Under the pieces are notes generated by a model. It had not been told where the DNA came from. It made no database searches and saw only the letters and a program-made list of their open reading frames with translations. This document shows, piece after piece, positions 1-54,758 of a DNA stretch of 54,758 nucleotides (within the stretch, counting starts at the first letter, position 1; every line of letters starts with the position of its first letter). Source of the stretch: a virus (taxonomy: Duplodnaviria > Caudoviricetes); IMG/VR virus record IMGVR_UViG_3300025771_000034, positions 1 through 54,758 of that record. The stretch is one strand, 5' to 3'. Position numbers and translations under genes: made by a program.

Positions 1-269
1 CCTTGCCTATTTACTCTTGCAACATAAAGAATCGCTCCCTTTGCATTTTGTCCAGCGGTTTTAATTGCAACTTCTTCTGCATGTCGTGAACAATGAACCT
101 TAATTAGTTCCTCTGGAAACAGGTCTGTATGATTTTTAAACTTGTTAAAACCATAGCCAACGACTCTTCCAGATTTGATTACGACAGCACCATGCCTTTT
201 ATTTTCCTCAGATCTTTCTGCCAAGGATCGTGCAAGATTAAGATAAGAAACATCTTTATTGCTCAACAT
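1..269 (-). CDS. Cytidine/deoxycytidylate deaminase family protein (3'-truncated by window edge)
   Basis: Not in the ORF track. Manual translation from ATG 269: MLSNKDVSYLNLARSLAERSEENKRHGAVVIKSGRVVGYGFN...CSRHAEEVAI...GAILYVARV. Has the HGAV..G.N and HAE motifs of the zinc deaminase fold; the PCxxC motif would lie outside the window. Confidence 0.8.
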   Translation of the reverse strand, partial: MLSNKDVSYLNLARSLAERSEENKRHGAVVIKSGRVVGYGFNKFKNHTDLFPEELIKVHCSRHAEEVAIKTAGQNAKGAILYVARVNRQ

Positions 270-270
270 A

Positions 271-618
271 TTAATCCCTGTAAATGCCAACTTCAATGTC
301 TGCCAGTTCTGCAATGCTCACAAGCTTAGATTGATTCTCATTCTTTTTACTAAAGAAGGCAAGATAAGAAACATAGTCAATGTTCTCTTCAATATAATTC
401 TCTGGGAGCTTCTTAAAGACAACCTTAAAACCTTTTTGCTTCAAATAGTTTTCTGCAGAGTTGCAAAAGGCAGCAGTAAATGAATTTATTTTGTGTGGGC
501 CAGCAGACCAGACCTCAATTATGCTTTCATTATTTGGCTGAGACAATGCTACTCCCATGGCACGCATAAAGGTATCATAGTCTTGAAATCTTTTTGTACC
601 CTGAACTGCAATAATCAT
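271..618 (-). CDS. Hypothetical phage protein, weak resemblance to SLOG/DUF2493 family
   Basis: 115 aa, tightly packed in the operon; N-terminus IIAVQGTKRFQDY resembles DUF2493-type starts. Family call is weak. Confidence 0.55.
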   Translation of the reverse strand: MIIAVQGTKRFQDYDTFMRAMGVALSQPNNESIIEVWSAGPHKINSFTAAFCNSAENYLKQKGFKVVFKKLPENYIEENIDYVSYLAFFSKKNENQSKLVSIAELADIEVGIYRD

Positions 619-917
619 CTTTGCTCCCTTATTGTTTCTACTATGTAGATAACTTCTACTGGAGACAGATCTTTTGTATTCACCTGATCTATTCTTTCAG
701 CAGATTTTTTATCTATTTTGTTGTTTTCTTGCAATCTATATAAGCCAGTTTCTTCTAGCCAATAATTATATCCATTATAGTTACAAATCGGAATTATGTC
801 AATAGATTCTTCAAATATTTTTTGATCATTCTTTGATATTTTTCCAAGGTAAAATGAAAATAAAACTACCTGAACAATAGCAATAATAACCCAAACAAAA
901 AACATGTAATCGTTCAT
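615..917 (-). CDS. Hypothetical protein with N-terminal membrane anchor
   Basis: 100 aa, hydrophobic N-terminus, ATGA overlap with the next gene; paralogous to 922..1290. Confidence 0.65.
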   Translation of the reverse strand: MNDYMFFVWVIIAIVQVVLFSFYLGKISKNDQKIFEESIDIIPICNYNGYNYWLEETGLYRLQENNKIDKKSAERIDQVNTKDLSPVEVIYIVETIREQR

Positions 918-921
918 GATA

Positions 922-1290
922 TTATGAAATACTGTCTAGTATGTCAAGCAGTTCGTTAAACTGTTTCTTTGACAAGTTATGAGCGTCAATTGGTCGTGCA
1001 GAATCTTTATCAATTTCTCCATCAACTATTTCTGTTTCATAGAAAATGTTTTGATGAACCCAATAAGCCTTTTCTCCTACAATAGCAACAGTCACGACAT
1101 ACTTCTTTCTTAGTTTTTGAGATTGAGTCTGCATGTCATTCTGCTGAAGACGACTCATCTGATTTATTTTCGTTGAGTGTTTGAATGATTCTTTGAGAGT
1201 TGATTTTATAGACAAGAAAATCATGCTCAAGTTTACTACATTTGTTACGATAATACTCAACCATAGCCTGTAGAATTTGTTCATTCTCAT
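922..1290 (-). CDS. Hypothetical protein with N-terminal membrane anchor
   Basis: 122 aa, AAGGAG SD upstream, hydrophobic N-terminus, C-terminal YW..FY..IDKDSA..ID motif. Confidence 0.7.
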   Translation of the reverse strand: MRMNKFYRLWLSIIVTNVVNLSMIFLSIKSTLKESFKHSTKINQMSRLQQNDMQTQSQKLRKKYVVTVAIVGEKAYWVHQNIFYETEIVDGEIDKDSARPIDAHNLSKKQFNELLDILDSIS

Positions 1291-1329
1291 TCATTATCTC
1301 TCCTTCTTTAGAAGTAAAGAATACATTGG

Positions 1330-1722
1330 TTATTGTTCGTTGTCAAGTTTTTTGGTAAAGGAAAACGCAGAGTCTTGCCAAACATCTTTCTTGGCCTTGG
1401 CTCTCTCTACAATCTTCCTAGACCAAGAAAATCCTGCATCCCCGCCCCAGGCATCCCACATGATACGACCGTTAGATGGGTTGGAAGTATTGTAAAAATC
1501 CTTACCTTTCTTATCAACTTCATGTCGTGAAAAGAAAGAGTACATTCTTTTTACTGTAGACAAAGACATTGATCTTCCTGCGACAATATCGCTTGCTCTA
1601 CCCCAGCCTACTGGTGTTCCCGCTCCCGTTGCTTTACCTTGCTCTTTCCATTTTAAAGCACGCCTTGCGGCAGCCTTCATTCCAGAAGTTGGTGTGTATG
1701 TTTCTTCTTTATAGAAGTCCAT
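1330..1722 (-). CDS. Conserved phage head-associated domain protein
   Basis: 130 aa with the motif set GTPVGWGRA...VKRMYSFFSRH...PSNGRIMWDAWGGDAG, recognised from phage head-morphogenesis-associated proteins. GAGGAG SD. Confidence 0.7.
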   Translation of the reverse strand: MDFYKEETYTPTSGMKAAARRALKWKEQGKATGAGTPVGWGRASDIVAGRSMSLSTVKRMYSFFSRHEVDKKGKDFYNTSNPSNGRIMWDAWGGDAGFSWSRKIVERAKAKKDVWQDSAFSFTKKLDNEQ

Positions 1723-1724
1723 TG

Positions 1725-2903
1725 TTATTTTTCTTCTCCTCTAAAAAGATTAAGAGATATTGGAGACTTTCCACCTGTTGTTGCTCTCCTAGCCTGCTTT
1801 GGAGGATTGGCAAAGATGGAAGAAAGATCTGCTGGTACATCTGTCTTGTGAGCAGAATCTGAATCAATTGACTTGTTCTCCTTATCCTTGTATCCCTTTT
1901 GCTGCATCTCTTCGTCTTCCTCATCATCATGCATTGACTTCTCTTCTTCTTTCATGCTATGTGCCTTGGCCTCTTCTTTCATGTCATGATGAGCTTTGTT
2001 AATGGACTTTAGAATTTCCATTGCATCATTAATATCTTGGTTCATTGATTTACCTACCCTCCTTAAAGTACTCATTTTATGACCAACCACGGTGTCTGTT
2101 GGTTCTCCATTTCTGTAAACTCTGATTGCTACTGCTGGATCATCTGGAGTTCCAGTAATGGTAAAGTCTGAATTTGGAACATTGTATTTTCCATTACGAA
2201 TAACTCTGGTTACCTTGCCACTTGCCCTACCGCCACTAGAATTCCAGGAAACCATGTCTCCGACTCTTACGCCTTCTGCCTTGCCAATTCTTTCCATCAT
2301 GTCATCAACAAATTCCTGCATTTGATCTCTGTTCATAGTTGGTGTTTCCATTCCTGTATTTACTAGTCCATCTGGAATTGCAGCAAGTCTGCACTTTGCC
2401 TCTTCCTCTACGAGAAATGATACGAGCTTACAAGCGATAGTTCCGTTTTCTTGTTCAACATGAAATGAACAATTGCCACACTTTACTCCTATCGCTGCAT
2501 CTTCATTTTCTGCAGCAGATTCATATCCAACCCATATACTTGATGCGCCCTGATCAAAGGGACCAAAATCTTCTGCAATACCAACGAGTGCATCGTGATA
2601 TGCTTTCTCTTCTGGAGTGAGCATGTCATAAAGACGCTCTTCTTCATGCATTGATTTTGTTGTATCCATAAATTCCCTTTTCTTTTTCTTTTTAGGTCCA
2701 ATGTATTGTGGGTATTTATTGGGGGTAGTTTCATTTGTTATAACATCTTTTTGAGCAGCCTCTGGCTCAGATGCATATAATGCTGCTAACTGTGCCCTTG
2801 CAGACGCTCTAGTTGTATGACAACCAGAAACTGAGCCGTCTGGTAGCTTTACTACTGCGTATCCAGAACAGCCACCATAATTGCGCCTAATTTCCCATGG
2901 CAT
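1725..2903 (-). CDS. Multidomain putative internal head protein (HiPIP-like 4-Cys domain + DUF2945/Hva1 Tudor-like domain)
   Basis: 392 aa; C-x2-C-x12-C-x12-C segment; VRVGDMVSWNSSGG...G.V...DDPA...VGHK Tudor-like segment; charged linkers rich in K-S/K-A. Confidence 0.65.
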   Translation of the reverse strand: MPWEIRRNYGGCSGYAVVKLPDGSVSGCHTTRASARAQLAALYASEPEAAQKDVITNETTPNKYPQYIGPKKKKKREFMDTTKSMHEEERLYDMLTPEEKAYHDALVGIAEDFGPFDQGASSIWVGYESAAENEDAAIGVKCGNCSFHVEQENGTIACKLVSFLVEEEAKCRLAAIPDGLVNTGMETPTMNRDQMQEFVDDMMERIGKAEGVRVGDMVSWNSSGGRASGKVTRVIRNGKYNVPNSDFTITGTPDDPAVAIRVYRNGEPTDTVVGHKMSTLRRVGKSMNQDINDAMEILKSINKAHHDMKEEAKAHSMKEEEKSMHDDEEDEEMQQKGYKDKENKSIDSDSAHKTDVPADLSSIFANPPKQARRATTGGKSPISLNLFRGEEK

Positions 2904-2915
2904 AGGACAATTATA

Positions 2916-3284
2916 TCATTGTTTCTCATTTTCATCAAAATATTTAGAAAAAATAGAAACTATAAAATACATTTGATTTCTTAACTTTTCATCCTCTATT
3001 GCCTCTATTTTGTTTATATCTGTACTATTTTTATTAAGTCCAATCATAGGCTCGCCATCTTCACCAAAAGTAACATCAATCATGTCTATACTCCATAGAT
3101 CAAACACTGTGGCATTTAGCTCTTGTTGTTGCATTTTTGCAAGCTCTGGCATAAGATTTTGTGTTTCTTGTGACACAAGATACATTTCGTCACCAATACT
3201 TTCATCATATCCTAAGGGCTTTAGTATTCCCATTTTAATAAGGAATTCTATCAGGTCTTGCGCTTCTTTATCATAATTTGACAT
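2916..3284 (-). CDS. Hypothetical protein
   Basis: 122 aa intact ORF between neighbouring genes; TAGAAT 6 nt upstream of the ATG. Confidence 0.7.
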   Translation of the reverse strand: MSNYDKEAQDLIEFLIKMGILKPLGYDESIGDEMYLVSQETQNLMPELAKMQQQELNATVFDLWSIDMIDVTFGEDGEPMIGLNKNSTDINKIEAIEDEKLRNQMYFIVSIFSKYFDENEKQ

Positions 3285-3293
3285 GTATATATT

Positions 3294-4322
3294 CTATCCT
3301 ATTTTTGCATGTGGAATTGATTCATTTATACTTAATGCTGATACCGTTACATATTCTGAATATTCTTCAAGGCATGAAAGATTCTCTGCTCCGCTATAAG
3401 AGCATCCACTACCTAGTCCACCACGAATTTGATTAAGAATGTGTGCAACAGAACCCTTGTATGGAACAGTAGTAGATATACCTTCTGCTACCGAAACCTT
3501 TCCTGTGGCATCTTTTTGTGCAGAAGCACTCGCCATGCCACGGAAAGCTTTTACCTCTCTACCATCAGCATCTGTTAGTATTTCTCCTGGGGACTCATCT
3601 GTCCCAGCAAGCATTGATCCAATCATTACTGCATCAGCACCAGCAGCAAAAGACTTAACCATGTCTCCACTTGTTCTTATTCCTCCATCAGCAATGATGG
3701 AACATTCTTGAAATGTTTCTGCACAATCCATAATTGATTGTAATGTTGGAACTCCATGGCCACTAACCATTCTTGTAGTGCAGGCACTCCCTCCACCAAT
3801 TCCTACGCGAACAGAGTCTGCTCCTGCTTCTGCCAACCTTAAAAATCCGTCTTTTGTAGAAACATTTCCAGCCATAATATGTGCATCTTTAAATGCGTTT
3901 CTAAGTTGTGCTACTGCCTTAGTAGCATAAGTACTATGACCGTTTGCAGTATCAACAAGAAAAACTCTTACTCCAACATTATATAAATGATCTGCCTGAG
4001 CAAGATATCCATTATTAGATGCAAGGGCAACACCAAATCTTATTTCTTTTTCTAAAAGGTTTTGAGACTTTAATATTTGTTCTTGATAAGACATATATCT
4101 ATGAAGGATTCCTATACCGCCAGCATTATGCATAGCAATACACATTTCAGTGTCACAAACTGTATCCATAGGTGCTGCTATAACAGGCAATTCTAGATTA
4201 ATTTTCTTTTTTTTATAACCTATACTCATTGACAAATTAACTTCGTGTCTTGAAGATATTGAGCTTTTTTGTGGAACAAGAAGAATATCATCAAAACACA
4301 TTGCTTTGCCTACTTTTAACAT
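3294..4322 (-). CDS. IMP dehydrogenase/GMP reductase family enzyme (no CBS domains)
   Basis: [19 protein letters not shown], catalytic [22 protein letters not shown] and EG..VPYKG motifs. Confidence 0.92.
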
Positions 4323-4330
4323 TTTGTCTC

Positions 4331-6112
4331 CTATATTAGTTTGTAGTTAGAAAGATAATTTTTTATATCATCTGTCATTTGTGGTTTTTCTTTTTCTTCT
4401 ATTAATTCTCTATTTCTATCTGCTTTAAATGAGGACCATGTGTGTACCTCTATTTCTCCAAAAGTATTTTTCTTGGAGTGAGAGATTGCATTATAAACAG
4501 ATCCACACATTGCATCAGCCAAGTCCTTTGACTTCTTTCTTGGGTGATCGACCTTGTTATTTGACACGATTCTAAGTTCCAAAAGCTCTTCTAAGAGTAT
4601 TTCAATATGTGGTGCAACAACCCGCTCTTCATAAAAAAGCATGGCAAGATCTTCATAGTGTTTCTTTGCTACTGAAAGAGTCTCTGTATTAATACCAACA
4701 CTCTTTAGATCCCGCTGAATATCAAATGACTGCCAGCGGTCAAATGTAACTAGACCAAGATTAAATCCATTTCTTCTAAGATCAATAATCCAGTTTTTTA
4801 CTTCAGATAAGTCTACTGGGCCTTCTCTACGAGGCTCCCACCAAGCAATCATATCTACAACAACAAATGGCACTACTTGAGTGTAGTCATTAAATGTTTG
4901 CACCTCTACCCATTTTTCAACATGGCTTAATGCTACTGCACACTTGTCATGTTTTTGTGCTAGGTCAGCATGTACAAAATAAGTTGTATCTGGGTTTGGT
5001 TTAAAACTAGGATCTATTCTTCTAAAAGTATCAAGCGGATTACGAATACTTAATGACTTTTCTATCTTATCCCGCGATTTAAAAAATGCATCTGAAGATA
5101 CAGTAGGCATACAGGCAAAGCGCATCATTGCATCTGCTGGATCTGTATAAAATGCAAGCTTAAAGTCTTCAATGCTTCTTGTTGGGTTTACTTCCCATGT
5201 AGGTCTTTTAAGCGCATAAACTCCAGGGAACTTATAAGACTCTATTCTGTCTTCTTCCCATTCAATATCAAAGGTGTTTCCTGGATCATCTTCTGGCAAG
5301 GCAGGATTAAGAACAAAGGTATGCTTTTTAAATTCAGTTTCTTTTTCAGCAACAACGTCATCATATCTTTTAGAGATAAAGTCACCCTTGTAACGTGGGA
5401 ATGAAAGAAGAACTACCTTTCCATAGTCGGGAAATCGTGAATCAACTGAGCCACGGAATGCTTTATAGATTGCTTCTCCTGTTTTTGCATTTTCATTGCC
5501 ACTACTTGACTCTTGGGCAAAACCAGAAATCTCATCAAGGACAGCAAGCATAAGGTTTAGACCCTCATGGCTCTCTCTTTCTGAGTGACCAGAATATACT
5601 GTGACAGCCTTATCGAACTCAACATTGTCTACTTTAGCATCATACTTTCCAGCAAACCATGGAGATTTATCAATCTTGTTTTTGAATCCTTTAAAGAAAA
5701 CATTCTTTGCTTGCTGTGCGTTTACAGCAATATTGATAATGTCAATAGCATCACCAGGGGGCTTACCAAAATATGCAGCAGGATCTTTTAAGCAAAGAAG
5801 CTTATAAACAAGATAAGCACAACCCACAGTAGAAGTGTGATCCTTACCTGATCCTTTGCCAAGTTGCAATATAACTTCTGACTTAGTATATTTCTTATAG
5901 TGTTCACTACCCTCTTCCTTTCCCATAAATCTTTGCAAATCTTTTTCTTTGTATATCTGACTCATGCACTCTACGAGAACATACTGATAGTGAGACAGTT
6001 CTGGCTGCCCTAAAAAGTCTGGGGACTTTACAAAGGTTTCTACATCTACTGGTTCTTCCTGAAATGGATTATCATCAAGAGCCTCCATGAAATCAGATAA
6101 ATCAATTGTCAA
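4331..6112 (-). CDS. terL: Terminase large subunit
   Basis: 593 aa; Walker A GKGSGKD, Walker B LAVLDE, nuclease domain HADLA...KDLADA. Confidence 0.9.
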   Translation of the reverse strand: MTIDLSDFMEALDDNPFQEEPVDVETFVKSPDFLGQPELSHYQYVLVECMSQIYKEKDLQRFMGKEEGSEHYKKYTKSEVILQLGKGSGKDHTSTVGCAYLVYKLLCLKDPAAYFGKPPGDAIDIINIAVNAQQAKNVFFKGFKNKIDKSPWFAGKYDAKVDNVEFDKAVTVYSGHSERESHEGLNLMLAVLDEISGFAQESSSGNENAKTGEAIYKAFRGSVDSRFPDYGKVVLLSFPRYKGDFISKRYDDVVAEKETEFKKHTFVLNPALPEDDPGNTFDIEWEEDRIESYKFPGVYALKRPTWEVNPTRSIEDFKLAFYTDPADAMMRFACMPTVSSDAFFKSRDKIEKSLSIRNPLDTFRRIDPSFKPNPDTTYFVHADLAQKHDKCAVALSHVEKWVEVQTFNDYTQVVPFVVVDMIAWWEPRREGPVDLSEVKNWIIDLRRNGFNLGLVTFDRWQSFDIQRDLKSVGINTETLSVAKKHYEDLAMLFYEERVVAPHIEILLEELLELRIVSNNKVDHPRKKSKDLADAMCGSVYNAISHSKKNTFGEIEVHTWSSFKADRNRELIEEKEKPQMTDDIKNYLSNYKLI

Positions 6113-6623
6113 CTATGATCACTCCGTCAGTTGCTTCAGAAAGCTTTGACATAATTTCATTACGAATTTCTGGATATTTTGTAGCAACATCTTTAAGAAT
6201 ATTTATAAGAATTTGATGCTTTTCTTCCATACGAGCAAGTTCTTCTGCTACCTCTTTATTATCTAAAAGACCTGCACGATGAAGCATGTCAAGTCTTTTT
6301 GCTTCAATATCAGCAATAAGTTTGATTGATGTTGTCTTAGCATTAAGATTTGCTGTTTGATCTGCTGTGTCAATGACCTCATATGCCTTTTTAATTAAGC
6401 TGGAATAATGTTGATCTGCACCAGCCAATGCCTCTCTTGCTCTCGCATGAATGGCTTCATTATTTGCTGCCATTTTACGCCAGTCATTGAGCAATGACAT
6501 TACACGGGTACGGGGTATGTCTAACTCCCGTGCTATCTGTGCTGTATCAGTTCCCTTTAAATATTCTGATGCAACCTTGTTTACTTCATCAAGATGCTTA
6601 ACTAGGTCTATTTCTTTTGACAC
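6102..6623 (-). CDS. HTH DNA-binding protein, probable terminase small subunit
   Basis: Overlaps the terL start; N-terminal HTH (TAQIARELDIPRTRV) followed by coiled coil. Confidence 0.6.
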   Translation of the reverse strand: MSKEIDLVKHLDEVNKVASEYLKGTDTAQIARELDIPRTRVMSLLNDWRKMAANNEAIHARAREALAGADQHYSSLIKKAYEVIDTADQTANLNAKTTSIKLIADIEAKRLDMLHRAGLLDNKEVAEELARMEEKHQILINILKDVATKYPEIRNEIMSKLSEATDGVIIVDN

Positions 6624-6891
6624 GCTTTCCTCGCTTCTTAGGCATTACCCTTACACGATCTTCATAAAAAGAACGCATACCACAACTAACACCCTTTTCT
6701 AATTCTACGCAATCAATCCAAGACCTATTATTCTCTGGATTAGTAACATGTTGGTGAAACTTAAACTTAGTACCCCAAATACCTTTTATCTTAATAATGT
6801 CCCCCTGATTTACTACCTTGCCTTCTTGTGTAGTAAAACTACCCTCTCTAATAAAGGGGTCGTTTATTTGCACCTTTTTGCGTCGTCCCAT
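6598..6891 (-). CDS. Hypothetical protein
   Basis: 97 aa, AAGGAG SD, directly downstream of a consensus promoter. Confidence 0.7.
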   Translation of the reverse strand: MGRRKKVQINDPFIREGSFTTQEGKVVNQGDIIKIKGIWGTKFKFHQHVTNPENNRSWIDCVELEKGVSCGMRSFYEDRVRVMPKKRGKRVKRNRPS

Positions 6892-6918
6892 TTTTACTCC
6901 TTTGTGGTAGGTAGGACA

Positions 6919-6947
6919 ATTCTACCATGGTGTCTATTCTTTGTCAA
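6919..6947 (-). promoter_or_regulatory. Sigma70/SigA-type promoter for the terminase operon
   Basis: TTGACA (6947-6942), 17-nt spacer ending in TGG, TAGAAT (6924-6919). Confidence 0.8.
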
Positions 6948-7149
6948 TAGTTTTAAGTCTATTTATTTCACGATTCAAATACCAGGCTGCTTTTTCCAAG
7001 TCCTGAATTTGTTTACCCTTGTATGGGGCACGCATAACATACTTTATAACATTGCCAAGACAGAAATTCATGTGTTCTGTAAGCTCTATTGTTTCAATAC
7101 CACTAGGATGTATTGTGTAATGCTTGGGATGATTTACTTCGTCATTCAT
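6934..7149 (-). CDS. DUF3310 family protein (T7 gp1.7/SaV-like)
   Basis: VNHPKHY...IE...FCLGNVIKY..RA..KG...DLEKA.WYL signature. Confidence 0.85.
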   Translation of the reverse strand: MNDEVNHPKHYTIHPSGIETIELTEHMNFCLGNVIKYVMRAPYKGKQIQDLEKAAWYLNREINRLKTIDKE

Positions 7150-7313
7150 CTTCTACCCTTTCTTCCCATCTTTAATCCGAACTTGTTCAAGTATAGATAA
7201 ATTGTTTGTACTGTGCAACCACATTCTTTTGCTATTTCTTCTGGAGTTTTCTTGTCTTGTACATAACGTTTGTGAAGCCAGCTTTTATTTTTGTAAAAAT
7301 CTTTTTTATTCAA
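7146..7313 (-). CDS. Small HTH DNA-binding protein (55 aa, TTG start)
   Basis: Not in the ORF track: MNKKDFYKNKSWLHKRYVQDKKTPEEIAKECGCTVQTIYLYLNKFGLKMGRKGRR. Fills the gap and has an ATGA overlap with the DUF3310 gene. Confidence 0.75.
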   Translation of the reverse strand: MNKKDFYKNKSWLHKRYVQDKKTPEEIAKECGCTVQTIYLYLNKFGLKMGRKGRR

Positions 7314-7893
7314 AAATGGCACCCCACTTGTCGCTTACATAAGACCCTATGCCAATTGAGTCTGCCACATCATCGTCATCAACTTTAATTTTGTATCTAT
7401 TATTAACATAGTCAATAGTCTTTTGTTTTCTTAATTCTCTTTCCTTTCCTTTATACCATGAATTAGATTTTCCTGGTGTCTTTTTTACAATTGCTTGCTT
7501 TTCTGCTGCACTCAAAAGCTTGGTCCCAATATAATTTTGCCAAGCCATAGGTGCTACATTCTTTACCGTTTTAATTCCAGCAACTTGCGCTGCTGCAATA
7601 ATTGCTCCTTGCACCAACGACAGTTGCATAGCGGTTTTTGGAGAGTTGCTATAGATAGCCGATTCAAGAATAATAGCGTCTGATCGAAAAGCTTTAAAAA
7701 ACGGGATAGCTTTTCTACAGGCATCTCCTGCTTTATAAAGAGCATCTGTGCCAACAAATCGAACCTTTCCATATTTGATCAGCCTTCCTTCCTCAAATAT
7801 TGAAAATGCCATTGAATTTGTAGAGGCATCTACTGCTATTATAGTCCTTGGTTTTGATAGACTTGCTAAACCCCTACTCTTGTTGGTACTCAA
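7306..7893 (-). CDS. RuvC-like Holliday junction resolvase
   Basis: IIAVDAS (D), ILES (E), W...G, and DDDVADSIGIG motifs. Confidence 0.85.
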   Translation of the reverse strand: MSTNKSRGLASLSKPRTIIAVDASTNSMAFSIFEEGRLIKYGKVRFVGTDALYKAGDACRKAIPFFKAFRSDAIILESAIYSNSPKTAMQLSLVQGAIIAAAQVAGIKTVKNVAPMAWQNYIGTKLLSAAEKQAIVKKTPGKSNSWYKGKERELRKQKTIDYVNNRYKIKVDDDDVADSIGIGSYVSDKWGAIFE

Positions 7894-8164
7894 AATATCC
7901 TTTCAACTCCTTTATAAAATTATTAAACTTTTTTTTGTTAATAAGGCAATTGTCACACATTCCAACATCATTATAAATGCTTAGATATGTTCCACAATCA
8001 CCAGCACATTTTTTATCTCTTCCAACTCTTTTTCTTCTTTTTTCTATTTCGTATCTTTGAAGAATTTTTTCTTTACTTGACTCCTGCCTACACTCAGCAG
8101 AGCAATAAATTTGTTTTGCTGAGTTTGGAAAAAACTCTTTGTCGCACCATGAGCAGAAAGACAT
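7874..8164 (-). CDS. Cys-rich zinc-binding hypothetical protein
   Basis: CxxC...YCSxxC...CxxxC...CxxC. Confidence 0.7.
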   Translation of the reverse strand: MSFCSWCDKEFFPNSAKQIYCSAECRQESSKEKILQRYEIEKRRKRVGRDKKCAGDCGTYLSIYNDVGMCDNCLINKKKFNNFIKELKGYFEYQQE

Positions 8165-8994
8165 TAGAAATCTCCCTTTTCTTCCTTTCTTCTAGATATC
8201 TTAATATCTCCCTTAGGGGCCTCCTGACAGGCCTTTTGCACAGGGCAACTACCACACGGAACCTTTACTTTATTATTCTTATACGGAACCTCTGGGAGCT
8301 TCTGATCCTTCCATGCACCATACACCTCTTTCATCCAATCAAAGAGGTAGTCAACAAAGTCTACATGTCTCTGTGTAATATTTACAGGGATAGCAAGTAG
8401 ATCATGAGTATTTTTGTTCTCATACATTACTATGCCATTTTTCTTTTTAAATATTTTCATGTAAATAAGAAGCTGAACAATGTGGTATGTACTTGCTGTC
8501 ATACTCTTCTTATGACGCTCAAATGCATCATGGTTTGCTGTCTTAATCTCAACTAAATATTCTGAATCTTTCCACTTAATAATACTATCCAAAAAACCAA
8601 AGATGGGTGGGTCATCAAACACTACCTTCTCTTCGTTGACAAGCATTAGTCCTGCACTAGAAATGGCATCTTGAATTCTTTTGTGTCTGTCTGTGCCACT
8701 ATCCATGTTAGCCTGAGACTTGCCCTCACGCTCTTCATAAAAAGTGTTACCCTCAAATGCTAGATACCAATACCGTGGACACTTGCCGTGACCAAAAACA
8801 ATGGTGGAAGGAGAAAAGGTCTTCTTCTTCATATACTTAGGTTCATTGCTAGCAACATACCCCTTGTGAATAGCATCAACAAGGTCTGCAAATTCATCCT
8901 CTACATTGTCAGGCATTTGTGTTTGCCATTCTACTTCTTCTACAGCCTCTTTTGATTTACCCTTGACAATCTTAGATATTATATTTTTAGCCAT
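8164..8994 (-). CDS. Cas4-like PD-(D/E)XK exonuclease
   Basis: CPRYW, GTDRH, GFLD...VEIKT, QLLIY and C-terminal CxxC-x4-C. Start reassigned to ATG 8994 (AGGAG SD). Confidence 0.85.
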   Translation of the reverse strand: MAKNIISKIVKGKSKEAVEEVEWQTQMPDNVEDEFADLVDAIHKGYVASNEPKYMKKKTFSPSTIVFGHGKCPRYWYLAFEGNTFYEEREGKSQANMDSGTDRHKRIQDAISSAGLMLVNEEKVVFDDPPIFGFLDSIIKWKDSEYLVEIKTANHDAFERHKKSMTASTYHIVQLLIYMKIFKKKNGIVMYENKNTHDLLAIPVNITQRHVDFVDYLFDWMKEVYGAWKDQKLPEVPYKNNKVKVPCGSCPVQKACQEAPKGDIKISRRKEEKGDF

Positions 8995-9307
8995 GGTAGC
9001 TCCTAATTGTGTATTTAAGGGCATCCGATAACTTATCAAGTGCCTCTCTTGCTGAATAGTAAATATTTTTTTTAGCACGATCATCTTTTTTTACATTGGC
9101 ATACCATGAAGCTAGCATTGCAAATTTAGCAGAGTAGGCCTGAATCTGAATGATAAGCCTAGCAGCCTTGTCTGGAGGAATATCTGGCTTAGCAATTAGT
9201 TTAGCAATTGCGATAAGTGCTTGAGTTATTTCTTCATCTTGCATATATTCTGATAAATCATTAAAGTCATTAATTTGATTTATAATATCAATCGTGTTTT
9301 CGCTCAT
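8987..9307 (-). CDS. Hypothetical alpha-helical protein
   Basis: 106 aa, overlaps both neighbours in the operon. Confidence 0.7.
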   Translation of the reverse strand: MSENTIDIINQINDFNDLSEYMQDEEITQALIAIAKLIAKPDIPPDKAARLIIQIQAYSAKFAMLASWYANVKKDDRAKKNIYYSAREALDKLSDALKYTIRSYHG

Positions 9308-9599
9308 TATTCTCTCTTATCTCTCGTAACTCTTCAAACTCATTCCACTCAATTATAGCAAGCCTTGTCTTCTTTGTCTCTCCAAGAACTAACATTATTA
9401 CGGGAGATTTATTTGGATCTACTCTTAAAGTGTCTGTAACTATTTTACCCCATACATCCTTATTAACAGAAAATGATTTGCTATACTCTTTTACATCTAC
9501 AACATATCTGTCTAAGCTACCGTCGCCTTTTACCATTCCACGACCAGAATTTTTATGTGGCTTTGCACCAATACGCTTTAACTCGCCATGCTCACTCAT
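9288..9599 (-). CDS. Hjc-type PD-(D/E)XK Holliday junction resolvase-like nuclease
   Basis: E...NSGRG..KGD...VDVKE pattern. Start at ATG 9599 (GAGG SD, TGATG overlap). Confidence 0.7.
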   Translation of the reverse strand: MSEHGELKRIGAKPHKNSGRGMVKGDGSLDRYVVDVKEYSKSFSVNKDVWGKIVTDTLRVDPNKSPVIMLVLGETKKTRLAIIEWNEFEELREIRENNERKHD

Positions 9600-9772
9600 C
9601 AATATCCTCTTTCTTTTTCTATATTTACAGTGGATATTTGCTCGCAATATTTACACTTCCAGGTAATATCTAAAGTAGATGGGTAAAATCTAGACGAGTT
9701 TGCCTCTGAAGAGCAGCCCTGGCATAGAAATATTCCATGTATTACCTGATACTTATTCGATGATTTGGACAA
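9599..9772 (-). CDS. Small zinc-ribbon protein
   Basis: Two CxxC pairs (CQGC, CKYC). Likely TTG start at 9772 rather than 9865; start uncertain. Confidence 0.55.
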   Translation of the reverse strand: MSKSSNKYQVIHGIFLCQGCSSEANSSRFYPSTLDITWKCKYCEQISTVNIEKERGY

Positions 9773-10760
9773 GTTCTGCCGCCTTATCTGGATTTTGTCG
9801 TAGCCATTCGACCACCTTTGCTCTACCCTGGAACCTTTCTCCAAGAACTGTGTACCATGCGCCACCCTTTTCTATGTGTCCTAATTGCTCTGCAACGTCT
9901 ACAACTTCTGCAATGTTATCTACGCCAACAAAGTCACCAGAGAAATAGAAGTCGTACATGCCACTCTCAAAGGCTTTTCCTGTCTTGTTGTAGTCAATAG
10001 TCCAGGTGACTTGGCGACCTATCTTGCTTTGTATGACTTTATCTCCTACTTCTATCTTGCCCTGGATAGCATTCTTTTCTGACTCACTTGACCAAAGCTT
10101 GACGACTGTGCTAGAAAAAAACTTAACAGCATGACCCCCTGTGGGCTGGTGGCTTACAAACATCTGACCAATATTATTACGTTGCTGAGATATAAGAACT
10201 AGCAATGTTTGCTTAGTCTGATTGTTTGCATAGTTAAGCATCTTGACAGCGTTTGTCATATCCCGTGCCTCTGCACCGATTTGCTTAGTATTCTCTAACT
10301 GTTTTAGTTCATCAGAGTCTTTCTCAAAGTAGATAGCAGGAAGCAGGGCAGAGATAGAATCAACAACAATAATATCTACGCCAGCAGACATAAGTTGTGT
10401 GGCAACATCAACCATGTCGTTGATTGTCCTGGCAGGAGAATATATAAGGCTCTCTGAGTCTACTCCTAGCCTCTGTGCCCACTTAGGATCATATGATTGC
10501 TCTGAGTCAATCCACGCACATATCTTTCCTTCTTTCTGTGCCTGACCAATCATTTGCAAGCAAAACGACGACTTGCCAGCAGACTTATTGCCCCAAATAA
10601 GAACCTGCCTGCCATAAGCGAGGCCACCATTTAGTTGCTTATTTAGCCCAACGCTGGGTGTCTTTTGCATTATGACCTCAATATCTGAGGCAGCAGACAC
10701 TTTCTTTCTAAGCTTTGGATCTATTTGTGAAAGAACTTCTTCCATTGCCTCACTAATCAC
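9753..10760 (-). CDS. recA: RecA/UvsX-like recombinase
   Basis: GGLAYGR, Walker A GNKSAGKS, IVVDS, ISQQR, PTGGHAVKFF and C-terminal GAWY...FQG. Confidence 0.92.
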   Translation of the reverse strand: MISEAMEEVLSQIDPKLRKKVSAASDIEVIMQKTPSVGLNKQLNGGLAYGRQVLIWGNKSAGKSSFCLQMIGQAQKEGKICAWIDSEQSYDPKWAQRLGVDSESLIYSPARTINDMVDVATQLMSAGVDIIVVDSISALLPAIYFEKDSDELKQLENTKQIGAEARDMTNAVKMLNYANNQTKQTLLVLISQQRNNIGQMFVSHQPTGGHAVKFFSSTVVKLWSSESEKNAIQGKIEVGDKVIQSKIGRQVTWTIDYNKTGKAFESGMYDFYFSGDFVGVDNIAEVVDVAEQLGHIEKGGAWYTVLGERFQGRAKVVEWLRQNPDKAAELVQIIE

Positions 10761-11107
10761 GCTAATACTCCATGCATCGCTGGACGCTCCTTGTTCTTTT
10801 CCATCTTGTTTACAACGGCCTTTGCTAAAGACTTATTTGTATACTGTGTCATAGAAAGAAATGCCCAAAAGTCTAGGACACGAATGATAATGTCAGCCAA
10901 CTCTTCAACAACAACATCGTCGCCCTTCTCTTTCCTCATAGCCTCTAAAACTTCTGATACCTCACTATGAATCATAGCCAGTTGCTTTAAATAAAACACT
11001 ATCCTGTCTGCCTCATCCATGTGTAAGTATGGCTCATAGAACCCCTTCTTTACTGCTCCTGAGTGCAGAGTAAAGGCTAGATCATCCATATCTTTTAAAT
11101 AACTCAT
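10757..11107 (-). CDS. MazG-like nucleotide pyrophosphohydrolase
   Basis: IHSEVSEVLEA...EELADIIIR..D...KM..N..R pattern. Confidence 0.85.
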   Translation of the reverse strand: MSYLKDMDDLAFTLHSGAVKKGFYEPYLHMDEADRIVFYLKQLAMIHSEVSEVLEAMRKEKGDDVVVEELADIIIRVLDFWAFLSMTQYTNKSLAKAVVNKMEKNKERPAMHGVLA

Positions 11108-14100
11108 GATATTACTTCCTTCAAAATGGTAGTTCCTTCTTTTGTTTTTGATAGCTCAATCTTAACGACTGTACCTTCTTCACACTTCATATATGCTTGT
11201 GCAAATTGTGATGGGAAAACTGTTACAGCAATCATTTCACGATCAGCGGTTGCTATTGTCATGTTAGCCATTTTCTTACCCGCCTTTGTTATTCTAGGAT
11301 TAAACGATAGCACAAAAACCTCGTCTTGTCCAAAGGGTATTTGCTTATAGTTGAGGAACCTAATCATGGGACTTGTCTTGTAACTATCAAGTTCATCAAT
11401 TGGAATTGCCTCCGCAACCCTATTGGCTGATGCAAGAATTAGGTACGTCTTTCCCGTTTCTATCGTAGTGTCCTCAGGCGCAAATATTCCTACTGATCCC
11501 GTCTTGTCTAGTAGTTCAACACGCGACCAGCCCTTACCACGCTTTATATTTTTGACAACGCCTAGAAGAATGTGTGACCCGTCTTCTTCATAATCTTCAG
11601 AGTTGTCAATATACGCATAATAGTGATTAGGAACATTTATGTTGAATTCTGGCAGGTTAAGATATTCGTAAAGGTTTTCTCTTACCCTCTTTTCATCCCG
11701 TGGATTATCGTCAAAGGTCAATGCACCAACGGCATTCATGGCCTCTATTGCACGACTATTGATCCCGCTACCCTTCTTAAATGCGGCATCACGAACTTCT
11801 TGGTAAGAATTAAATGGCCTAGCAGCAATAATGTTTGACGAAACTTTATCAGATAGCCACTTGATAGAAGATAGTCCAAACCTAATTGCTTTACCCTCAA
11901 TAGAGAAATCAATCTCTGATTCATTGACATGGGGAAGCCTTAGTGGAATTCCCATACGCTTGGCCTCAATAAGATACTCTGTCCTTGAGTCCTTATCCTT
12001 TTCATTGCTAAGGACAGAATACATAAACTCAATAGGGTAGTAGAACTTGAGCCAAGCTGTCCAGTAAGAAAGCATTGAGTATGCAACGGCGTGAGACTTA
12101 TTAAATGAGTACCCTGCATGTGCCTCAAAGTCGTGCCACATATTATCTGCCTGGAATGGACTAATGTATGCCGATGCATTTCTAATAAACTTATCCTTGA
12201 ATACATCAAGCTCTTTAGCGTCTTTCTTCTTACCAATAATCTTGCGAACCTTGTCAGCCTCTGCGAATGTCATGCCTCCGACTGTGGTACACGCCTGCAT
12301 AACCTGCTCCTGATAAAGAATCTGACCATAAGTATCTTCTAGGAATGGCCTCATTACTGAATGGGGATACTCAACAATATTTTTACCACTCTTTCTAGCA
12401 ATGTATTCCTTTCCAATAGTATTCATGGCTCCTGGGCGAACAAGGGCGTTAGAAGCCACTAGTTCATCAAAGTTCTTAACACCCATCTTTATAAGAAGGT
12501 TAGTATATGGAGTTGCTTCACATTGAAACACTCCCTTGGTATTTCCCTCAGAAAGCATTCGATATACTTCTCTATCTTTTAGATCAATAGTATTAAGATC
12601 AATGTCTATACCGTTTCTTTCCTTGATAGTCCTTAGAGTATCTTGAATAACAGTAAGAGTCTTTAGCCCAAGGGCATCAATCTTAATCAGGCCAATGTCT
12701 GCTGCTTCATCCATATCTACAGCAACAACAGGAATACGAGTCTTAGTACCCGTTACAGTTCTAGTTTCCATTGGAGCGTACTTATGAATAGCATCCTTTG
12801 CAGTTACAACTCCTGCAGCATGGACCCCTGTACCACGAATACGACCACGCAATTGCTCTGCGTATATCTGAACATCTGGATACTTTTCTCTAAACCATTC
12901 TGTTGAATTAGAACTAATAAAATCTTCCCATGTGTCAACAAGCTTGAGTGCCTTATTCACATCTGGCAAAGGAACATGAAGTGCCCTAGCAACGTCACGC
13001 ACAACGCCCTTGTCCTTAAACATCAGGAAGGTAGTAATAGAGGCTACATTCTTGTATTCTTTCTCTAGGTATTCCTTAACCTCTTCACGACGGCTATCCT
13101 GGATATCAGTATCAATATCTGGAAAGTCATTTCGCTCAGGATTAATAAATCGGAAGAACAAAAGTCCATACTTAATTGGGTCTACTTCTGTAATACCTAG
13201 TGCATAACAGACGAGAGAGCCTGCAGCAGATCCTCGTCCTGGCCCAACCATAATACCTTGTTCCTTAGACCATGAGATCATATTGCTAACAACAAGGAAG
13301 TAGGGTGCAAACTCTTTGTCATTAATGATAGATAGTTCTTCGTCTACCCTGGCTAGATATTCTTCATCTTTGTCTAGCCCCCTAGACTTAAGGCCATCTA
13401 TGACAAGATTTCTCAACTCATCTTCTGGATTCTTTACCTTGATTGGAAGAAGATTAAGGTTACTCTTTAGCTTATAGTCTTCAACCTTCTCTGCAATCTC
13501 AAGGGTGTTAGAATAAATGCTATCATCAAACTTCTGCTCTTTCTCCATACCCTCTCGCATCTCTTCATATGAAAGGAGATGGATATCAAAACTACGGAAT
13601 GACATAGGACGATCTTCACCATAAAGATAGTCAAGACGCTTCATCAAGTCAGGTATCTTGGCAGACTTCTCATAACTAACGTCTTTTTGTATCTTGGCAT
13701 GTGTGTTGAGTGCAAGCATAATTTCTTGAATTACCTTTTGATCTGTCGTACAATGATGACAGTCAGGGGTAACGATGCACTTAGCACCCATTTCATTAGC
13801 AAGATTATAAAGCTCTGTGTTCATACCAGCAACGTTGTGTGGCATAAGTTCTACATAAAAGTCATCGCCAAAGCGATCCATAAACCACTTGATATGATTC
13901 TTGGCAACAGCATAATCATCTACTTCAATAGCCTTATTGATAAGGCCTGACATGCAGGCAGAGGAAACAATAAGACCGTCACCATACTTATCAAGAACCT
14001 CAAAATCAATTCGTGGCTTCTTGTAAAATCCCTCTGTCCAACCAATCTCATTGAGAGTATTAAGATTCTGTAGTCCCTGTGGATCTTTAGCAAGGATTAC

Positions 14101-14379
14101 GATGTGATTGTAAATAAGGTCTAGTGGTGTTGTTCTTTCTGTCTTATCACGCTTATCAAAACGATCAGCAGTAATGTATCCCTCTACACCAAGAATGGGC
14201 TTGACTCCCTGCTCTTTTGCAGCCCTGTACATTGGCCTATGACCAGAAAGAACACCGTGGTCTGTAATGGCTAGGGCTGGCATCCCCAGAGAAGCAGCAC
14301 GCTTAGCATACTCCTCTGGGGTTGCAACCCCGTCCATAAGACTATAATGCGAATGAACGTGAAGTGGTGCGTAATTCAA
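11104..14379 (-). CDS. dnaE: DNA polymerase III alpha subunit (DnaE-like)
   Basis: PHP domain HVHSHYSLMDG/TDHG, GPGRGSAAGS, PDIDTD, HAAG, KIDALGL, YSFNKSH; TTG start. Confidence 0.96.
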   Translation of the reverse strand: MNYAPLHVHSHYSLMDGVATPEEYAKRAASLGMPALAITDHGVLSGHRPMYRAAKEQGVKPILGVEGYITADRFDKRDKTERTTPLDLIYNHIVILAKDPQGLQNLNTLNEIGWTEGFYKKPRIDFEVLDKYGDGLIVSSACMSGLINKAIEVDDYAVAKNHIKWFMDRFGDDFYVELMPHNVAGMNTELYNLANEMGAKCIVTPDCHHCTTDQKVIQEIMLALNTHAKIQKDVSYEKSAKIPDLMKRLDYLYGEDRPMSFRSFDIHLLSYEEMREGMEKEQKFDDSIYSNTLEIAEKVEDYKLKSNLNLLPIKVKNPEDELRNLVIDGLKSRGLDKDEEYLARVDEELSIINDKEFAPYFLVVSNMISWSKEQGIMVGPGRGSAAGSLVCYALGITEVDPIKYGLLFFRFINPERNDFPDIDTDIQDSRREEVKEYLEKEYKNVASITTFLMFKDKGVVRDVARALHVPLPDVNKALKLVDTWEDFISSNSTEWFREKYPDVQIYAEQLRGRIRGTGVHAAGVVTAKDAIHKYAPMETRTVTGTKTRIPVVAVDMDEAADIGLIKIDALGLKTLTVIQDTLRTIKERNGIDIDLNTIDLKDREVYRMLSEGNTKGVFQCEATPYTNLLIKMGVKNFDELVASNALVRPGAMNTIGKEYIARKSGKNIVEYPHSVMRPFLEDTYGQILYQEQVMQACTTVGGMTFAEADKVRKIIGKKKDAKELDVFKDKFIRNASAYISPFQADNMWHDFEAHAGYSFNKSHAVAYSMLSYWTAWLKFYYPIEFMYSVLSNEKDKDSRTEYLIEAKRMGIPLRLPHVNESEIDFSIEGKAIRFGLSSIKWLSDKVSSNIIAARPFNSYQEVRDAAFKKGSGINSRAIEAMNAVGALTFDDNPRDEKRVRENLYEYLNLPEFNINVPNHYYAYIDNSEDYEEDGSHILLGVVKNIKRGKGWSRVELLDKTGSVGIFAPEDTTIETGKTYLILASANRVAEAIPIDELDSYKTSPMIRFLNYKQIPFGQDEVFVLSFNPRITKAGKKMANMTIATADREMIAVTVFPSQFAQAYMKCEEGTVVKIELSKTKEGTTILKEVIS

Positions 14380-14382
14380 GGC

Positions 14383-15033
14383 TTACCAATCAACCGTAGT
14401 TGATGTTGCTGGATTGTCAAATCCAAGGTAGAAAGACTCTTGATCAACATAAGGAACCTGTCTAATCGCAGACTCTAATGCATATGCCTCAATTCCAGAC
14501 CAGTCAAACTCTTCTATGTCTGGTGCGCCTGGAATGAGAGTATAATTTGTCTCTGTGCCCATACCATTTCTTTTAAGCTTCCATGTCATATTTGTGATGC
14601 CCTCTGCATCCATTGCATATTCACGAATAGTAGAAAATGTTGCAGACTTTGCAACACCCATGCTCCATACTGCGACGTATGGGTCTTCAATTCCATCATC
14701 AACAATAACATTGGTATAAAAGCGTAGCCTTGGCCTCCATCCAGCCTTCATATCCTTACGATGCATTTCGCATCCAAAGCAACGGCCCTCATCTTCTAGA
14801 CTGCATACAGCCTTACGCTTATAGTCCTTTGGATTAGTATGTTCGCTTACAACAATTGCTAAACCACGGTCTTCGTTATAAAACTTAGAGTCTTCATCAA
14901 TCTCATTGACAAAGCGAATCTTTGTGCTTTGACCATCTTCCATTCTTAGCCATCGTACTTTGCTTTCTGTTCCGCCCGTCTTTGGCTTATCTAGAACAGC
15001 TTCAATGTTCTTTAGCCCCTTAATAATTCCCAT
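14383..15033 (-). CDS. Single-stranded DNA-binding protein (gp32-like)
   Basis: Between primase and polymerase; IRF, H...C...CxxC, KR.G.G..T.Y motifs; acidic/aromatic C-terminus. Confidence 0.7.
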   Translation of the reverse strand: MGIIKGLKNIEAVLDKPKTGGTESKVRWLRMEDGQSTKIRFVNEIDEDSKFYNEDRGLAIVVSEHTNPKDYKRKAVCSLEDEGRCFGCEMHRKDMKAGWRPRLRFYTNVIVDDGIEDPYVAVWSMGVAKSATFSTIREYAMDAEGITNMTWKLKRNGMGTETNYTLIPGAPDIEEFDWSGIEAYALESAIRQVPYVDQESFYLGFDNPATSTTVDW

Positions 15034-15045
15034 ATATCATCTCTC

Positions 15046-15996
15046 CTATTGTAATATGTAATGTATCTCGTTATCAAATGTATTTATAAATGTTTTTAGT
15101 TGTTCGTCATCCAAGTCAGAAACGTCTTTAACAGTATCAGGTAGATCGCCCTGTATTACTATGCTACCAAGGGACATTGATAACTTTTCTTTCATATCCC
15201 TTCCTGCGTCGTCGTTGTCTGACACTACGATTATACTAGTAAAATACTTTTTTAGCAAGTCCTTTTGCTTATTAGAAATATTTGATCCTAGTGTCGCCAA
15301 TGCCTTACCGCCCACTTGTTCAATGCGGATAGCATCAAAGGATGATTCTACCAGGAATATCTTGTTGGCAGCTTTGTTTCTTTGGATATTGAACATAGTT
15401 TTAGATCGTGGGAGTCCTGGGGTATTCTTGAACTCCTTGCCCTCTACAGACCTACCTACCATTCCTACACAAATACTATCAGGCGAGTAGATGGGAATGG
15501 TAATCATATCCTGCTTTTCTGAATATCCTATCTTATATTTTTCTACGCTATCTTTAGTAATGCCTCTGCCCTTTAGATAACCTGCTGCCCTATAAGACAC
15601 AAGAGCAGCATCATTTAGCCTTAATACGACTCCTTCATCAAACTCTGGATATTCTGGCTTTTTGTCTAATATCTTAAGCAAGTCAACCTCTATATTGTCT
15701 TCTGCTTTCTTGGAATAAATAAGACGCATTGCCTCAAAGTAATTTCTTTTTGAGCAGAACATTACGAGCTGAACTAAATCGCGTGACTCATGGCATCCAA
15801 AGCAATAGAAATCTCCTGATGTTTTAGATACTTCTGCTGCTGGTGTTCTATGGTTGTTATGATATGGGCAGTAAATTATAAAGTCTGACTCAATCTCTTG
15901 GACAATATCTATGCCGCAGGCCAGGAGTGTTCTTCTGACTTGCTCTTCTGAGTAGAATTCGATATTAGCTTGTTTTTGTCCACCCCATCGAACCAT
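15046..15996 (-). CDS. DNA primase (DnaG-like)
   Basis: CPYH...CFGC zinc finger; TOPRIM LVESSFD and DNDDAG. Confidence 0.9.
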   Translation of the reverse strand: MVRWGGQKQANIEFYSEEQVRRTLLACGIDIVQEIESDFIIYCPYHNNHRTPAAEVSKTSGDFYCFGCHESRDLVQLVMFCSKRNYFEAMRLIYSKKAEDNIEVDLLKILDKKPEYPEFDEGVVLRLNDAALVSYRAAGYLKGRGITKDSVEKYKIGYSEKQDMITIPIYSPDSICVGMVGRSVEGKEFKNTPGLPRSKTMFNIQRNKAANKIFLVESSFDAIRIEQVGGKALATLGSNISNKQKDLLKKYFTSIIVVSDNDDAGRDMKEKLSMSLGSIVIQGDLPDTVKDVSDLDDEQLKTFINTFDNEIHYILQ

Positions 15997-16232
15997 TGCG
16001 CCCTCTTCTTTCCTACAAATACTCCGTATACCGATAACTTAAAGTCGAATGATTTTCCATTGTACATGATGGTAAAGTCAGGGTCAATATCATATCTAAT
16101 CAAATAACCTTTCGTTTTCATCATCATTGTTAGCATGAATATATGTTCATTTTTTATTCGGGGAATAGAAGATTCATCATAGATTTGTCCTTCTAGTTCG
16201 AACCTTTTAATCCCTTTGTGTACAATTGTCAT
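15909..16232 (-). CDS. Hypothetical protein
   Basis: Likely start ATG 16232 (TATAAT 6 nt upstream); overlaps the primase 5' end. Confidence 0.65.
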   Translation of the reverse strand: MTIVHKGIKRFELEGQIYDESSIPRIKNEHIFMLTMMMKTKGYLIRYDIDPDFTIMYNGKSFDFKLSVYGVFVGKKRAQWFDGVDKNKLISNSTQKSKSEEHSWPAA

Positions 16233-16251
16233 AGGATAATTATACTGGACT

Positions 16252-17472
16252 TTATTGGTCCTCAAAATCTTTGTATAAGAATCTGCCCTTGTCAAAGTCT
16301 ACCTGTACTAAAAACTCTCCAAGGTAGCCGTGTCTATTTTTTCTAAAGCAAGCCTCAAGAATATCAGAGGACGCTTCACGGCCAAGTGCCAAAACCCAAT
16401 CGGCATCATAAGCCAACTGCTTTGACCATGAAACCTGACCCAAAGTTGGAACAGTATTCATATTCTTTGCATCATCAGGTGTTGCAGAAGCAATTGCAAT
16501 AATAGGAGTCTGCTCCGATATAGCAAGAATTTTTAATTCACGACTAATGTTCTTAATCTTTACTACCTCATTATCCGTTGGCGTATTAGACTGCATAAGC
16601 TGAATATAGTCAACAAACACTATGTCTGGTGAGTATTGGTCTATTTTGCCCCGCAAAACTGCTGGAGTTACCTCGCCCAATCCATCATTAGAAACAATCT
16701 GAAAGGAGGGCATATTATTTAAATATTTATTACCCCAACGCTGAAACTCTTCAATATCAATTTCTCCAGCACTAATCTTACGATGAGAGAACTGACCCCC
16801 TGCCATAATAGTATAGGCACGATTACGAACCTCGCTCTCTGTCATCTCTAGAGATACAAAGAGTGGCTTTTTGCCATTCTTCCATGCCTGCACAGCAAGA
16901 TACAATGCAAGCCACGACTTACCAATAGCAGGATAAGCAAGAAGAATTCCAAACTGCCCTGGCATAATTCCAGAAGGTAGGTAGTTATCAAATCCTGCCA
17001 GACCTGTTTTAATGCCATGAGCACCAAGCCTATTTAGTTCTTCAATGTGTTTGAAGTATGCTACAGCATCATCTACATCTACAACGTCAATATCACGAAC
17101 CTCTGCAGAGCCACGCTTAAGGTCAGAACTTTGAGAAATAAGGGTATTAAGAGCATCTTGAACCTTGTTTTCCTGGAGCTGTGATGCACTAGTTTTTAGC
17201 AACTCCCTAATTTTACCGTCAAGGAAGTTTGTTCTTAGTTCGTCTACATGGTGCTTGGTAGCACCCACATCTTTTACTGGCTCAAAGTCTCTAAACTTTT
17301 CTACAACAATAGATGACGGAGGAACAGACATATTCTTCTCATAGTATGTCCTGATAAATTCCCAAACATCTCCATGTGTTCTGAATAATGAATCTGGATT
17401 TGCTTGCAATAAAACATGAATTTGCTTGTCTTCAAGGACTGCAGATAATACTTTTGCCTCTAGGTCATCCAT
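16252..17472 (-). CDS. dnaB: DnaB-like replicative helicase
   Basis: Walker A AYPAIGKS, SLEM, VDYIQLM, YDAD and KNRHG. Start at ATG 17472 (TAATG overlap). Confidence 0.92.
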   Translation of the reverse strand: MDDLEAKVLSAVLEDKQIHVLLQANPDSLFRTHGDVWEFIRTYYEKNMSVPPSSIVVEKFRDFEPVKDVGATKHHVDELRTNFLDGKIRELLKTSASQLQENKVQDALNTLISQSSDLKRGSAEVRDIDVVDVDDAVAYFKHIEELNRLGAHGIKTGLAGFDNYLPSGIMPGQFGILLAYPAIGKSWLALYLAVQAWKNGKKPLFVSLEMTESEVRNRAYTIMAGGQFSHRKISAGEIDIEEFQRWGNKYLNNMPSFQIVSNDGLGEVTPAVLRGKIDQYSPDIVFVDYIQLMQSNTPTDNEVVKIKNISRELKILAISEQTPIIAIASATPDDAKNMNTVPTLGQVSWSKQLAYDADWVLALGREASSDILEACFRKNRHGYLGEFLVQVDFDKGRFLYKDFEDQ

Positions 17473-17780
17473 TAAGTCTCCAACCATTCCTTAGCACCTT
17501 TTCGTAAACGTTCTCTTAGTATCCGATCATCATCTTCTAATGTCTTAGATTGTAGCAGCCTATCAGAGTTGTACGCAAACCATGTCCAGTCTGGTGAGGC
17601 TGAGACAACAAAATAATAATCTACTAAATCCTTACACTCCTGATATCCATATGATTCTATAAGTGCTTCTGCAGCCCATTGCTGAGAATGAATATTAATC
17701 GGTTGTAAGGGAGCATTGTTTTCCTTTGCTACTTTTTTAAAATAGCTTATAAGAGAGTATCTTTGCTTCTTATCAACCAT
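17472..17780 (-). CDS. Hypothetical protein
   Basis: 102 aa, stop/start overlaps on both sides. Confidence 0.7.
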   Translation of the reverse strand: MVDKKQRYSLISYFKKVAKENNAPLQPINIHSQQWAAEALIESYGYQECKDLVDYYFVVSASPDWTWFAYNSDRLLQSKTLEDDDRILRERLRKGAKEWLET

Positions 17781-17980
17781 TAATCCATTTCCCGCTTAGC
17801 TTCCTCAATCCTACTCATAACTTTGCCCTCTACAAAGTCATAAACGCGATTCATTGCGGTATCTACATCTTCATCTTGACGAACATAGTCAGTACATCCG
17901 AGATCTACCCTCAGACTCTGAAAATTTCCAAGATTGAGCGTGTATCCAAGGTTTACAGTAACCTCTGTTTTTTCTGACAT
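17780..17980 (-). CDS. Hypothetical protein
   Basis: 66 aa from ATG 17980 (AGGAG SD); YTLNLGNFQSLRVD motif seen in small phage proteins. Confidence 0.7.
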   Translation of the reverse strand: MSEKTEVTVNLGYTLNLGNFQSLRVDLGCTDYVRQDEDVDTAMNRVYDFVEGKVMSRIEEAKREMD

Positions 17981-17988
17981 TTTTTCTC

Positions 17989-18525
17989 CTAATATGTTTG
18001 TTCTGACCAAACAGGGACAAAATCCCCATCCTTTGTCCTTGTATATAACATCAAGGCATCACCCATCTTAGCACGCAATTCTTGCTCAGTCAATACGCTG
18101 TTGGATATTTTCCCATCTTTTCTTGGTCTACCCCTATGAATTGTTGACATAACCTCTCTAATTTTAAATATGTCGTCCTCTGAATAATAAGATAGTTTAG
18201 TAAACATCCTTTCCCCACCTGGCTGGGTTCCAGTTGGCGGATCAATTAATCCCTCGTTTATATATCTATATATTTGTGCTGGACCACGATTTAAAAGTCT
18301 TGCTGTATCTGCCAAAGTATAGGCTCTTTTTTTATGCCTTTTAAAATCTGATAAAAGCATAGATACTTCTTTTTGATTAATCAAGTCAAACAGGTTTACG
18401 ATATTCGCACCTCTATTTGTGTTTAATAACCTTACTAATATACCGTCTATGAAAAAGATGGTTCTTGCTGGAGCTACCTGCCATTCACCTGTTTGGCTGT
18501 CTCTTTTTCTTTTTTTTCTAGCCAT
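17989..18525 (-). CDS. MerR-like HTH DNA-binding protein
   Basis: YTLADTARLLNR....IYRY...GLI.PP...YYSEDDI; AT-hook-like GRPRKD. Confidence 0.7.
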   Translation of the reverse strand: MARKKRKRDSQTGEWQVAPARTIFFIDGILVRLLNTNRGANIVNLFDLINQKEVSMLLSDFKRHKKRAYTLADTARLLNRGPAQIYRYINEGLIDPPTGTQPGGERMFTKLSYYSEDDIFKIREVMSTIHRGRPRKDGKISNSVLTEQELRAKMGDALMLYTRTKDGDFVPVWSEQTY

Positions 18526-18662
18526 AATGCAAAATTTCCAAACTTTGATGGGGGGTGATATATTTTTCTATAACCACAATTTATGCAAAAAATTTCCAAA
18601 TGATTATATGCAGAATGAACTCTATCTACAAACATTTTTCCTTTACATCTTTTGCAGCACAT
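18474..18662 (-). CDS. Small zinc-ribbon protein
   Basis: CKRCKG.MF.D...CINCG; AAGGA SD downstream of a TGgTAGAAT promoter. Confidence 0.7.
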   Translation of the reverse strand: MCCKRCKGKMFVDRVHSAYNHLEIFCINCGYRKIYHPPSKFGNFALWLEKKEKETAKQVNGR

Positions 18663-18703
18663 AATATTCCTTGTTTAAAATTTAGACAATTCTACCATAA
18701 AAA

Positions 18704-19135
18704 TTATGATAGAACTGGGAAACCTATTGCAATAATGTTAACAAAAATATCTAGGTTTCCACCAGCATTAAAAGTTATCCTAAATGTACAACTTGAGCTT
18801 GAAATATTTTTCATAACTACCGTTGCATCGTCGCCAATTGTTGATGAAGCACCAGAAACAATCGTTGCAGTTACGATTGGATTTCCATTAAATGGTGGAT
18901 ATGAAACAGTATAGTCTACTACGTCGCCATCAGTTTTATTTGTACTAGCAAAAACGTTTACTGTCTTAGCAAAAAATTTCATGTCTGATGTTTTAACACT
19001 TACATCGTTGACAGAAGAAAATGATGATGATCTATCACCAACAAGGGTGGTAAGCTGATTAACTTGTGTAGCTATTTGAGCTATATAATCAACGTCAAGC
19101 GGCTGGCCCCTGTTGGGCGTAGATAAGATTCCCAT
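18704..19135 (-). CDS. Minor tail / tail-tip protein
   Basis: Last gene of the tail module; C-terminal F...P.V.AT...F.....NIIAIG beta-sandwich typical of fibre tips. Confidence 0.6.
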   Translation of the reverse strand: MGILSTPNRGQPLDVDYIAQIATQVNQLTTLVGDRSSSFSSVNDVSVKTSDMKFFAKTVNVFASTNKTDGDVVDYTVSYPPFNGNPIVTATIVSGASSTIGDDATVVMKNISSSSCTFRITFNAGGNLDIFVNIIAIGFPVLS

Positions 19136-19160
19136 ATTTTCTCCTTAGTAAATTATATCA

Positions 19161-19946
19161 TTAGGTAAAGACTATATCATCTGTTACAAATTGTATCTGA
19201 CCATTTATTTTAGCCACAGTATTGGGATTAGCTGCTCCTAGATCTAATGCCGACCTGAGAGATATATCAGGGCCAGTAGACTCCACCTTAAAACTATTAT
19301 CTCCATCATCTCCTACACTATATACCCTCTTAATTCCAGCAAACAATGAATTATCTTCAAATGGGGTGACTGCGTTATTGTTGTTTAATGTAATATTTAC
19401 ATAGTCTCCTGCTGAAAATGGCACATCTCTTTGAAGCCAATATCTTAAATAGTTTACTTTCCTATCAAATTGATCTACATTTACTGATAAAGATTCTATT
19501 CTTGGATATTCTGGTAGCTTTACCATTATTTGTGCAGAGTAGTTTCCAAAGGAGTATATTGATATTCTATTACTTAATGGTAATGGATTTATTGAAACAT
19601 AATTTGTATTTTTTCTACCCAAAAACGACAATGGTTCGTGAAAATAAAATGTTCCATATACTACACTAAAGTATGACAACTTGTATCTAACATATATATC
19701 AAATTCTTGATTAATATCTGCCGTATACCATGTTCCATCAATTCTATTAGATATGCTTGAATCAATAGAATATGATGTTGTATTTGTATTAAAGTCTGCT
19801 TGATCTAATGCCCTTTTTATTTCTCCAATTACAGACCATTGAGAATAAAGGTTTCTGTTTTTATTAATAATTCTATATCTAAACTTATTTGTTAGTTCAT
19901 CAGAAACAGTTGGCAAAGCACTCTTTGGAATAATTATTTTAGCCAT
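19161..19946 (-). CDS. Putative tail/baseplate protein
   Basis: 261 aa in the tail-tip module; FRYRII..N....SQWS motif. Confidence 0.55.
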   Translation of the reverse strand: MAKIIIPKSALPTVSDELTNKFRYRIINKNRNLYSQWSVIGEIKRALDQADFNTNTTSYSIDSSISNRIDGTWYTADINQEFDIYVRYKLSYFSVVYGTFYFHEPLSFLGRKNTNYVSINPLPLSNRISIYSFGNYSAQIMVKLPEYPRIESLSVNVDQFDRKVNYLRYWLQRDVPFSAGDYVNITLNNNNAVTPFEDNSLFAGIKRVYSVGDDGDNSFKVESTGPDISLRSALDLGAANPNTVAKINGQIQFVTDDIVFT

Positions 19947-21334
19947 TATGCTATATTGACTCCAAAACGGTATTCTATGTATCCTTGTGAATTTTCTACC
20001 TTTAAAATTGTTTGACCATCATCAAAATTATTTCTTAATTTAGAGTAAGCAACCATGCCGTACAACGGATTTTCTGTATTTTCATTGTCAATTCTTATAC
20101 CGTCAAATGCTATATAAGATCCATCATAGTTTCCAGATCCATCTAATGTCTGTGCATATATGACTATACCATCGACTCTTGACCAGCTAAAGTTGTTTCC
20201 AAGGTCAAAATCTTTTTTCTGTTTAGATAAAATTATATATCTTCCATCGGAGAAATCTGAAGATGTAAGTAGGCTAGTTGTTATCGCTTTTTGAGCACTA
20301 AGGCTATCAAGAAATTCTATTCTTAGTCTCACCTTGCTAGGAGCAGACAAAGGAGACAGTTCTTGAGATATTACACTAAATGCAAACTTGATATAGTCAT
20401 TTGGAGAATTTTGACTCAAATTAAGTTTCAAAGAGTTTGTAAATATATATTTTTGTTTTCCTACTAGTTCCATGTCGTCATTAAGAAAGCTTGTCATATC
20501 CCCAGGAATCATCAAACATCTATTGTAAAATCTTGGATTTTCATACTTTTCTTTTCTTTCGAAGAAAGTAAATGCTTCATTGTCAGAATTGACAAACATA
20601 GCACATGCAGACAAAGATGTTGCTGGATCAATAAAGGTTGCTGAACTAACTACTCCCGACGCACTTGCAATACTAGTTGTTGTAAAAGGAATAGTGTTAT
20701 CGCTCTCAATCAAGCTTGGTGAAACATTATGATATGTCCACCCCTCTGTTGTCAAAAATCCAGATACTACACGGCTATCATAGTTAAGTGCCAATGAATT
20801 ATTGGCTGCGGGATACAGGGCAATTTCACTCATTTCATATCTTTGATCTGTTGGAAGTTCAGCTTTAAAAACAATTCTTTCTCTGTTATATGAAACTGTG
20901 GCTGTATCTGATGCTGATGCACTTGAATACCAATTAGATGCACTAATTGTTTGCTCATAAGTTATAGTATTAGATGTTGTAGAAGCAACAATAAAATTAC
21001 CCTCTTTTGAATCATTTGAAAGACTAGAAAACTCTACAAATATTTCATCTCCAACTTTTGTTCCATGTAACGATGGAGTTTCTATAGTTACAGAGTTGTC
21101 TGTTACAGACCAGGAACCTATATCTAAAACAATATTGTCATTTACAAGGCCGCGAGATAGTACAGGAATTCTAAACGCCTCAAAATCCATAGATTTTTTA
21201 GTTATTGGAGAGTTGTCTACCTCGCCTGTTGACAAAGGTTTTGCTCCAACGCCTACAGAAATATATGCAGCATATTCTGGCGACTCGCCAAGTAGGTACT
21301 TAGTTATAATTTGGTTGCCTTTAGAAGTAATCAT
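19946..21334 (-). CDS. Putative minor tail protein
   Basis: 462 aa; MIT..G..II.KYL...YISVGVG start and IEYRF end; located in the tail module. Confidence 0.6.
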   Translation of the reverse strand: MITSKGNQIITKYLLGESPEYAAYISVGVGAKPLSTGEVDNSPITKKSMDFEAFRIPVLSRGLVNDNIVLDIGSWSVTDNSVTIETPSLHGTKVGDEIFVEFSSLSNDSKEGNFIVASTTSNTITYEQTISASNWYSSASASDTATVSYNRERIVFKAELPTDQRYEMSEIALYPAANNSLALNYDSRVVSGFLTTEGWTYHNVSPSLIESDNTIPFTTTSIASASGVVSSATFIDPATSLSACAMFVNSDNEAFTFFERKEKYENPRFYNRCLMIPGDMTSFLNDDMELVGKQKYIFTNSLKLNLSQNSPNDYIKFAFSVISQELSPLSAPSKVRLRIEFLDSLSAQKAITTSLLTSSDFSDGRYIILSKQKKDFDLGNNFSWSRVDGIVIYAQTLDGSGNYDGSYIAFDGIRIDNENTENPLYGMVAYSKLRNNFDDGQTILKVENSQGYIEYRFGVNIA

Positions 21335-21785
21335 TTTCTCTCACTCTATTTATTTTACCATCTGTCTCAACCTCTACTTGAACAAGTTCAGTGGTTTTAA
21401 CATTATTAAATTCCAAAATTAAATTTTCCCCATCATAATAAGCATTGGTCAAGAGGTTGTTTTCTGGAAGCTCTTGATTTTCATCATAATATGTTTCTTC
21501 TGGAATTTTATTTACCAGTTTAATTGAATATTGATTAAAGATAGACTGATATTGTGCCTTATTTATAAGAAGTAATGATGGATCAAAATCAATATTTACC
21601 TTTGTTAGATCTGATATTACCGAATATACAACATCAACGCCGCTGATGGTGTCATGTCTAACAAGATTAATTAATTGTGTTCCAGCAATGTCCTGAAAAA
21701 TATATTTTTCTATTTCAGACAAGTCAGATAATACCTGAGTCTCAATATTTACTATATCCCTCGTTGGTAATTTTATAGCTGCCAT
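21321..21785 (-). CDS. Putative minor tail protein
   Basis: 154 aa, coupled to the large tail-tip gene. Confidence 0.55.
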   Translation of the reverse strand: MAAIKLPTRDIVNIETQVLSDLSEIEKYIFQDIAGTQLINLVRHDTISGVDVVYSVISDLTKVNIDFDPSLLLINKAQYQSIFNQYSIKLVNKIPEETYYDENQELPENNLLTNAYYDGENLILEFNNVKTTELVQVEVETDGKINRVRENDYF

Positions 21786-24700
21786 TATATCTCTACCACC
21801 TTAAGTGTTTGTGTAATCTCTCCCAACATTTTTGAATAAACTATGTCATTAATATAAAATCTAGTTGATGAATCAACATATTCTACACCGTCTGGCAGTG
21901 TATAATCTATTGTAACAATATCTCCAAGCTGGAGGTGCGGCATTGGAAAAGTTCTAATAGTTGCTTCTCTTCTTGGCCTCATAGTTTTATCTATTATCCA
22001 TCCCATAATATTTTCAGCAAAATCTTGAGATTGAATATACATAGAGTCTAATGAGAATTCTTTGTTTCCATATTTAGATCTACTAGACTTTATTTGATTA
22101 TATTTTTCTAAATTAATTTGTGGAGAAACTATTTCATTACCCTGATATTGTGGGTCAGAGAAGTTTGATATTTTATTAAAGTAGTCGTCTACTGTAAGAC
22201 TCTGACTTGTATTTTGTGTAAAAGTAACTCCTAAAATTCTTAAATAATTTCCCGTAGTTTCATCAAGAACTAATGCCTTGTCTGCTGCATTGAATACAAG
22301 AAACTCTGCCTCATAAGATCCACCATAAAATCCAGACACTGTGTAGCCACGGTCATTTATAAATGTTTTTGCAATAACTGAATAAAAAGATGGAAAAGCT
22401 TGGTCATATTTAATATTAAAGTGTGCACATTCCCGCATAATTGTGCCAAACTCTTCAAAGTAGGCACGATACTTTGTATTGGTGTCTGGACCTATATTGC
22501 TTAAATATGTTGACTGAATAATGCCAGACATTGCGTACTTTTTTAAAAATTCATTTGTTCTAATACCATTGTTATCAAAAATACTAGTGTCTGGAATAAT
22601 ATTGTCGTTGGAATTTTTAGCAACTAAGTCATCAATTGCATAAATGTTTTCAAACATGCATTCAGAACTTGATCTTACAAACAGGCAGGTGTTTGTTTTT
22701 ATTGGCAAAGGGTCTGAGTCGTCAACAACCTTAATAAGAATATTATTTATATATAAGTAAAATCTTAATGCTCCACCGCTCAAAATTTCATATTCTATAT
22801 TTAAATCATATACAGTAGAATTTTCTGTTATTGCAAGCCTATCCTGACCTACAAATAAGCCACTATCAACCGTTATAGTTGATAGACCACCCCAAAGTTT
22901 TGTTGGAATTGCTTTACCATTTAGAGATGATTCACTTGATGCATTTTTATTTATCTTGTAAAATAATATATTATGAATAACAGATGATTCATTTCCATCT
23001 GCATCGAAAGTATAATGTTTTTCTAAATTTCTTTCTGTAAGAGCAACTATTTCAAAATAATATCCACTACCACTATCAGTATCTACCATAATTCCCATAC
23101 CGCCAGATCCACCACTGACGCTTGTACTATCTTGCATATCTAAAGATTGAATAGAAAAATAATTACTAGAACCATTTGCAATCTGACCGTAATTAAAATC
23201 TGGCTCCCCAATAATTCTCATTCTTGTTCCAAAACTTCTAAATGAAAAATTAGATGATAAATCTTTATAGATGTAAGAAATTAAGTCCCTATGGTTAGGA
23301 ATTGATTGTTCAGGTGCTGGGCCTTTAAATACTAAAGCAGAGGATTGTAATGTTCCTGATTCTGTGGTTCTTAAATCGTTAACAAGGCCATCAACAAATG
23401 TTTTTGAAGACATAAAGTTTTTAATTATTCCGTTTCTTTTTGACTTTCTTGCAATTTCGTTTACAGCATCAGATTCTACTCTTTTTGTTGAGCTTATTTC
23501 TGGATATGAAATATTTTCTGTGGGAGTTGTAGTAAAAAGGTATTCAGACGCTGTTCTTACTCCATATGTATTTGTATTGTTTGACCAATATTCTGGAAGA
23601 CCTGCAGAATGATTTGTTATTTCTGTACCAAACTGACCGCGACCGTGTATACGGACTTCTCCATTTTTTAAAAATGTTGTTCCATTTATTGTTTCATAAT
23701 ATGGTTCAGAGAATATTCTTATCCTTCCAGTAGGGTATATTTTCCCATTAAATGGCAAAGAAGAAAAATATTTTTGATATTCTTGATTATTCGATATCCA
23801 AACTGTTGGAGTTTCTGTTCCAGGTACTGCAAATTCTACAGCATCAAATCTAATTATTTCACCATTTGCATATAGGTAACCCTGGAATCTTGGAATCCAA
23901 TAAATGCTTTCTCCTACATCAATAACATTGTTCACCATTTCTCTATTTACAACAGATGGAGGATTAATAGACAAGTCATTATTTAGTGCCATAGCTCCCA
24001 GAGTGTAACCAGAGGAATCTTTTGAGGCTTCATTTACAGTTTTTGTTTGTTCTGTTGCACTTACTTCCCACAAAAGGACTGGCTTATACTTGTAAGTTCT
24101 TTCTTCATCTAGTAAAAATGAAGATTTTAATGTAGATACTGAGCGTTGTATATATCTAATCGTATAGTCAATTCTTCCGTCATTAATTATTTTTGTTTCT
24201 GAACTATCTATTGATTCAATATTTGCTAATGGTGAATTATTTCCAGAAAGAACGAAATCTATTTCACGATCTGTCTCTGATGGGAAAAGATATTCTTTTG
24301 ACATTACAATAAAATTATTATATTCATCAAAAAACATTGCTGTTTGAGTTGCCTGCGCTAGCCTTTGTAAAATTTCAGCAACACTTATGTTTGGCTCAAT
24401 AAAAAAGAATGGAAGAATTGGATCGTTTTCTTCTGTAATATTTTTAAATAAGTAATTACTAAACCCTATGTAATCAAGAACGGTTGCTACTGCATATGTC
24501 AGTGTAGTTTCTTGGCTTAGGAGGCTTGGGGCATTGGTTGTCTCTAGTTTAAAAAATAAGTCTCTTAATGGGACAGATATTACTGAATCTCCCCCAGAAG
24601 GTCTGGGGAAAATTTCTGCATATAAAGTTTTTATTGGAATATATTTATCCGAACCATTAACATCAAGTATTGTTTCATAAAAAACAAACTTTGTATTTTG

Positions 24701-26083
24701 CCTTGCATAATCAGCTACAATACTTCCAAATTCGCCATCAAAAGTATTCGACTCAGTTAATATATTGTCAAAGTTGACAATGTTAACGTTTCCGTTTGAA
24801 ACAGTTAGGTATCCAACTGGAAGGCCATTTTCATCAGCGGAGAGGGACTTTGCTATATCAAACGATTCCACATAGTCTGACATATTGACAAGCAGCCTTG
24901 GAGATACCTCAATAATATCAAGTGGTGCTGATGGGGCATTCATTGTTTTTACAACTATTCTTATGCCATTAGTTCTATCAAACTCTCTATATGTTTTTTT
25001 ACCATTCAACTCATAAAAGTATGGATTAACTGGCTTTGATATTGTTCCATTTTTTTCTATAACATCTTCTTCATATAATGACCATCCATACTCTAATAAA
25101 AAGTCGTCCCAATCTGAACCATTCCAAATTTTTAATTTACCATTTGGCAAATTATCATCATTGACAACATATGCATCTCCGAAAATATTACCAATATTTG
25201 GCAGTAAAGTTTCTACTGAGTAGTCAATAAACCTAAAAACCCCTATATATTCTTTTGGAACTTTTATTCCATAAAAAATTTCAACGTGTCCATCTTTTGG
25301 AACTATTGGACTTCCGTCAGACCTTCTCGTATTTTCATTGAATTCAATAATGTCAATCCAATTATTTTTTTCATCAAGAGATTGTATCTTCCATGATGCT
25401 GGTACCGTAGCATTTGAATAATTATAAAGTGGATCAGATATAACCGTATCATTTGAAAGTCTAATAGATCCAAGATTTACCGATCCAACATTTGTTTGCA
25501 TTTTGATAACAAGCCTGTTAAAGTTAATTGCTTCTTTGTAAACAATAAATGGACATGCATCTGTCATAGCATAACCCGCAATAACTGGTTGTGATGGAGA
25601 AGATATTCCTCTTTCTACACCATCCTCATTCCTATATGAGGTCCAATATTTAAAGTAATCTGACCTTGAAGGCATATAATATCTTGGACGCTCTGCAGAC
25701 CTTACGTTATCAAAAAACTTGCCATTGATAAATCTTAATTTATTAATTCCTGATCTTGGTCTAAATGGTAAAAAACAATCTCCTAAAGAATAATACAAGT
25801 CTTTACTTTTATCTACAACTTTAAATGTATTTTCATCATCTGTGTCTGAATATTCTTTATAAGAAATGTCTGCTTCTGTATAGTAGTTTCCAAAGTCAAA
25901 CTTATCATATGTAGATATTGGCTCTAAGAATTGACCATCATTACCAAAAGGTCTGTATCTATAGTTCCCTATTCTAGAAATATTTTCTAGATCATTTAGA
26001 TTAAACTCTGCAAGAATAAAAGAAGAAATTTTTAGCGTGTTGTTATTTTCTATTGCATCTAGGAGGTCTTCATCATAAAACAT
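21785..26083 (-). CDS. Large minor tail protein (tail-tip hub)
   Basis: 1432 aa, two genes after the tape measure; LQRLAQATQTAMFFDE and PHLQLGDIV hub-like motifs. Confidence 0.75.
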   Translation of the reverse strand: MFYDEDLLDAIENNNTLKISSFILAEFNLNDLENISRIGNYRYRPFGNDGQFLEPISTYDKFDFGNYYTEADISYKEYSDTDDENTFKVVDKSKDLYYSLGDCFLPFRPRSGINKLRFINGKFFDNVRSAERPRYYMPSRSDYFKYWTSYRNEDGVERGISSPSQPVIAGYAMTDACPFIVYKEAINFNRLVIKMQTNVGSVNLGSIRLSNDTVISDPLYNYSNATVPASWKIQSLDEKNNWIDIIEFNENTRRSDGSPIVPKDGHVEIFYGIKVPKEYIGVFRFIDYSVETLLPNIGNIFGDAYVVNDDNLPNGKLKIWNGSDWDDFLLEYGWSLYEEDVIEKNGTISKPVNPYFYELNGKKTYREFDRTNGIRIVVKTMNAPSAPLDIIEVSPRLLVNMSDYVESFDIAKSLSADENGLPVGYLTVSNGNVNIVNFDNILTESNTFDGEFGSIVADYARQNTKFVFYETILDVNGSDKYIPIKTLYAEIFPRPSGGDSVISVPLRDLFFKLETTNAPSLLSQETTLTYAVATVLDYIGFSNYLFKNITEENDPILPFFFIEPNISVAEILQRLAQATQTAMFFDEYNNFIVMSKEYLFPSETDREIDFVLSGNNSPLANIESIDSSETKIINDGRIDYTIRYIQRSVSTLKSSFLLDEERTYKYKPVLLWEVSATEQTKTVNEASKDSSGYTLGAMALNNDLSINPPSVVNREMVNNVIDVGESIYWIPRFQGYLYANGEIIRFDAVEFAVPGTETPTVWISNNQEYQKYFSSLPFNGKIYPTGRIRIFSEPYYETINGTTFLKNGEVRIHGRGQFGTEITNHSAGLPEYWSNNTNTYGVRTASEYLFTTTPTENISYPEISSTKRVESDAVNEIARKSKRNGIIKNFMSSKTFVDGLVNDLRTTESGTLQSSALVFKGPAPEQSIPNHRDLISYIYKDLSSNFSFRSFGTRMRIIGEPDFNYGQIANGSSNYFSIQSLDMQDSTSVSGGSGGMGIMVDTDSGSGYYFEIVALTERNLEKHYTFDADGNESSVIHNILFYKINKNASSESSLNGKAIPTKLWGGLSTITVDSGLFVGQDRLAITENSTVYDLNIEYEILSGGALRFYLYINNILIKVVDDSDPLPIKTNTCLFVRSSSECMFENIYAIDDLVAKNSNDNIIPDTSIFDNNGIRTNEFLKKYAMSGIIQSTYLSNIGPDTNTKYRAYFEEFGTIMRECAHFNIKYDQAFPSFYSVIAKTFINDRGYTVSGFYGGSYEAEFLVFNAADKALVLDETTGNYLRILGVTFTQNTSQSLTVDDYFNKISNFSDPQYQGNEIVSPQINLEKYNQIKSSRSKYGNKEFSLDSMYIQSQDFAENIMGWIIDKTMRPRREATIRTFPMPHLQLGDIVTIDYTLPDGVEYVDSSTRFYINDIVYSKMLGEITQTLKVVEI

Positions 26084-26664
26084 TATACCTCCTCAAGCGT
26101 TACTGATATGTTCCAAAGATCGTGATTTGTTCCGCCTCTTTTTATTATAGAGCTTTCACATGAGGCAAAGTATACTTGAACAACTTCGTTATATTCATTA
26201 AGATGTTGGTATGGCAATACATTAAATTCGTTATATTTGTCATAGGCAAGAAGCATATAGAATGAACCTTGATGGTTTTCATACCAATCAACTAGGTCTA
26301 CCCCGCCTGCTGCAAGATCAACAACATAATCCTCTACGCTATTTGTCAATTGACCACTAGCAGAGAATACAGGAGAATTTGAAAATGCACGGGATGGAAA
26401 CATTTCCCAGGACCATGAATATGTTTTCTTATCTGCAATATGATATGAGCGCATTGTTCCATTAATCATTCTTCTTCTATTTTCTATTCTTTGTTTTTGA
26501 ATAGATATTTCAGAACGATTATGATCGGAAAGGATTAAGAAGTCATCAAATTCTGTCCCAGATGGTACATATTTAGCATTGCTAGTTTCATATGCATCTG
26601 CCCAGACAATGGCTTGTGGTCTTGCATATTTAGACCTGCCAGCCATATATACACTATCAGCCAC
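26083..26664 (-). CDS. Distal tail protein-like minor tail protein
   Basis: Immediately after the tape measure; RMINGTMR...K..SW...W.ISVTLEEV. Confidence 0.65.
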   Translation of the reverse strand: MADSVYMAGRSKYARPQAIVWADAYETSNAKYVPSGTEFDDFLILSDHNRSEISIQKQRIENRRRMINGTMRSYHIADKKTYSWSWEMFPSRAFSNSPVFSASGQLTNSVEDYVVDLAAGGVDLVDWYENHQGSFYMLLAYDKYNEFNVLPYQHLNEYNEVVQVYFASCESSIIKRGGTNHDLWNISVTLEEV

Positions 26665-29600
26665 GGGTATTGTATCCTCTTAGTCTAGTATTTTCAGTCA
26701 TCTTAATCTTCTTCATTACAGCATTTGCAACATCATCTGGATTCATATCTGAGCCATTTAGTGTTACATTTACATTATAATTATACATTGATCCAGATTC
26801 TGATGCACTACCATTGGGCATTGGCTGTCTAAAATTAACTCTTGGGAATACTTGACCATTAAGAGATTGAAGAAAGTTTCCATATGTCTCTGCTACTGGC
26901 TTACGAACTACAAATTCTCCAGGAGTTAGCATGGCAGGAACACTATCAAGCATTCCATTTCCAGGAACCCATGATCCAGAAGCGAACTTCTTCATTTTTC
27001 CACCATACATAAATCCTGGGGGTGTTTCTCTAGAACCTCTATAATTAACAGATCCACCAAACATAAGTTGCTTGATTTTCCCACCATACATAACAGTTGC
27101 TGCTCTACCAATATTATTAGCAATAATAGCCCACTCTCTTGCCCTAAATCCTGACGTATCTCCTTGTGCTGCACGATTTACAACGCTTTGAATAACTGAG
27201 TCTGCAGGAGTTTTTGTTTCATACCATGTTTGAGCCTTTGTATCTGCTACTGTAACAGGTTTTCCTGCGGCAATGTTAGCTTGTTGTAGTGTTCCAGGCG
27301 TTGTTACTCCAGGAACTGGTGCTGCTGGTGCTGGTGCTGGTGCTGGTGCAGAATATGACGTAGCATTCTGCTGTTTAATTCTGTTAGCAGCTGCTAATCT
27401 TTCATTTTGTTCATCAATTGCAGCATTCAATTTTCTTTGATCTACTTCAGCAAGTTCAAGCTCTGCTCTAAGCATAGCTAGTTGATTATTACCAAGCTTA
27501 TATTTATCTTCAAGTCTTGCAGCCTCTTCATTAATAAAAAACTGAGTATTGTAAATCTGATCTTGAATATCTCTTTGCTCAAGTTGCAGTCTCTTGATAT
27601 CTTCTTCAATGACCTTCCTTCTATCCTTGGCTTTATTAATCTTGTCGTCAATGTTTTCAATCTCTTTTTGTTTTTTCAACTCAAGCATGGATCTTTGATC
27701 TTCTCTTCTTTGTGCAGCAAGCTCCGATTGAAGCTGCATCTGTGCTCTTGCAGCAGCAGCAATATCACCACTAGATAGTGCATCGGCAACGTCTAGGCTC
27801 TTTTCTTTTAGAGCAATTATCTTTTCTTCTTTTTCAAAAATTTCATCAAGTGCTTCTATCTGGTTATCATATGTTTCTTGAATAGTTTCTTTTTGTTCTT
27901 CAAGCCTGGTTATTTCTTCATCAATTGGCTCAAGTGCCCTTTGTCTTAGCTCTATTTCTCTAGATTTTAGTTCGTTTTCTCTTTCATAAACCTCAAGCAG
28001 GTCTTCATGGTTGTCTACCTTTTCTTCAGCATAAAGGGCAGACATTGTTTCATTCTTATTTATATTTTCAAGAAGCTCAATTTCATATTTAAGTCGATTA
28101 ATATTTTCTTGTCCTTGAAGTTGCTGTAGTCTTAATTGTGCTGGATCTTGCATAGCAAGTGTAAGTATTTCTAATTCTTCAAATAGACCAACAAACTTAC
28201 TTAATTCTTCTGTTGAGTAGTTTGCTGCTCCAGCAATTTGAGATATAGCAACTGCCGCTGATGGCGCAATTCCTTCAGACATTAATTCTAAAGCATAATT
28301 AGCAGCCTTGACTTGATCGTCCAGACTTCCAAGCTCTGTATTAAACTTGGTAAACTGATCAGACTCTTCATTTAAATCTAATTGTTCTTTTGCAAATTTT
28401 TCAACTGAATTAGTTGCCTTTTGTAACAAAGAGTTTTCTTCTCTAAGCTGTTTAATTCTTCCTGTATTTCTTTCTGACTTTTTCTTTTGTCTTTCTTGTC
28501 TAATAATGTCTTTGTTTATTTGAATTTGATCTCTATATGCCTTTGTTTGTTCAGCTATTATTTCTACTTCTTCTATAGACCTTCCCTCTGCAACAAGAGA
28601 CTTCCTATAGTCTAGATCCTCTCTTTGATTCTGCAACTGATTTGCGAGAGTAAATGGAAGAGCCATTGCTTCTGCAGCAAGTTGTGCAGACCGATCTGCT
28701 ACAAAATTAGCATATGCCCCCTTGACTTTATCAAGACCGCCCCTAATTAGTTTAAGACCTTTTTCTCCTTGTGATCTAAGATATTCAAGAAATTCTGGGG
28801 CAAAGGGTCCAGAAATGAATTTCTTAAACCCTCTTTGATTACCTAATTTAGACATTCCTGCAAGCATTTTTTGTGATGCTTGAGCTTGTTCTTTAAGTTG
28901 TTGGAAAAGAGTTTTTTCTTTTTGTCCATTACCGCCAGGTCCTGTTCTTGTTCCACTATCTGCTAGATTTATCCTAGAAGTTTGTTGTGCAGCTTCTAAG
29001 ATTTGTATTGCATTCCTAACCCTCTCTTTTGCTAATTGATTAGCTTTTCTATCAAGTGCTCCTCCACCACCTACGCCTCCAAATTCTGCCATAGATTCTT
29101 CAAGTGCTGATAGTGCTTCAATTGCTTGCTCAAGTTCAACATATGCTTGAATTACAATAACTTTGTCTTCTACCTTAAAATCGTTAAAATCTTTCATTCT
29201 TGCAAGTAATTTACCAAAAGCTGTGTTAGCATCGGTTTGAGTCATTCCTTCTTGAACCATTATTTGAACTGCAGCCTTTTTAACAATTTCTGGTTTTGTT
29301 GAATCTAAATCAGCCATTGCTTTTCTTATTTTTATTACTTCATTTGCCAACTCTTCTGGGCTTGCTAATTCACCATTTTTATTTGTATTAGCTTCAATAA
29401 AAGCTTTAACATTTATTTCTTCTGGTAGTTTTAATAATATAGAGGCACTATTAGCAATATCATCTGCAAGTGGACCAAATTGTTTTAAGTCTTCTCTGTT
29501 AGTAATATCTATACCAAGTTTGAACTGCAAGTCTTGTGGAATTTTAGAAATTTCTTTTGCATAACCAGTTAATCTTGAAAGTGGTGTATCAGTAATATTT

Positions 29601-32600
29601 GCATAATTAATTATTGAGGTTGCATATTTACCAAATACTTTTTCTGCTTCTTCCATATCTGAAACTATTGCTTCAGTTGTACCTTGTTCTAAAGCTTCTT
29701 GATATTTACTGCTTTCTCGAATACTGTTAGCAAAATTATCACCAAATATACTTGCTAATTTTTCTGAGTCAGATAGCATTGTGTTTTGTTGTTCTGGAGT
29801 TAAAAGATCAAAATTCATAAGGAAGTCATATCTTACTGTCCCGTCCTCTGGAAGAGAAGATATTAATCTTAATAATGAAATTAAATCTCCACCAGAAGAT
29901 TCAAAATTAACCGCAATATCTCTAACATCAGACTCATTACCAGATGTTATGAGTGATGATATTGCTTCTGATGCAGCAGTTGACCTTAGTGCTTCAAAAG
30001 GAAGTTTTCCTAAATCTATTTGAGCACTATATATATCAAATAATTCGCCAGCACCTGAAGATATTTCTTCTAAGATGGACTTCATATCTTCAAAATTTAT
30101 TTCTCCTTGTAAACCAAGTGCTGCAGATATTAGTTCATTTTGATCAATTGTTGATGCTTGACCAGTTTTAGCTGCAGTTTCTCTTCCAACTTCTTCTACT
30201 GTTACAGCAGTCATCTCCATCCCAGGACCAGTATACTGGTCTACAACTTGAGGGATTTCTTCTGTAGTTACTGGCTCTCCGCTTCTTAAACGACCAGTTA
30301 TTGATTCTAATTCTTTAACCTGATCTTCTGTATATATTCCAGCAGAAGAAACTTGCTCAATAACTGCTTGCATTGTTGCGCCCAAATCATTTGTTTTATC
30401 TAGTGCAAATTGAATTGCCTCGCTATAATCACTTTGAGCCTTTGTTGTTTTTTCAATAATTAATTGAAGTTCTTCATACCCTATATCACCAGCAGCGAAC
30501 TGCTCTCTAGCTAACGCTTCTGCATTAGAAAAGTCTTGAATTATTTGTGTTGCAGCACCTATTGTTTTAGAAGCTTCTTCATGTGTAAGCGTAGTTTCAT
30601 TTAGTGCATTTGACATAAGATCGGAAGACTTTGATATTCTTTTTTCAGCTAAATTAATTAGTGATTCTGGACCCTGACCTTGTTCAGATATTCTTGTTGC
30701 TACTTGAGTTCCTAAAACTGCATCACCAATTTCTATAGCAATGCCTTTTGCAAAAGCTTGAGCTGTTGTTTGATCTAGCATTCCCGCTGCTATTGCATAA
30801 CTTAAGTTATCAGAAAGTTTTTTAAATCTTTCTGCAGAGGTTGAATTTTTAAGATCTTCAATAAATGCCTGTCCCTTTTCTGAAGAAAACATGTTTTGAA
30901 ACTCTTGAGCATATTCATTTAGAATTTCTTTATCTTCTTTATTTAATGTAAGCTGTGCCCTTCTTTGTGAAGGCGTTTGTTGTCCCATTAATGCTGCCAT
31001 ATTGTTCAAAGCATTTGCAGTTGCACCTAGATTTGCTCCAAATTCTGCAGCTTTACGAGAAGCGGTATCAACACCATCTCTCCACTTATAAAGTGCAACT
31101 CCAGCCGCTGTTGCCGCTGCTGTTACTCCAGCAATTGCGAGTCCAACTGGCCCCATGCCTGCAAGCATTGGAGCCATTGACAACAACATTCCTCCACCCA
31201 TCATTGCAGTTGATGCTACTTGATTTTGTGCAACGCCTGGAATCATCATTCCACCCATCATTGCCGTGCCCCCAAGCATGGATAGGCCCATTGCTCTTCC
31301 ACCCATCATTCCCATTCCACCAGAACGAGAAATACCAAGATTTCTTACTATTTGTCTTGCTTCTTTTCTAGCCATTCTTCTTGTTGGGAAGGGACCACTC
31401 TTCATTCCATTTGTACCCTCTGCATAAAAACCGTTTCTCTTATCTCCAACAACATCTCCTGCAGCGTAACCTCTAATGGTTCCATCATTGATAGCTTTAA
31501 GAAGGGCCATGTTAGATTGGGTAGCTTTTTTATTTACAACAAATTCCCCTGGGGTAAGCATTGCAGGAACAGTATCTTTGTTACCTACACCAGGAACAAT
31601 ATGCCCTCCTTTATTTGCATGAGCAAATTGAACACCTTTTATTCCAGGTCCTGTCACACTCTTATAACTATAATCTGCTCCTGGGGCAGAACCCAACTCT
31701 CCTCTTAATAGCCTTAAATTTACTGGCCCATCATCATCGTTTACCCATATATTAGCCTTATTTCTTCCATCTTTTATGTATTGTTTTTCACCGACACTAA
31801 TTATTGCCATTTCTTCTCGTTCTGTATCTATACCATCTTTTTTCTGTTTCTCGGTTAATTTTCTTATATGTCTTGATATTCTAATTCTTCCATCTGGCAA
31901 TAAGTCTGCCTTTATTAGATTCTCAGATCTATCAAAACCTGAGCCAAACTCTTGTTGAACATTCCTAGCTGAGTATTCCTTCTGCCTCAGACCAATTTCT
32001 TGATCTTGAAGTGTCATTTTTGCATCTATAACTGCTGGTTTTCTAATGGCATCAAGAAAGTCTCTACCATTAACACCTGATTCTTCTATTGCCTCCCTGT
32101 ACAAAAGTTTTATTCTGGTATCATTAACTTTAGTTTCTTCTAAACCGCTCAAACTTCTTTTAAAATTTTTAATAATCGTATCTGTATTCACAGTAGAATT
32201 TGGATTTCTTGAATTCCATGTTTGTGCTTGTTGTCTCAATACAACAAAAGAATCATATGTGTCATCATTTAAATCATCTAGTAGTTGTCTTGCTGTTGGA
32301 TTAGCATCAACATTTCCATCTTTTAATTGTTGATTATATTTTGAATGAAATCCTACGGAACCTCTCGTATCTGCATTAGTCGTAATTTCAAGCTCATTAG
32401 CAAGCGACCAGGCTCTTCTTTTTGCTGGTTCTGATATGTCACTTAGATTAAAATCATTTTCTAAAAATCTTTGTTGTTGATTTTGCCGTCCTTGTTGTCG
32501 TCGTGCTTCTGCTTGCTGCCAAGGGCTACCCTTGGACACTATTGGCATAATTGTCTGATTATTAATTGGAGGCTTTCTTCTAAACATTGATAGCAGCCTA

Positions 32601-34801
32601 GCAACTATTCCACCAGCAAAGTATCCTGGAACCTTTCCACTTTCATTTATCTGCCTAAGCAAAGGTAGGTTATCTTGTGTTGCCTGCTTATTGACAACAA
32701 ATTCACCAGGGGTGAGCATTGCTGGTACTGTGTCTGTATTTCCTGAACCTGGAATTGTACCGCCGCGATTTCTTCTAACCCTTGGACCTCTTGTACCTGC
32801 TGCTCCCATTGCTGCAGCACTTGTACCAAACACAAGTTCATTCATCGCGGCTGTCTCACGCATTTGTTGTGTCAAAATTTCATATGCATAAGCAAGTTCC
32901 ATAACTGCTGCCTGAGCACCCTCACTTGCTCCAACCTGACCAAGTAGTGCGGCATTTACTGCCTCTGTAGATCCAGCCAATTGTTGAGATGCTGTTGCAG
33001 CATCAATTTGTTCTAGAGACATATAGTTTACAGACTGTGATACTGCATCAAATGCACCCTTAATACCGCCGCTCAAAAATCCTCTAAATGCTGAACCAGT
33101 TACTGCACCAAACTTTGTAAGTGTTCCAACAAGGTTTACCAACAAACCTAAGAACATTGTGCCTGCAGGTATTACGAGGCCAACAACAACTGTTGCCAAT
33201 CCAATAAACTTCTTAGCAAAATCTGGCAAGTTATTAAATGCATCTGCAATCTTTGACAAGAAATTAATAACTGGAATAGCAAGCTTAGTAAACATTTCAC
33301 CTATAGGTGCTATTGCCAACTGTAGTTTTTCCATTGCTGCAGTAAACTGAGTTCCTACTGCTTCTTCAATAGCACTAAGCTCTTTTTCTGCAGATGCCGC
33401 CATTTCACCAGCACTCATTCCTGTCATTTCAAGAACTCTGGCTGCCTGTGTTCCCTCTTTATTGATATTATCAAATAGTGCTGCTAGTCTTGCGTACTGG
33501 AACTTTCCAAAGATTTCTTCAATTGCCTGCTGTCTACTGAATTGATCAAGGGTGTCAAAGGCATCTGCTAGTGCTTGTACAGTACCCATCAGGTCGCCTC
33601 TGTTCGCCTGAATTATTGTATCTAAGGAAATGCCCATGCCTTGCAACTTTTCTTTAGCCTTGTCTGTAGGGTTAATTAATGAAGCAAGACCAGACTTGAG
33701 TGCCTGTGCACCCTGAGCAGCACTAACACCGCCTTCTTGCATTGCAGCAAGGAATGCAGCCAGATCTTCTACATCTCCACCAAGACCTTTAATTACTGGG
33801 GCAACGCGAGGGATTGCTCCAGAAAGATCTTGTAGAGTTACGACTGTTTGGTTTTCAACCATGTTAAGGAAGTTAACAGATTTAGCAAGCTCGTCACCAG
33901 AAAGTTTAAATGCATTCTGCAAAGAAATGGTTGTCTTTAGTGCCTCATTCTGTTCCATTTGGCCCAGGGTTGCAAGTCTGGTTGCCTGTGTTGTAGCATC
34001 AATCAGTTCTTGATTCTGTGCGCCTGCTGCGGCTGCCTCTGCAGCCAAACCAATAGTATCTTTTACGGCGATACCATACTTTGTATATTCTTTAGCAAGC
34101 TCTTTAACTGCATCAAGGTTGGCCTGCATTTCTTCTGGGGGAGTAAAGGCATCTCCATATACCTTTTTAAAGTTTACGGCTTCCTTTTCTAGCTCTCTAA
34201 ATGTCTTTCCTGCAACAGCACCAAAAATTGTAAGAGGAACGGTAAAACCAACCATAAGCTGGCGACCAGTCCACTGTGTATTCTTACCAAAATTAATCAT
34301 AGAAGTAGTTGCTTGATTAAGCATTGATCTATGAATTGCAAGTTTTTGAGCACTTACTGTTGCTGCATTATTAAATGCTTGAAGGGGTCTAATGGCAATT
34401 GCATCTCGCATACCATTTGCTGCTGCCCCTGTAGCAACAAATTGTGTTTGAAGTGCTGCTGCTCTTGTTTCTGCTAAAGATAGTGCGCTTGCTGCTGCTG
34501 CGCTATTTTTAAGAAACTTAGCACTAAAGAACTGCCCCAGAGTTCCTTGACCTTTTGCCAATGTTTTGTCAAGTTTGCCTGCGGCAGTTTGCATTCTTAC
34601 TGTTTCAGCAGTAAAGAATCTAGATGCATTGACAAGCTCCATGAGATTGTCTTTTGCATTTCTCATTGCGGTTGCTTGAACAGCAGAACCCTTTGTTAGG
34701 GTAGAATTAAATGCATTTAATTGTGATTGAAGTCTTTTTAGGCCAGCAGCGGCCTCACTGGTATTAATATCAACATTAATACGAGCATTAGCATTAGCCA
34801 A
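26657..34801 (-). CDS. Tail tape measure protein
   Basis: 2714 aa after the tail chaperones; TP901-like helical core, hydrophobic segments, long coiled coils, three DTVPAMLTPGEFVV motifs. Confidence 0.93.
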   Translation of the reverse strand: MANANARINVDINTSEAAAGLKRLQSQLNAFNSTLTKGSAVQATAMRNAKDNLMELVNASRFFTAETVRMQTAAGKLDKTLAKGQGTLGQFFSAKFLKNSAAAASALSLAETRAAALQTQFVATGAAANGMRDAIAIRPLQAFNNAATVSAQKLAIHRSMLNQATTSMINFGKNTQWTGRQLMVGFTVPLTIFGAVAGKTFRELEKEAVNFKKVYGDAFTPPEEMQANLDAVKELAKEYTKYGIAVKDTIGLAAEAAAAGAQNQELIDATTQATRLATLGQMEQNEALKTTISLQNAFKLSGDELAKSVNFLNMVENQTVVTLQDLSGAIPRVAPVIKGLGGDVEDLAAFLAAMQEGGVSAAQGAQALKSGLASLINPTDKAKEKLQGMGISLDTIIQANRGDLMGTVQALADAFDTLDQFSRQQAIEEIFGKFQYARLAALFDNINKEGTQAARVLEMTGMSAGEMAASAEKELSAIEEAVGTQFTAAMEKLQLAIAPIGEMFTKLAIPVINFLSKIADAFNNLPDFAKKFIGLATVVVGLVIPAGTMFLGLLVNLVGTLTKFGAVTGSAFRGFLSGGIKGAFDAVSQSVNYMSLEQIDAATASQQLAGSTEAVNAALLGQVGASEGAQAAVMELAYAYEILTQQMRETAAMNELVFGTSAAAMGAAGTRGPRVRRNRGGTIPGSGNTDTVPAMLTPGEFVVNKQATQDNLPLLRQINESGKVPGYFAGGIVARLLSMFRRKPPINNQTIMPIVSKGSPWQQAEARRQQGRQNQQQRFLENDFNLSDISEPAKRRAWSLANELEITTNADTRGSVGFHSKYNQQLKDGNVDANPTARQLLDDLNDDTYDSFVVLRQQAQTWNSRNPNSTVNTDTIIKNFKRSLSGLEETKVNDTRIKLLYREAIEESGVNGRDFLDAIRKPAVIDAKMTLQDQEIGLRQKEYSARNVQQEFGSGFDRSENLIKADLLPDGRIRISRHIRKLTEKQKKDGIDTEREEMAIISVGEKQYIKDGRNKANIWVNDDDGPVNLRLLRGELGSAPGADYSYKSVTGPGIKGVQFAHANKGGHIVPGVGNKDTVPAMLTPGEFVVNKKATQSNMALLKAINDGTIRGYAAGDVVGDKRNGFYAEGTNGMKSGPFPTRRMARKEARQIVRNLGISRSGGMGMMGGRAMGLSMLGGTAMMGGMMIPGVAQNQVASTAMMGGGMLLSMAPMLAGMGPVGLAIAGVTAAATAAGVALYKWRDGVDTASRKAAEFGANLGATANALNNMAALMGQQTPSQRRAQLTLNKEDKEILNEYAQEFQNMFSSEKGQAFIEDLKNSTSAERFKKLSDNLSYAIAAGMLDQTTAQAFAKGIAIEIGDAVLGTQVATRISEQGQGPESLINLAEKRISKSSDLMSNALNETTLTHEEASKTIGAATQIIQDFSNAEALAREQFAAGDIGYEELQLIIEKTTKAQSDYSEAIQFALDKTNDLGATMQAVIEQVSSAGIYTEDQVKELESITGRLRSGEPVTTEEIPQVVDQYTGPGMEMTAVTVEEVGRETAAKTGQASTIDQNELISAALGLQGEINFEDMKSILEEISSGAGELFDIYSAQIDLGKLPFEALRSTAASEAISSLITSGNESDVRDIAVNFESSGGDLISLLRLISSLPEDGTVRYDFLMNFDLLTPEQQNTMLSDSEKLASIFGDNFANSIRESSKYQEALEQGTTEAIVSDMEEAEKVFGKYATSIINYANITDTPLSRLTGYAKEISKIPQDLQFKLGIDITNREDLKQFGPLADDIANSASILLKLPEEINVKAFIEANTNKNGELASPEELANEVIKIRKAMADLDSTKPEIVKKAAVQIMVQEGMTQTDANTAFGKLLARMKDFNDFKVEDKVIVIQAYVELEQAIEALSALEESMAEFGGVGGGGALDRKANQLAKERVRNAIQILEAAQQTSRINLADSGTRTGPGGNGQKEKTLFQQLKEQAQASQKMLAGMSKLGNQRGFKKFISGPFAPEFLEYLRSQGEKGLKLIRGGLDKVKGAYANFVADRSAQLAAEAMALPFTLANQLQNQREDLDYRKSLVAEGRSIEEVEIIAEQTKAYRDQIQINKDIIRQERQKKKSERNTGRIKQLREENSLLQKATNSVEKFAKEQLDLNEESDQFTKFNTELGSLDDQVKAANYALELMSEGIAPSAAVAISQIAGAANYSTEELSKFVGLFEELEILTLAMQDPAQLRLQQLQGQENINRLKYEIELLENINKNETMSALYAEEKVDNHEDLLEVYERENELKSREIELRQRALEPIDEEITRLEEQKETIQETYDNQIEALDEIFEKEEKIIALKEKSLDVADALSSGDIAAAARAQMQLQSELAAQRREDQRSMLELKKQKEIENIDDKINKAKDRRKVIEEDIKRLQLEQRDIQDQIYNTQFFINEEAARLEDKYKLGNNQLAMLRAELELAEVDQRKLNAAIDEQNERLAAANRIKQQNATSYSAPAPAPAPAAPVPGVTTPGTLQQANIAAGKPVTVADTKAQTWYETKTPADSVIQSVVNRAAQGDTSGFRAREWAIIANNIGRAATVMYGGKIKQLMFGGSVNYRGSRETPPGFMYGGKMKKFASGSWVPGNGMLDSVPAMLTPGEFVVRKPVAETYGNFLQSLNGQVFPRVNFRQPMPNGSASESGSMYNYNVNVTLNGSDMNPDDVANAVMKKIKMTENTRLRGYNTRG
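27317..27349. repeat. (GCTGGT)n coding microsatellite, Pro-Ala linker in tape measure
   Basis: gctggtgctggtgctggtgctggtgc encodes APAPAPAPAAP on the minus strand. Confidence 0.8.
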
Positions 34802-35198
34802 TCTTTGTCACCTGCCCGTCACCGTCAACTGAAACGGCATCTAGGCCAAGGCCAATTCCAAAACCCTTCATCTTGGCATTTTTACCTTTAAGTGCCATAA
34901 CATCTTTGGGATTACTTGTTTTACCGCCGCTAAATGCTCTAGCCTTTATTTCTTCCCAGGTACTTCCCTTGTTTTTAGCATTAGACTGATCAAGATCAAC
35001 GCCCTGGAGGGCTGCCATAAATTTTTTGTTCTGATAATCGTCTTCTTGTTTTGCTTCAAGAATAGCCACTAGTTCTGGCATTGACAGGTTATCCTCCAGT
35101 TCTTGGTAATCCTTCCAATGCCCCAGAAGAAATACCTTTGATTCTATTGCGGCGAGATCTAGCTCTGACCAGCTAGAGCCGCCGCTAGTGCGTTTGGG
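34794..35198 (-). CDS. Tail assembly chaperone, frameshifted (GT) portion
   Basis: The -1 frame is open from the slippery site (...WSELDLAAIESKVFLLGHWKDYQELEDNLSMPEL...) to the stop at 34794. The ORF track shows only 34794..35081. Confidence 0.8.
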   Translation of the reverse strand, partial: PKRTSGGSSWSELDLAAIESKVFLLGHWKDYQELEDNLSMPELVAILEAKQEDDYQNKKFMAALQGVDLDQSNAKNKGSTWEEIKARAFSGGKTSNPKDVMALKGKNAKMKGFGIGLGLDAVSVDGDGQVTKIG

Positions 35199-35494
35199 TC
35201 ATCAAGTTTGATCCCCGCTGCGACTTCAATAATCTTGTAGATCGTTGGTAGATCTACAACATCTTCTAGCTTTGTTTTGTCTGAATACTCATCGTTGTAC
35301 TGCTTCATCGCAATAGCAGCACAATCAAGAAGTAGATCCATTGACTTAATATTGTCAGAAGCAATATCTTCATCACCAATCTTCTGGAATTCTTTCATGA
35401 ATTCACGCAGAAGAGAGATTTTGAGGGGACGCATAGTAATTGTTGTCCCATCAATTAATTCAACCTCTACCGTTTCGTAGACGCTTGTTGCCAT
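35159..35494 (-). CDS. Tail assembly chaperone (G)
   Basis: 111 aa between tail tube and tape measure; GGAGG SD. Confidence 0.85.
   Translation of the reverse strand: MATSVYETVEVELIDGTTITMRPLKISLLREFMKEFQKIGDEDIASDNIKSMDLLLDCAAIAMKQYNDEYSDKTKLEDVVDLPTIYKIIEVAAGIKLDDPNALAAALAGQS
35192..35198 (-). other. -1 programmed ribosomal frameshift site CCCAAAC
   Basis: C CCA AAC is an XXXYYYZ heptamer in the correct phase; the -1 frame has TGA immediately before it and is open after it. Confidence 0.8.
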
Positions 35495-35551
35495 TTATTC
35501 CTCCTAGAATATAATTAAATTATAGCATAGCAGGGGTATTTTATCATAAAT

Positions 35552-35587
35552 ACACTAAACCCCGCCTTTTTGGGGCGGGGCAAGTGT
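35552..35587 (-). terminator. Intrinsic terminator after major tail gene
   Basis: CCCCGCC/GGCGGGG stem followed by TTTAGTGTATTT on the minus strand. Confidence 0.75.
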
Positions 35588-35605
35588 TATTAAATTTTTA
35601 TTTAA

Positions 35606-36289
35606 TTAGGAACCAACAACGCGGTCTACGATCTTACCGTAGGAACCGTTGTCTGCTGGTAGCAAACGGAATGAAACCTCAAACATTGTAGGCTCATCAC
35701 GCTTTGCGGAAGCAGTTACACTCTCAATTGAAAGTGCACGGTGAGCGACGTAAACACGCTCTACCTTGTTAGCACCAATTGCGGCTGGATCACCTGAGCC
35801 TGGGCCTACAGCGATCATAGCACGCTCTAGTGGTACTTCACCAAGGTCGCCAGACTGAAGAACTAGTGTCTCTTCATTTGAGCCAGAGCCTGTTAGGTCT
35901 GCGTCTTGTGCTGCTGTTGCAACAAGAAGGTTCTCAAGAGTACCTTCAGCAAAAGCTGTGACCATGTTAACCTGCATACCCTGCTTGTAAAGGCGAGCAA
36001 CGTCAAGTAGCTGATCTACCTGAACCTCACCAAAGTCTGGCTGGAACTGAACCTCTAGACCATTCATTGTGTAACCAACGTTGCGCCAGTTAGCGGAAGC
36101 GGAAGCTCCTGCTAGTGTGTCAGCAAACTCTGTTCCAGAAACAAAATCTGGAATATCGTCGCCTGCGGCACCGTCGAATGAATACTCTGCTGGATCTGTA
36201 CCATCAATAAACTTTAGTGAACCACTTCTTGAAACAAAAAGCTGTGCTGCACCTACAATGATCTGTGTTGAATCACCAAGAGTTGCCAT
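35606..36289 (-). CDS. Major tail (tube) protein
   Basis: IIVGAA.LF...VGYT..GL...EVQVDQLLD...F.LLP; position before the chaperones; own promoter and terminator. Start ATG 36289. Confidence 0.85.
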   Translation of the reverse strand: MATLGDSTQIIVGAAQLFVSRSGSLKFIDGTDPAEYSFDGAAGDDIPDFVSGTEFADTLAGASASANWRNVGYTMNGLEVQFQPDFGEVQVDQLLDVARLYKQGMQVNMVTAFAEGTLENLLVATAAQDADLTGSGSNEETLVLQSGDLGEVPLERAMIAVGPGSGDPAAIGANKVERVYVAHRALSIESVTASAKRDEPTMFEVSFRLLPADNGSYGKIVDRVVGS

Positions 36290-36358
36290 ATATTTTTTCA
36301 CCCCTTATTAGTTAAATTTGGCGTGGGGCGTTTCCTCAATTACATTATAGCCTATGTT

Positions 36359-36859
36359 TTAAGCATTGTAAATATCTGAGATATGATAGTCATATTTGAT
36401 TATGAGGTTGGCAGAATACTGTTTATTTTTACCCTGCTGTTCTGTGGTGTTTCCAACGTAATTAACCTGGCTAGTATTTACACAATGAAAATATATTCTA
36501 GTATTTGATAGGGTTTCACCAGCATACTCATTTATATCCCGTGCCCCATCATCTTCTCTATCAAGGACATTGGAAATAAAGTCTCTCCATTCAAATATAT
36601 CTCCTACCCCACCCTTTATGGAATACATCATTTGACCAGCTTTTACTGGATAGAAATATTTTCTTGTTGTTCTTGCTCTCATAAAGGAATCATAAACTAT
36701 ATAAGGCTTTGTTCCCCATGCCGTGTCTCCAGCTTTTATATCGCTAATTGGAAAAAATGGTATAAGGCCAGAGGTGTAATTAGAATATATAGCAGGCTTT
36801 GCCAATTCAAATTGCTTCCATACATATTTATTGATTATAAGTTCTGGATAATTACTCAT
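36359..36859 (-). CDS. Tail terminator-like protein
   Basis: Directly upstream of the tail tube; PYIVYD motif. Start ATG 36859. Confidence 0.55.
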   Translation of the reverse strand: MSNYPELIINKYVWKQFELAKPAIYSNYTSGLIPFFPISDIKAGDTAWGTKPYIVYDSFMRARTTRKYFYPVKAGQMMYSIKGGVGDIFEWRDFISNVLDREDDGARDINEYAGETLSNTRIYFHCVNTSQVNYVGNTTEQQGKNKQYSANLIIKYDYHISDIYNA

Positions 36860-37541
36860 TTTCACCACCTGGCATATTCATAACCCATTTTAGCGCAGTT
36901 GTTCTACCTATGCCAGCGGCATTGCCAGATTTTACTGCACTACCAAAATTCGACTCAAACCCTTTTGGATTCTCAAAATGTTGATAAAATCTAATTGCTC
37001 TTAAATATACTTGTTCAAAATAAGTATTATAAAATTCTTCAAACGCTGCAACAAATGATCCCCGTACACCCTCGCCACCTGGATTTTCTATTACAATTGG
37101 TCCAGCAGTAAAAAACTCATCTCCATTGTATTGAATAAACATAGCCTTTGCCTGAACAGCCTGAACTGTAATTGGAATACCTTCCTCCATAATCTCAGCC
37201 TTTTCATAAAATGGCTCTGACCCACCTTCTGGGATACTAGAAGATGTTACAAATTCGGAATCTATTTGTGCAGATTTTCCACTAAGTCTTTTCTTTAATT
37301 CCACAAGTCTTGAGTCTGGATCTCCTACTGCGCCCCACTCATAAACATGATGAAGCATTCCTGGATTTGTTCTTGCTAGTGTATCAAGGTAATCATAAAA
37401 TGCATCAATGCTTGTATCTGCTAATCTACTTGCTACCGTTTTTTCTTGTGCTTTTGTTTCTTTAATAAATCCATTAGAATATGAAACAACATTATTTAAC
37501 ATTTTCATTGCTTCTTTTCCATCAAACTTAATTGTATACAT
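36852..37541 (-). CDS. Neck / tail completion protein (putative)
   Basis: 229 aa; assigned by synteny in the head-tail block. Confidence 0.5.
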   Translation of the reverse strand: MYTIKFDGKEAMKMLNNVVSYSNGFIKETKAQEKTVASRLADTSIDAFYDYLDTLARTNPGMLHHVYEWGAVGDPDSRLVELKKRLSGKSAQIDSEFVTSSSIPEGGSEPFYEKAEIMEEGIPITVQAVQAKAMFIQYNGDEFFTAGPIVIENPGGEGVRGSFVAAFEEFYNTYFEQVYLRAIRFYQHFENPKGFESNFGSAVKSGNAAGIGRTTALKWVMNMPGGENE

Positions 37542-37984
37542 TATAGAGCCACCTGCAAATCTGATCTGCGTAGCAATATTCTATATCCCATAATATTATG
37601 AACTGCATCAAACATTGGCTCAATTGTATCTATTTCAAAATTTGTTGGCTCTGTGTCAGTTTCTGTCCAGGCAATTGATCCGAAAGGATCTTTGATATTA
37701 CGAACCAAGATATCTGTTGGCCTATAATGTGTACCATCTAAAGACTTATAAATATTTTCATTGGTACGCATATTTATTTTTACATCATACTCAAGAAACT
37801 TTTCTGATGTTAATTGAGTTCTCATTTGAGATTGTGGGTTTTCTTTAATTGCTGAACAATTAATGCTTCTATCCATTGTCCATGATCTTTGAAGTTCTCC
37901 AAAATCGTTCTGGCTTTTTGTAGCATAATAAATATCTGCAGTCATGGGGTAGAAAAGACCATTAAGATTGCCTTGGGGTAGCAT
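37541..37984 (-). CDS. Head-to-tail stopper (putative)
   Basis: 147 aa beta-rich protein after the adaptor; Q..FGE...W pattern. Confidence 0.6.
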   Translation of the reverse strand: MLPQGNLNGLFYPMTADIYYATKSQNDFGELQRSWTMDRSINCSAIKENPQSQMRTQLTSEKFLEYDVKINMRTNENIYKSLDGTHYRPTDILVRNIKDPFGSIAWTETDTEPTNFEIDTIEPMFDAVHNIMGYRILLRRSDLQVAL

Positions 37985-38853
37985 TAAATCACCCCAGGAA
38001 TTATTCTATTCTTATATCCCGATAGAATTTTGTCTGCAATAAGATTTCCTGTACCCGTGGTTATTCCCTTGCCAAACTTAACCTTAAACTCATTGTTGTC
38101 AAACTCTTCGATATATCTGTTGATATATCTCATGTTGTCATTTGTAATATCTTGCATAATAAGCTCACAAGCTTCTTGAATGTCTTCTGGTACAACAATG
38201 TATCCAAAATCTCCATCTACAAGATAATCGTATCCACTAAAAAAGTCTGTGTCAAGATATCTATCTCGCCAAACATATTTATACTCCATCTTATTTACTT
38301 GTGTTACGGAAGTAACAATAGATGTTCCATCTACACTTATCTTATATTCTTGAAGATCTTCATCTTCATAGTCATAAATTTTTACACCATTTTCATATAG
38401 ATAATATAGTTTTTGAATTTTTTCATCTAATGGTAGGTAATCAAGTCCCATTCCATATATTTCTTTTTGTTTTCTTTGAAAATCAAACTTTCCTGCTTCA
38501 GACTCAATAATTTTTCTGGCTACCTTCTCAACTTGAATTGCCTGTGCTGTTGTAATTCCTAATTTATTTTTTACGCTTGTAATATCGCAATATGGTTTAA
38601 CAACATCAATTCCATCGGTTATTACTAATGCACTAGCAGCAGTATAAACTGTTGCTTTAAGACTTCCAGTATAGGTAAGGTAACGATCATCAAGTCCAAA
38701 GGTTACAATTTTAGAAGAATTAGATGTGGCACTAGTTGAATAGGTGCTTCCAGTTGTCAAATCATCATATGACAAAATATAGAGTGTTGATGCGTCTGGT
38801 ACGCTAAATGAAACCTCTACGGTTGTTGTTTCTGGAAGTCTAAGAGTTTCCAT
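37984..38853 (-). CDS. Head-to-tail adaptor
   Basis: PYC...ARKIIE...G.FGY..VPEDIQEAC..I motif; N-terminal beta-rich extension. Confidence 0.7.
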   Translation of the reverse strand: METLRLPETTTVEVSFSVPDASTLYILSYDDLTTGSTYSTSATSNSSKIVTFGLDDRYLTYTGSLKATVYTAASALVITDGIDVVKPYCDITSVKNKLGITTAQAIQVEKVARKIIESEAGKFDFQRKQKEIYGMGLDYLPLDEKIQKLYYLYENGVKIYDYEDEDLQEYKISVDGTSIVTSVTQVNKMEYKYVWRDRYLDTDFFSGYDYLVDGDFGYIVVPEDIQEACELIMQDITNDNMRYINRYIEEFDNNEFKVKFGKGITTGTGNLIADKILSGYKNRIIPGVI

Positions 38854-38856
38854 TCA

Positions 38857-39189
38857 CTATACCCCGTAGGCAATTGCCACTTCTTCTGGTGTAGCCATTC
38901 TTACCTTTGTAGAAATTTTCATCCATTCATCGGCCTGATCTGGCGTAACAATGTTATATCCCTTGTCTAGCCTTCCTAGAGCTGGGTGAACTAGTTTGCC
39001 CTCTGAATAAACAGCGGTTGGTTGTGGCTTAGGATCTTCCTTTTTTGGAGCAGTCTTAGAAGTGATTGTTTTAGAAGTTGTCTTCTTTGTTGACTTTGGC
39101 TTATCTTCTACCTCTACTTCTTTTTTATCTTGAAGTGATTTAGAAACATATGCTTTGTCATAAGAACTTCTAATAATATTATCGCTCAT
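38857..39189 (-). CDS. Hypothetical protein downstream of capsid
   Basis: 110 aa, AAGGAGG SD, K/T-rich linker, ATPEEVA..YG end. Confidence 0.7.
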   Translation of the reverse strand: MSDNIIRSSYDKAYVSKSLQDKKEVEVEDKPKSTKKTTSKTITSKTAPKKEDPKPQPTAVYSEGKLVHPALGRLDKGYNIVTPDQADEWMKISTKVRMATPEEVAIAYGV

Positions 39190-39227
39190 TATAATCCTCC
39201 TTTGTTATTATATCATCTATAAAAGTG

Positions 39228-39261
39228 TTGAAGGGGAGCCATATTTCAGACTCCCCTCCAA
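39228..39261 (-). terminator. Intrinsic terminator after major capsid gene
   Basis: GGGGAG...CTCCCC stem followed by TTCAACACTTTT on the minus strand. Confidence 0.75.
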
Positions 39262-39278
39262 ACTACTTGACAAAGAGA

Positions 39279-40280
39279 TTACTTGCTGCCGTAGGCAACT
39301 GCGTCTGTCTCTTCGATCTGAACACCAAAGCGAACGAATACTGTGTACTCTACTGTGTCCTTCTTTGGCTTGAACTCGCGGTGGACTGTAACATCTCTCT
39401 GGAATCCCCAGATACGATTCTCTGGGAATGTGAGTGAGACATAATCATCGGGGAGGTATGGAACCTCAACGATTGGAAGCCCGAGAACGCGGTACTGTAG
39501 TGGAGCACCAACAATCTGTGGAACACTACCATCAACAATGCGCTCAACAATTCTCTCTGAAGAGAAGTTGCCTGTCTGAGCGAGCTGATTGAGTAGGCTG
39601 GAAAGTGTTGGTGAACCAGCATAGAACTTCATGGCTGAACGTGAACCACGGTACTTTCTTGGCATTGCAAGAATAATATCCTGTAGATCCTGTACTGTCC
39701 ATGTGCTACCACTTGAGGTTACAGCAGCGGCCTGATTGCCACCAGCTGTCTCCTTTGCGTGGAAGCCCTCCATGATGCTAAGGAACGCATTTGTTCCAGA
39801 GCCTGTTCCGTTGATAGCTAGATCCTCTAGATCGTTAGCGAATGCACGGGTCATTGTGCGAACCAAGTGGTCCTCTAGACCTGCACCTTCGATGTTATCC
39901 TCTAGAGCTTCAGTTGAAACCTCCCAATCCAAACGGATCTTCTTGGTGGTAACCTCAACCTTAGTGAAAGCAACATCAGCGTTTGTGTAAGTTGCATCAG
40001 CCTGTGCTGCTGCACGGATTACACGCTCGCCAACGTTTAGCTTCTCTAGCTCTGCGGTGTTGGAACGCATTGTTACTCTGCGACCATCTTGTGCTAGTAC
40101 CTGCTGCTCCCAAATGTATTCGATGAACTGGCGAGACTGCTCAGGATTGAGAATACCGCCATCATCGGTTGTGCTGCCAACAACACCGAGGTCACCAGCG
40201 GCTGGGTTTGTTACACCCCCAATACCACCAGAAACTACTGCGCCTGTTGCAGCTGCCTTCTCTAGGATTTCGTCTGACAT
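39279..40280 (-). CDS. Major capsid protein (HK97 fold)
   Basis: 333 aa after the protease; GGILNPEQS..F, EALEDNIEG, DLEDLAING; AGGAGGT SD; strongly biased codons. Confidence 0.92.
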   Translation of the reverse strand: MSDEILEKAAATGAVVSGGIGGVTNPAAGDLGVVGSTTDDGGILNPEQSRQFIEYIWEQQVLAQDGRRVTMRSNTAELEKLNVGERVIRAAAQADATYTNADVAFTKVEVTTKKIRLDWEVSTEALEDNIEGAGLEDHLVRTMTRAFANDLEDLAINGTGSGTNAFLSIMEGFHAKETAGGNQAAAVTSSGSTWTVQDLQDIILAMPRKYRGSRSAMKFYAGSPTLSSLLNQLAQTGNFSSERIVERIVDGSVPQIVGAPLQYRVLGLPIVEVPYLPDDYVSLTFPENRIWGFQRDVTVHREFKPKKDTVEYTVFVRFGVQIEETDAVAYGSK

Positions 40281-40302
40281 TTTTATTTCACCTCCTATTT
40301 AT

Positions 40303-40893
40303 TTACCGATATAAGTCAGCGGCTTTGAGGAAACGACCGCCCCACATCGACTTTTCAGTTGTATTTTCTTCCTGCACGATCCCGCCAAGATCGCCAGACT
40401 TGCGAACGGCTGTGTCAGCTTCTACAGCATCAACACGCCCTTCAAACTCTGCTACATTGCCTTTTACAGTTGTTACTTCCTCTTGTACGCCGTCTAGAGA
40501 CTTCTTCATCTCTGCGACCTGCTCTGCAATGCCCTTAACTACTGCAGCTAGATCTCCTAGTGAATCTGCAACAGAATCCTTGATCTCGCTAACAGCCTTT
40601 GCCAAGTCATCTGTGCTGCCTTCTTCATTAGGAGTTGTGGACTTTTCGACTACCTCTTCAGTTGTGGCTTCCTCTGTCTCTTCTGCCTTTTCTACTGTTT
40701 CTTCGGCAGAGTCCTCAACAGCGTCCTCTGACTTCTCTACAGTCTCAGCATCTTCTGCAGCGTCATCTGCCTTTGCAACTTCTTCTGTTGTCTCTTCAGC
40801 AGGTTCTTCAACAGTCTCTGCTTCTACTGCAGCGTCCTCTGACTTCTCAATTGGAGCAGCCTCTTCTGAAGACTTTCTATTTAGAATTCCCAC
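40303..40893 (-). CDS. Nested in-frame scaffold protein (internal GTG start)
   Basis: AAGGAGG 8 nt upstream of an in-frame GTG at 40893; predicted 196-aa acidic product. Confidence 0.6.
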   Translation of the reverse strand: MGILNRKSSEEAAPIEKSEDAAVEAETVEEPAEETTEEVAKADDAAEDAETVEKSEDAVEDSAEETVEKAEETEEATTEEVVEKSTTPNEEGSTDDLAKAVSEIKDSVADSLGDLAAVVKGIAEQVAEMKKSLDGVQEEVTTVKGNVAEFEGRVDAVEADTAVRKSGDLGGIVQEENTTEKSMWGGRFLKAADLYR

Positions 40894-41703
40894 GTTATTT
40901 CCCTCCTTTTCAATATTTTCGTCAGCAATTGACTTGGCTATGTCTTCGTCAATCGCCTCATTTTTATCAGATTGTGAATCTGAAACCTTTTCAAATGATG
41001 TAATCAAAGATTTTACAACTTCGGATTTATTTACATCGTTACTCTCTACAAAACCAATATTAGTCATGTGCTTGCTGCACTCTGGGCAACTGTAATCTGA
41101 CTTATCACTTAAGATAACATTGTCACTAGTTGGACACCAGTATACGTTTTCAAGGTAGTTCTTTTCTACCTTTTCTTCTGTAGCATTAAACTTTTGTACA
41201 GAAATAATATTAGAGTCTGGATTTGCTGGATTATCAACAAGGGAAAGCTCATAAAGATCATAATCTTTAATTACCCGAACGGGCTTATCAATTTGCTTGT
41301 TGTACATTTCTTCTGAGTCATTGATGCTTCCACCAATTGAGAATCCAGTAAGAATGCCTTCATTAATTTTATGCCAGGTATCTTCTGCGCCTTTTGAAAC
41401 ATAAACATCTACATAAATACCGTTGTAAAACTGATCAGTATTTTTGTCAAAATATTTATCCTGCTTAAATGAAACGACCTTGCCTACGGCAAGTGGGGTA
41501 TGCTGCTCACGAACGTTTCCACGGAATGCATCAAAAGCTTTTGCTGATGCGTCAGCATTTACAATGTCGCCCTGCTTATCAATGCTATCTGTTGTAGCCC
41601 AGCCTGAAACAATTCTTCTTTCTTTGTCTACTTTTTGAATGGGCATTCTAACGGAAATGTTATTCCCGTCTGTGCTCCAATAAGCTTTTTCAAAAATAGT
41701 CAT
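40303..41703 (-). CDS. Prohead protease fused to acidic scaffold domain
   Basis: RIVSGWAT...DKQGD...REQH...GFSIGG...ELSLVDNPANP (HK97/XkdF-type protease), then Glu-rich repeats and coiled coil. Confidence 0.9.
   Translation of the reverse strand: MTIFEKAYWSTDGNNISVRMPIQKVDKERRIVSGWATTDSIDKQGDIVNADASAKAFDAFRGNVREQHTPLAVGKVVSFKQDKYFDKNTDQFYNGIYVDVYVSKGAEDTWHKINEGILTGFSIGGSINDSEEMYNKQIDKPVRVIKDYDLYELSLVDNPANPDSNIISVQKFNATEEKVEKNYLENVYWCPTSDNVILSDKSDYSCPECSKHMTNIGFVESNDVNKSEVVKSLITSFEKVSDSQSDKNEAIDEDIAKSIADENIEKEGNNVGILNRKSSEEAAPIEKSEDAAVEAETVEEPAEETTEEVAKADDAAEDAETVEKSEDAVEDSAEETVEKAEETEEATTEEVVEKSTTPNEEGSTDDLAKAVSEIKDSVADSLGDLAAVVKGIAEQVAEMKKSLDGVQEEVTTVKGNVAEFEGRVDAVEADTAVRKSGDLGGIVQEENTTEKSMWGGRFLKAADLYR
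40719..40848. repeat. 19-bp direct repeat within scaffold (EKSEDA units)
   Basis: cagcgtcctctgacttctc at 40719-40737 and 40830-40848. Confidence 0.8.
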
Positions 41704-41755
41704 TTCAAACCCATTATATACTATATTTATAGTATTTTATCACAATTTTATAAAT

Positions 41756-43312
41756 TTATGCAGTTGTTCTGCCTTCTCCTCCTGGATTTCTTCCAGTTTC
41801 TGTTGCGGAGGAGTCAGTAGCGTTATTTTGTCGTTCTGTATCTCTTTGTCTGTTACCTGTAATTTGTGCCCTTGATTCCGCTCTTTGTTGTGCTGTTAGT
41901 TCAACTGGTGATTGACCGCCATCTCGTACAGGCATTCCCATTCTTTGTCTTACTTCATTTGGAACAATAACCTGAGTCTTGAGATATCTTTCATCAATCT
42001 GACTTTGTGTATTTTCATCTGTTAATGTAAATTCATTTAGTCTAAAGTTAAACATATCTGTTTTTTCTTTTACTATTTTATTTATTACCTTTTCTAAAGT
42101 TCTTTGTGCTGGTCGTGCAACCTGTTCCTTAAATGTACGATCCGATGCTAGTGCAGCGGCAATAGACATGCCCTGACCGCCACCAACCTTTGATATTGGT
42201 GTTTGATGAGCCATAAGAATATCTTCACGATTAGACTTGCGGTACTTTTCAAAAGAGCCTTCTTGTACGCCATTTTCAATTGGCTCCATATTAAACTCTA
42301 CCTTGTTATCTCCTGTATCTCCAGGAAGAGGGATGTAGAGTGTTCTGTGGCTTTGTCCTTTGAGTCCAGACTGCAAAAATCTAAACAGCTTATCTTCTGC
42401 ATCTGTACTTAGCTTTGCACCCTTAAGAGTAACGATGTATCGTGGCACTGCCTTATTCTCAAAATAGTCAATGTTGTAGCGACCAGCAAGTGTGTCACCA
42501 ACTAGTGATGTAGAAGCAGCCAAGATATCTGGAACACCATAATAGCTATTACGAGGGGTATATTTCTTAATATGAATTAGCTCGTTTGGTCGCGGATCTG
42601 TTGTTACATTGTTGGGTGTTTTTACATCTTGGAAATTTCTGAAGAATACTGTTCTTTGATTAACTACCTGAATGTATCCATCGCGTTCTCTTCTAACGCG
42701 AATAGTTGTTGCAGGAATATGACCGATATATCCAATTTCTCCAGAAGTTGTTCTACCTACCTCAATATATCCATTTCCAGTTGCCTCATAATCAGTAAAG
42801 GCTTTTTCAAGAACGTGAGTCAGAGTATCTTCATCATTAAGATCTTCAAGCCATTCCATAACCATAGCCTTTGCTCTGTCAGCTTTTCTTTGTGCACGCA
42901 TTCTCTGATCATCATTGCCAGCATCTTCAATCCTGTCCATAAGATTGGGAGTTGGTTCTAGATGATATCCAAGGCCAACAATGTTTGATACCTTGGCATT
43001 TACCGCTGCATGGTTAGCAAAATTTGTTTCATAAAAATTAGCAAGCTCGTCAAGGTTGTATGGTGGAACAATAACATCAAAAAGTCCATAGGCAGTTGTA
43101 ATATCCATATCTGGAATTAGCTGCTTTGACTTTGCCCCGTCTTGTCCTGTCCAAACCTTATTTAGTCTAGAAATACGACGCTTAAAATTAGGATTAAGTC
43201 CAGTATATGATTTTACTGTTTCTACACCAGCATTGAATGGATCAAATTTTGATATCTTGTTTGATTGAGGATTATCAATTCTTGCTCTACCCTCGTAGTC
43301 GTCATTCTCCAT
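41756..43312 (-). CDS. Portal protein
   Basis: 518 aa upstream of the protease; PPYN, TGNGYIEV.R...HIPA, YYGVPD, YF.N.A.P, NEVR..MG.P motifs. Confidence 0.92.
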   Translation of the reverse strand: MENDDYEGRARIDNPQSNKISKFDPFNAGVETVKSYTGLNPNFKRRISRLNKVWTGQDGAKSKQLIPDMDITTAYGLFDVIVPPYNLDELANFYETNFANHAAVNAKVSNIVGLGYHLEPTPNLMDRIEDAGNDDQRMRAQRKADRAKAMVMEWLEDLNDEDTLTHVLEKAFTDYEATGNGYIEVGRTTSGEIGYIGHIPATTIRVRRERDGYIQVVNQRTVFFRNFQDVKTPNNVTTDPRPNELIHIKKYTPRNSYYGVPDILAASTSLVGDTLAGRYNIDYFENKAVPRYIVTLKGAKLSTDAEDKLFRFLQSGLKGQSHRTLYIPLPGDTGDNKVEFNMEPIENGVQEGSFEKYRKSNREDILMAHQTPISKVGGGQGMSIAAALASDRTFKEQVARPAQRTLEKVINKIVKEKTDMFNFRLNEFTLTDENTQSQIDERYLKTQVIVPNEVRQRMGMPVRDGGQSPVELTAQQRAESRAQITGNRQRDTERQNNATDSSATETGRNPGGEGRTTA

Positions 43313-43646
43313 GCGCTCTTAGTCCCTTTGCTGCGTCATACCATGCACCCAGATCTGTTTCGCTAGGAATATACCCCTGGCTCATTCTGTCAATCTGTTC
43401 CGAATGTTCTTCATCAGTAATTCTTCTTACGCCTGCTTTAAACTCTGGCTTACCATCTGGAAATCCATAATAAGCTGCCGCCTTGGTAATTTTAGCCATT
43501 GCCTGAATATCACCATTACGAGCAGGAATATTCATGATGTTACCATTGCCATCACCAGCCAACTTTCCATTAGGAAGCTTCCAAACATAGATGCCATCGT
43601 CACCTTGCTTTTCTATTACAGTTAGCTTTGGATTAGAGGATGCCAT
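43302..43646 (-). CDS. Hypothetical protein, first gene of head operon
   Basis: 114 aa overlapping the portal start; TGgTACAAT 7 nt upstream. Confidence 0.7.
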   Translation of the reverse strand: MASSNPKLTVIEKQGDDGIYVWKLPNGKLAGDGNGNIMNIPARNGDIQAMAKITKAAAYYGFPDGKPEFKAGVRRITDEEHSEQIDRMSQGYIPSETDLGAWYDAAKGLRAHGE

Positions 43647-43679
43647 GTCAACAATTGTACCATAATTAGCATGACTCAG

Positions 43680-45638
43680 CTAGTTTTTGACACTAGCTAG
43701 GTCACCAATATCAACTATCTCGCAAGATCCTGCAACACAACTTAGCTCTTGTGATCCAGTAGTTCCGTCTTCTGTCTCATAAACAGTAAGCATCTCCCAT
43801 GGAATATTTGTGGGCATATTCTTTAGTGCTTCCTCATATTCTTCCTTTGTGCAAGACTGGTAGGGTGCTTGCTTGTAAGAATGCTCAACTGCTGGCAAGA
43901 ATGAAACGCCACCGATTTGATCAAAGTTGTCATAGACCCATGCCCCTACGCTCATCCATTCATCTTCATGAACATTAATGGTGACAGATGGGTTATGCTC
44001 TGTCCAATGATTACGATAGGTTTTCCATAGTTCTAGATGATCAATGGCTGAAATATCTTCTGTAACTACCGCGTTCTTTGGAGCCTTTACGGGGAAGTAG
44101 AAAACGGTAGTATCATTTGGCTTCATAACATCTGGCTCATTTGGAATACCACAATCAATAAGGAATCGTGTTAGTGGATCTTTATTATCTCCACGAACAG
44201 AACGAATGTAATATTCTGAATACCATGGATGAATGCCACTTGATACACCAGTTAACTGCGATACTGTTCCAGAAGGCTTAACACAAGTAACAGACATGGA
44301 CTGATTAATTCCAAGTCTTTCAGCTTCCTTCTTATTTGTTTCTACTGCTGATTCACGGAGATTATCTAATAGAGAAGATAGATTAGCATTATTATTTGAT
44401 GTTAGCTTATTTCCATAAATACCTGTGAGTGATACCCCAAGTAGTCTTTCCTCCTCGCAGTTATCTTTCCATGACTTACGAATATACTTAAAGTTTGTAA
44501 GAGTAGATTGCCAGGTTCCAAAGATGGAGGCGAGTTCTACCTTCTTCTTAAGATCTTCTTCTGTATCAGAAGCTTCAATAATTACCTCTGTTAGATTACA
44601 AAATTCATTGGGTCGTAGAAGAATTTCGCCACATGGGTTGGTTCCTGCTACCTTAGAAGAATCACGACGACCGAAACTATCAATGTGCTTGCGAACGCTA
44701 TCAAGGTTATAAATTCCTCTTTCCCCTGATTTTGACTCATAAAGGTTTCTCCACTCACGCAGAAACTGCGCTGTATTTGGCTTCATGTTGTAAACAGCAG
44801 AGTTATTTGCTAGAGCACGCTGGCCTTCATTCTCCCACCAGTTTCCACTCTTTGCCTTTGCCATTTCAAAGTCATCAAGGTTGGACAACGAGATAAGTGC
44901 AGAGCGACGAACGCCACCTACAACAACTACCTCTCCTATTTTACACATAATATCGTGTGCTTCAATAGGCTTAAGTCTGCGTCCCGCTGCATTTCTAAAT
45001 ACATCGACAGTAAACTGGAATAGTGCATGTAGTGGCTCTGGGCCTGATGCACGACCACCAAAAGTCTTAAGCCTTGCTCCTGCTGGACGAACCTTTGTCA
45101 TATCCCAATTAGGGATCTGCCCCTGATAAAGAAGTGCAATAAGTTCTTTGTATGCTTTAGCCCAACCAAGCTTAGAGTCCTCAACAACGATGGTTGTTCC
45201 TGTTGGAAACATTTGTTCTGCTACAACGGGTAGTTGGTCTGTATATTTTTGCTCAACACTAAATCCAACTCCTGTACCATTCATCAAAATATACATAGCC
45301 TCATCGAATGCTCTTGGGCTATCAACCGCAATAAATGAGCAGTTGTAGGCAGCAATGTTATCACGCTCAAGTGCTGGGCCTGCCGTCATCATAGCACGCA
45401 TAGAAGGCATGATCTTATGATTAATAATGGCATCACGAACTTCATCAAAAATTGGTGCACTATCTTTATATTCGTAGTTGTTGACAAGATGACTCTTCAT
45501 AAAGTTCATAAGTCTATCTACTGTTTCCACCCATGTCTCTCGCCTATTTTCTTCCTCCATCCACCTGGCGTATCTGCTGATGTGGATGAAATTTCTGTAG
45601 TGATCCTTTATCGAACCGTTATTATTAATGAGAGACAA
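43680..45638 (-). CDS. nrdJ: Class II (adenosylcobalamin-dependent) ribonucleotide reductase
   Basis: YNCSF, GTGVGF, GGVRRSA, TNPCGE, CNL, CVKPSGT, C-terminal CxxxxC; no beta subunit gene nearby; TTG start. Confidence 0.92.
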   Translation of the reverse strand: MSLINNNGSIKDHYRNFIHISRYARWMEEENRRETWVETVDRLMNFMKSHLVNNYEYKDSAPIFDEVRDAIINHKIMPSMRAMMTAGPALERDNIAAYNCSFIAVDSPRAFDEAMYILMNGTGVGFSVEQKYTDQLPVVAEQMFPTGTTIVVEDSKLGWAKAYKELIALLYQGQIPNWDMTKVRPAGARLKTFGGRASGPEPLHALFQFTVDVFRNAAGRRLKPIEAHDIMCKIGEVVVVGGVRRSALISLSNLDDFEMAKAKSGNWWENEGQRALANNSAVYNMKPNTAQFLREWRNLYESKSGERGIYNLDSVRKHIDSFGRRDSSKVAGTNPCGEILLRPNEFCNLTEVIIEASDTEEDLKKKVELASIFGTWQSTLTNFKYIRKSWKDNCEEERLLGVSLTGIYGNKLTSNNNANLSSLLDNLRESAVETNKKEAERLGINQSMSVTCVKPSGTVSQLTGVSSGIHPWYSEYYIRSVRGDNKDPLTRFLIDCGIPNEPDVMKPNDTTVFYFPVKAPKNAVVTEDISAIDHLELWKTYRNHWTEHNPSVTINVHEDEWMSVGAWVYDNFDQIGGVSFLPAVEHSYKQAPYQSCTKEEYEEALKNMPTNIPWEMLTVYETEDGTTGSQELSCVAGSCEIVDIGDLASVKN

Positions 45639-45674
45639 TTAAAAACACTTCCTTTGATAGATTTATTAGTAAGA

Positions 45675-45687
45675 TATAATTCTATCA
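45675..45687. promoter_or_regulatory. Overlapping divergent -10 elements between nrdJ and the plus-strand island
   Basis: Plus TATAAT 45675-45680; minus TGaTAGAAT 45687-45679. Confidence 0.55.
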
Positions 45688-45707
45688 GAATTTTAAGGAG
45701 AGTCAAC

Positions 45708-45938
45708 ATGGAACTAACAATTCAAGAGGTACATACTTATAACGATTTGATAAACAAAGGTGAGGCCGAACCACTTGATCTACCTGGCTGTGACACAAGT
45801 GAATTTGGGGGGCTGGTGATACCTAGACTAGATGAAGATGATCGTGTATACTTTCACGATCTTGCGTCGGGCGTTAATGTCTACCCAGGAATAAACACAA
45901 TAGAAAAAATCAAGAAAGCTATTGACAAAATAAAGTAA
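45708..45938 (+). CDS. Hypothetical protein (76 aa)
   Basis: AAGGAG SD before ATG 45708 (MELTIQEV...). The longer track call overlaps nrdJ antisense. Confidence 0.75.
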   Translation: MELTIQEVHTYNDLINKGEAEPLDLPGCDTSEFGGLVIPRLDEDDRVYFHDLASGVNVYPGINTIEKIKKAIDKIK

Positions 45939-45950
45939 TCAAGATACCAT
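45922..45950 (+). promoter_or_regulatory. Sigma70/SigA-type promoter firing into the AT-rich element
   Basis: TTGACA 45922-45927, 17-nt spacer, TACCAT 45945-45950. Confidence 0.65.
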
Positions 45951-46030
45951 GGATGGGTGGTCAGGGAGGGAATAGATCTAATATATAAATATTAATAATA
46001 TATAAATATATATAATATAGATCACATTCC
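45951..46030. other. G-rich tract plus 41-bp A/T-only element with direct and inverted repeats (origin candidate)
   Basis: GGATGGGTGGTCAGGGAGGG, then A/T only at 45979-46019, AATATATAAATAT x2, flanked by GATCTA/TAGATC. Confidence 0.45.
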
Positions 46031-46053
46031 ATTCATAAATTCTGTTATTTCAT

Positions 46054-46082
46054 TTGACATACATTTTTTTATTATGTATGCT
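46054..46082 (+). promoter_or_regulatory. Sigma70/SigA-type promoter for the transglycosylase
   Basis: TTGACA 46054-46059, 17-nt spacer, TATGCT 46077-46082; AGGAGG SD follows. Confidence 0.75.
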
Positions 46083-46115
46083 AGATGAACTGTTGTCACC
46101 GTCAGGAGGAAACAG

Positions 46116-46637
46116 ATGATAACAAAACTGATAGGAGGTTTGGTAGGAATGATGATGTTATTTGCAACCCCTGCCTACGCCTCTGATGCGGTCGATGCTA
46201 AATCTGCAATAACCGCGACGGCGAAAGTCGTGTATATCAGCCAAGAGCATAAGTATGCTAGGTCTGATACCGCACAGGATATGAAGGGCTATGAGCCATC
46301 TTTGTATCGCGGTAAATGGTTCGATTCTAAATGGGAAAATTCTCGTAAATGTATTATGAAGCGTGAATCCCGTTTTTCTTATCGGGCCGCCAATAAGTCA
46401 TCCTCGGCAAGAGGAGCCTATCAATTCTTGGACTCTCAATGGAGAGATGGGCTTGTTTGGATGATGTTAAAGGAATCCAAGAAAACAAAAGATGGTTTGT
46501 CAGCTGAAATTAAGACTTTATTTGATAAACCAATTCATAAATGGTCAAGGTATTATCAAGACCGTGCTTTTTACACCGCTTGGCAAGATGGTAGTGGCAA
46601 GAAGCATTGGTATTATCCTGGTCATAACTGTTACTAA
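46116..46637 (+). CDS. Secreted lysozyme-like / lytic transglycosylase
   Basis: Signal peptide ending AYA; CIMKRES (catalytic Glu), A.N..SSA.GAYQF...W, and Q...G..HW...C. Confidence 0.8.
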   Translation: MITKLIGGLVGMMMLFATPAYASDAVDAKSAITATAKVVYISQEHKYARSDTAQDMKGYEPSLYRGKWFDSKWENSRKCIMKRESRFSYRAANKSSSARGAYQFLDSQWRDGLVWMMLKESKKTKDGLSAEIKTLFDKPIHKWSRYYQDRAFYTAWQDGSGKKHWYYPGHNCY

Positions 46638-46644
46638 ATAGATT

Positions 46645-46695
46645 AGCGGGGCAGAAAACCTAATTCAAAAGGTGGCAACATTCTGCCCTGCTTTT
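46645..46695 (+). terminator. Terminator-like structure between convergent genes
   Basis: 12-bp stem AGCGGGGCAGAA/TTCTGCCCTGCT (one G-U) followed by a T run, with a 24-nt interior. Confidence 0.6.
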
Positions 46696-47787
46696 CTATT
46701 GCTCTTTAATTTGATGAATTACTTCATCCCATTCAGATCTACGAACTTCCATTGTTTGGTATTTTTTAATGCCCTCAAGATTTCTTTCTACATCTTCTTT
46801 TCTTGTATTGGGATTTAAAAGTTCTTCAGAGTGTTGCAACCATTCCTCTTGATTTCTTGCTACCCTTCCTACCCCTTGCTGCTCTAAAAGCTCGTACTCT
46901 GGACTCCAGGACGCTATAAAAGGCACACCAGCAGCAGCATATTCCAAACCTTTAATAGAAGACTTTGCATGATTAAATCCAACATCATTTAGTGGAACTA
47001 AGCCAACATCAATTTTTCTAAAAAGACTTGGATACTTACTAATTTTTTCCATAGCCTGTTTTGTTGACTTAACAGCTTTTGGAATTCCTAGTTGGTCCCT
47101 AGCCTCTTTTGCATTTTTAATTGCTCCAGAATGATGAAATGTTAAATGATTTTTTTCTAAGAAATTTCCAAACCACGGAGATAATTGTTCAAGGTCATTA
47201 GATCTCCATGGAGTTGCACCAACCCAACCAAATTGCGGCAGCCATCGTGAGTGGTCTTTTCTTTGCGTCCATCTATCCAAATCTATACCATTACGAACCA
47301 TGTATACGTTTTTATATCCTTTTTCATTCTTATAAAAATCATATAGGAATGGGGTAGAGGTAATAATTGCATCTGCATTTTCAATGATATACATATAATG
47401 CTCACGATTATTACGAGGATTTACTTCTGGGTCTGTCATTTTATGAGCAAGGTTTGATTTTGATAATCCTTCAAACCAGTCATCAATATCCACCGCTATT
47501 TTTTGTCCTAGTTTTTTTGCCTCATTTATTTTGCTAGCAATAGACTCAAGCATAATTAGTTTTAATACAATAACATCCCAACCATGAATAGCCTTGTTGT
47601 CTGGAACCAATAATCCAAATCCATGGTCTTCATTCCATCCAGGGAATCCAATTCCTACATCCCATCCATTTTTTTCAAGCTCTTTCATTGGAAGGTAGCA
47701 TCTGTACCAGGCGCACCCATTTGGTTCTACTGGATTACTGCCTAAAGTAAAGTCATATGTTAAAAAAGATACTGTTGGTTTTGCCAT
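46696..47787 (-). CDS. Glycosyltransferase (GT-B, GT4-like)
   Basis: YR...P, DIDD, NGID, GWVG, DVGLVPL....FN.AKS.IK.LEYAAAGVPFIAS. Confidence 0.85.
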   Translation of the reverse strand: MAKPTVSFLTYDFTLGSNPVEPNGCAWYRCYLPMKELEKNGWDVGIGFPGWNEDHGFGLLVPDNKAIHGWDVIVLKLIMLESIASKINEAKKLGQKIAVDIDDWFEGLSKSNLAHKMTDPEVNPRNNREHYMYIIENADAIITSTPFLYDFYKNEKGYKNVYMVRNGIDLDRWTQRKDHSRWLPQFGWVGATPWRSNDLEQLSPWFGNFLEKNHLTFHHSGAIKNAKEARDQLGIPKAVKSTKQAMEKISKYPSLFRKIDVGLVPLNDVGFNHAKSSIKGLEYAAAGVPFIASWSPEYELLEQQGVGRVARNQEEWLQHSEELLNPNTRKEDVERNLEGIKKYQTMEVRRSEWDEVIHQIKEQ

Positions 47788-47834
47788 AATTTCCTATTCG
47801 TCATAGGTATTCTACTACAAAAAAATAAAAATGT

Positions 47835-50800
47835 CTATATTGGAGATCCCTCAACAATTTCCCATTGAACATCGGTAAATGTATCTACTCCATTAGAGTA
47901 GACCGATATAGAAGAAATATCTTCTGTTACAGAAATAGAAAGACCAACTTGATTATTGTACTCGTTTGATCCATTTATTATGTATTGATTTGGAACAAAA
48001 ATAATTGATGCGTCCTCCCATGTTAAATCTTGTTCTGCTCCGCTTGGCCTAACAAAGTCTTGCCAATTATTAATAAAATTATTTCCTGCATTAGAAATTA
48101 GCTGCCACCATTTTTTAAGGTAAGCTTTTGATTCTTGATTTGGCGGTTGTGAATATTTATATTCACCAATGTTATTGAATACCATACCAGAATATAGCTC
48201 TATTCTTCCAGTTATATTGTCAAATTCTATTGGATCGGGGAAAGCAATATTTATTGCAGTCCATTGACGCGGATAAATAATTGGATTGTTAACTATTTCA
48301 GAATCTTGGAAGAATATAAAGTTATTATATTCTTTTCCAGTTTTATAATCATAAGCAATAAGTTTTGCTCTTTTACCACTTGATTCTGGATTTAAATAAA
48401 GGTCTATGTCTACATTGTCACTTTTAATTTTTGCAACTTTAAATGGAATGTCTGGAAACTCTGTTATTGGGTACCTTGTCCAAAACTGAATTCCGCCAAC
48501 TTTATAATCTGATTGTTTTTCTTTATTAATAGGAACCAATATTCCACGCTCATATTCTGAATTAAAAGGTTTTACAAATATTCCAGAATATTCTGTTAGG
48601 TATAAGTATGGAGAAGTATCCTTGTATATTGTAAATGGATTTTGTTTTTTATAATTAAATAAATAGTTTTCTCTTGTAAAAGGGTAAACATCATTTGAGT
48701 ATTTTGTTCCAACAGGGTACCCAGATGAGTTGTCAAATGCTATTGACGATAATTCCATTCTTCTTAGTAGTAAATTCTTATAAAGTATTCCTCTTACTTT
48801 TATTTCTAGGTGTATTCCTAAATAATAATCTTTAAAGTCTGGTGTTTTTGGCGGTAAAATAACACTATTATCTAATATTTCATACTTAGTGTTTGTATAA
48901 GCAGATCTATCAAACTCTACCACGTTGTTATAAGACACAGCTTCTGTATTTATAAAGTCTGAGTATGGCTTATTTCCAACCTCAGACTTAGTTTGAAAAG
49001 AAAGATAGGCGTTTACAGATGTATCGTATGAAGTACTTGATTCTAATGAAGATGAAGCATCTTTTAGTTCTTGATATCTGGTATATCCAGAAACAAGTAT
49101 GTTAGAAAAGTCTGCATAAGTAAGTCCAGAAAAATGAAGTTGAGAATATGATGAATATAAAAGATCTATTGATGCATAACTTAAATATCCCTTTAAATAT
49201 TCGTTTACTTCAGCTTTTTTAGGTATATCAAAATTAAATTGAATCATATCTAAATCATAATATGTCTCGTTTAATTCATTAGTGACATATTTACCAAAAA
49301 AAGACAGAGGCTGAAAGTCTTCCCAGTATCCTGTCACACCAATATCTAAATCAACTATATAGTCTTTCTCGCTTGGAATCAATGAGTAATTTGCTGTATA
49401 CTCTATAAGTGATCCTGAGACATTTTCTGTTTCAGTTCTCTGTGCTATAAATGATCCAATAAAATATTTCGAGATATCTTTTTCAAAAAAGAATTCATTA
49501 TTAAAGTGAATAGCATAAATTCTTCCACCAAATGACCTATCTAAATATCCACCGATATTTAATGATATATTATTTAATGAAGAAAAGAAGCTTCCAATAA
49601 TTGAATATTTATCTATTTGTAACTTTTTTATATTTATTCCAGCAACAAAATATTCTGCATCTTCTATTTTTTCAATATGTAAGACTGTTTGATCTCCAGC
49701 AGAAGAAATATAAATATATTTTAGCCAATTTAAATCTAGCTCAATAGATATTGCTTCATTTGTTACTTTATTTCTAAAATATAAAAGAGGCTGCAAAATA
49801 ATGGCAGAATCTGGCGATCTAAATACCCCCGATACAGACTCTAAGTTTTGATCAAGTATATTTATATTATCGTAATAGATACTAACATCTGAGTATAAAA
49901 TATTTTCATTTACAAAGAATTCATTTGTTGCATTATACCAATTATCGTTTGTTATGCTTGACCAATCAACAGTTCCATTATTATAAACTTCTGACCACCT
50001 TAAGAATCTTTCTCTTTCATATAGTGGCTTCATTGTTATGTATGTATATTGATCACTGTCTATATCATTAGCAGTTTTATTTTCTGCATACCACTCAAAC
50101 ACATCAAGGAAGCGTGAATTTCTTTTTAGCTGAACTTCTGGTAGCTGATAATTTGGAGTTGTTAAATGAGTAGATGTTGCATCTAAATTATTAGCGAAAC
50201 CACTTCTCCATGGACTAATATCTGGGTATAAAGAATTCGCTGCATAGTTTGCAAATGAATAGTCAAAAACATATGAATTTGTAGAATAAATATCGTTTGA
50301 TAAATTTACCTCTTTAACTCCTTGACCATATACAAACCTTTTTTTTGCCATCTCTATTGGTACTAAATACGGATAAATAGAAACGCAATCAATTTCAAAG
50401 GGCTGAATAAAATCGCTACCATATATTCCTATCCAGTCTTGATTATTGCCTATTTCATCTTCTTGTGTTGCAAAAACAATGTTGCTTATATCAATTGGCA
50501 TTGTTATTACTTGTTCTCCATTGATCAATAAAGTAGCTTCAGACTGAGAGTATTTAAAGTGCAACAACATTGGTCTATACCATTTGCCAACATAATATGA
50601 TTTAAAATATGGTCCTATTCTTAAAGTTATGAATCCTTCTTCAACATAAACTCCGTCACTTGATTTTACCGCACCAATAATTTTAATTGGATTTGCACCA
50701 ACATTTTCCATTCTTACCCATGCCTCAAGGGTATAGTTATTATATTTTCCAGAGTCGTTTAAGAATCCAAGACCTGGCATTATAATTGATGGGTTGTTGT

Positions 50801-51593
50801 CTGGTGCTTCAAATATTTTTGTTGTATGGTTTGAACCAAAAACAAGGGGTATTCCAAAATTCTGAGCATAAATTTTATTGTCTTTAACTAAGTAGTAGCC
50901 ATTTATTTCTGTATCTAGTCCATAAGCATCAACTGTTATTGCATTATATGCAGATCCAGAAGTTATAAGGTTTTCAACTTCATAAGGTAAATCTATTGAA
51001 TTAATTCCAATTGAACTAACAATATATTGTTCTGACCATTGGCCTAAAGATACGCCATTTATTTGTGTAACAAAATCTGAAACATATCCTGAATCAGAAA
51101 ATGTAATTCTAATAAAAAAAGTTAGTTCTTCATTTTCAGGCAAATCAAAGGTATGAAGAATACTGTGCCAACCAACATCAGTATCGAAAGAAAAGCTGCT
51201 GGTGTCCTCTACAGACCCATATGATACGCCAATTTCAAAGGAGTCAATAAAAATAGACTCCTGGTAAACGTGTGCAGAAAAACATCCACTATTTTTAGAT
51301 ATATCAAAGTCGTCTGTACTATTTAATGTAAAGTTGCTTGTTATTTCAGCAACATATGAATTTGACGAATTAAGTGTAAAACGAGAAGATGTACTACCAG
51401 GAATAGGAGTTTCAGAATACTCTCTTGGATCTTGTTGTGCTAAATTAGAAGTTGACCAGTATGTATTGTCTGATAAATTTTGTTGTGCATCTGAAAATAG
51501 TTGTAAAAAAGATATATTATCATCTAGAGGCCATAGAGAAAGGGGGTGCTCAGCAAAAACTCTTTCAGCATATAGATTAGAATTGGTAATCAT
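47835..51593 (-). CDS. Large putative virion structural protein (minor tail; LamG/ConA-like segments)
   Basis: 1252 aa, beta-rich and acidic; EHPLSLWPLD start, YTLEAWVR, LLINGEQV. Confidence 0.6.
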   Translation of the reverse strand: MITNSNLYAERVFAEHPLSLWPLDDNISFLQLFSDAQQNLSDNTYWSTSNLAQQDPREYSETPIPGSTSSRFTLNSSNSYVAEITSNFTLNSTDDFDISKNSGCFSAHVYQESIFIDSFEIGVSYGSVEDTSSFSFDTDVGWHSILHTFDLPENEELTFFIRITFSDSGYVSDFVTQINGVSLGQWSEQYIVSSIGINSIDLPYEVENLITSGSAYNAITVDAYGLDTEINGYYLVKDNKIYAQNFGIPLVFGSNHTTKIFEAPDNNPSIIMPGLGFLNDSGKYNNYTLEAWVRMENVGANPIKIIGAVKSSDGVYVEEGFITLRIGPYFKSYYVGKWYRPMLLHFKYSQSEATLLINGEQVITMPIDISNIVFATQEDEIGNNQDWIGIYGSDFIQPFEIDCVSIYPYLVPIEMAKKRFVYGQGVKEVNLSNDIYSTNSYVFDYSFANYAANSLYPDISPWRSGFANNLDATSTHLTTPNYQLPEVQLKRNSRFLDVFEWYAENKTANDIDSDQYTYITMKPLYERERFLRWSEVYNNGTVDWSSITNDNWYNATNEFFVNENILYSDVSIYYDNINILDQNLESVSGVFRSPDSAIILQPLLYFRNKVTNEAISIELDLNWLKYIYISSAGDQTVLHIEKIEDAEYFVAGINIKKLQIDKYSIIGSFFSSLNNISLNIGGYLDRSFGGRIYAIHFNNEFFFEKDISKYFIGSFIAQRTETENVSGSLIEYTANYSLIPSEKDYIVDLDIGVTGYWEDFQPLSFFGKYVTNELNETYYDLDMIQFNFDIPKKAEVNEYLKGYLSYASIDLLYSSYSQLHFSGLTYADFSNILVSGYTRYQELKDASSSLESSTSYDTSVNAYLSFQTKSEVGNKPYSDFINTEAVSYNNVVEFDRSAYTNTKYEILDNSVILPPKTPDFKDYYLGIHLEIKVRGILYKNLLLRRMELSSIAFDNSSGYPVGTKYSNDVYPFTRENYLFNYKKQNPFTIYKDTSPYLYLTEYSGIFVKPFNSEYERGILVPINKEKQSDYKVGGIQFWTRYPITEFPDIPFKVAKIKSDNVDIDLYLNPESSGKRAKLIAYDYKTGKEYNNFIFFQDSEIVNNPIIYPRQWTAINIAFPDPIEFDNITGRIELYSGMVFNNIGEYKYSQPPNQESKAYLKKWWQLISNAGNNFINNWQDFVRPSGAEQDLTWEDASIIFVPNQYIINGSNEYNNQVGLSISVTEDISSISVYSNGVDTFTDVQWEIVEGSPI

Positions 51594-51625
51594 CCTAATA
51601 CAATTTTATCATGACATGGCAATAT

Positions 51626-52567
51626 TTATAACTCTTTATCAAAATCAAGCCATTTTTGCATAATTTTTTCCTTATTTCTTTTTTCTCTTATATCGCTTAC
51701 TTGCTGGGATGGATCGAATTTACCGTTTTTAATTATATTAATAGATTCAATTAGTTTTTCTTTATAGTCTTCAGCTATTTCATCTATTGTTAACATAGAT
51801 AAAAAGTCAGAGACTATTCCATGACCAAGAGAAGTTTCTGGGAGCGACCCATAATTACTATAAACGCATAGATTTCCTGAAAGCATTGCTTCTGCTTGAA
51901 CAAGACAGCTCGTTTCATCAAAAATTGAAGGATATGCATGTATATGTGACTTAGATAGCTCCTTTAAAAAAGTAACTCTTGGAGTTTTTCCGTAGAATGT
52001 AATTCTTTCATCTTTCATTATTTTATCAAGTGCTGGACTATAATTTTGTTCAGGGTAAAAATCATTATATATGTTTAGCTCAATGTCCTCGTCTAAAGTT
52101 TCAAATACTCTTAAAAGAATTTCTAGCCCTCTTATTGATTGTGATGCATGAATGATTTTTGGCTTCTTTACATTGTCAAACTTTGAAAAATCAAATGTTA
52201 TATCTTCATCAATTGGATATTCAATAACTTCAACCATTTTTGGATCTAATGACATTTCTGACACTATTCTTTTTTTATGAAAATTAGAAATAGCAATAAC
52301 TTTATGAAGTGTTTTTTTAAAATCAGTCATTTGTAAAACATTCATTCCATTATCGTCTACTTGATTTGGTGTTAGATGAAGCCATAAAATATTTTTTTTA
52401 CTATTATCTAAAACATTTTCTAGTATAGTAGGCTTTCCAGGAACAGATATGCATCTATAGTTTTTTAAATTTTTCATTTCTGGCAATACATTTTTATGAA
52501 ACCATTTTAATGCAACTTCTGTTCCTCCTATATAACTATTATTCCAAGCAAAGAAATCTTCTGTCAT
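51626..52567 (-). CDS. Glycosyltransferase (GT-B, GT4-like)
   Basis: GGTE, ILWLH, S.FH, RGLEILL, AYPSIFDETSC...EAM..G. Confidence 0.85.
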   Translation of the reverse strand: MTEDFFAWNNSYIGGTEVALKWFHKNVLPEMKNLKNYRCISVPGKPTILENVLDNSKKNILWLHLTPNQVDDNGMNVLQMTDFKKTLHKVIAISNFHKKRIVSEMSLDPKMVEVIEYPIDEDITFDFSKFDNVKKPKIIHASQSIRGLEILLRVFETLDEDIELNIYNDFYPEQNYSPALDKIMKDERITFYGKTPRVTFLKELSKSHIHAYPSIFDETSCLVQAEAMLSGNLCVYSNYGSLPETSLGHGIVSDFLSMLTIDEIAEDYKEKLIESINIIKNGKFDPSQQVSDIREKRNKEKIMQKWLDFDKEL

Positions 52568-52613
52568 AATGCTCCAATTTTTATTTCTTATAAAAAAAAA
52601 ATTTTTTTATATA

Positions 52614-52925
52614 TTATGGCTGGATATCGGGTTCAATTGCAGGATCAAGTTCAAGAGCTGGGTCAAGTTCAAGCTCAGGATCAAGTTCGGGTGCAGGCTC
52701 AGGCTTAGGAAGTCTTGGCTCACCTGGACCACTAGGTGCAAATGGAGCTTCGATATCTTCTAATGCTTCAATAAATTGAAGAGTCCATTCTTCGGCTTCT
52801 TGTGCACTTGCCCAAGGCTCACCATTTGGCCAATGCGGTTGTCTTAGTCCTGGAACATCAGATCCATTATAAAAAACCTCAACAGTGTATGGTTCCTCTG
52901 GTTGAATTGTATATGTGTTTGTCAT
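52614..52925 (-). CDS. Small acidic protein with C-terminal PELD/PALELD repeats
   Basis: 103 aa, AGGAGG SD, QPHWPNGEPW...EA..W motif. Confidence 0.7.
   Translation of the reverse strand: MTNTYTIQPEEPYTVEVFYNGSDVPGLRQPHWPNGEPWASAQEAEEWTLQFIEALEDIEAPFAPSGPGEPRLPKPEPAPELDPELELDPALELDPAIEPDIQP
52622..52709. repeat. Imperfect 18-nt coding tandem repeat
   Basis: Recurrent ggatcaagttc/ggtcaagttc units encoding PELDPELELDPALELDPAIEPD. Confidence 0.7.
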
Positions 52926-52945
52926 TATTTCCTCCTTTTAATATT

Positions 52946-53605
52946 TTACCATGTAATTGGTATTTTTTTAGTGTGTTTTACTAAAACTTCTGGGTCGAAA
53001 TATATCTTTATACCTAGCTTATATGCATCAATACACCAAGATATATCTTCTCCTAAAACCATTTCTAGCTCTGAGCCATCTTCTTTTTTTAAAGTTTGAG
53101 TATAATGCTTAAACCATGGCCGATTTATTTTTTCAAATACTCCAGATTTCATTGTTATGAAACCAAATCCAGCACTTTGAACAGTCGTTTCTCCCGACAT
53201 TTGCATAATTTCTGATTTAGGAATATGTGTTGCTGTTCCCCAACCATGTACACTTGTAGTAATGCAATCTGCCAATAGATATGCACCAGTTATAACATCA
53301 TGTTCTGATTCGTATAGTCTAAAAAATTGCCAAGGCTCCCATGAGATATCTGAATCAATCCAAAATATTTTATCATAAGATACCCTGTCTTTTAATGGAC
53401 CCTTATCGTTTGGGTCCAATTGTCTAGAATCATATCCTGTCATAGTTAGTTCTCTAGCATTATAAACTAGAGAGGCATATGAATTTAAAAATTTATAGGT
53501 TATTCCTCTATTAGAACATTCTTCTAAAGTATTAACTAGACTTTTTACATAGTCTGCTTCCATCATTGATCCTGGGGTAGCGATTAAAACATTATAATGT
53601 TCCAT
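52946..53605 (-). CDS. Glycosyltransferase (GT-A, GT2-like)
   Basis: IATP, AR, FWIDSDI (DxD), G.GF, GED..WC, H motifs. Confidence 0.8.
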   Translation of the reverse strand: MEHYNVLIATPGSMMEADYVKSLVNTLEECSNRGITYKFLNSYASLVYNARELTMTGYDSRQLDPNDKGPLKDRVSYDKIFWIDSDISWEPWQFFRLYESEHDVITGAYLLADCITTSVHGWGTATHIPKSEIMQMSGETTVQSAGFGFITMKSGVFEKINRPWFKHYTQTLKKEDGSELEMVLGEDISWCIDAYKLGIKIYFDPEVLVKHTKKIPITW

Positions 53606-53656
53606 TTTTTTTCCTTTTTATAGTGTCTATTGCTAACATATATTTTACCACATACT

Positions 53657-54757
53657 TTATTTGCCAATAATAAAGTTCCAGTTGCTACTAGTCGGCAAAG
53701 ACCTGATCGTCCAGGTAGACCCGTCTGTTGATGTTGCTGCATCTGATGTGTCAGTAGATATAGCAATAAACTTATTATCAGTATATGTAATTCCAGTCCA
53801 TGATCCATAAGATGGCATAGTAACGCTAGTCCAAGTAGTACCATCTGTCGAATACGCAGAAGTCCCAGATGTTCCTACAGCAACAAAATTGCCATTTCCA
53901 AATGCTACAGAATTATATGTAATATTTGTTATATCTCCTAAAGCTGGCATAGTTCCTGTTGTCCATGTTGTGCCATCAGTAGACAATAGTAGGCTTCCAT
54001 AATTAGAAGCTCGCTTTCCTACTCCAACCATAATATTTGCAGATGAATCAAAAGCAAACCCATGAATATGATAATAAAGACCACTCACTGGAGTTACACT
54101 ACTCCAGGATGATCCATTAGTAGAATAACGTACTTGGCTACTATTATTATCTTTATTTACAATTACAAATCTATCGTGACCATATCCTACTGAATAAGTG
54201 CCCACTGGTGTAGCCAAATACGTCCAGGTAATGCCGTCAGTTGACAGTGCTCCTTGACTTTGTTGGCTTGAAGCAATAAGGTATTTATCAGATCCGTTAA
54301 AAGCCATGTACTTATCAGAATAAGTGTTTATTAACCTATTATCTACGTCATTACTTATCTGCCAAGATACTCCATCAGTAGAATAAATAACGTTAGCACT
54401 GTTTGGTCCTACAGCAATAAACTTACTAGAGTCGTGCAGTCCATCTGTCCATGTTCCACCTATAATAGAGGTGCCAGAACTCCAAGTAGTGCCGTCTGTT
54501 GTAAATGCTGATGTTGAGCTATCACCTAGAGTAACAGCAGTTACTGGTTCAGCAGGAACTGGTACTGCTGTCTTTGGTGTATAGCTTTGTTTTTTAGATA
54601 TGAGCGTTTTGTTTGCAGCGTCATCAGACAGAGTTATAGAAGTCCAAGTAATACCATCAGTTGATGTAGCTCCAGAGGTAGTGTTATCTGCTGTGGCAAT
54701 AAACTTGTTGTCGTAATAACTGATTCCAGTCCAAATCTGGCTTGATGGAAGAGTTGC
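53657..54757 (-). CDS. Asp-box (BNR) repeat beta-propeller protein, 5'-truncated by window edge; putative fibre/receptor-binding protein
   Basis: Frame is open from the window end to the stop at 53657; repeated STDG(I/T/V/S)TW units and FIAV strands; very Ser/Thr-rich. Confidence 0.75.
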   Translation of the reverse strand, partial: ATLPSSQIWTGISYYDNKFIATADNTTSGATSTDGITWTSITLSDDAANKTLISKKQSYTPKTAVPVPAEPVTAVTLGDSSTSAFTTDGTTWSSGTSIIGGTWTDGLHDSSKFIAVGPNSANVIYSTDGVSWQISNDVDNRLINTYSDKYMAFNGSDKYLIASSQQSQGALSTDGITWTYLATPVGTYSVGYGHDRFVIVNKDNNSSQVRYSTNGSSWSSVTPVSGLYYHIHGFAFDSSANIMVGVGKRASNYGSLLLSTDGTTWTTGTMPALGDITNITYNSVAFGNGNFVAVGTSGTSAYSTDGTTWTSVTMPSYGSWTGITYTDNKFIAISTDTSDAATSTDGSTWTIRSLPTSSNWNFIIGK

Positions 54758-54758
54758 T

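What the first reader, a model, noticed from the sequence alone, without database searches (positions are those of the whole stretch)
36321..40346. Tail-tube mRNA leader is complementary to a hairpin loop upstream of the capsid RBS: possible RNA-RNA switch coupling head and tail synthesis
Seen: plus 36323-36339 is GTGGGGCGTTTCCTCAA and minus 40345-40325 is GTGGGGCGgtcgTTTCCTCAA, a 17-bp inverted repeat with one 4-nt insertion, 4 kb apart. Both genes are read on the minus strand, so the two RNAs are complementary. One copy starts just after the TATAAT (36349-36344) preceding the major tail gene, so it is the predicted 5' end of that mRNA (GAGGAAACGCCCCAC). The other lies about 45-65 nt upstream of the capsid AUG, where GGCGGU/GCCGCU can form a 6-bp stem whose loop is exactly CGUUUCCUCAAA. 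That loop is also partly complementary to the capsid SD (AGGAGGUGAAA). Inference: the loop may act as a cis anti-SD, and the tail leader may bind it in trans and open the stem, tying together the two most abundant virion proteins. I know of no described mechanism like this. Caveats: 11-bp matches alone occur by chance in 55 kb, and the capsid-side copy is also coding (WGGRFL).
Basis: partly seen in the sequence, partly recalled or inferred. Interest (0 to 1): 0.8.

Follow-up and report, generated by a model that had tools for sequence, protein, structure and literature searches.

The report
Conserved head–tail mRNA complementarity in phages
The first bases of this phage's tail-tube messenger RNA can base-pair with a short stretch just upstream of the capsid gene, and related phages keep this match through compensating mutations, which points to an undescribed direct RNA link between head and tail production.

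Summary
Within this window alone it is only mildly unusual, but it is conserved. In 121 related viral contigs holding both genes, 82 of 83 distinct pairs keep a two-part duplex. Site A is a conserved -10 box, 5-8 nt, GAGGAAAC, a variable linker and a C-rich block. Site B is GGNGGN-CGU-UUC-CUC in the last codons of the prohead protease/scaffold ORF. B's Arg-Phe-Leu codons are rare ones and almost never change synonymously. Three of the eight core pairs show compensatory double changes. Cultured Streptomyces phages (about 40% capsid identity) and a Rhodococcus phage Trina group carry other sequences at the same two places that still match. The motif is not multi-copy. Freshwater metatranscriptome contigs cross B; the tail contig ends 9 nt inside A, so A's presence in RNA is unproven. 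Most likely the head and tail mRNAs pair; the direction of the effect is unresolved. No matching paper was found.

The parts
36323..36339 (-). Site A: UUGAGGAAAC-GCCCCAC at the predicted 5' end of the tail-tube mRNA. The core GAGGAAAC is 36337..36330.
   Evidence: Conserved in 134 of 135 relatives with the upstream region. The AGGA positions are invariant in 98 distinct windows.
36344..36372 (-). Sigma-70-type promoter TTTACA-17-TATAAT (-35 at 36372..36367, -10 at 36349..36344).
   Evidence: 11 of 12 consensus matches, tied with one plus-strand site for the best match in 34.5-44.5 kb. A -10 hexamer is present in 98 of 98 distinct relatives, 5-8 nt before the G of GAGG.
36325..36330 (-). C-rich block CGCCCC of the leader. 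It is complementary both to the tail-tube SD (in cis) and to GGGGCG of site B.
   Evidence: MFE fold of the leader pairs it with GGGGUG, P(SD paired) 0.90. Duplex with B.
36299..36304 (-). Shine-Dalgarno GGGGTG of the tail-tube gene.
36328..36328 (-). 5' end of the RNA contig over the tail-tube gene in metatranscriptomes, +10 relative to the G of GAGG.
   Evidence: Contigs end at 36328 (X1, X2), 36327 (X4) and 36322 (X3). The first three are followed by adapter-like loose letters (tables 7 and 8).
35606..36289 (-). Major tail (tube) protein gene, 227 aa.
   Evidence: phrog_2175, E 1.4e-29. The syntenic genes in the Tomas, Annadreamy and BillNye records are annotated as major tail protein; Paradiddles gp52 was used as a homology query.
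35560..35580 (-). Hairpin CCCCGCC / GGCGGGG followed by a U-rich tail, read by eye as an intrinsic terminator after the tail-tube gene. The scan did not list it on the minus strand.
40325..40345 (-). Site B: GUGGGGCG-gucg-UUUCCUCAA in the codons M-W-G-G-R-F-L-K. The core GUUUCCUC is 40334..40327.
   Evidence: Present in 198 of 198 relatives with enough upstream DNA. Synonymous change is suppressed.
40318..40341 (-). Weak local hairpin: stem GGCGG (40341..40337) with CCGCU (40322..40318), and the B core in the loop.
40303..41703 (-). Prohead protease fused to an acidic scaffold-like tail, 466 aa.
   Evidence: phrog_9427, E 3.1e-109; Peptidase_S78.
40288..40296 (-). Capsid Shine-Dalgarno AGGAGGTGA.
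   Evidence: Not predicted to pair with B.
39279..40280 (-). Major capsid protein gene, 333 aa.
   Evidence: PF05065, E 3.7e-17; phrog_1623, E 6.3e-74.
39228..39261 (-). 13-bp terminator-like hairpin after the capsid gene.
   Evidence: RNA contigs end at 39228 (X2) and 39251 (X3).

Best explanation
Sites A and B are the two halves of a selected RNA-RNA pairing between two separate late transcripts. The tail-tube gene is its own transcription unit, with a conserved -10 promoter, a leader of about 50 nt, the ORF and a terminator. Its predicted first base is the G of GAGGAAAC. Site B lies about 45-70 nt upstream of the capsid start codon on the head mRNA. In this phage it is inside the last 13 codons of the protease/scaffold ORF, and its core is exposed at the top of a weak hairpin.

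Pairing would begin between the single-stranded 5' AGGA core of the tail leader and the UCCU of the B loop. It would then extend over 8-12 bp and, after an internal loop, into the leader's C-rich block. In this phage that block otherwise pairs with the tail-tube SD. I therefore commit to this reading: head mRNA binds the 5' end of tail-tube mRNA and thereby tunes tail-tube translation and/or 5'-end stability, linking the two most abundant virion proteins.

Shown: the complementarity, its conservation, its covariation, the suppressed synonymous change, the promoter conservation, and RNA contigs across B.
Inferred: that the duplex forms, that it forms in trans, and above all the direction and sign of the effect. 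My split is roughly 0.35 that it acts on the tail-tube mRNA, 0.15 on capsid/scaffold expression, and 0.1 on both.
For: 1. Conservation. 134 of 135 relatives with tail-tube upstream DNA carry a -10 box followed by GAGGAAAC. The exception, L160, has GAGAAAC. All 198 loci with enough DNA upstream of the capsid gene carry B. 82 of 83 distinct A-B pairs from 121 loci fold into a two-part duplex of -18 to -32 kcal/mol. The 83rd was a mis-pick by my regex. With A shuffled the mean is -10.3 kcal/mol.

2. Selection on B at the nucleotide level. CGT, TTC and CTC make up 14%, 22% and 5% of Arg, Phe and Leu codons in 12 structural genes. Over 67 distinct sequences they are nonetheless 64/65, 66/66 and 57/67, with 1, 0 and 1 parsimony steps. 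Other conserved Arg and Leu codons show 6-13 steps. Codon 317 can encode R, S, M, T or H and still keeps the pairing bases.

3. Covariation over 88 distinct pairs.
- Pair 1: G-C to U-A.
- Pair 7: A-U to G-C or C-G.
- Pair 8: C-G to U-G, U-A or G-C.
- 76 of 88 pairs are fully Watson-Crick and 4 more have one G-U.

4. Other sequences at the same two places.
- Streptomyces phages have UGAGGAAGUG / CACUUCCUCA.
- The L288 group has UGAGGAAAUGCC / GGCAUUUCCUCA.
- The Trina group has GGUAGGAUU / AAUCCUACC (Trina), GGUAAGAUAC / GUAUCUUACC (L233) and GGUAGGAA / UUCCUACC (L234). In this group B is overlapping the protease stop codon (Trina) or intergenic (L233).
- In an unbiased longest-exact-complement search, 19 of 30 loci put the top k-mer at A (-51..-60 from the tail ATG) and B (-58..-67 from the capsid ATG). 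Nine of the other 11 were shown to hold the same helix with a G-U. L238 and L239 have the same strings as L237.

5. Cognate pairs beat non-cognate pairs, -24.6 against -23.6 kcal/mol, with 0 of 5000 permutations as good.

6. A starts at the predicted +1. The spacer from the -10 box to the G is 6 nt in 58 and 7 nt in 30 of 98 windows.

7. The linker between the core and the C-rich block of A varies from 0 to 6 nt, while B's spacing is fixed by codons. An RNA internal loop tolerates that easily.

8. The motif is not multi-copy.

9. RNA. In 4 of 4 freshwater metatranscriptome runs a contig crosses B. The tail-tube contig ends at 36328, 36328, 36327 and 36322, three times followed by adapter-like letters. 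That is a weak hint of a discrete RNA 5' end next to the promoter.

10. The B core is mostly unpaired, at the top of a local hairpin, in 8 of 8 representatives from three groups.

11. The leader's C-rich block pairs with the tail-tube SD. Mean P(SD paired) is 0.68 and it is 0.90 in the window.
Against: - No call shows the duplex itself.
- The RNA contigs do not cover the first 9 nt of A. It is therefore not shown that GAGGAAACG is present in stable RNA. The end may be a processing site, or 5' loss during library preparation (the latter is my recollection, not a tool result).
- In this phage and the Streptomyces phages B lies in a translated ORF, so ribosomes would keep unwinding it.
- RNAalifold finds no consensus structure for the leader (0 pairs) and only 4 weak pairs at B. 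The B stem shows no covariation beyond shuffles.
- The predicted effect of B on tail-tube SD accessibility is small: 0.32 rises to 0.43, against 0.27 with shuffled B, and only 23 of 86 pairs rise by more than 0.2. The effect is reversed in 3 of 6 Streptomyces phages.
- 8 of 88 distinct pairs have one or two non-pairs in the core.
- The cognate advantage is only 1 kcal/mol, and the permutation test ignores relatedness.
- A pair of DNA sites that co-evolve with a binding protein predicts the same covariation.
- The single-genome tests for the Trina group are weak: 184/2000 for Trina and 83/2000 for L233.
Confidence: 0.55

Rival explanations
1. DNA-level reading. A and B are two copies, in opposite orientation, of a binding site for a phage or host DNA-binding protein. 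For example, one operator overlaps +1 of the tail-tube promoter, a second lies 4 kb away, and the two might loop. Both copies change together because they follow the protein's specificity.
For: The covariation is predicted equally by an inverted DNA repeat. A overlaps the predicted start site, a typical repressor position. In Trina a third copy of the B-type 9-mer lies upstream of the -10 box, so an inverted repeat brackets the promoter. The RNA contigs do not cover the core of A.
Against: - There are only two copies per genome. Counts at up to 1 mismatch equal those of a reversed-pattern control in three complete 127-133 kb genomes and in the window.
- The site has no dyad symmetry.
- The spacing between the core and the C-rich block varies from 0 to 6 nt in A but is fixed in B.
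- B keeps a constant distance to the capsid start (-58..-67) even where it has left the ORF.
- Persistent U-G and G-U differences between the copies keep RNA pairing.
- At the third position of Gly315, C (44) and U (14) are far commoner than A (4), although GGA makes up 36% of Gly codons. That fits G-C and G-U pairing.
Confidence: 0.13
2. The B loop is a cis anti-SD that holds the capsid RBS closed, and the tail leader binds the loop in trans, opens it and switches capsid translation on.
For: The same complementarity and covariation as above. The loop UUUCCUC could pair with GAGG-U-GAAA of the capsid SD with one bulge (reading). B keeps a fixed distance from the capsid start.
Against: In 133 distinct sequences the predicted probability that the capsid SD pairs with the B core is 0.02. 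In the L014 clade B changes to CCUAA together with A, while the capsid SD stays unchanged. In L233 the B core (UCUU) has lost SD complementarity.
Confidence: 0.1
3. Cis reading. A and B pair within rare read-through polycistronic late transcripts and loop out the 4-kb capsid-to-connector segment. This would serve RNA processing or stability, as the flanks of rRNA do for RNase III.
For: Both sites are on the same strand, in the right order, and no terminator lies directly before the A promoter. Low-depth RNA contigs exist between the two sites.
Against: A terminator-like hairpin follows the capsid gene, and two of four head contigs end there. The tail-tube gene has its own conserved promoter and a hairpin read by eye as a terminator. 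Contigs cross B in 4 of 4 runs, with no adapter-type end listed near B. Helices of 8-12 bp are short for RNase III (my knowledge).
Confidence: 0.07
4. Independent constraints. A is conserved as an SD-like 5' stabiliser, standby site or start-site element. B is conserved for the protease C-terminal peptide and codon choice. The complementarity is a by-product of SD-like versus anti-SD-like sequence.
For: The invariant core is AGGA / UCCU, which is SD-like. The WGGRFL peptide is conserved.
Against: The flanking pairs covary. L233 has lost AGGA (AAGA / UCUU) yet keeps a 10-nt match. The amino acid at codon 317 varies while the pairing bases stay. B can be non-coding. The codons used are rare ones.
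Confidence: 0.05

Closest known systems
IS10/Tn10 RNA-IN / RNA-OUT antisense control (recalled, not from a call)
   Same: The extreme 5' end of an mRNA nucleates pairing with the loop of a hairpin in another RNA.
   Different: There the two RNAs are transcribed from overlapping opposite strands and are fully complementary over about 35 nt. Here the partners are encoded 4 kb apart on the same strand, match over 8-17 nt with an internal loop, and the loop partner is part of an mRNA (in this phage, coding sequence).
Anti-antisense translational activation (DsrA/RprA-rpoS type) and synthetic toehold switches (recalled)
   Same: The leader has a single-stranded 5' segment followed by a block that pairs with its own SD. 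The partner RNA is complementary to both.
   Different: The trigger here is not a small non-coding RNA but a segment of another structural-gene mRNA. No chaperone is known. The predicted opening of the SD is small and inconsistent, so membership is not shown.
Phage P1/P7 c4 antisense RNA acting on the ant operon (recalled)
   Same: A phage-encoded, short, two-part complementarity acts between sites that do not overlap on the DNA.
   Different: c4 is a processed small RNA in an immunity circuit. Here both partners are late structural mRNAs.
Bacterial mRNA-mRNA regulation, for example a regulatory mRNA 3'UTR in Staphylococcus aureus (PMC9217812, seen only in the search listing)
   Same: One mRNA base-pairs with another and regulates it.
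   Different: Those cases use UTRs of cellular genes. None that I found links phage head and tail genes (listings only).
STAB-SD-type 5' mRNA stabilisers of Bacillus (recalled)
   Same: An SD-like AGGA sits at the 5' end of a highly expressed mRNA, far from the start codon.
   Different: Here the element covaries with a second phage site and can lose the SD-like core (L233).

Membership tests
Base-pairing pair of RNAs encoded at separate loci (trans antisense-type control) | Complementary segments on two RNAs read from the same DNA strand | tested here: met
   82 of 83 distinct pairs form the duplex.
Base-pairing pair of RNAs encoded at separate loci (trans antisense-type control) | Pairing kept through compensatory changes | tested here: met
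   Three of 8 core pairs have double-sided changes. Other matching sequences sit at the same places in the Streptomyces and Trina-group phages.
Base-pairing pair of RNAs encoded at separate loci (trans antisense-type control) | Both segments present in RNA in infected cells | tested here: inconclusive
   B is crossed by RNA contigs in 4 of 4 runs. The first 9 nt of A are not covered, because the contig ends at 36328, 36327 or 36322.
Base-pairing pair of RNAs encoded at separate loci (trans antisense-type control) | A physical duplex and an effect on expression | not testable with these tools
   Needs gel shift, probing, reporters and phage mutants.
Anti-antisense / toehold-type translational activation | SD of the regulated mRNA is sequestered by an upstream leader segment | tested here: inconclusive
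   Mean P(SD paired) is 0.68, with 0.57 to the first 25 nt, and 0.90 in the window. Cognate -8.4 against non-cognate -7.4 kcal/mol, though the segments overlap in short leaders. RNAalifold gives 0 pairs.
Anti-antisense / toehold-type translational activation | Binding of the trigger frees the SD | tested here: inconclusive
   P(SD unpaired) rises from 0.32 to 0.43, against 0.27 with shuffled B. It falls in Paradiddles, Tomas and Yaboi.
Anti-antisense / toehold-type translational activation | The trigger is a small non-coding RNA | tested here: not met
   B lies inside ORF 40303-41703, on a contig of 1.9-2.9 kb.
   Mean pairing probability 0.02 over 133 distinct sequences.
Sigma-70-type promoter with transcribed leader | Conserved -10 hexamer at fixed distance, and an RNA end nearby | tested here: met
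   TATAAT in 60, TATACT in 37 and TACAAT in 1 of 98 windows. The spacer is 5-8 nt and an extended TG is present in 57 of 98. The window promoter matches 11 of 12. The RNA contig end lies 16 nt after the -10 box.
Any Rfam 15 family | A match at A or B | tested here: not met
   Three sub-threshold hits elsewhere in 35000-42000 and none at A or B.
Operator sites of a DNA-binding regulator | Dyad symmetry or several copies at promoters | tested here: not met
   Two copies only, and counts equal a reversed-pattern control. Protein binding itself is not testable here.
STAB-SD-type 5' stabiliser | A 5'-proximal SD-like sequence that binds the 16S 3' end | tested here: inconclusive
   AGGA is invariant in 88 of 88 pairs of the first two groups but is AAGA in L233. 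The host 16S is unknown.

The most novel reading that the evidence does not exclude
Across a large clade of siphophages, which includes cultured phages of Actinobacteria, the head mRNA and the tail-tube mRNA recognise each other directly. A loop about 60 nt before the capsid start binds the 5' terminal bases of the tail-tube mRNA and remodels its leader. This would be a natural toehold-like switch with no small RNA and no protein. It would set the head-to-tail protein ratio or timing through stoichiometric mRNA-mRNA pairing.
Probability: 0.3. Interest if true: 0.9.

Novelty: new variant of a known kind. Interest (0 to 1): 0.75.

Why it matters
- How tailed phages balance head and tail production after transcription is mostly unexplained. 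A direct, co-evolving pairing between the two most abundant structural mRNAs would be a new layer of morphogenetic control.
- It would also be an example of coding sequence shaped by an RNA partner: rare codons frozen for at least 40% capsid divergence.
- The same architecture occurs in cultured, non-pathogenic Streptomyces phages (BillNye, Annadreamy, Paradiddles, Tomas, Yaboi, Mandalore), so the idea can be tested directly with standard genetics.
- If it acts like a toehold switch, it is a natural counterpart of a widely used synthetic device.
- It also gives annotators a marker for the tail-tube promoter and leader in this abundant uncultured clade. alone found 598 related stretches.

Tried and rejected
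- **Rfam**: nothing at A or B.
- **RNAalifold on 123 B regions and 94 leaders**: no useful consensus. The leader alignment is gappy, so this is weak negative evidence.
90.7% of cells are paired, against 28-65% in slid controls, but covariation is no better than in shuffles. The stem is possible, not proven.
- **Cis anti-SD at the capsid RBS**: rejected.
- **An antisense promoter at B on the plus strand**: the scan lists no plus-strand promoter-like site near 40300-40360, and the Leu-Tyr/Phe codons that would form its -10 box vary. Rejected.
- **RNase III-type cleavage at B**: contigs cross B in 4 of 4 runs, and the loose ends listed near it (40311, 40369, 40404) are not adapter-like. Not supported; six loose ends were not shown.
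- **Absence of RNA cover between 36329 and about 36677, and depth differences between contigs** (33-46 over the tail-tube gene, 59-85 over protease/capsid, 0-8 between): the tool says contigs cannot rank genes and that holes prove nothing. I do not use these as evidence. X1-X4 are four coded studies, all freshwater from 2017, and may be one campaign.
- **The single adapter-type end at 40951** (X4 only): it gave no way to calibrate how many 5' bases the libraries lose.
- **Host**: eight genome-contig hits sit in MAGs labelled Actinomycetota, Polynucleobacter, Methylococcus, Flavipsychrobacter, Flavobacterium, Aquiluna, Bifidobacterium and Lishizhenia. These are most likely mis-binned phage contigs, so the host is unknown.
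- **Close cultured relatives**: none by DNA. By protein the best is 40%.
- **Rhodococcus phage Grayson and Pseudomonas phage FBPa45**: no complementarity beyond chance, or no intergenic promoter before the tail gene.
- **Direction of regulation from cofolds**: inconsistent, so left open.
- **Literature**: searches returned no paper on such a head-tail pairing. I saw search listings and abstract starts only and read no paper. Supplements are closed.

Full report
**What is there.** The window is a 54,758-base viral metagenome record, estimated 46% complete. The region is a minus-strand morphogenesis module:
- portal, 41756-43312
- prohead protease with an acidic scaffold-like tail, 40303-41703
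- major capsid protein, 39279-40280
- connector genes
- a 227-aa Ig-domain tail-tube protein, 35606-36289
- chaperones and the tape measure

Site A (36339..36323, UUGAGGAAACGCCCCAC as RNA) starts 5 nt after TATAAT, in the gap before the tail-tube gene. Site B (40345..40325, GUGGGGCGgucgUUUCCUCAA) lies in the codons M-W-G-G-R-F-L-K, 13 codons before the protease stop and 45-65 nt before the capsid ATG.

**Is it chance?** Within the window alone it might be.
- There are 1464 inverted pairs of 14 nt or more, and this one is not among the 25 longest.
- The degenerate motif is not enriched: 12 hits against 10.8 expected. Only A and B match with fewer than 2 mismatches.
- Restricted to the two upstream regions, the 11-nt exact match is reached by 8 of 2000 shuffles.

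**Relatives.** No close cultured phage exists. The capsid protein, however, finds hundreds of viral contigs: 598 related stretches, of which the best 80 are kept per scan. Two further scans used divergent members as queries.

I analysed 214 sequences, the window included.
- All 198 loci with enough DNA upstream of the capsid gene carry B, in 18 distinct 18-mers.
- 134 of 135 with DNA upstream of the tail-tube gene carry a -10 box followed by GAGGAAAC. L160 has GAGAAAC. In two loci my regex picked an upstream AAGGAC, but the listing shows the motif in L068.
- Anchored on the motif, 98 distinct windows have AGGA invariant and the 8-mer at 1.6-2.0 bits per position.
- Every window has TATAAT, TATACT or TACAAT 5-8 nt upstream (6 nt in 58 windows, 7 nt in 30). 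This makes the G of GAGG the predicted +1.
- After the 8-mer comes a linker of 0-6 nt that differs between clades, then a C-rich block such as CGCC, CCCC or GCCC.

**B is constrained as nucleic acid.** CGT, TTC and CTC are minor codons here, at 14%, 22% and 5%. In 67 distinct protease 3' ends they are nonetheless 64/65, 66/66 and 57/67, with 1, 0 and 1 parsimony steps. Other conserved Arg and Leu codons in the same alignment took 6-13 steps, and the two Gly codons before them vary freely at 6 and 12 steps. Where codon 317 changes its amino acid (S, M, T, H), it keeps the bases that pair.

**Pairing and covariation.**
- 82 of 83 distinct A-B pairs from 121 loci give a two-part duplex of -18 to -32 kcal/mol.
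- Shuffling A gives a mean of -10.3 kcal/mol.
- Cognate pairs average -24.6 against -23.6 for non-cognate pairs, and 0 of 5000 permutations are as good. The test ignores relatedness.

Over 88 distinct pairs, six Streptomyces phages included, the 8-bp core breaks down as follows:
- fully Watson-Crick in 76
- one G-U in 4
- one or two non-pairs in 8

Pairs 1, 7 and 8 show double-sided changes: G-C to U-A, A-U to G-C or C-G, and C-G to U-G, U-A or G-C.

**Cultured and more distant phages.** Streptomyces phages of the Stanwilliamsviridae have about 40% capsid identity to the window. They have KWGG(R/H)FL at the protease end, with GCGCUUCCUC or ACACUUCCUC. Their tail-tube leader starts, after a -10-like box, with (U)GAGGAAGUG.

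Rhodococcus phage Trina lacks the peptide motif. It nevertheless has GGUAGGAUU-ua-AUUCGC 7 nt after TATAAT before its tail gene, and GCGAAU-AAUCCUACC across the protease stop codon.

A scan with Trina's capsid gave L233, and a scan with L233's capsid gave L234-L312. I then searched without prior assumptions for the longest exact complement between the two upstream regions.
- L233 gives GGUAAGAUAC / GUAUCUUACC, where B is intergenic.
- L234 gives GGUAGGAA / UUCCUACC.
- The L288 group gives UGAGGAAAUGCC / GGCAUUUCCUCA.
- In 19 of 30 loci the top hit falls at -51..-60 from the tail ATG and -58..-67 from the capsid ATG.
- Nine of the other 11 were shown to carry the same helix interrupted by a G-U. 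L238 and L239 have the same strings as L237.
- Single-genome p-values for the Trina group are weak, 184/2000 and 83/2000. The strength lies in the homologous positions and the mutual compensation.
- Grayson and a Pseudomonas phage show nothing.

**RNA or DNA?** The motif is not a multi-copy site.
- In Paradiddles the exact 10-mer occurs only at A and B.
- In Yaboi it occurs at A, B and one other place.
- At up to 1 mismatch, counts equal a reversed-pattern control.

The variable linker in A against fixed spacing in B, the constant distance of B from the capsid start even when it is non-coding, the persistent G-U positions and the C > U >> A preference at the Gly315 wobble position all fit RNA better. 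None of these excludes a co-evolving protein site.

**Structure.**
- The B core is mostly unpaired at the top of a local hairpin in 8 of 8 representatives (for the window family).
- The capsid SD is not predicted to pair with B (0.02).
- In the tail leader the C-rich block tends to pair with the tail-tube SD. Mean P(SD paired) is 0.68, and 0.90 in the window.
- Adding B raises SD accessibility only from 0.32 to 0.43.
- In three Streptomyces phages the leader holds an internal B-like mimic (CUUUUUCA), and there B is predicted to close the SD. The sign of any effect is therefore open.

**RNA data.** Twenty metatranscriptome runs hold part of the stretch. I laid four freshwater runs from 2017, which are kept as contigs only.
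- A contig of 1.9-2.9 kb crosses B in all four. It ends at the hairpin after the capsid gene in two (39228 and 39251).
- The tail-tube contig runs from about 35589-35609 to 36328, 36328, 36327 and 36322. In three runs adapter-like letters follow.
- That places an RNA fragment end at +10, at the foot of the predicted CCCC:GGGG stem and at the junction of the two helices.
- It fits a promoter at A. It does not show that the first 9 nt are in stable RNA. Candidate causes are 5' loss in library preparation (recalled), exonuclease trimming or cleavage.
- The tail-tube gene is followed by a GC hairpin with a U-rich tail that I read as a terminator, and then by another promoter-like site. It therefore looks like a unit of its own, which favours pairing in trans.

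**Verdict.** The complementarity is ancient, selected and covarying. The most likely meaning is a direct pairing of head and tail-tube mRNAs (0.55). The specific capsid anti-SD switch is not supported. I found no description of such a link (listings only).

Noticed in passing
window 40891-40910 (minus): Inside the protease ORF an in-frame GTG (40893) lies 7 nt after a strong SD (AAGGAGGG). It could start a nested acidic scaffold protein of about 196 aa, ending at the same stop. RNA contigs begin inside the ORF at 40951, 41104 and 41248 in three of four runs.
   Followed up: partly
window about 40380-40400 (minus); alignment columns S294/G295: A second patch with no synonymous change lies about 50 nt upstream of B: AAG-TCT-GGC-GAY-CTN-GGC, with TCT in 67/67 and GGC in 65/65 at 0 steps. 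I found no partner for it.
   Followed up: no
window 39228-39261 and 35560-35580 (minus): Hairpins follow both the capsid gene and the tail-tube gene, and each is followed by a promoter-like -10 box (39188 and 35519). The two most abundant virion genes look like separately bounded units. The scan listed the first hairpin as terminator-like; the second is my reading by eye.
   Followed up: partly
L227 (Rhodococcus phage Trina), about 95-85 nt before the tail gene start at 13178: A third copy of the B-type 9-mer (AATCCTACC) lies upstream of the -10 box. The promoter is thus bracketed by an inverted repeat with A. In read-through RNA this would hide A in a local hairpin; alternatively it is an operator.
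   Followed up: no
L224, L228, L230 (Streptomyces phages Paradiddles, Tomas, Yaboi), tail-tube leaders: These leaders hold three mutually exclusive elements: UGAGGAAG, a B-like CUUUUUCA, and GAAAAGAGGUG (the SD). A small hairpin GUGN-CUAGCCA-NCAC also follows the core and covaries between phages (GUGC/GCAC, GUGU/ACAC).
   Followed up: partly
L215-L222 (genome contigs): Relatives of this phage sit in MAGs assigned to at least six unrelated bacterial groups, which suggests mis-binning. The host of the freshwater clade remains unknown. Distant capsid relatives infect Streptomyces and Rhodococcus.
   Followed up: no
window 35966-36046: In runs X3 and X4 a very high-depth contig (346-380) from another organism or strain matches 81 nt of the tail-tube gene with 8 differences.
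   Followed up: no
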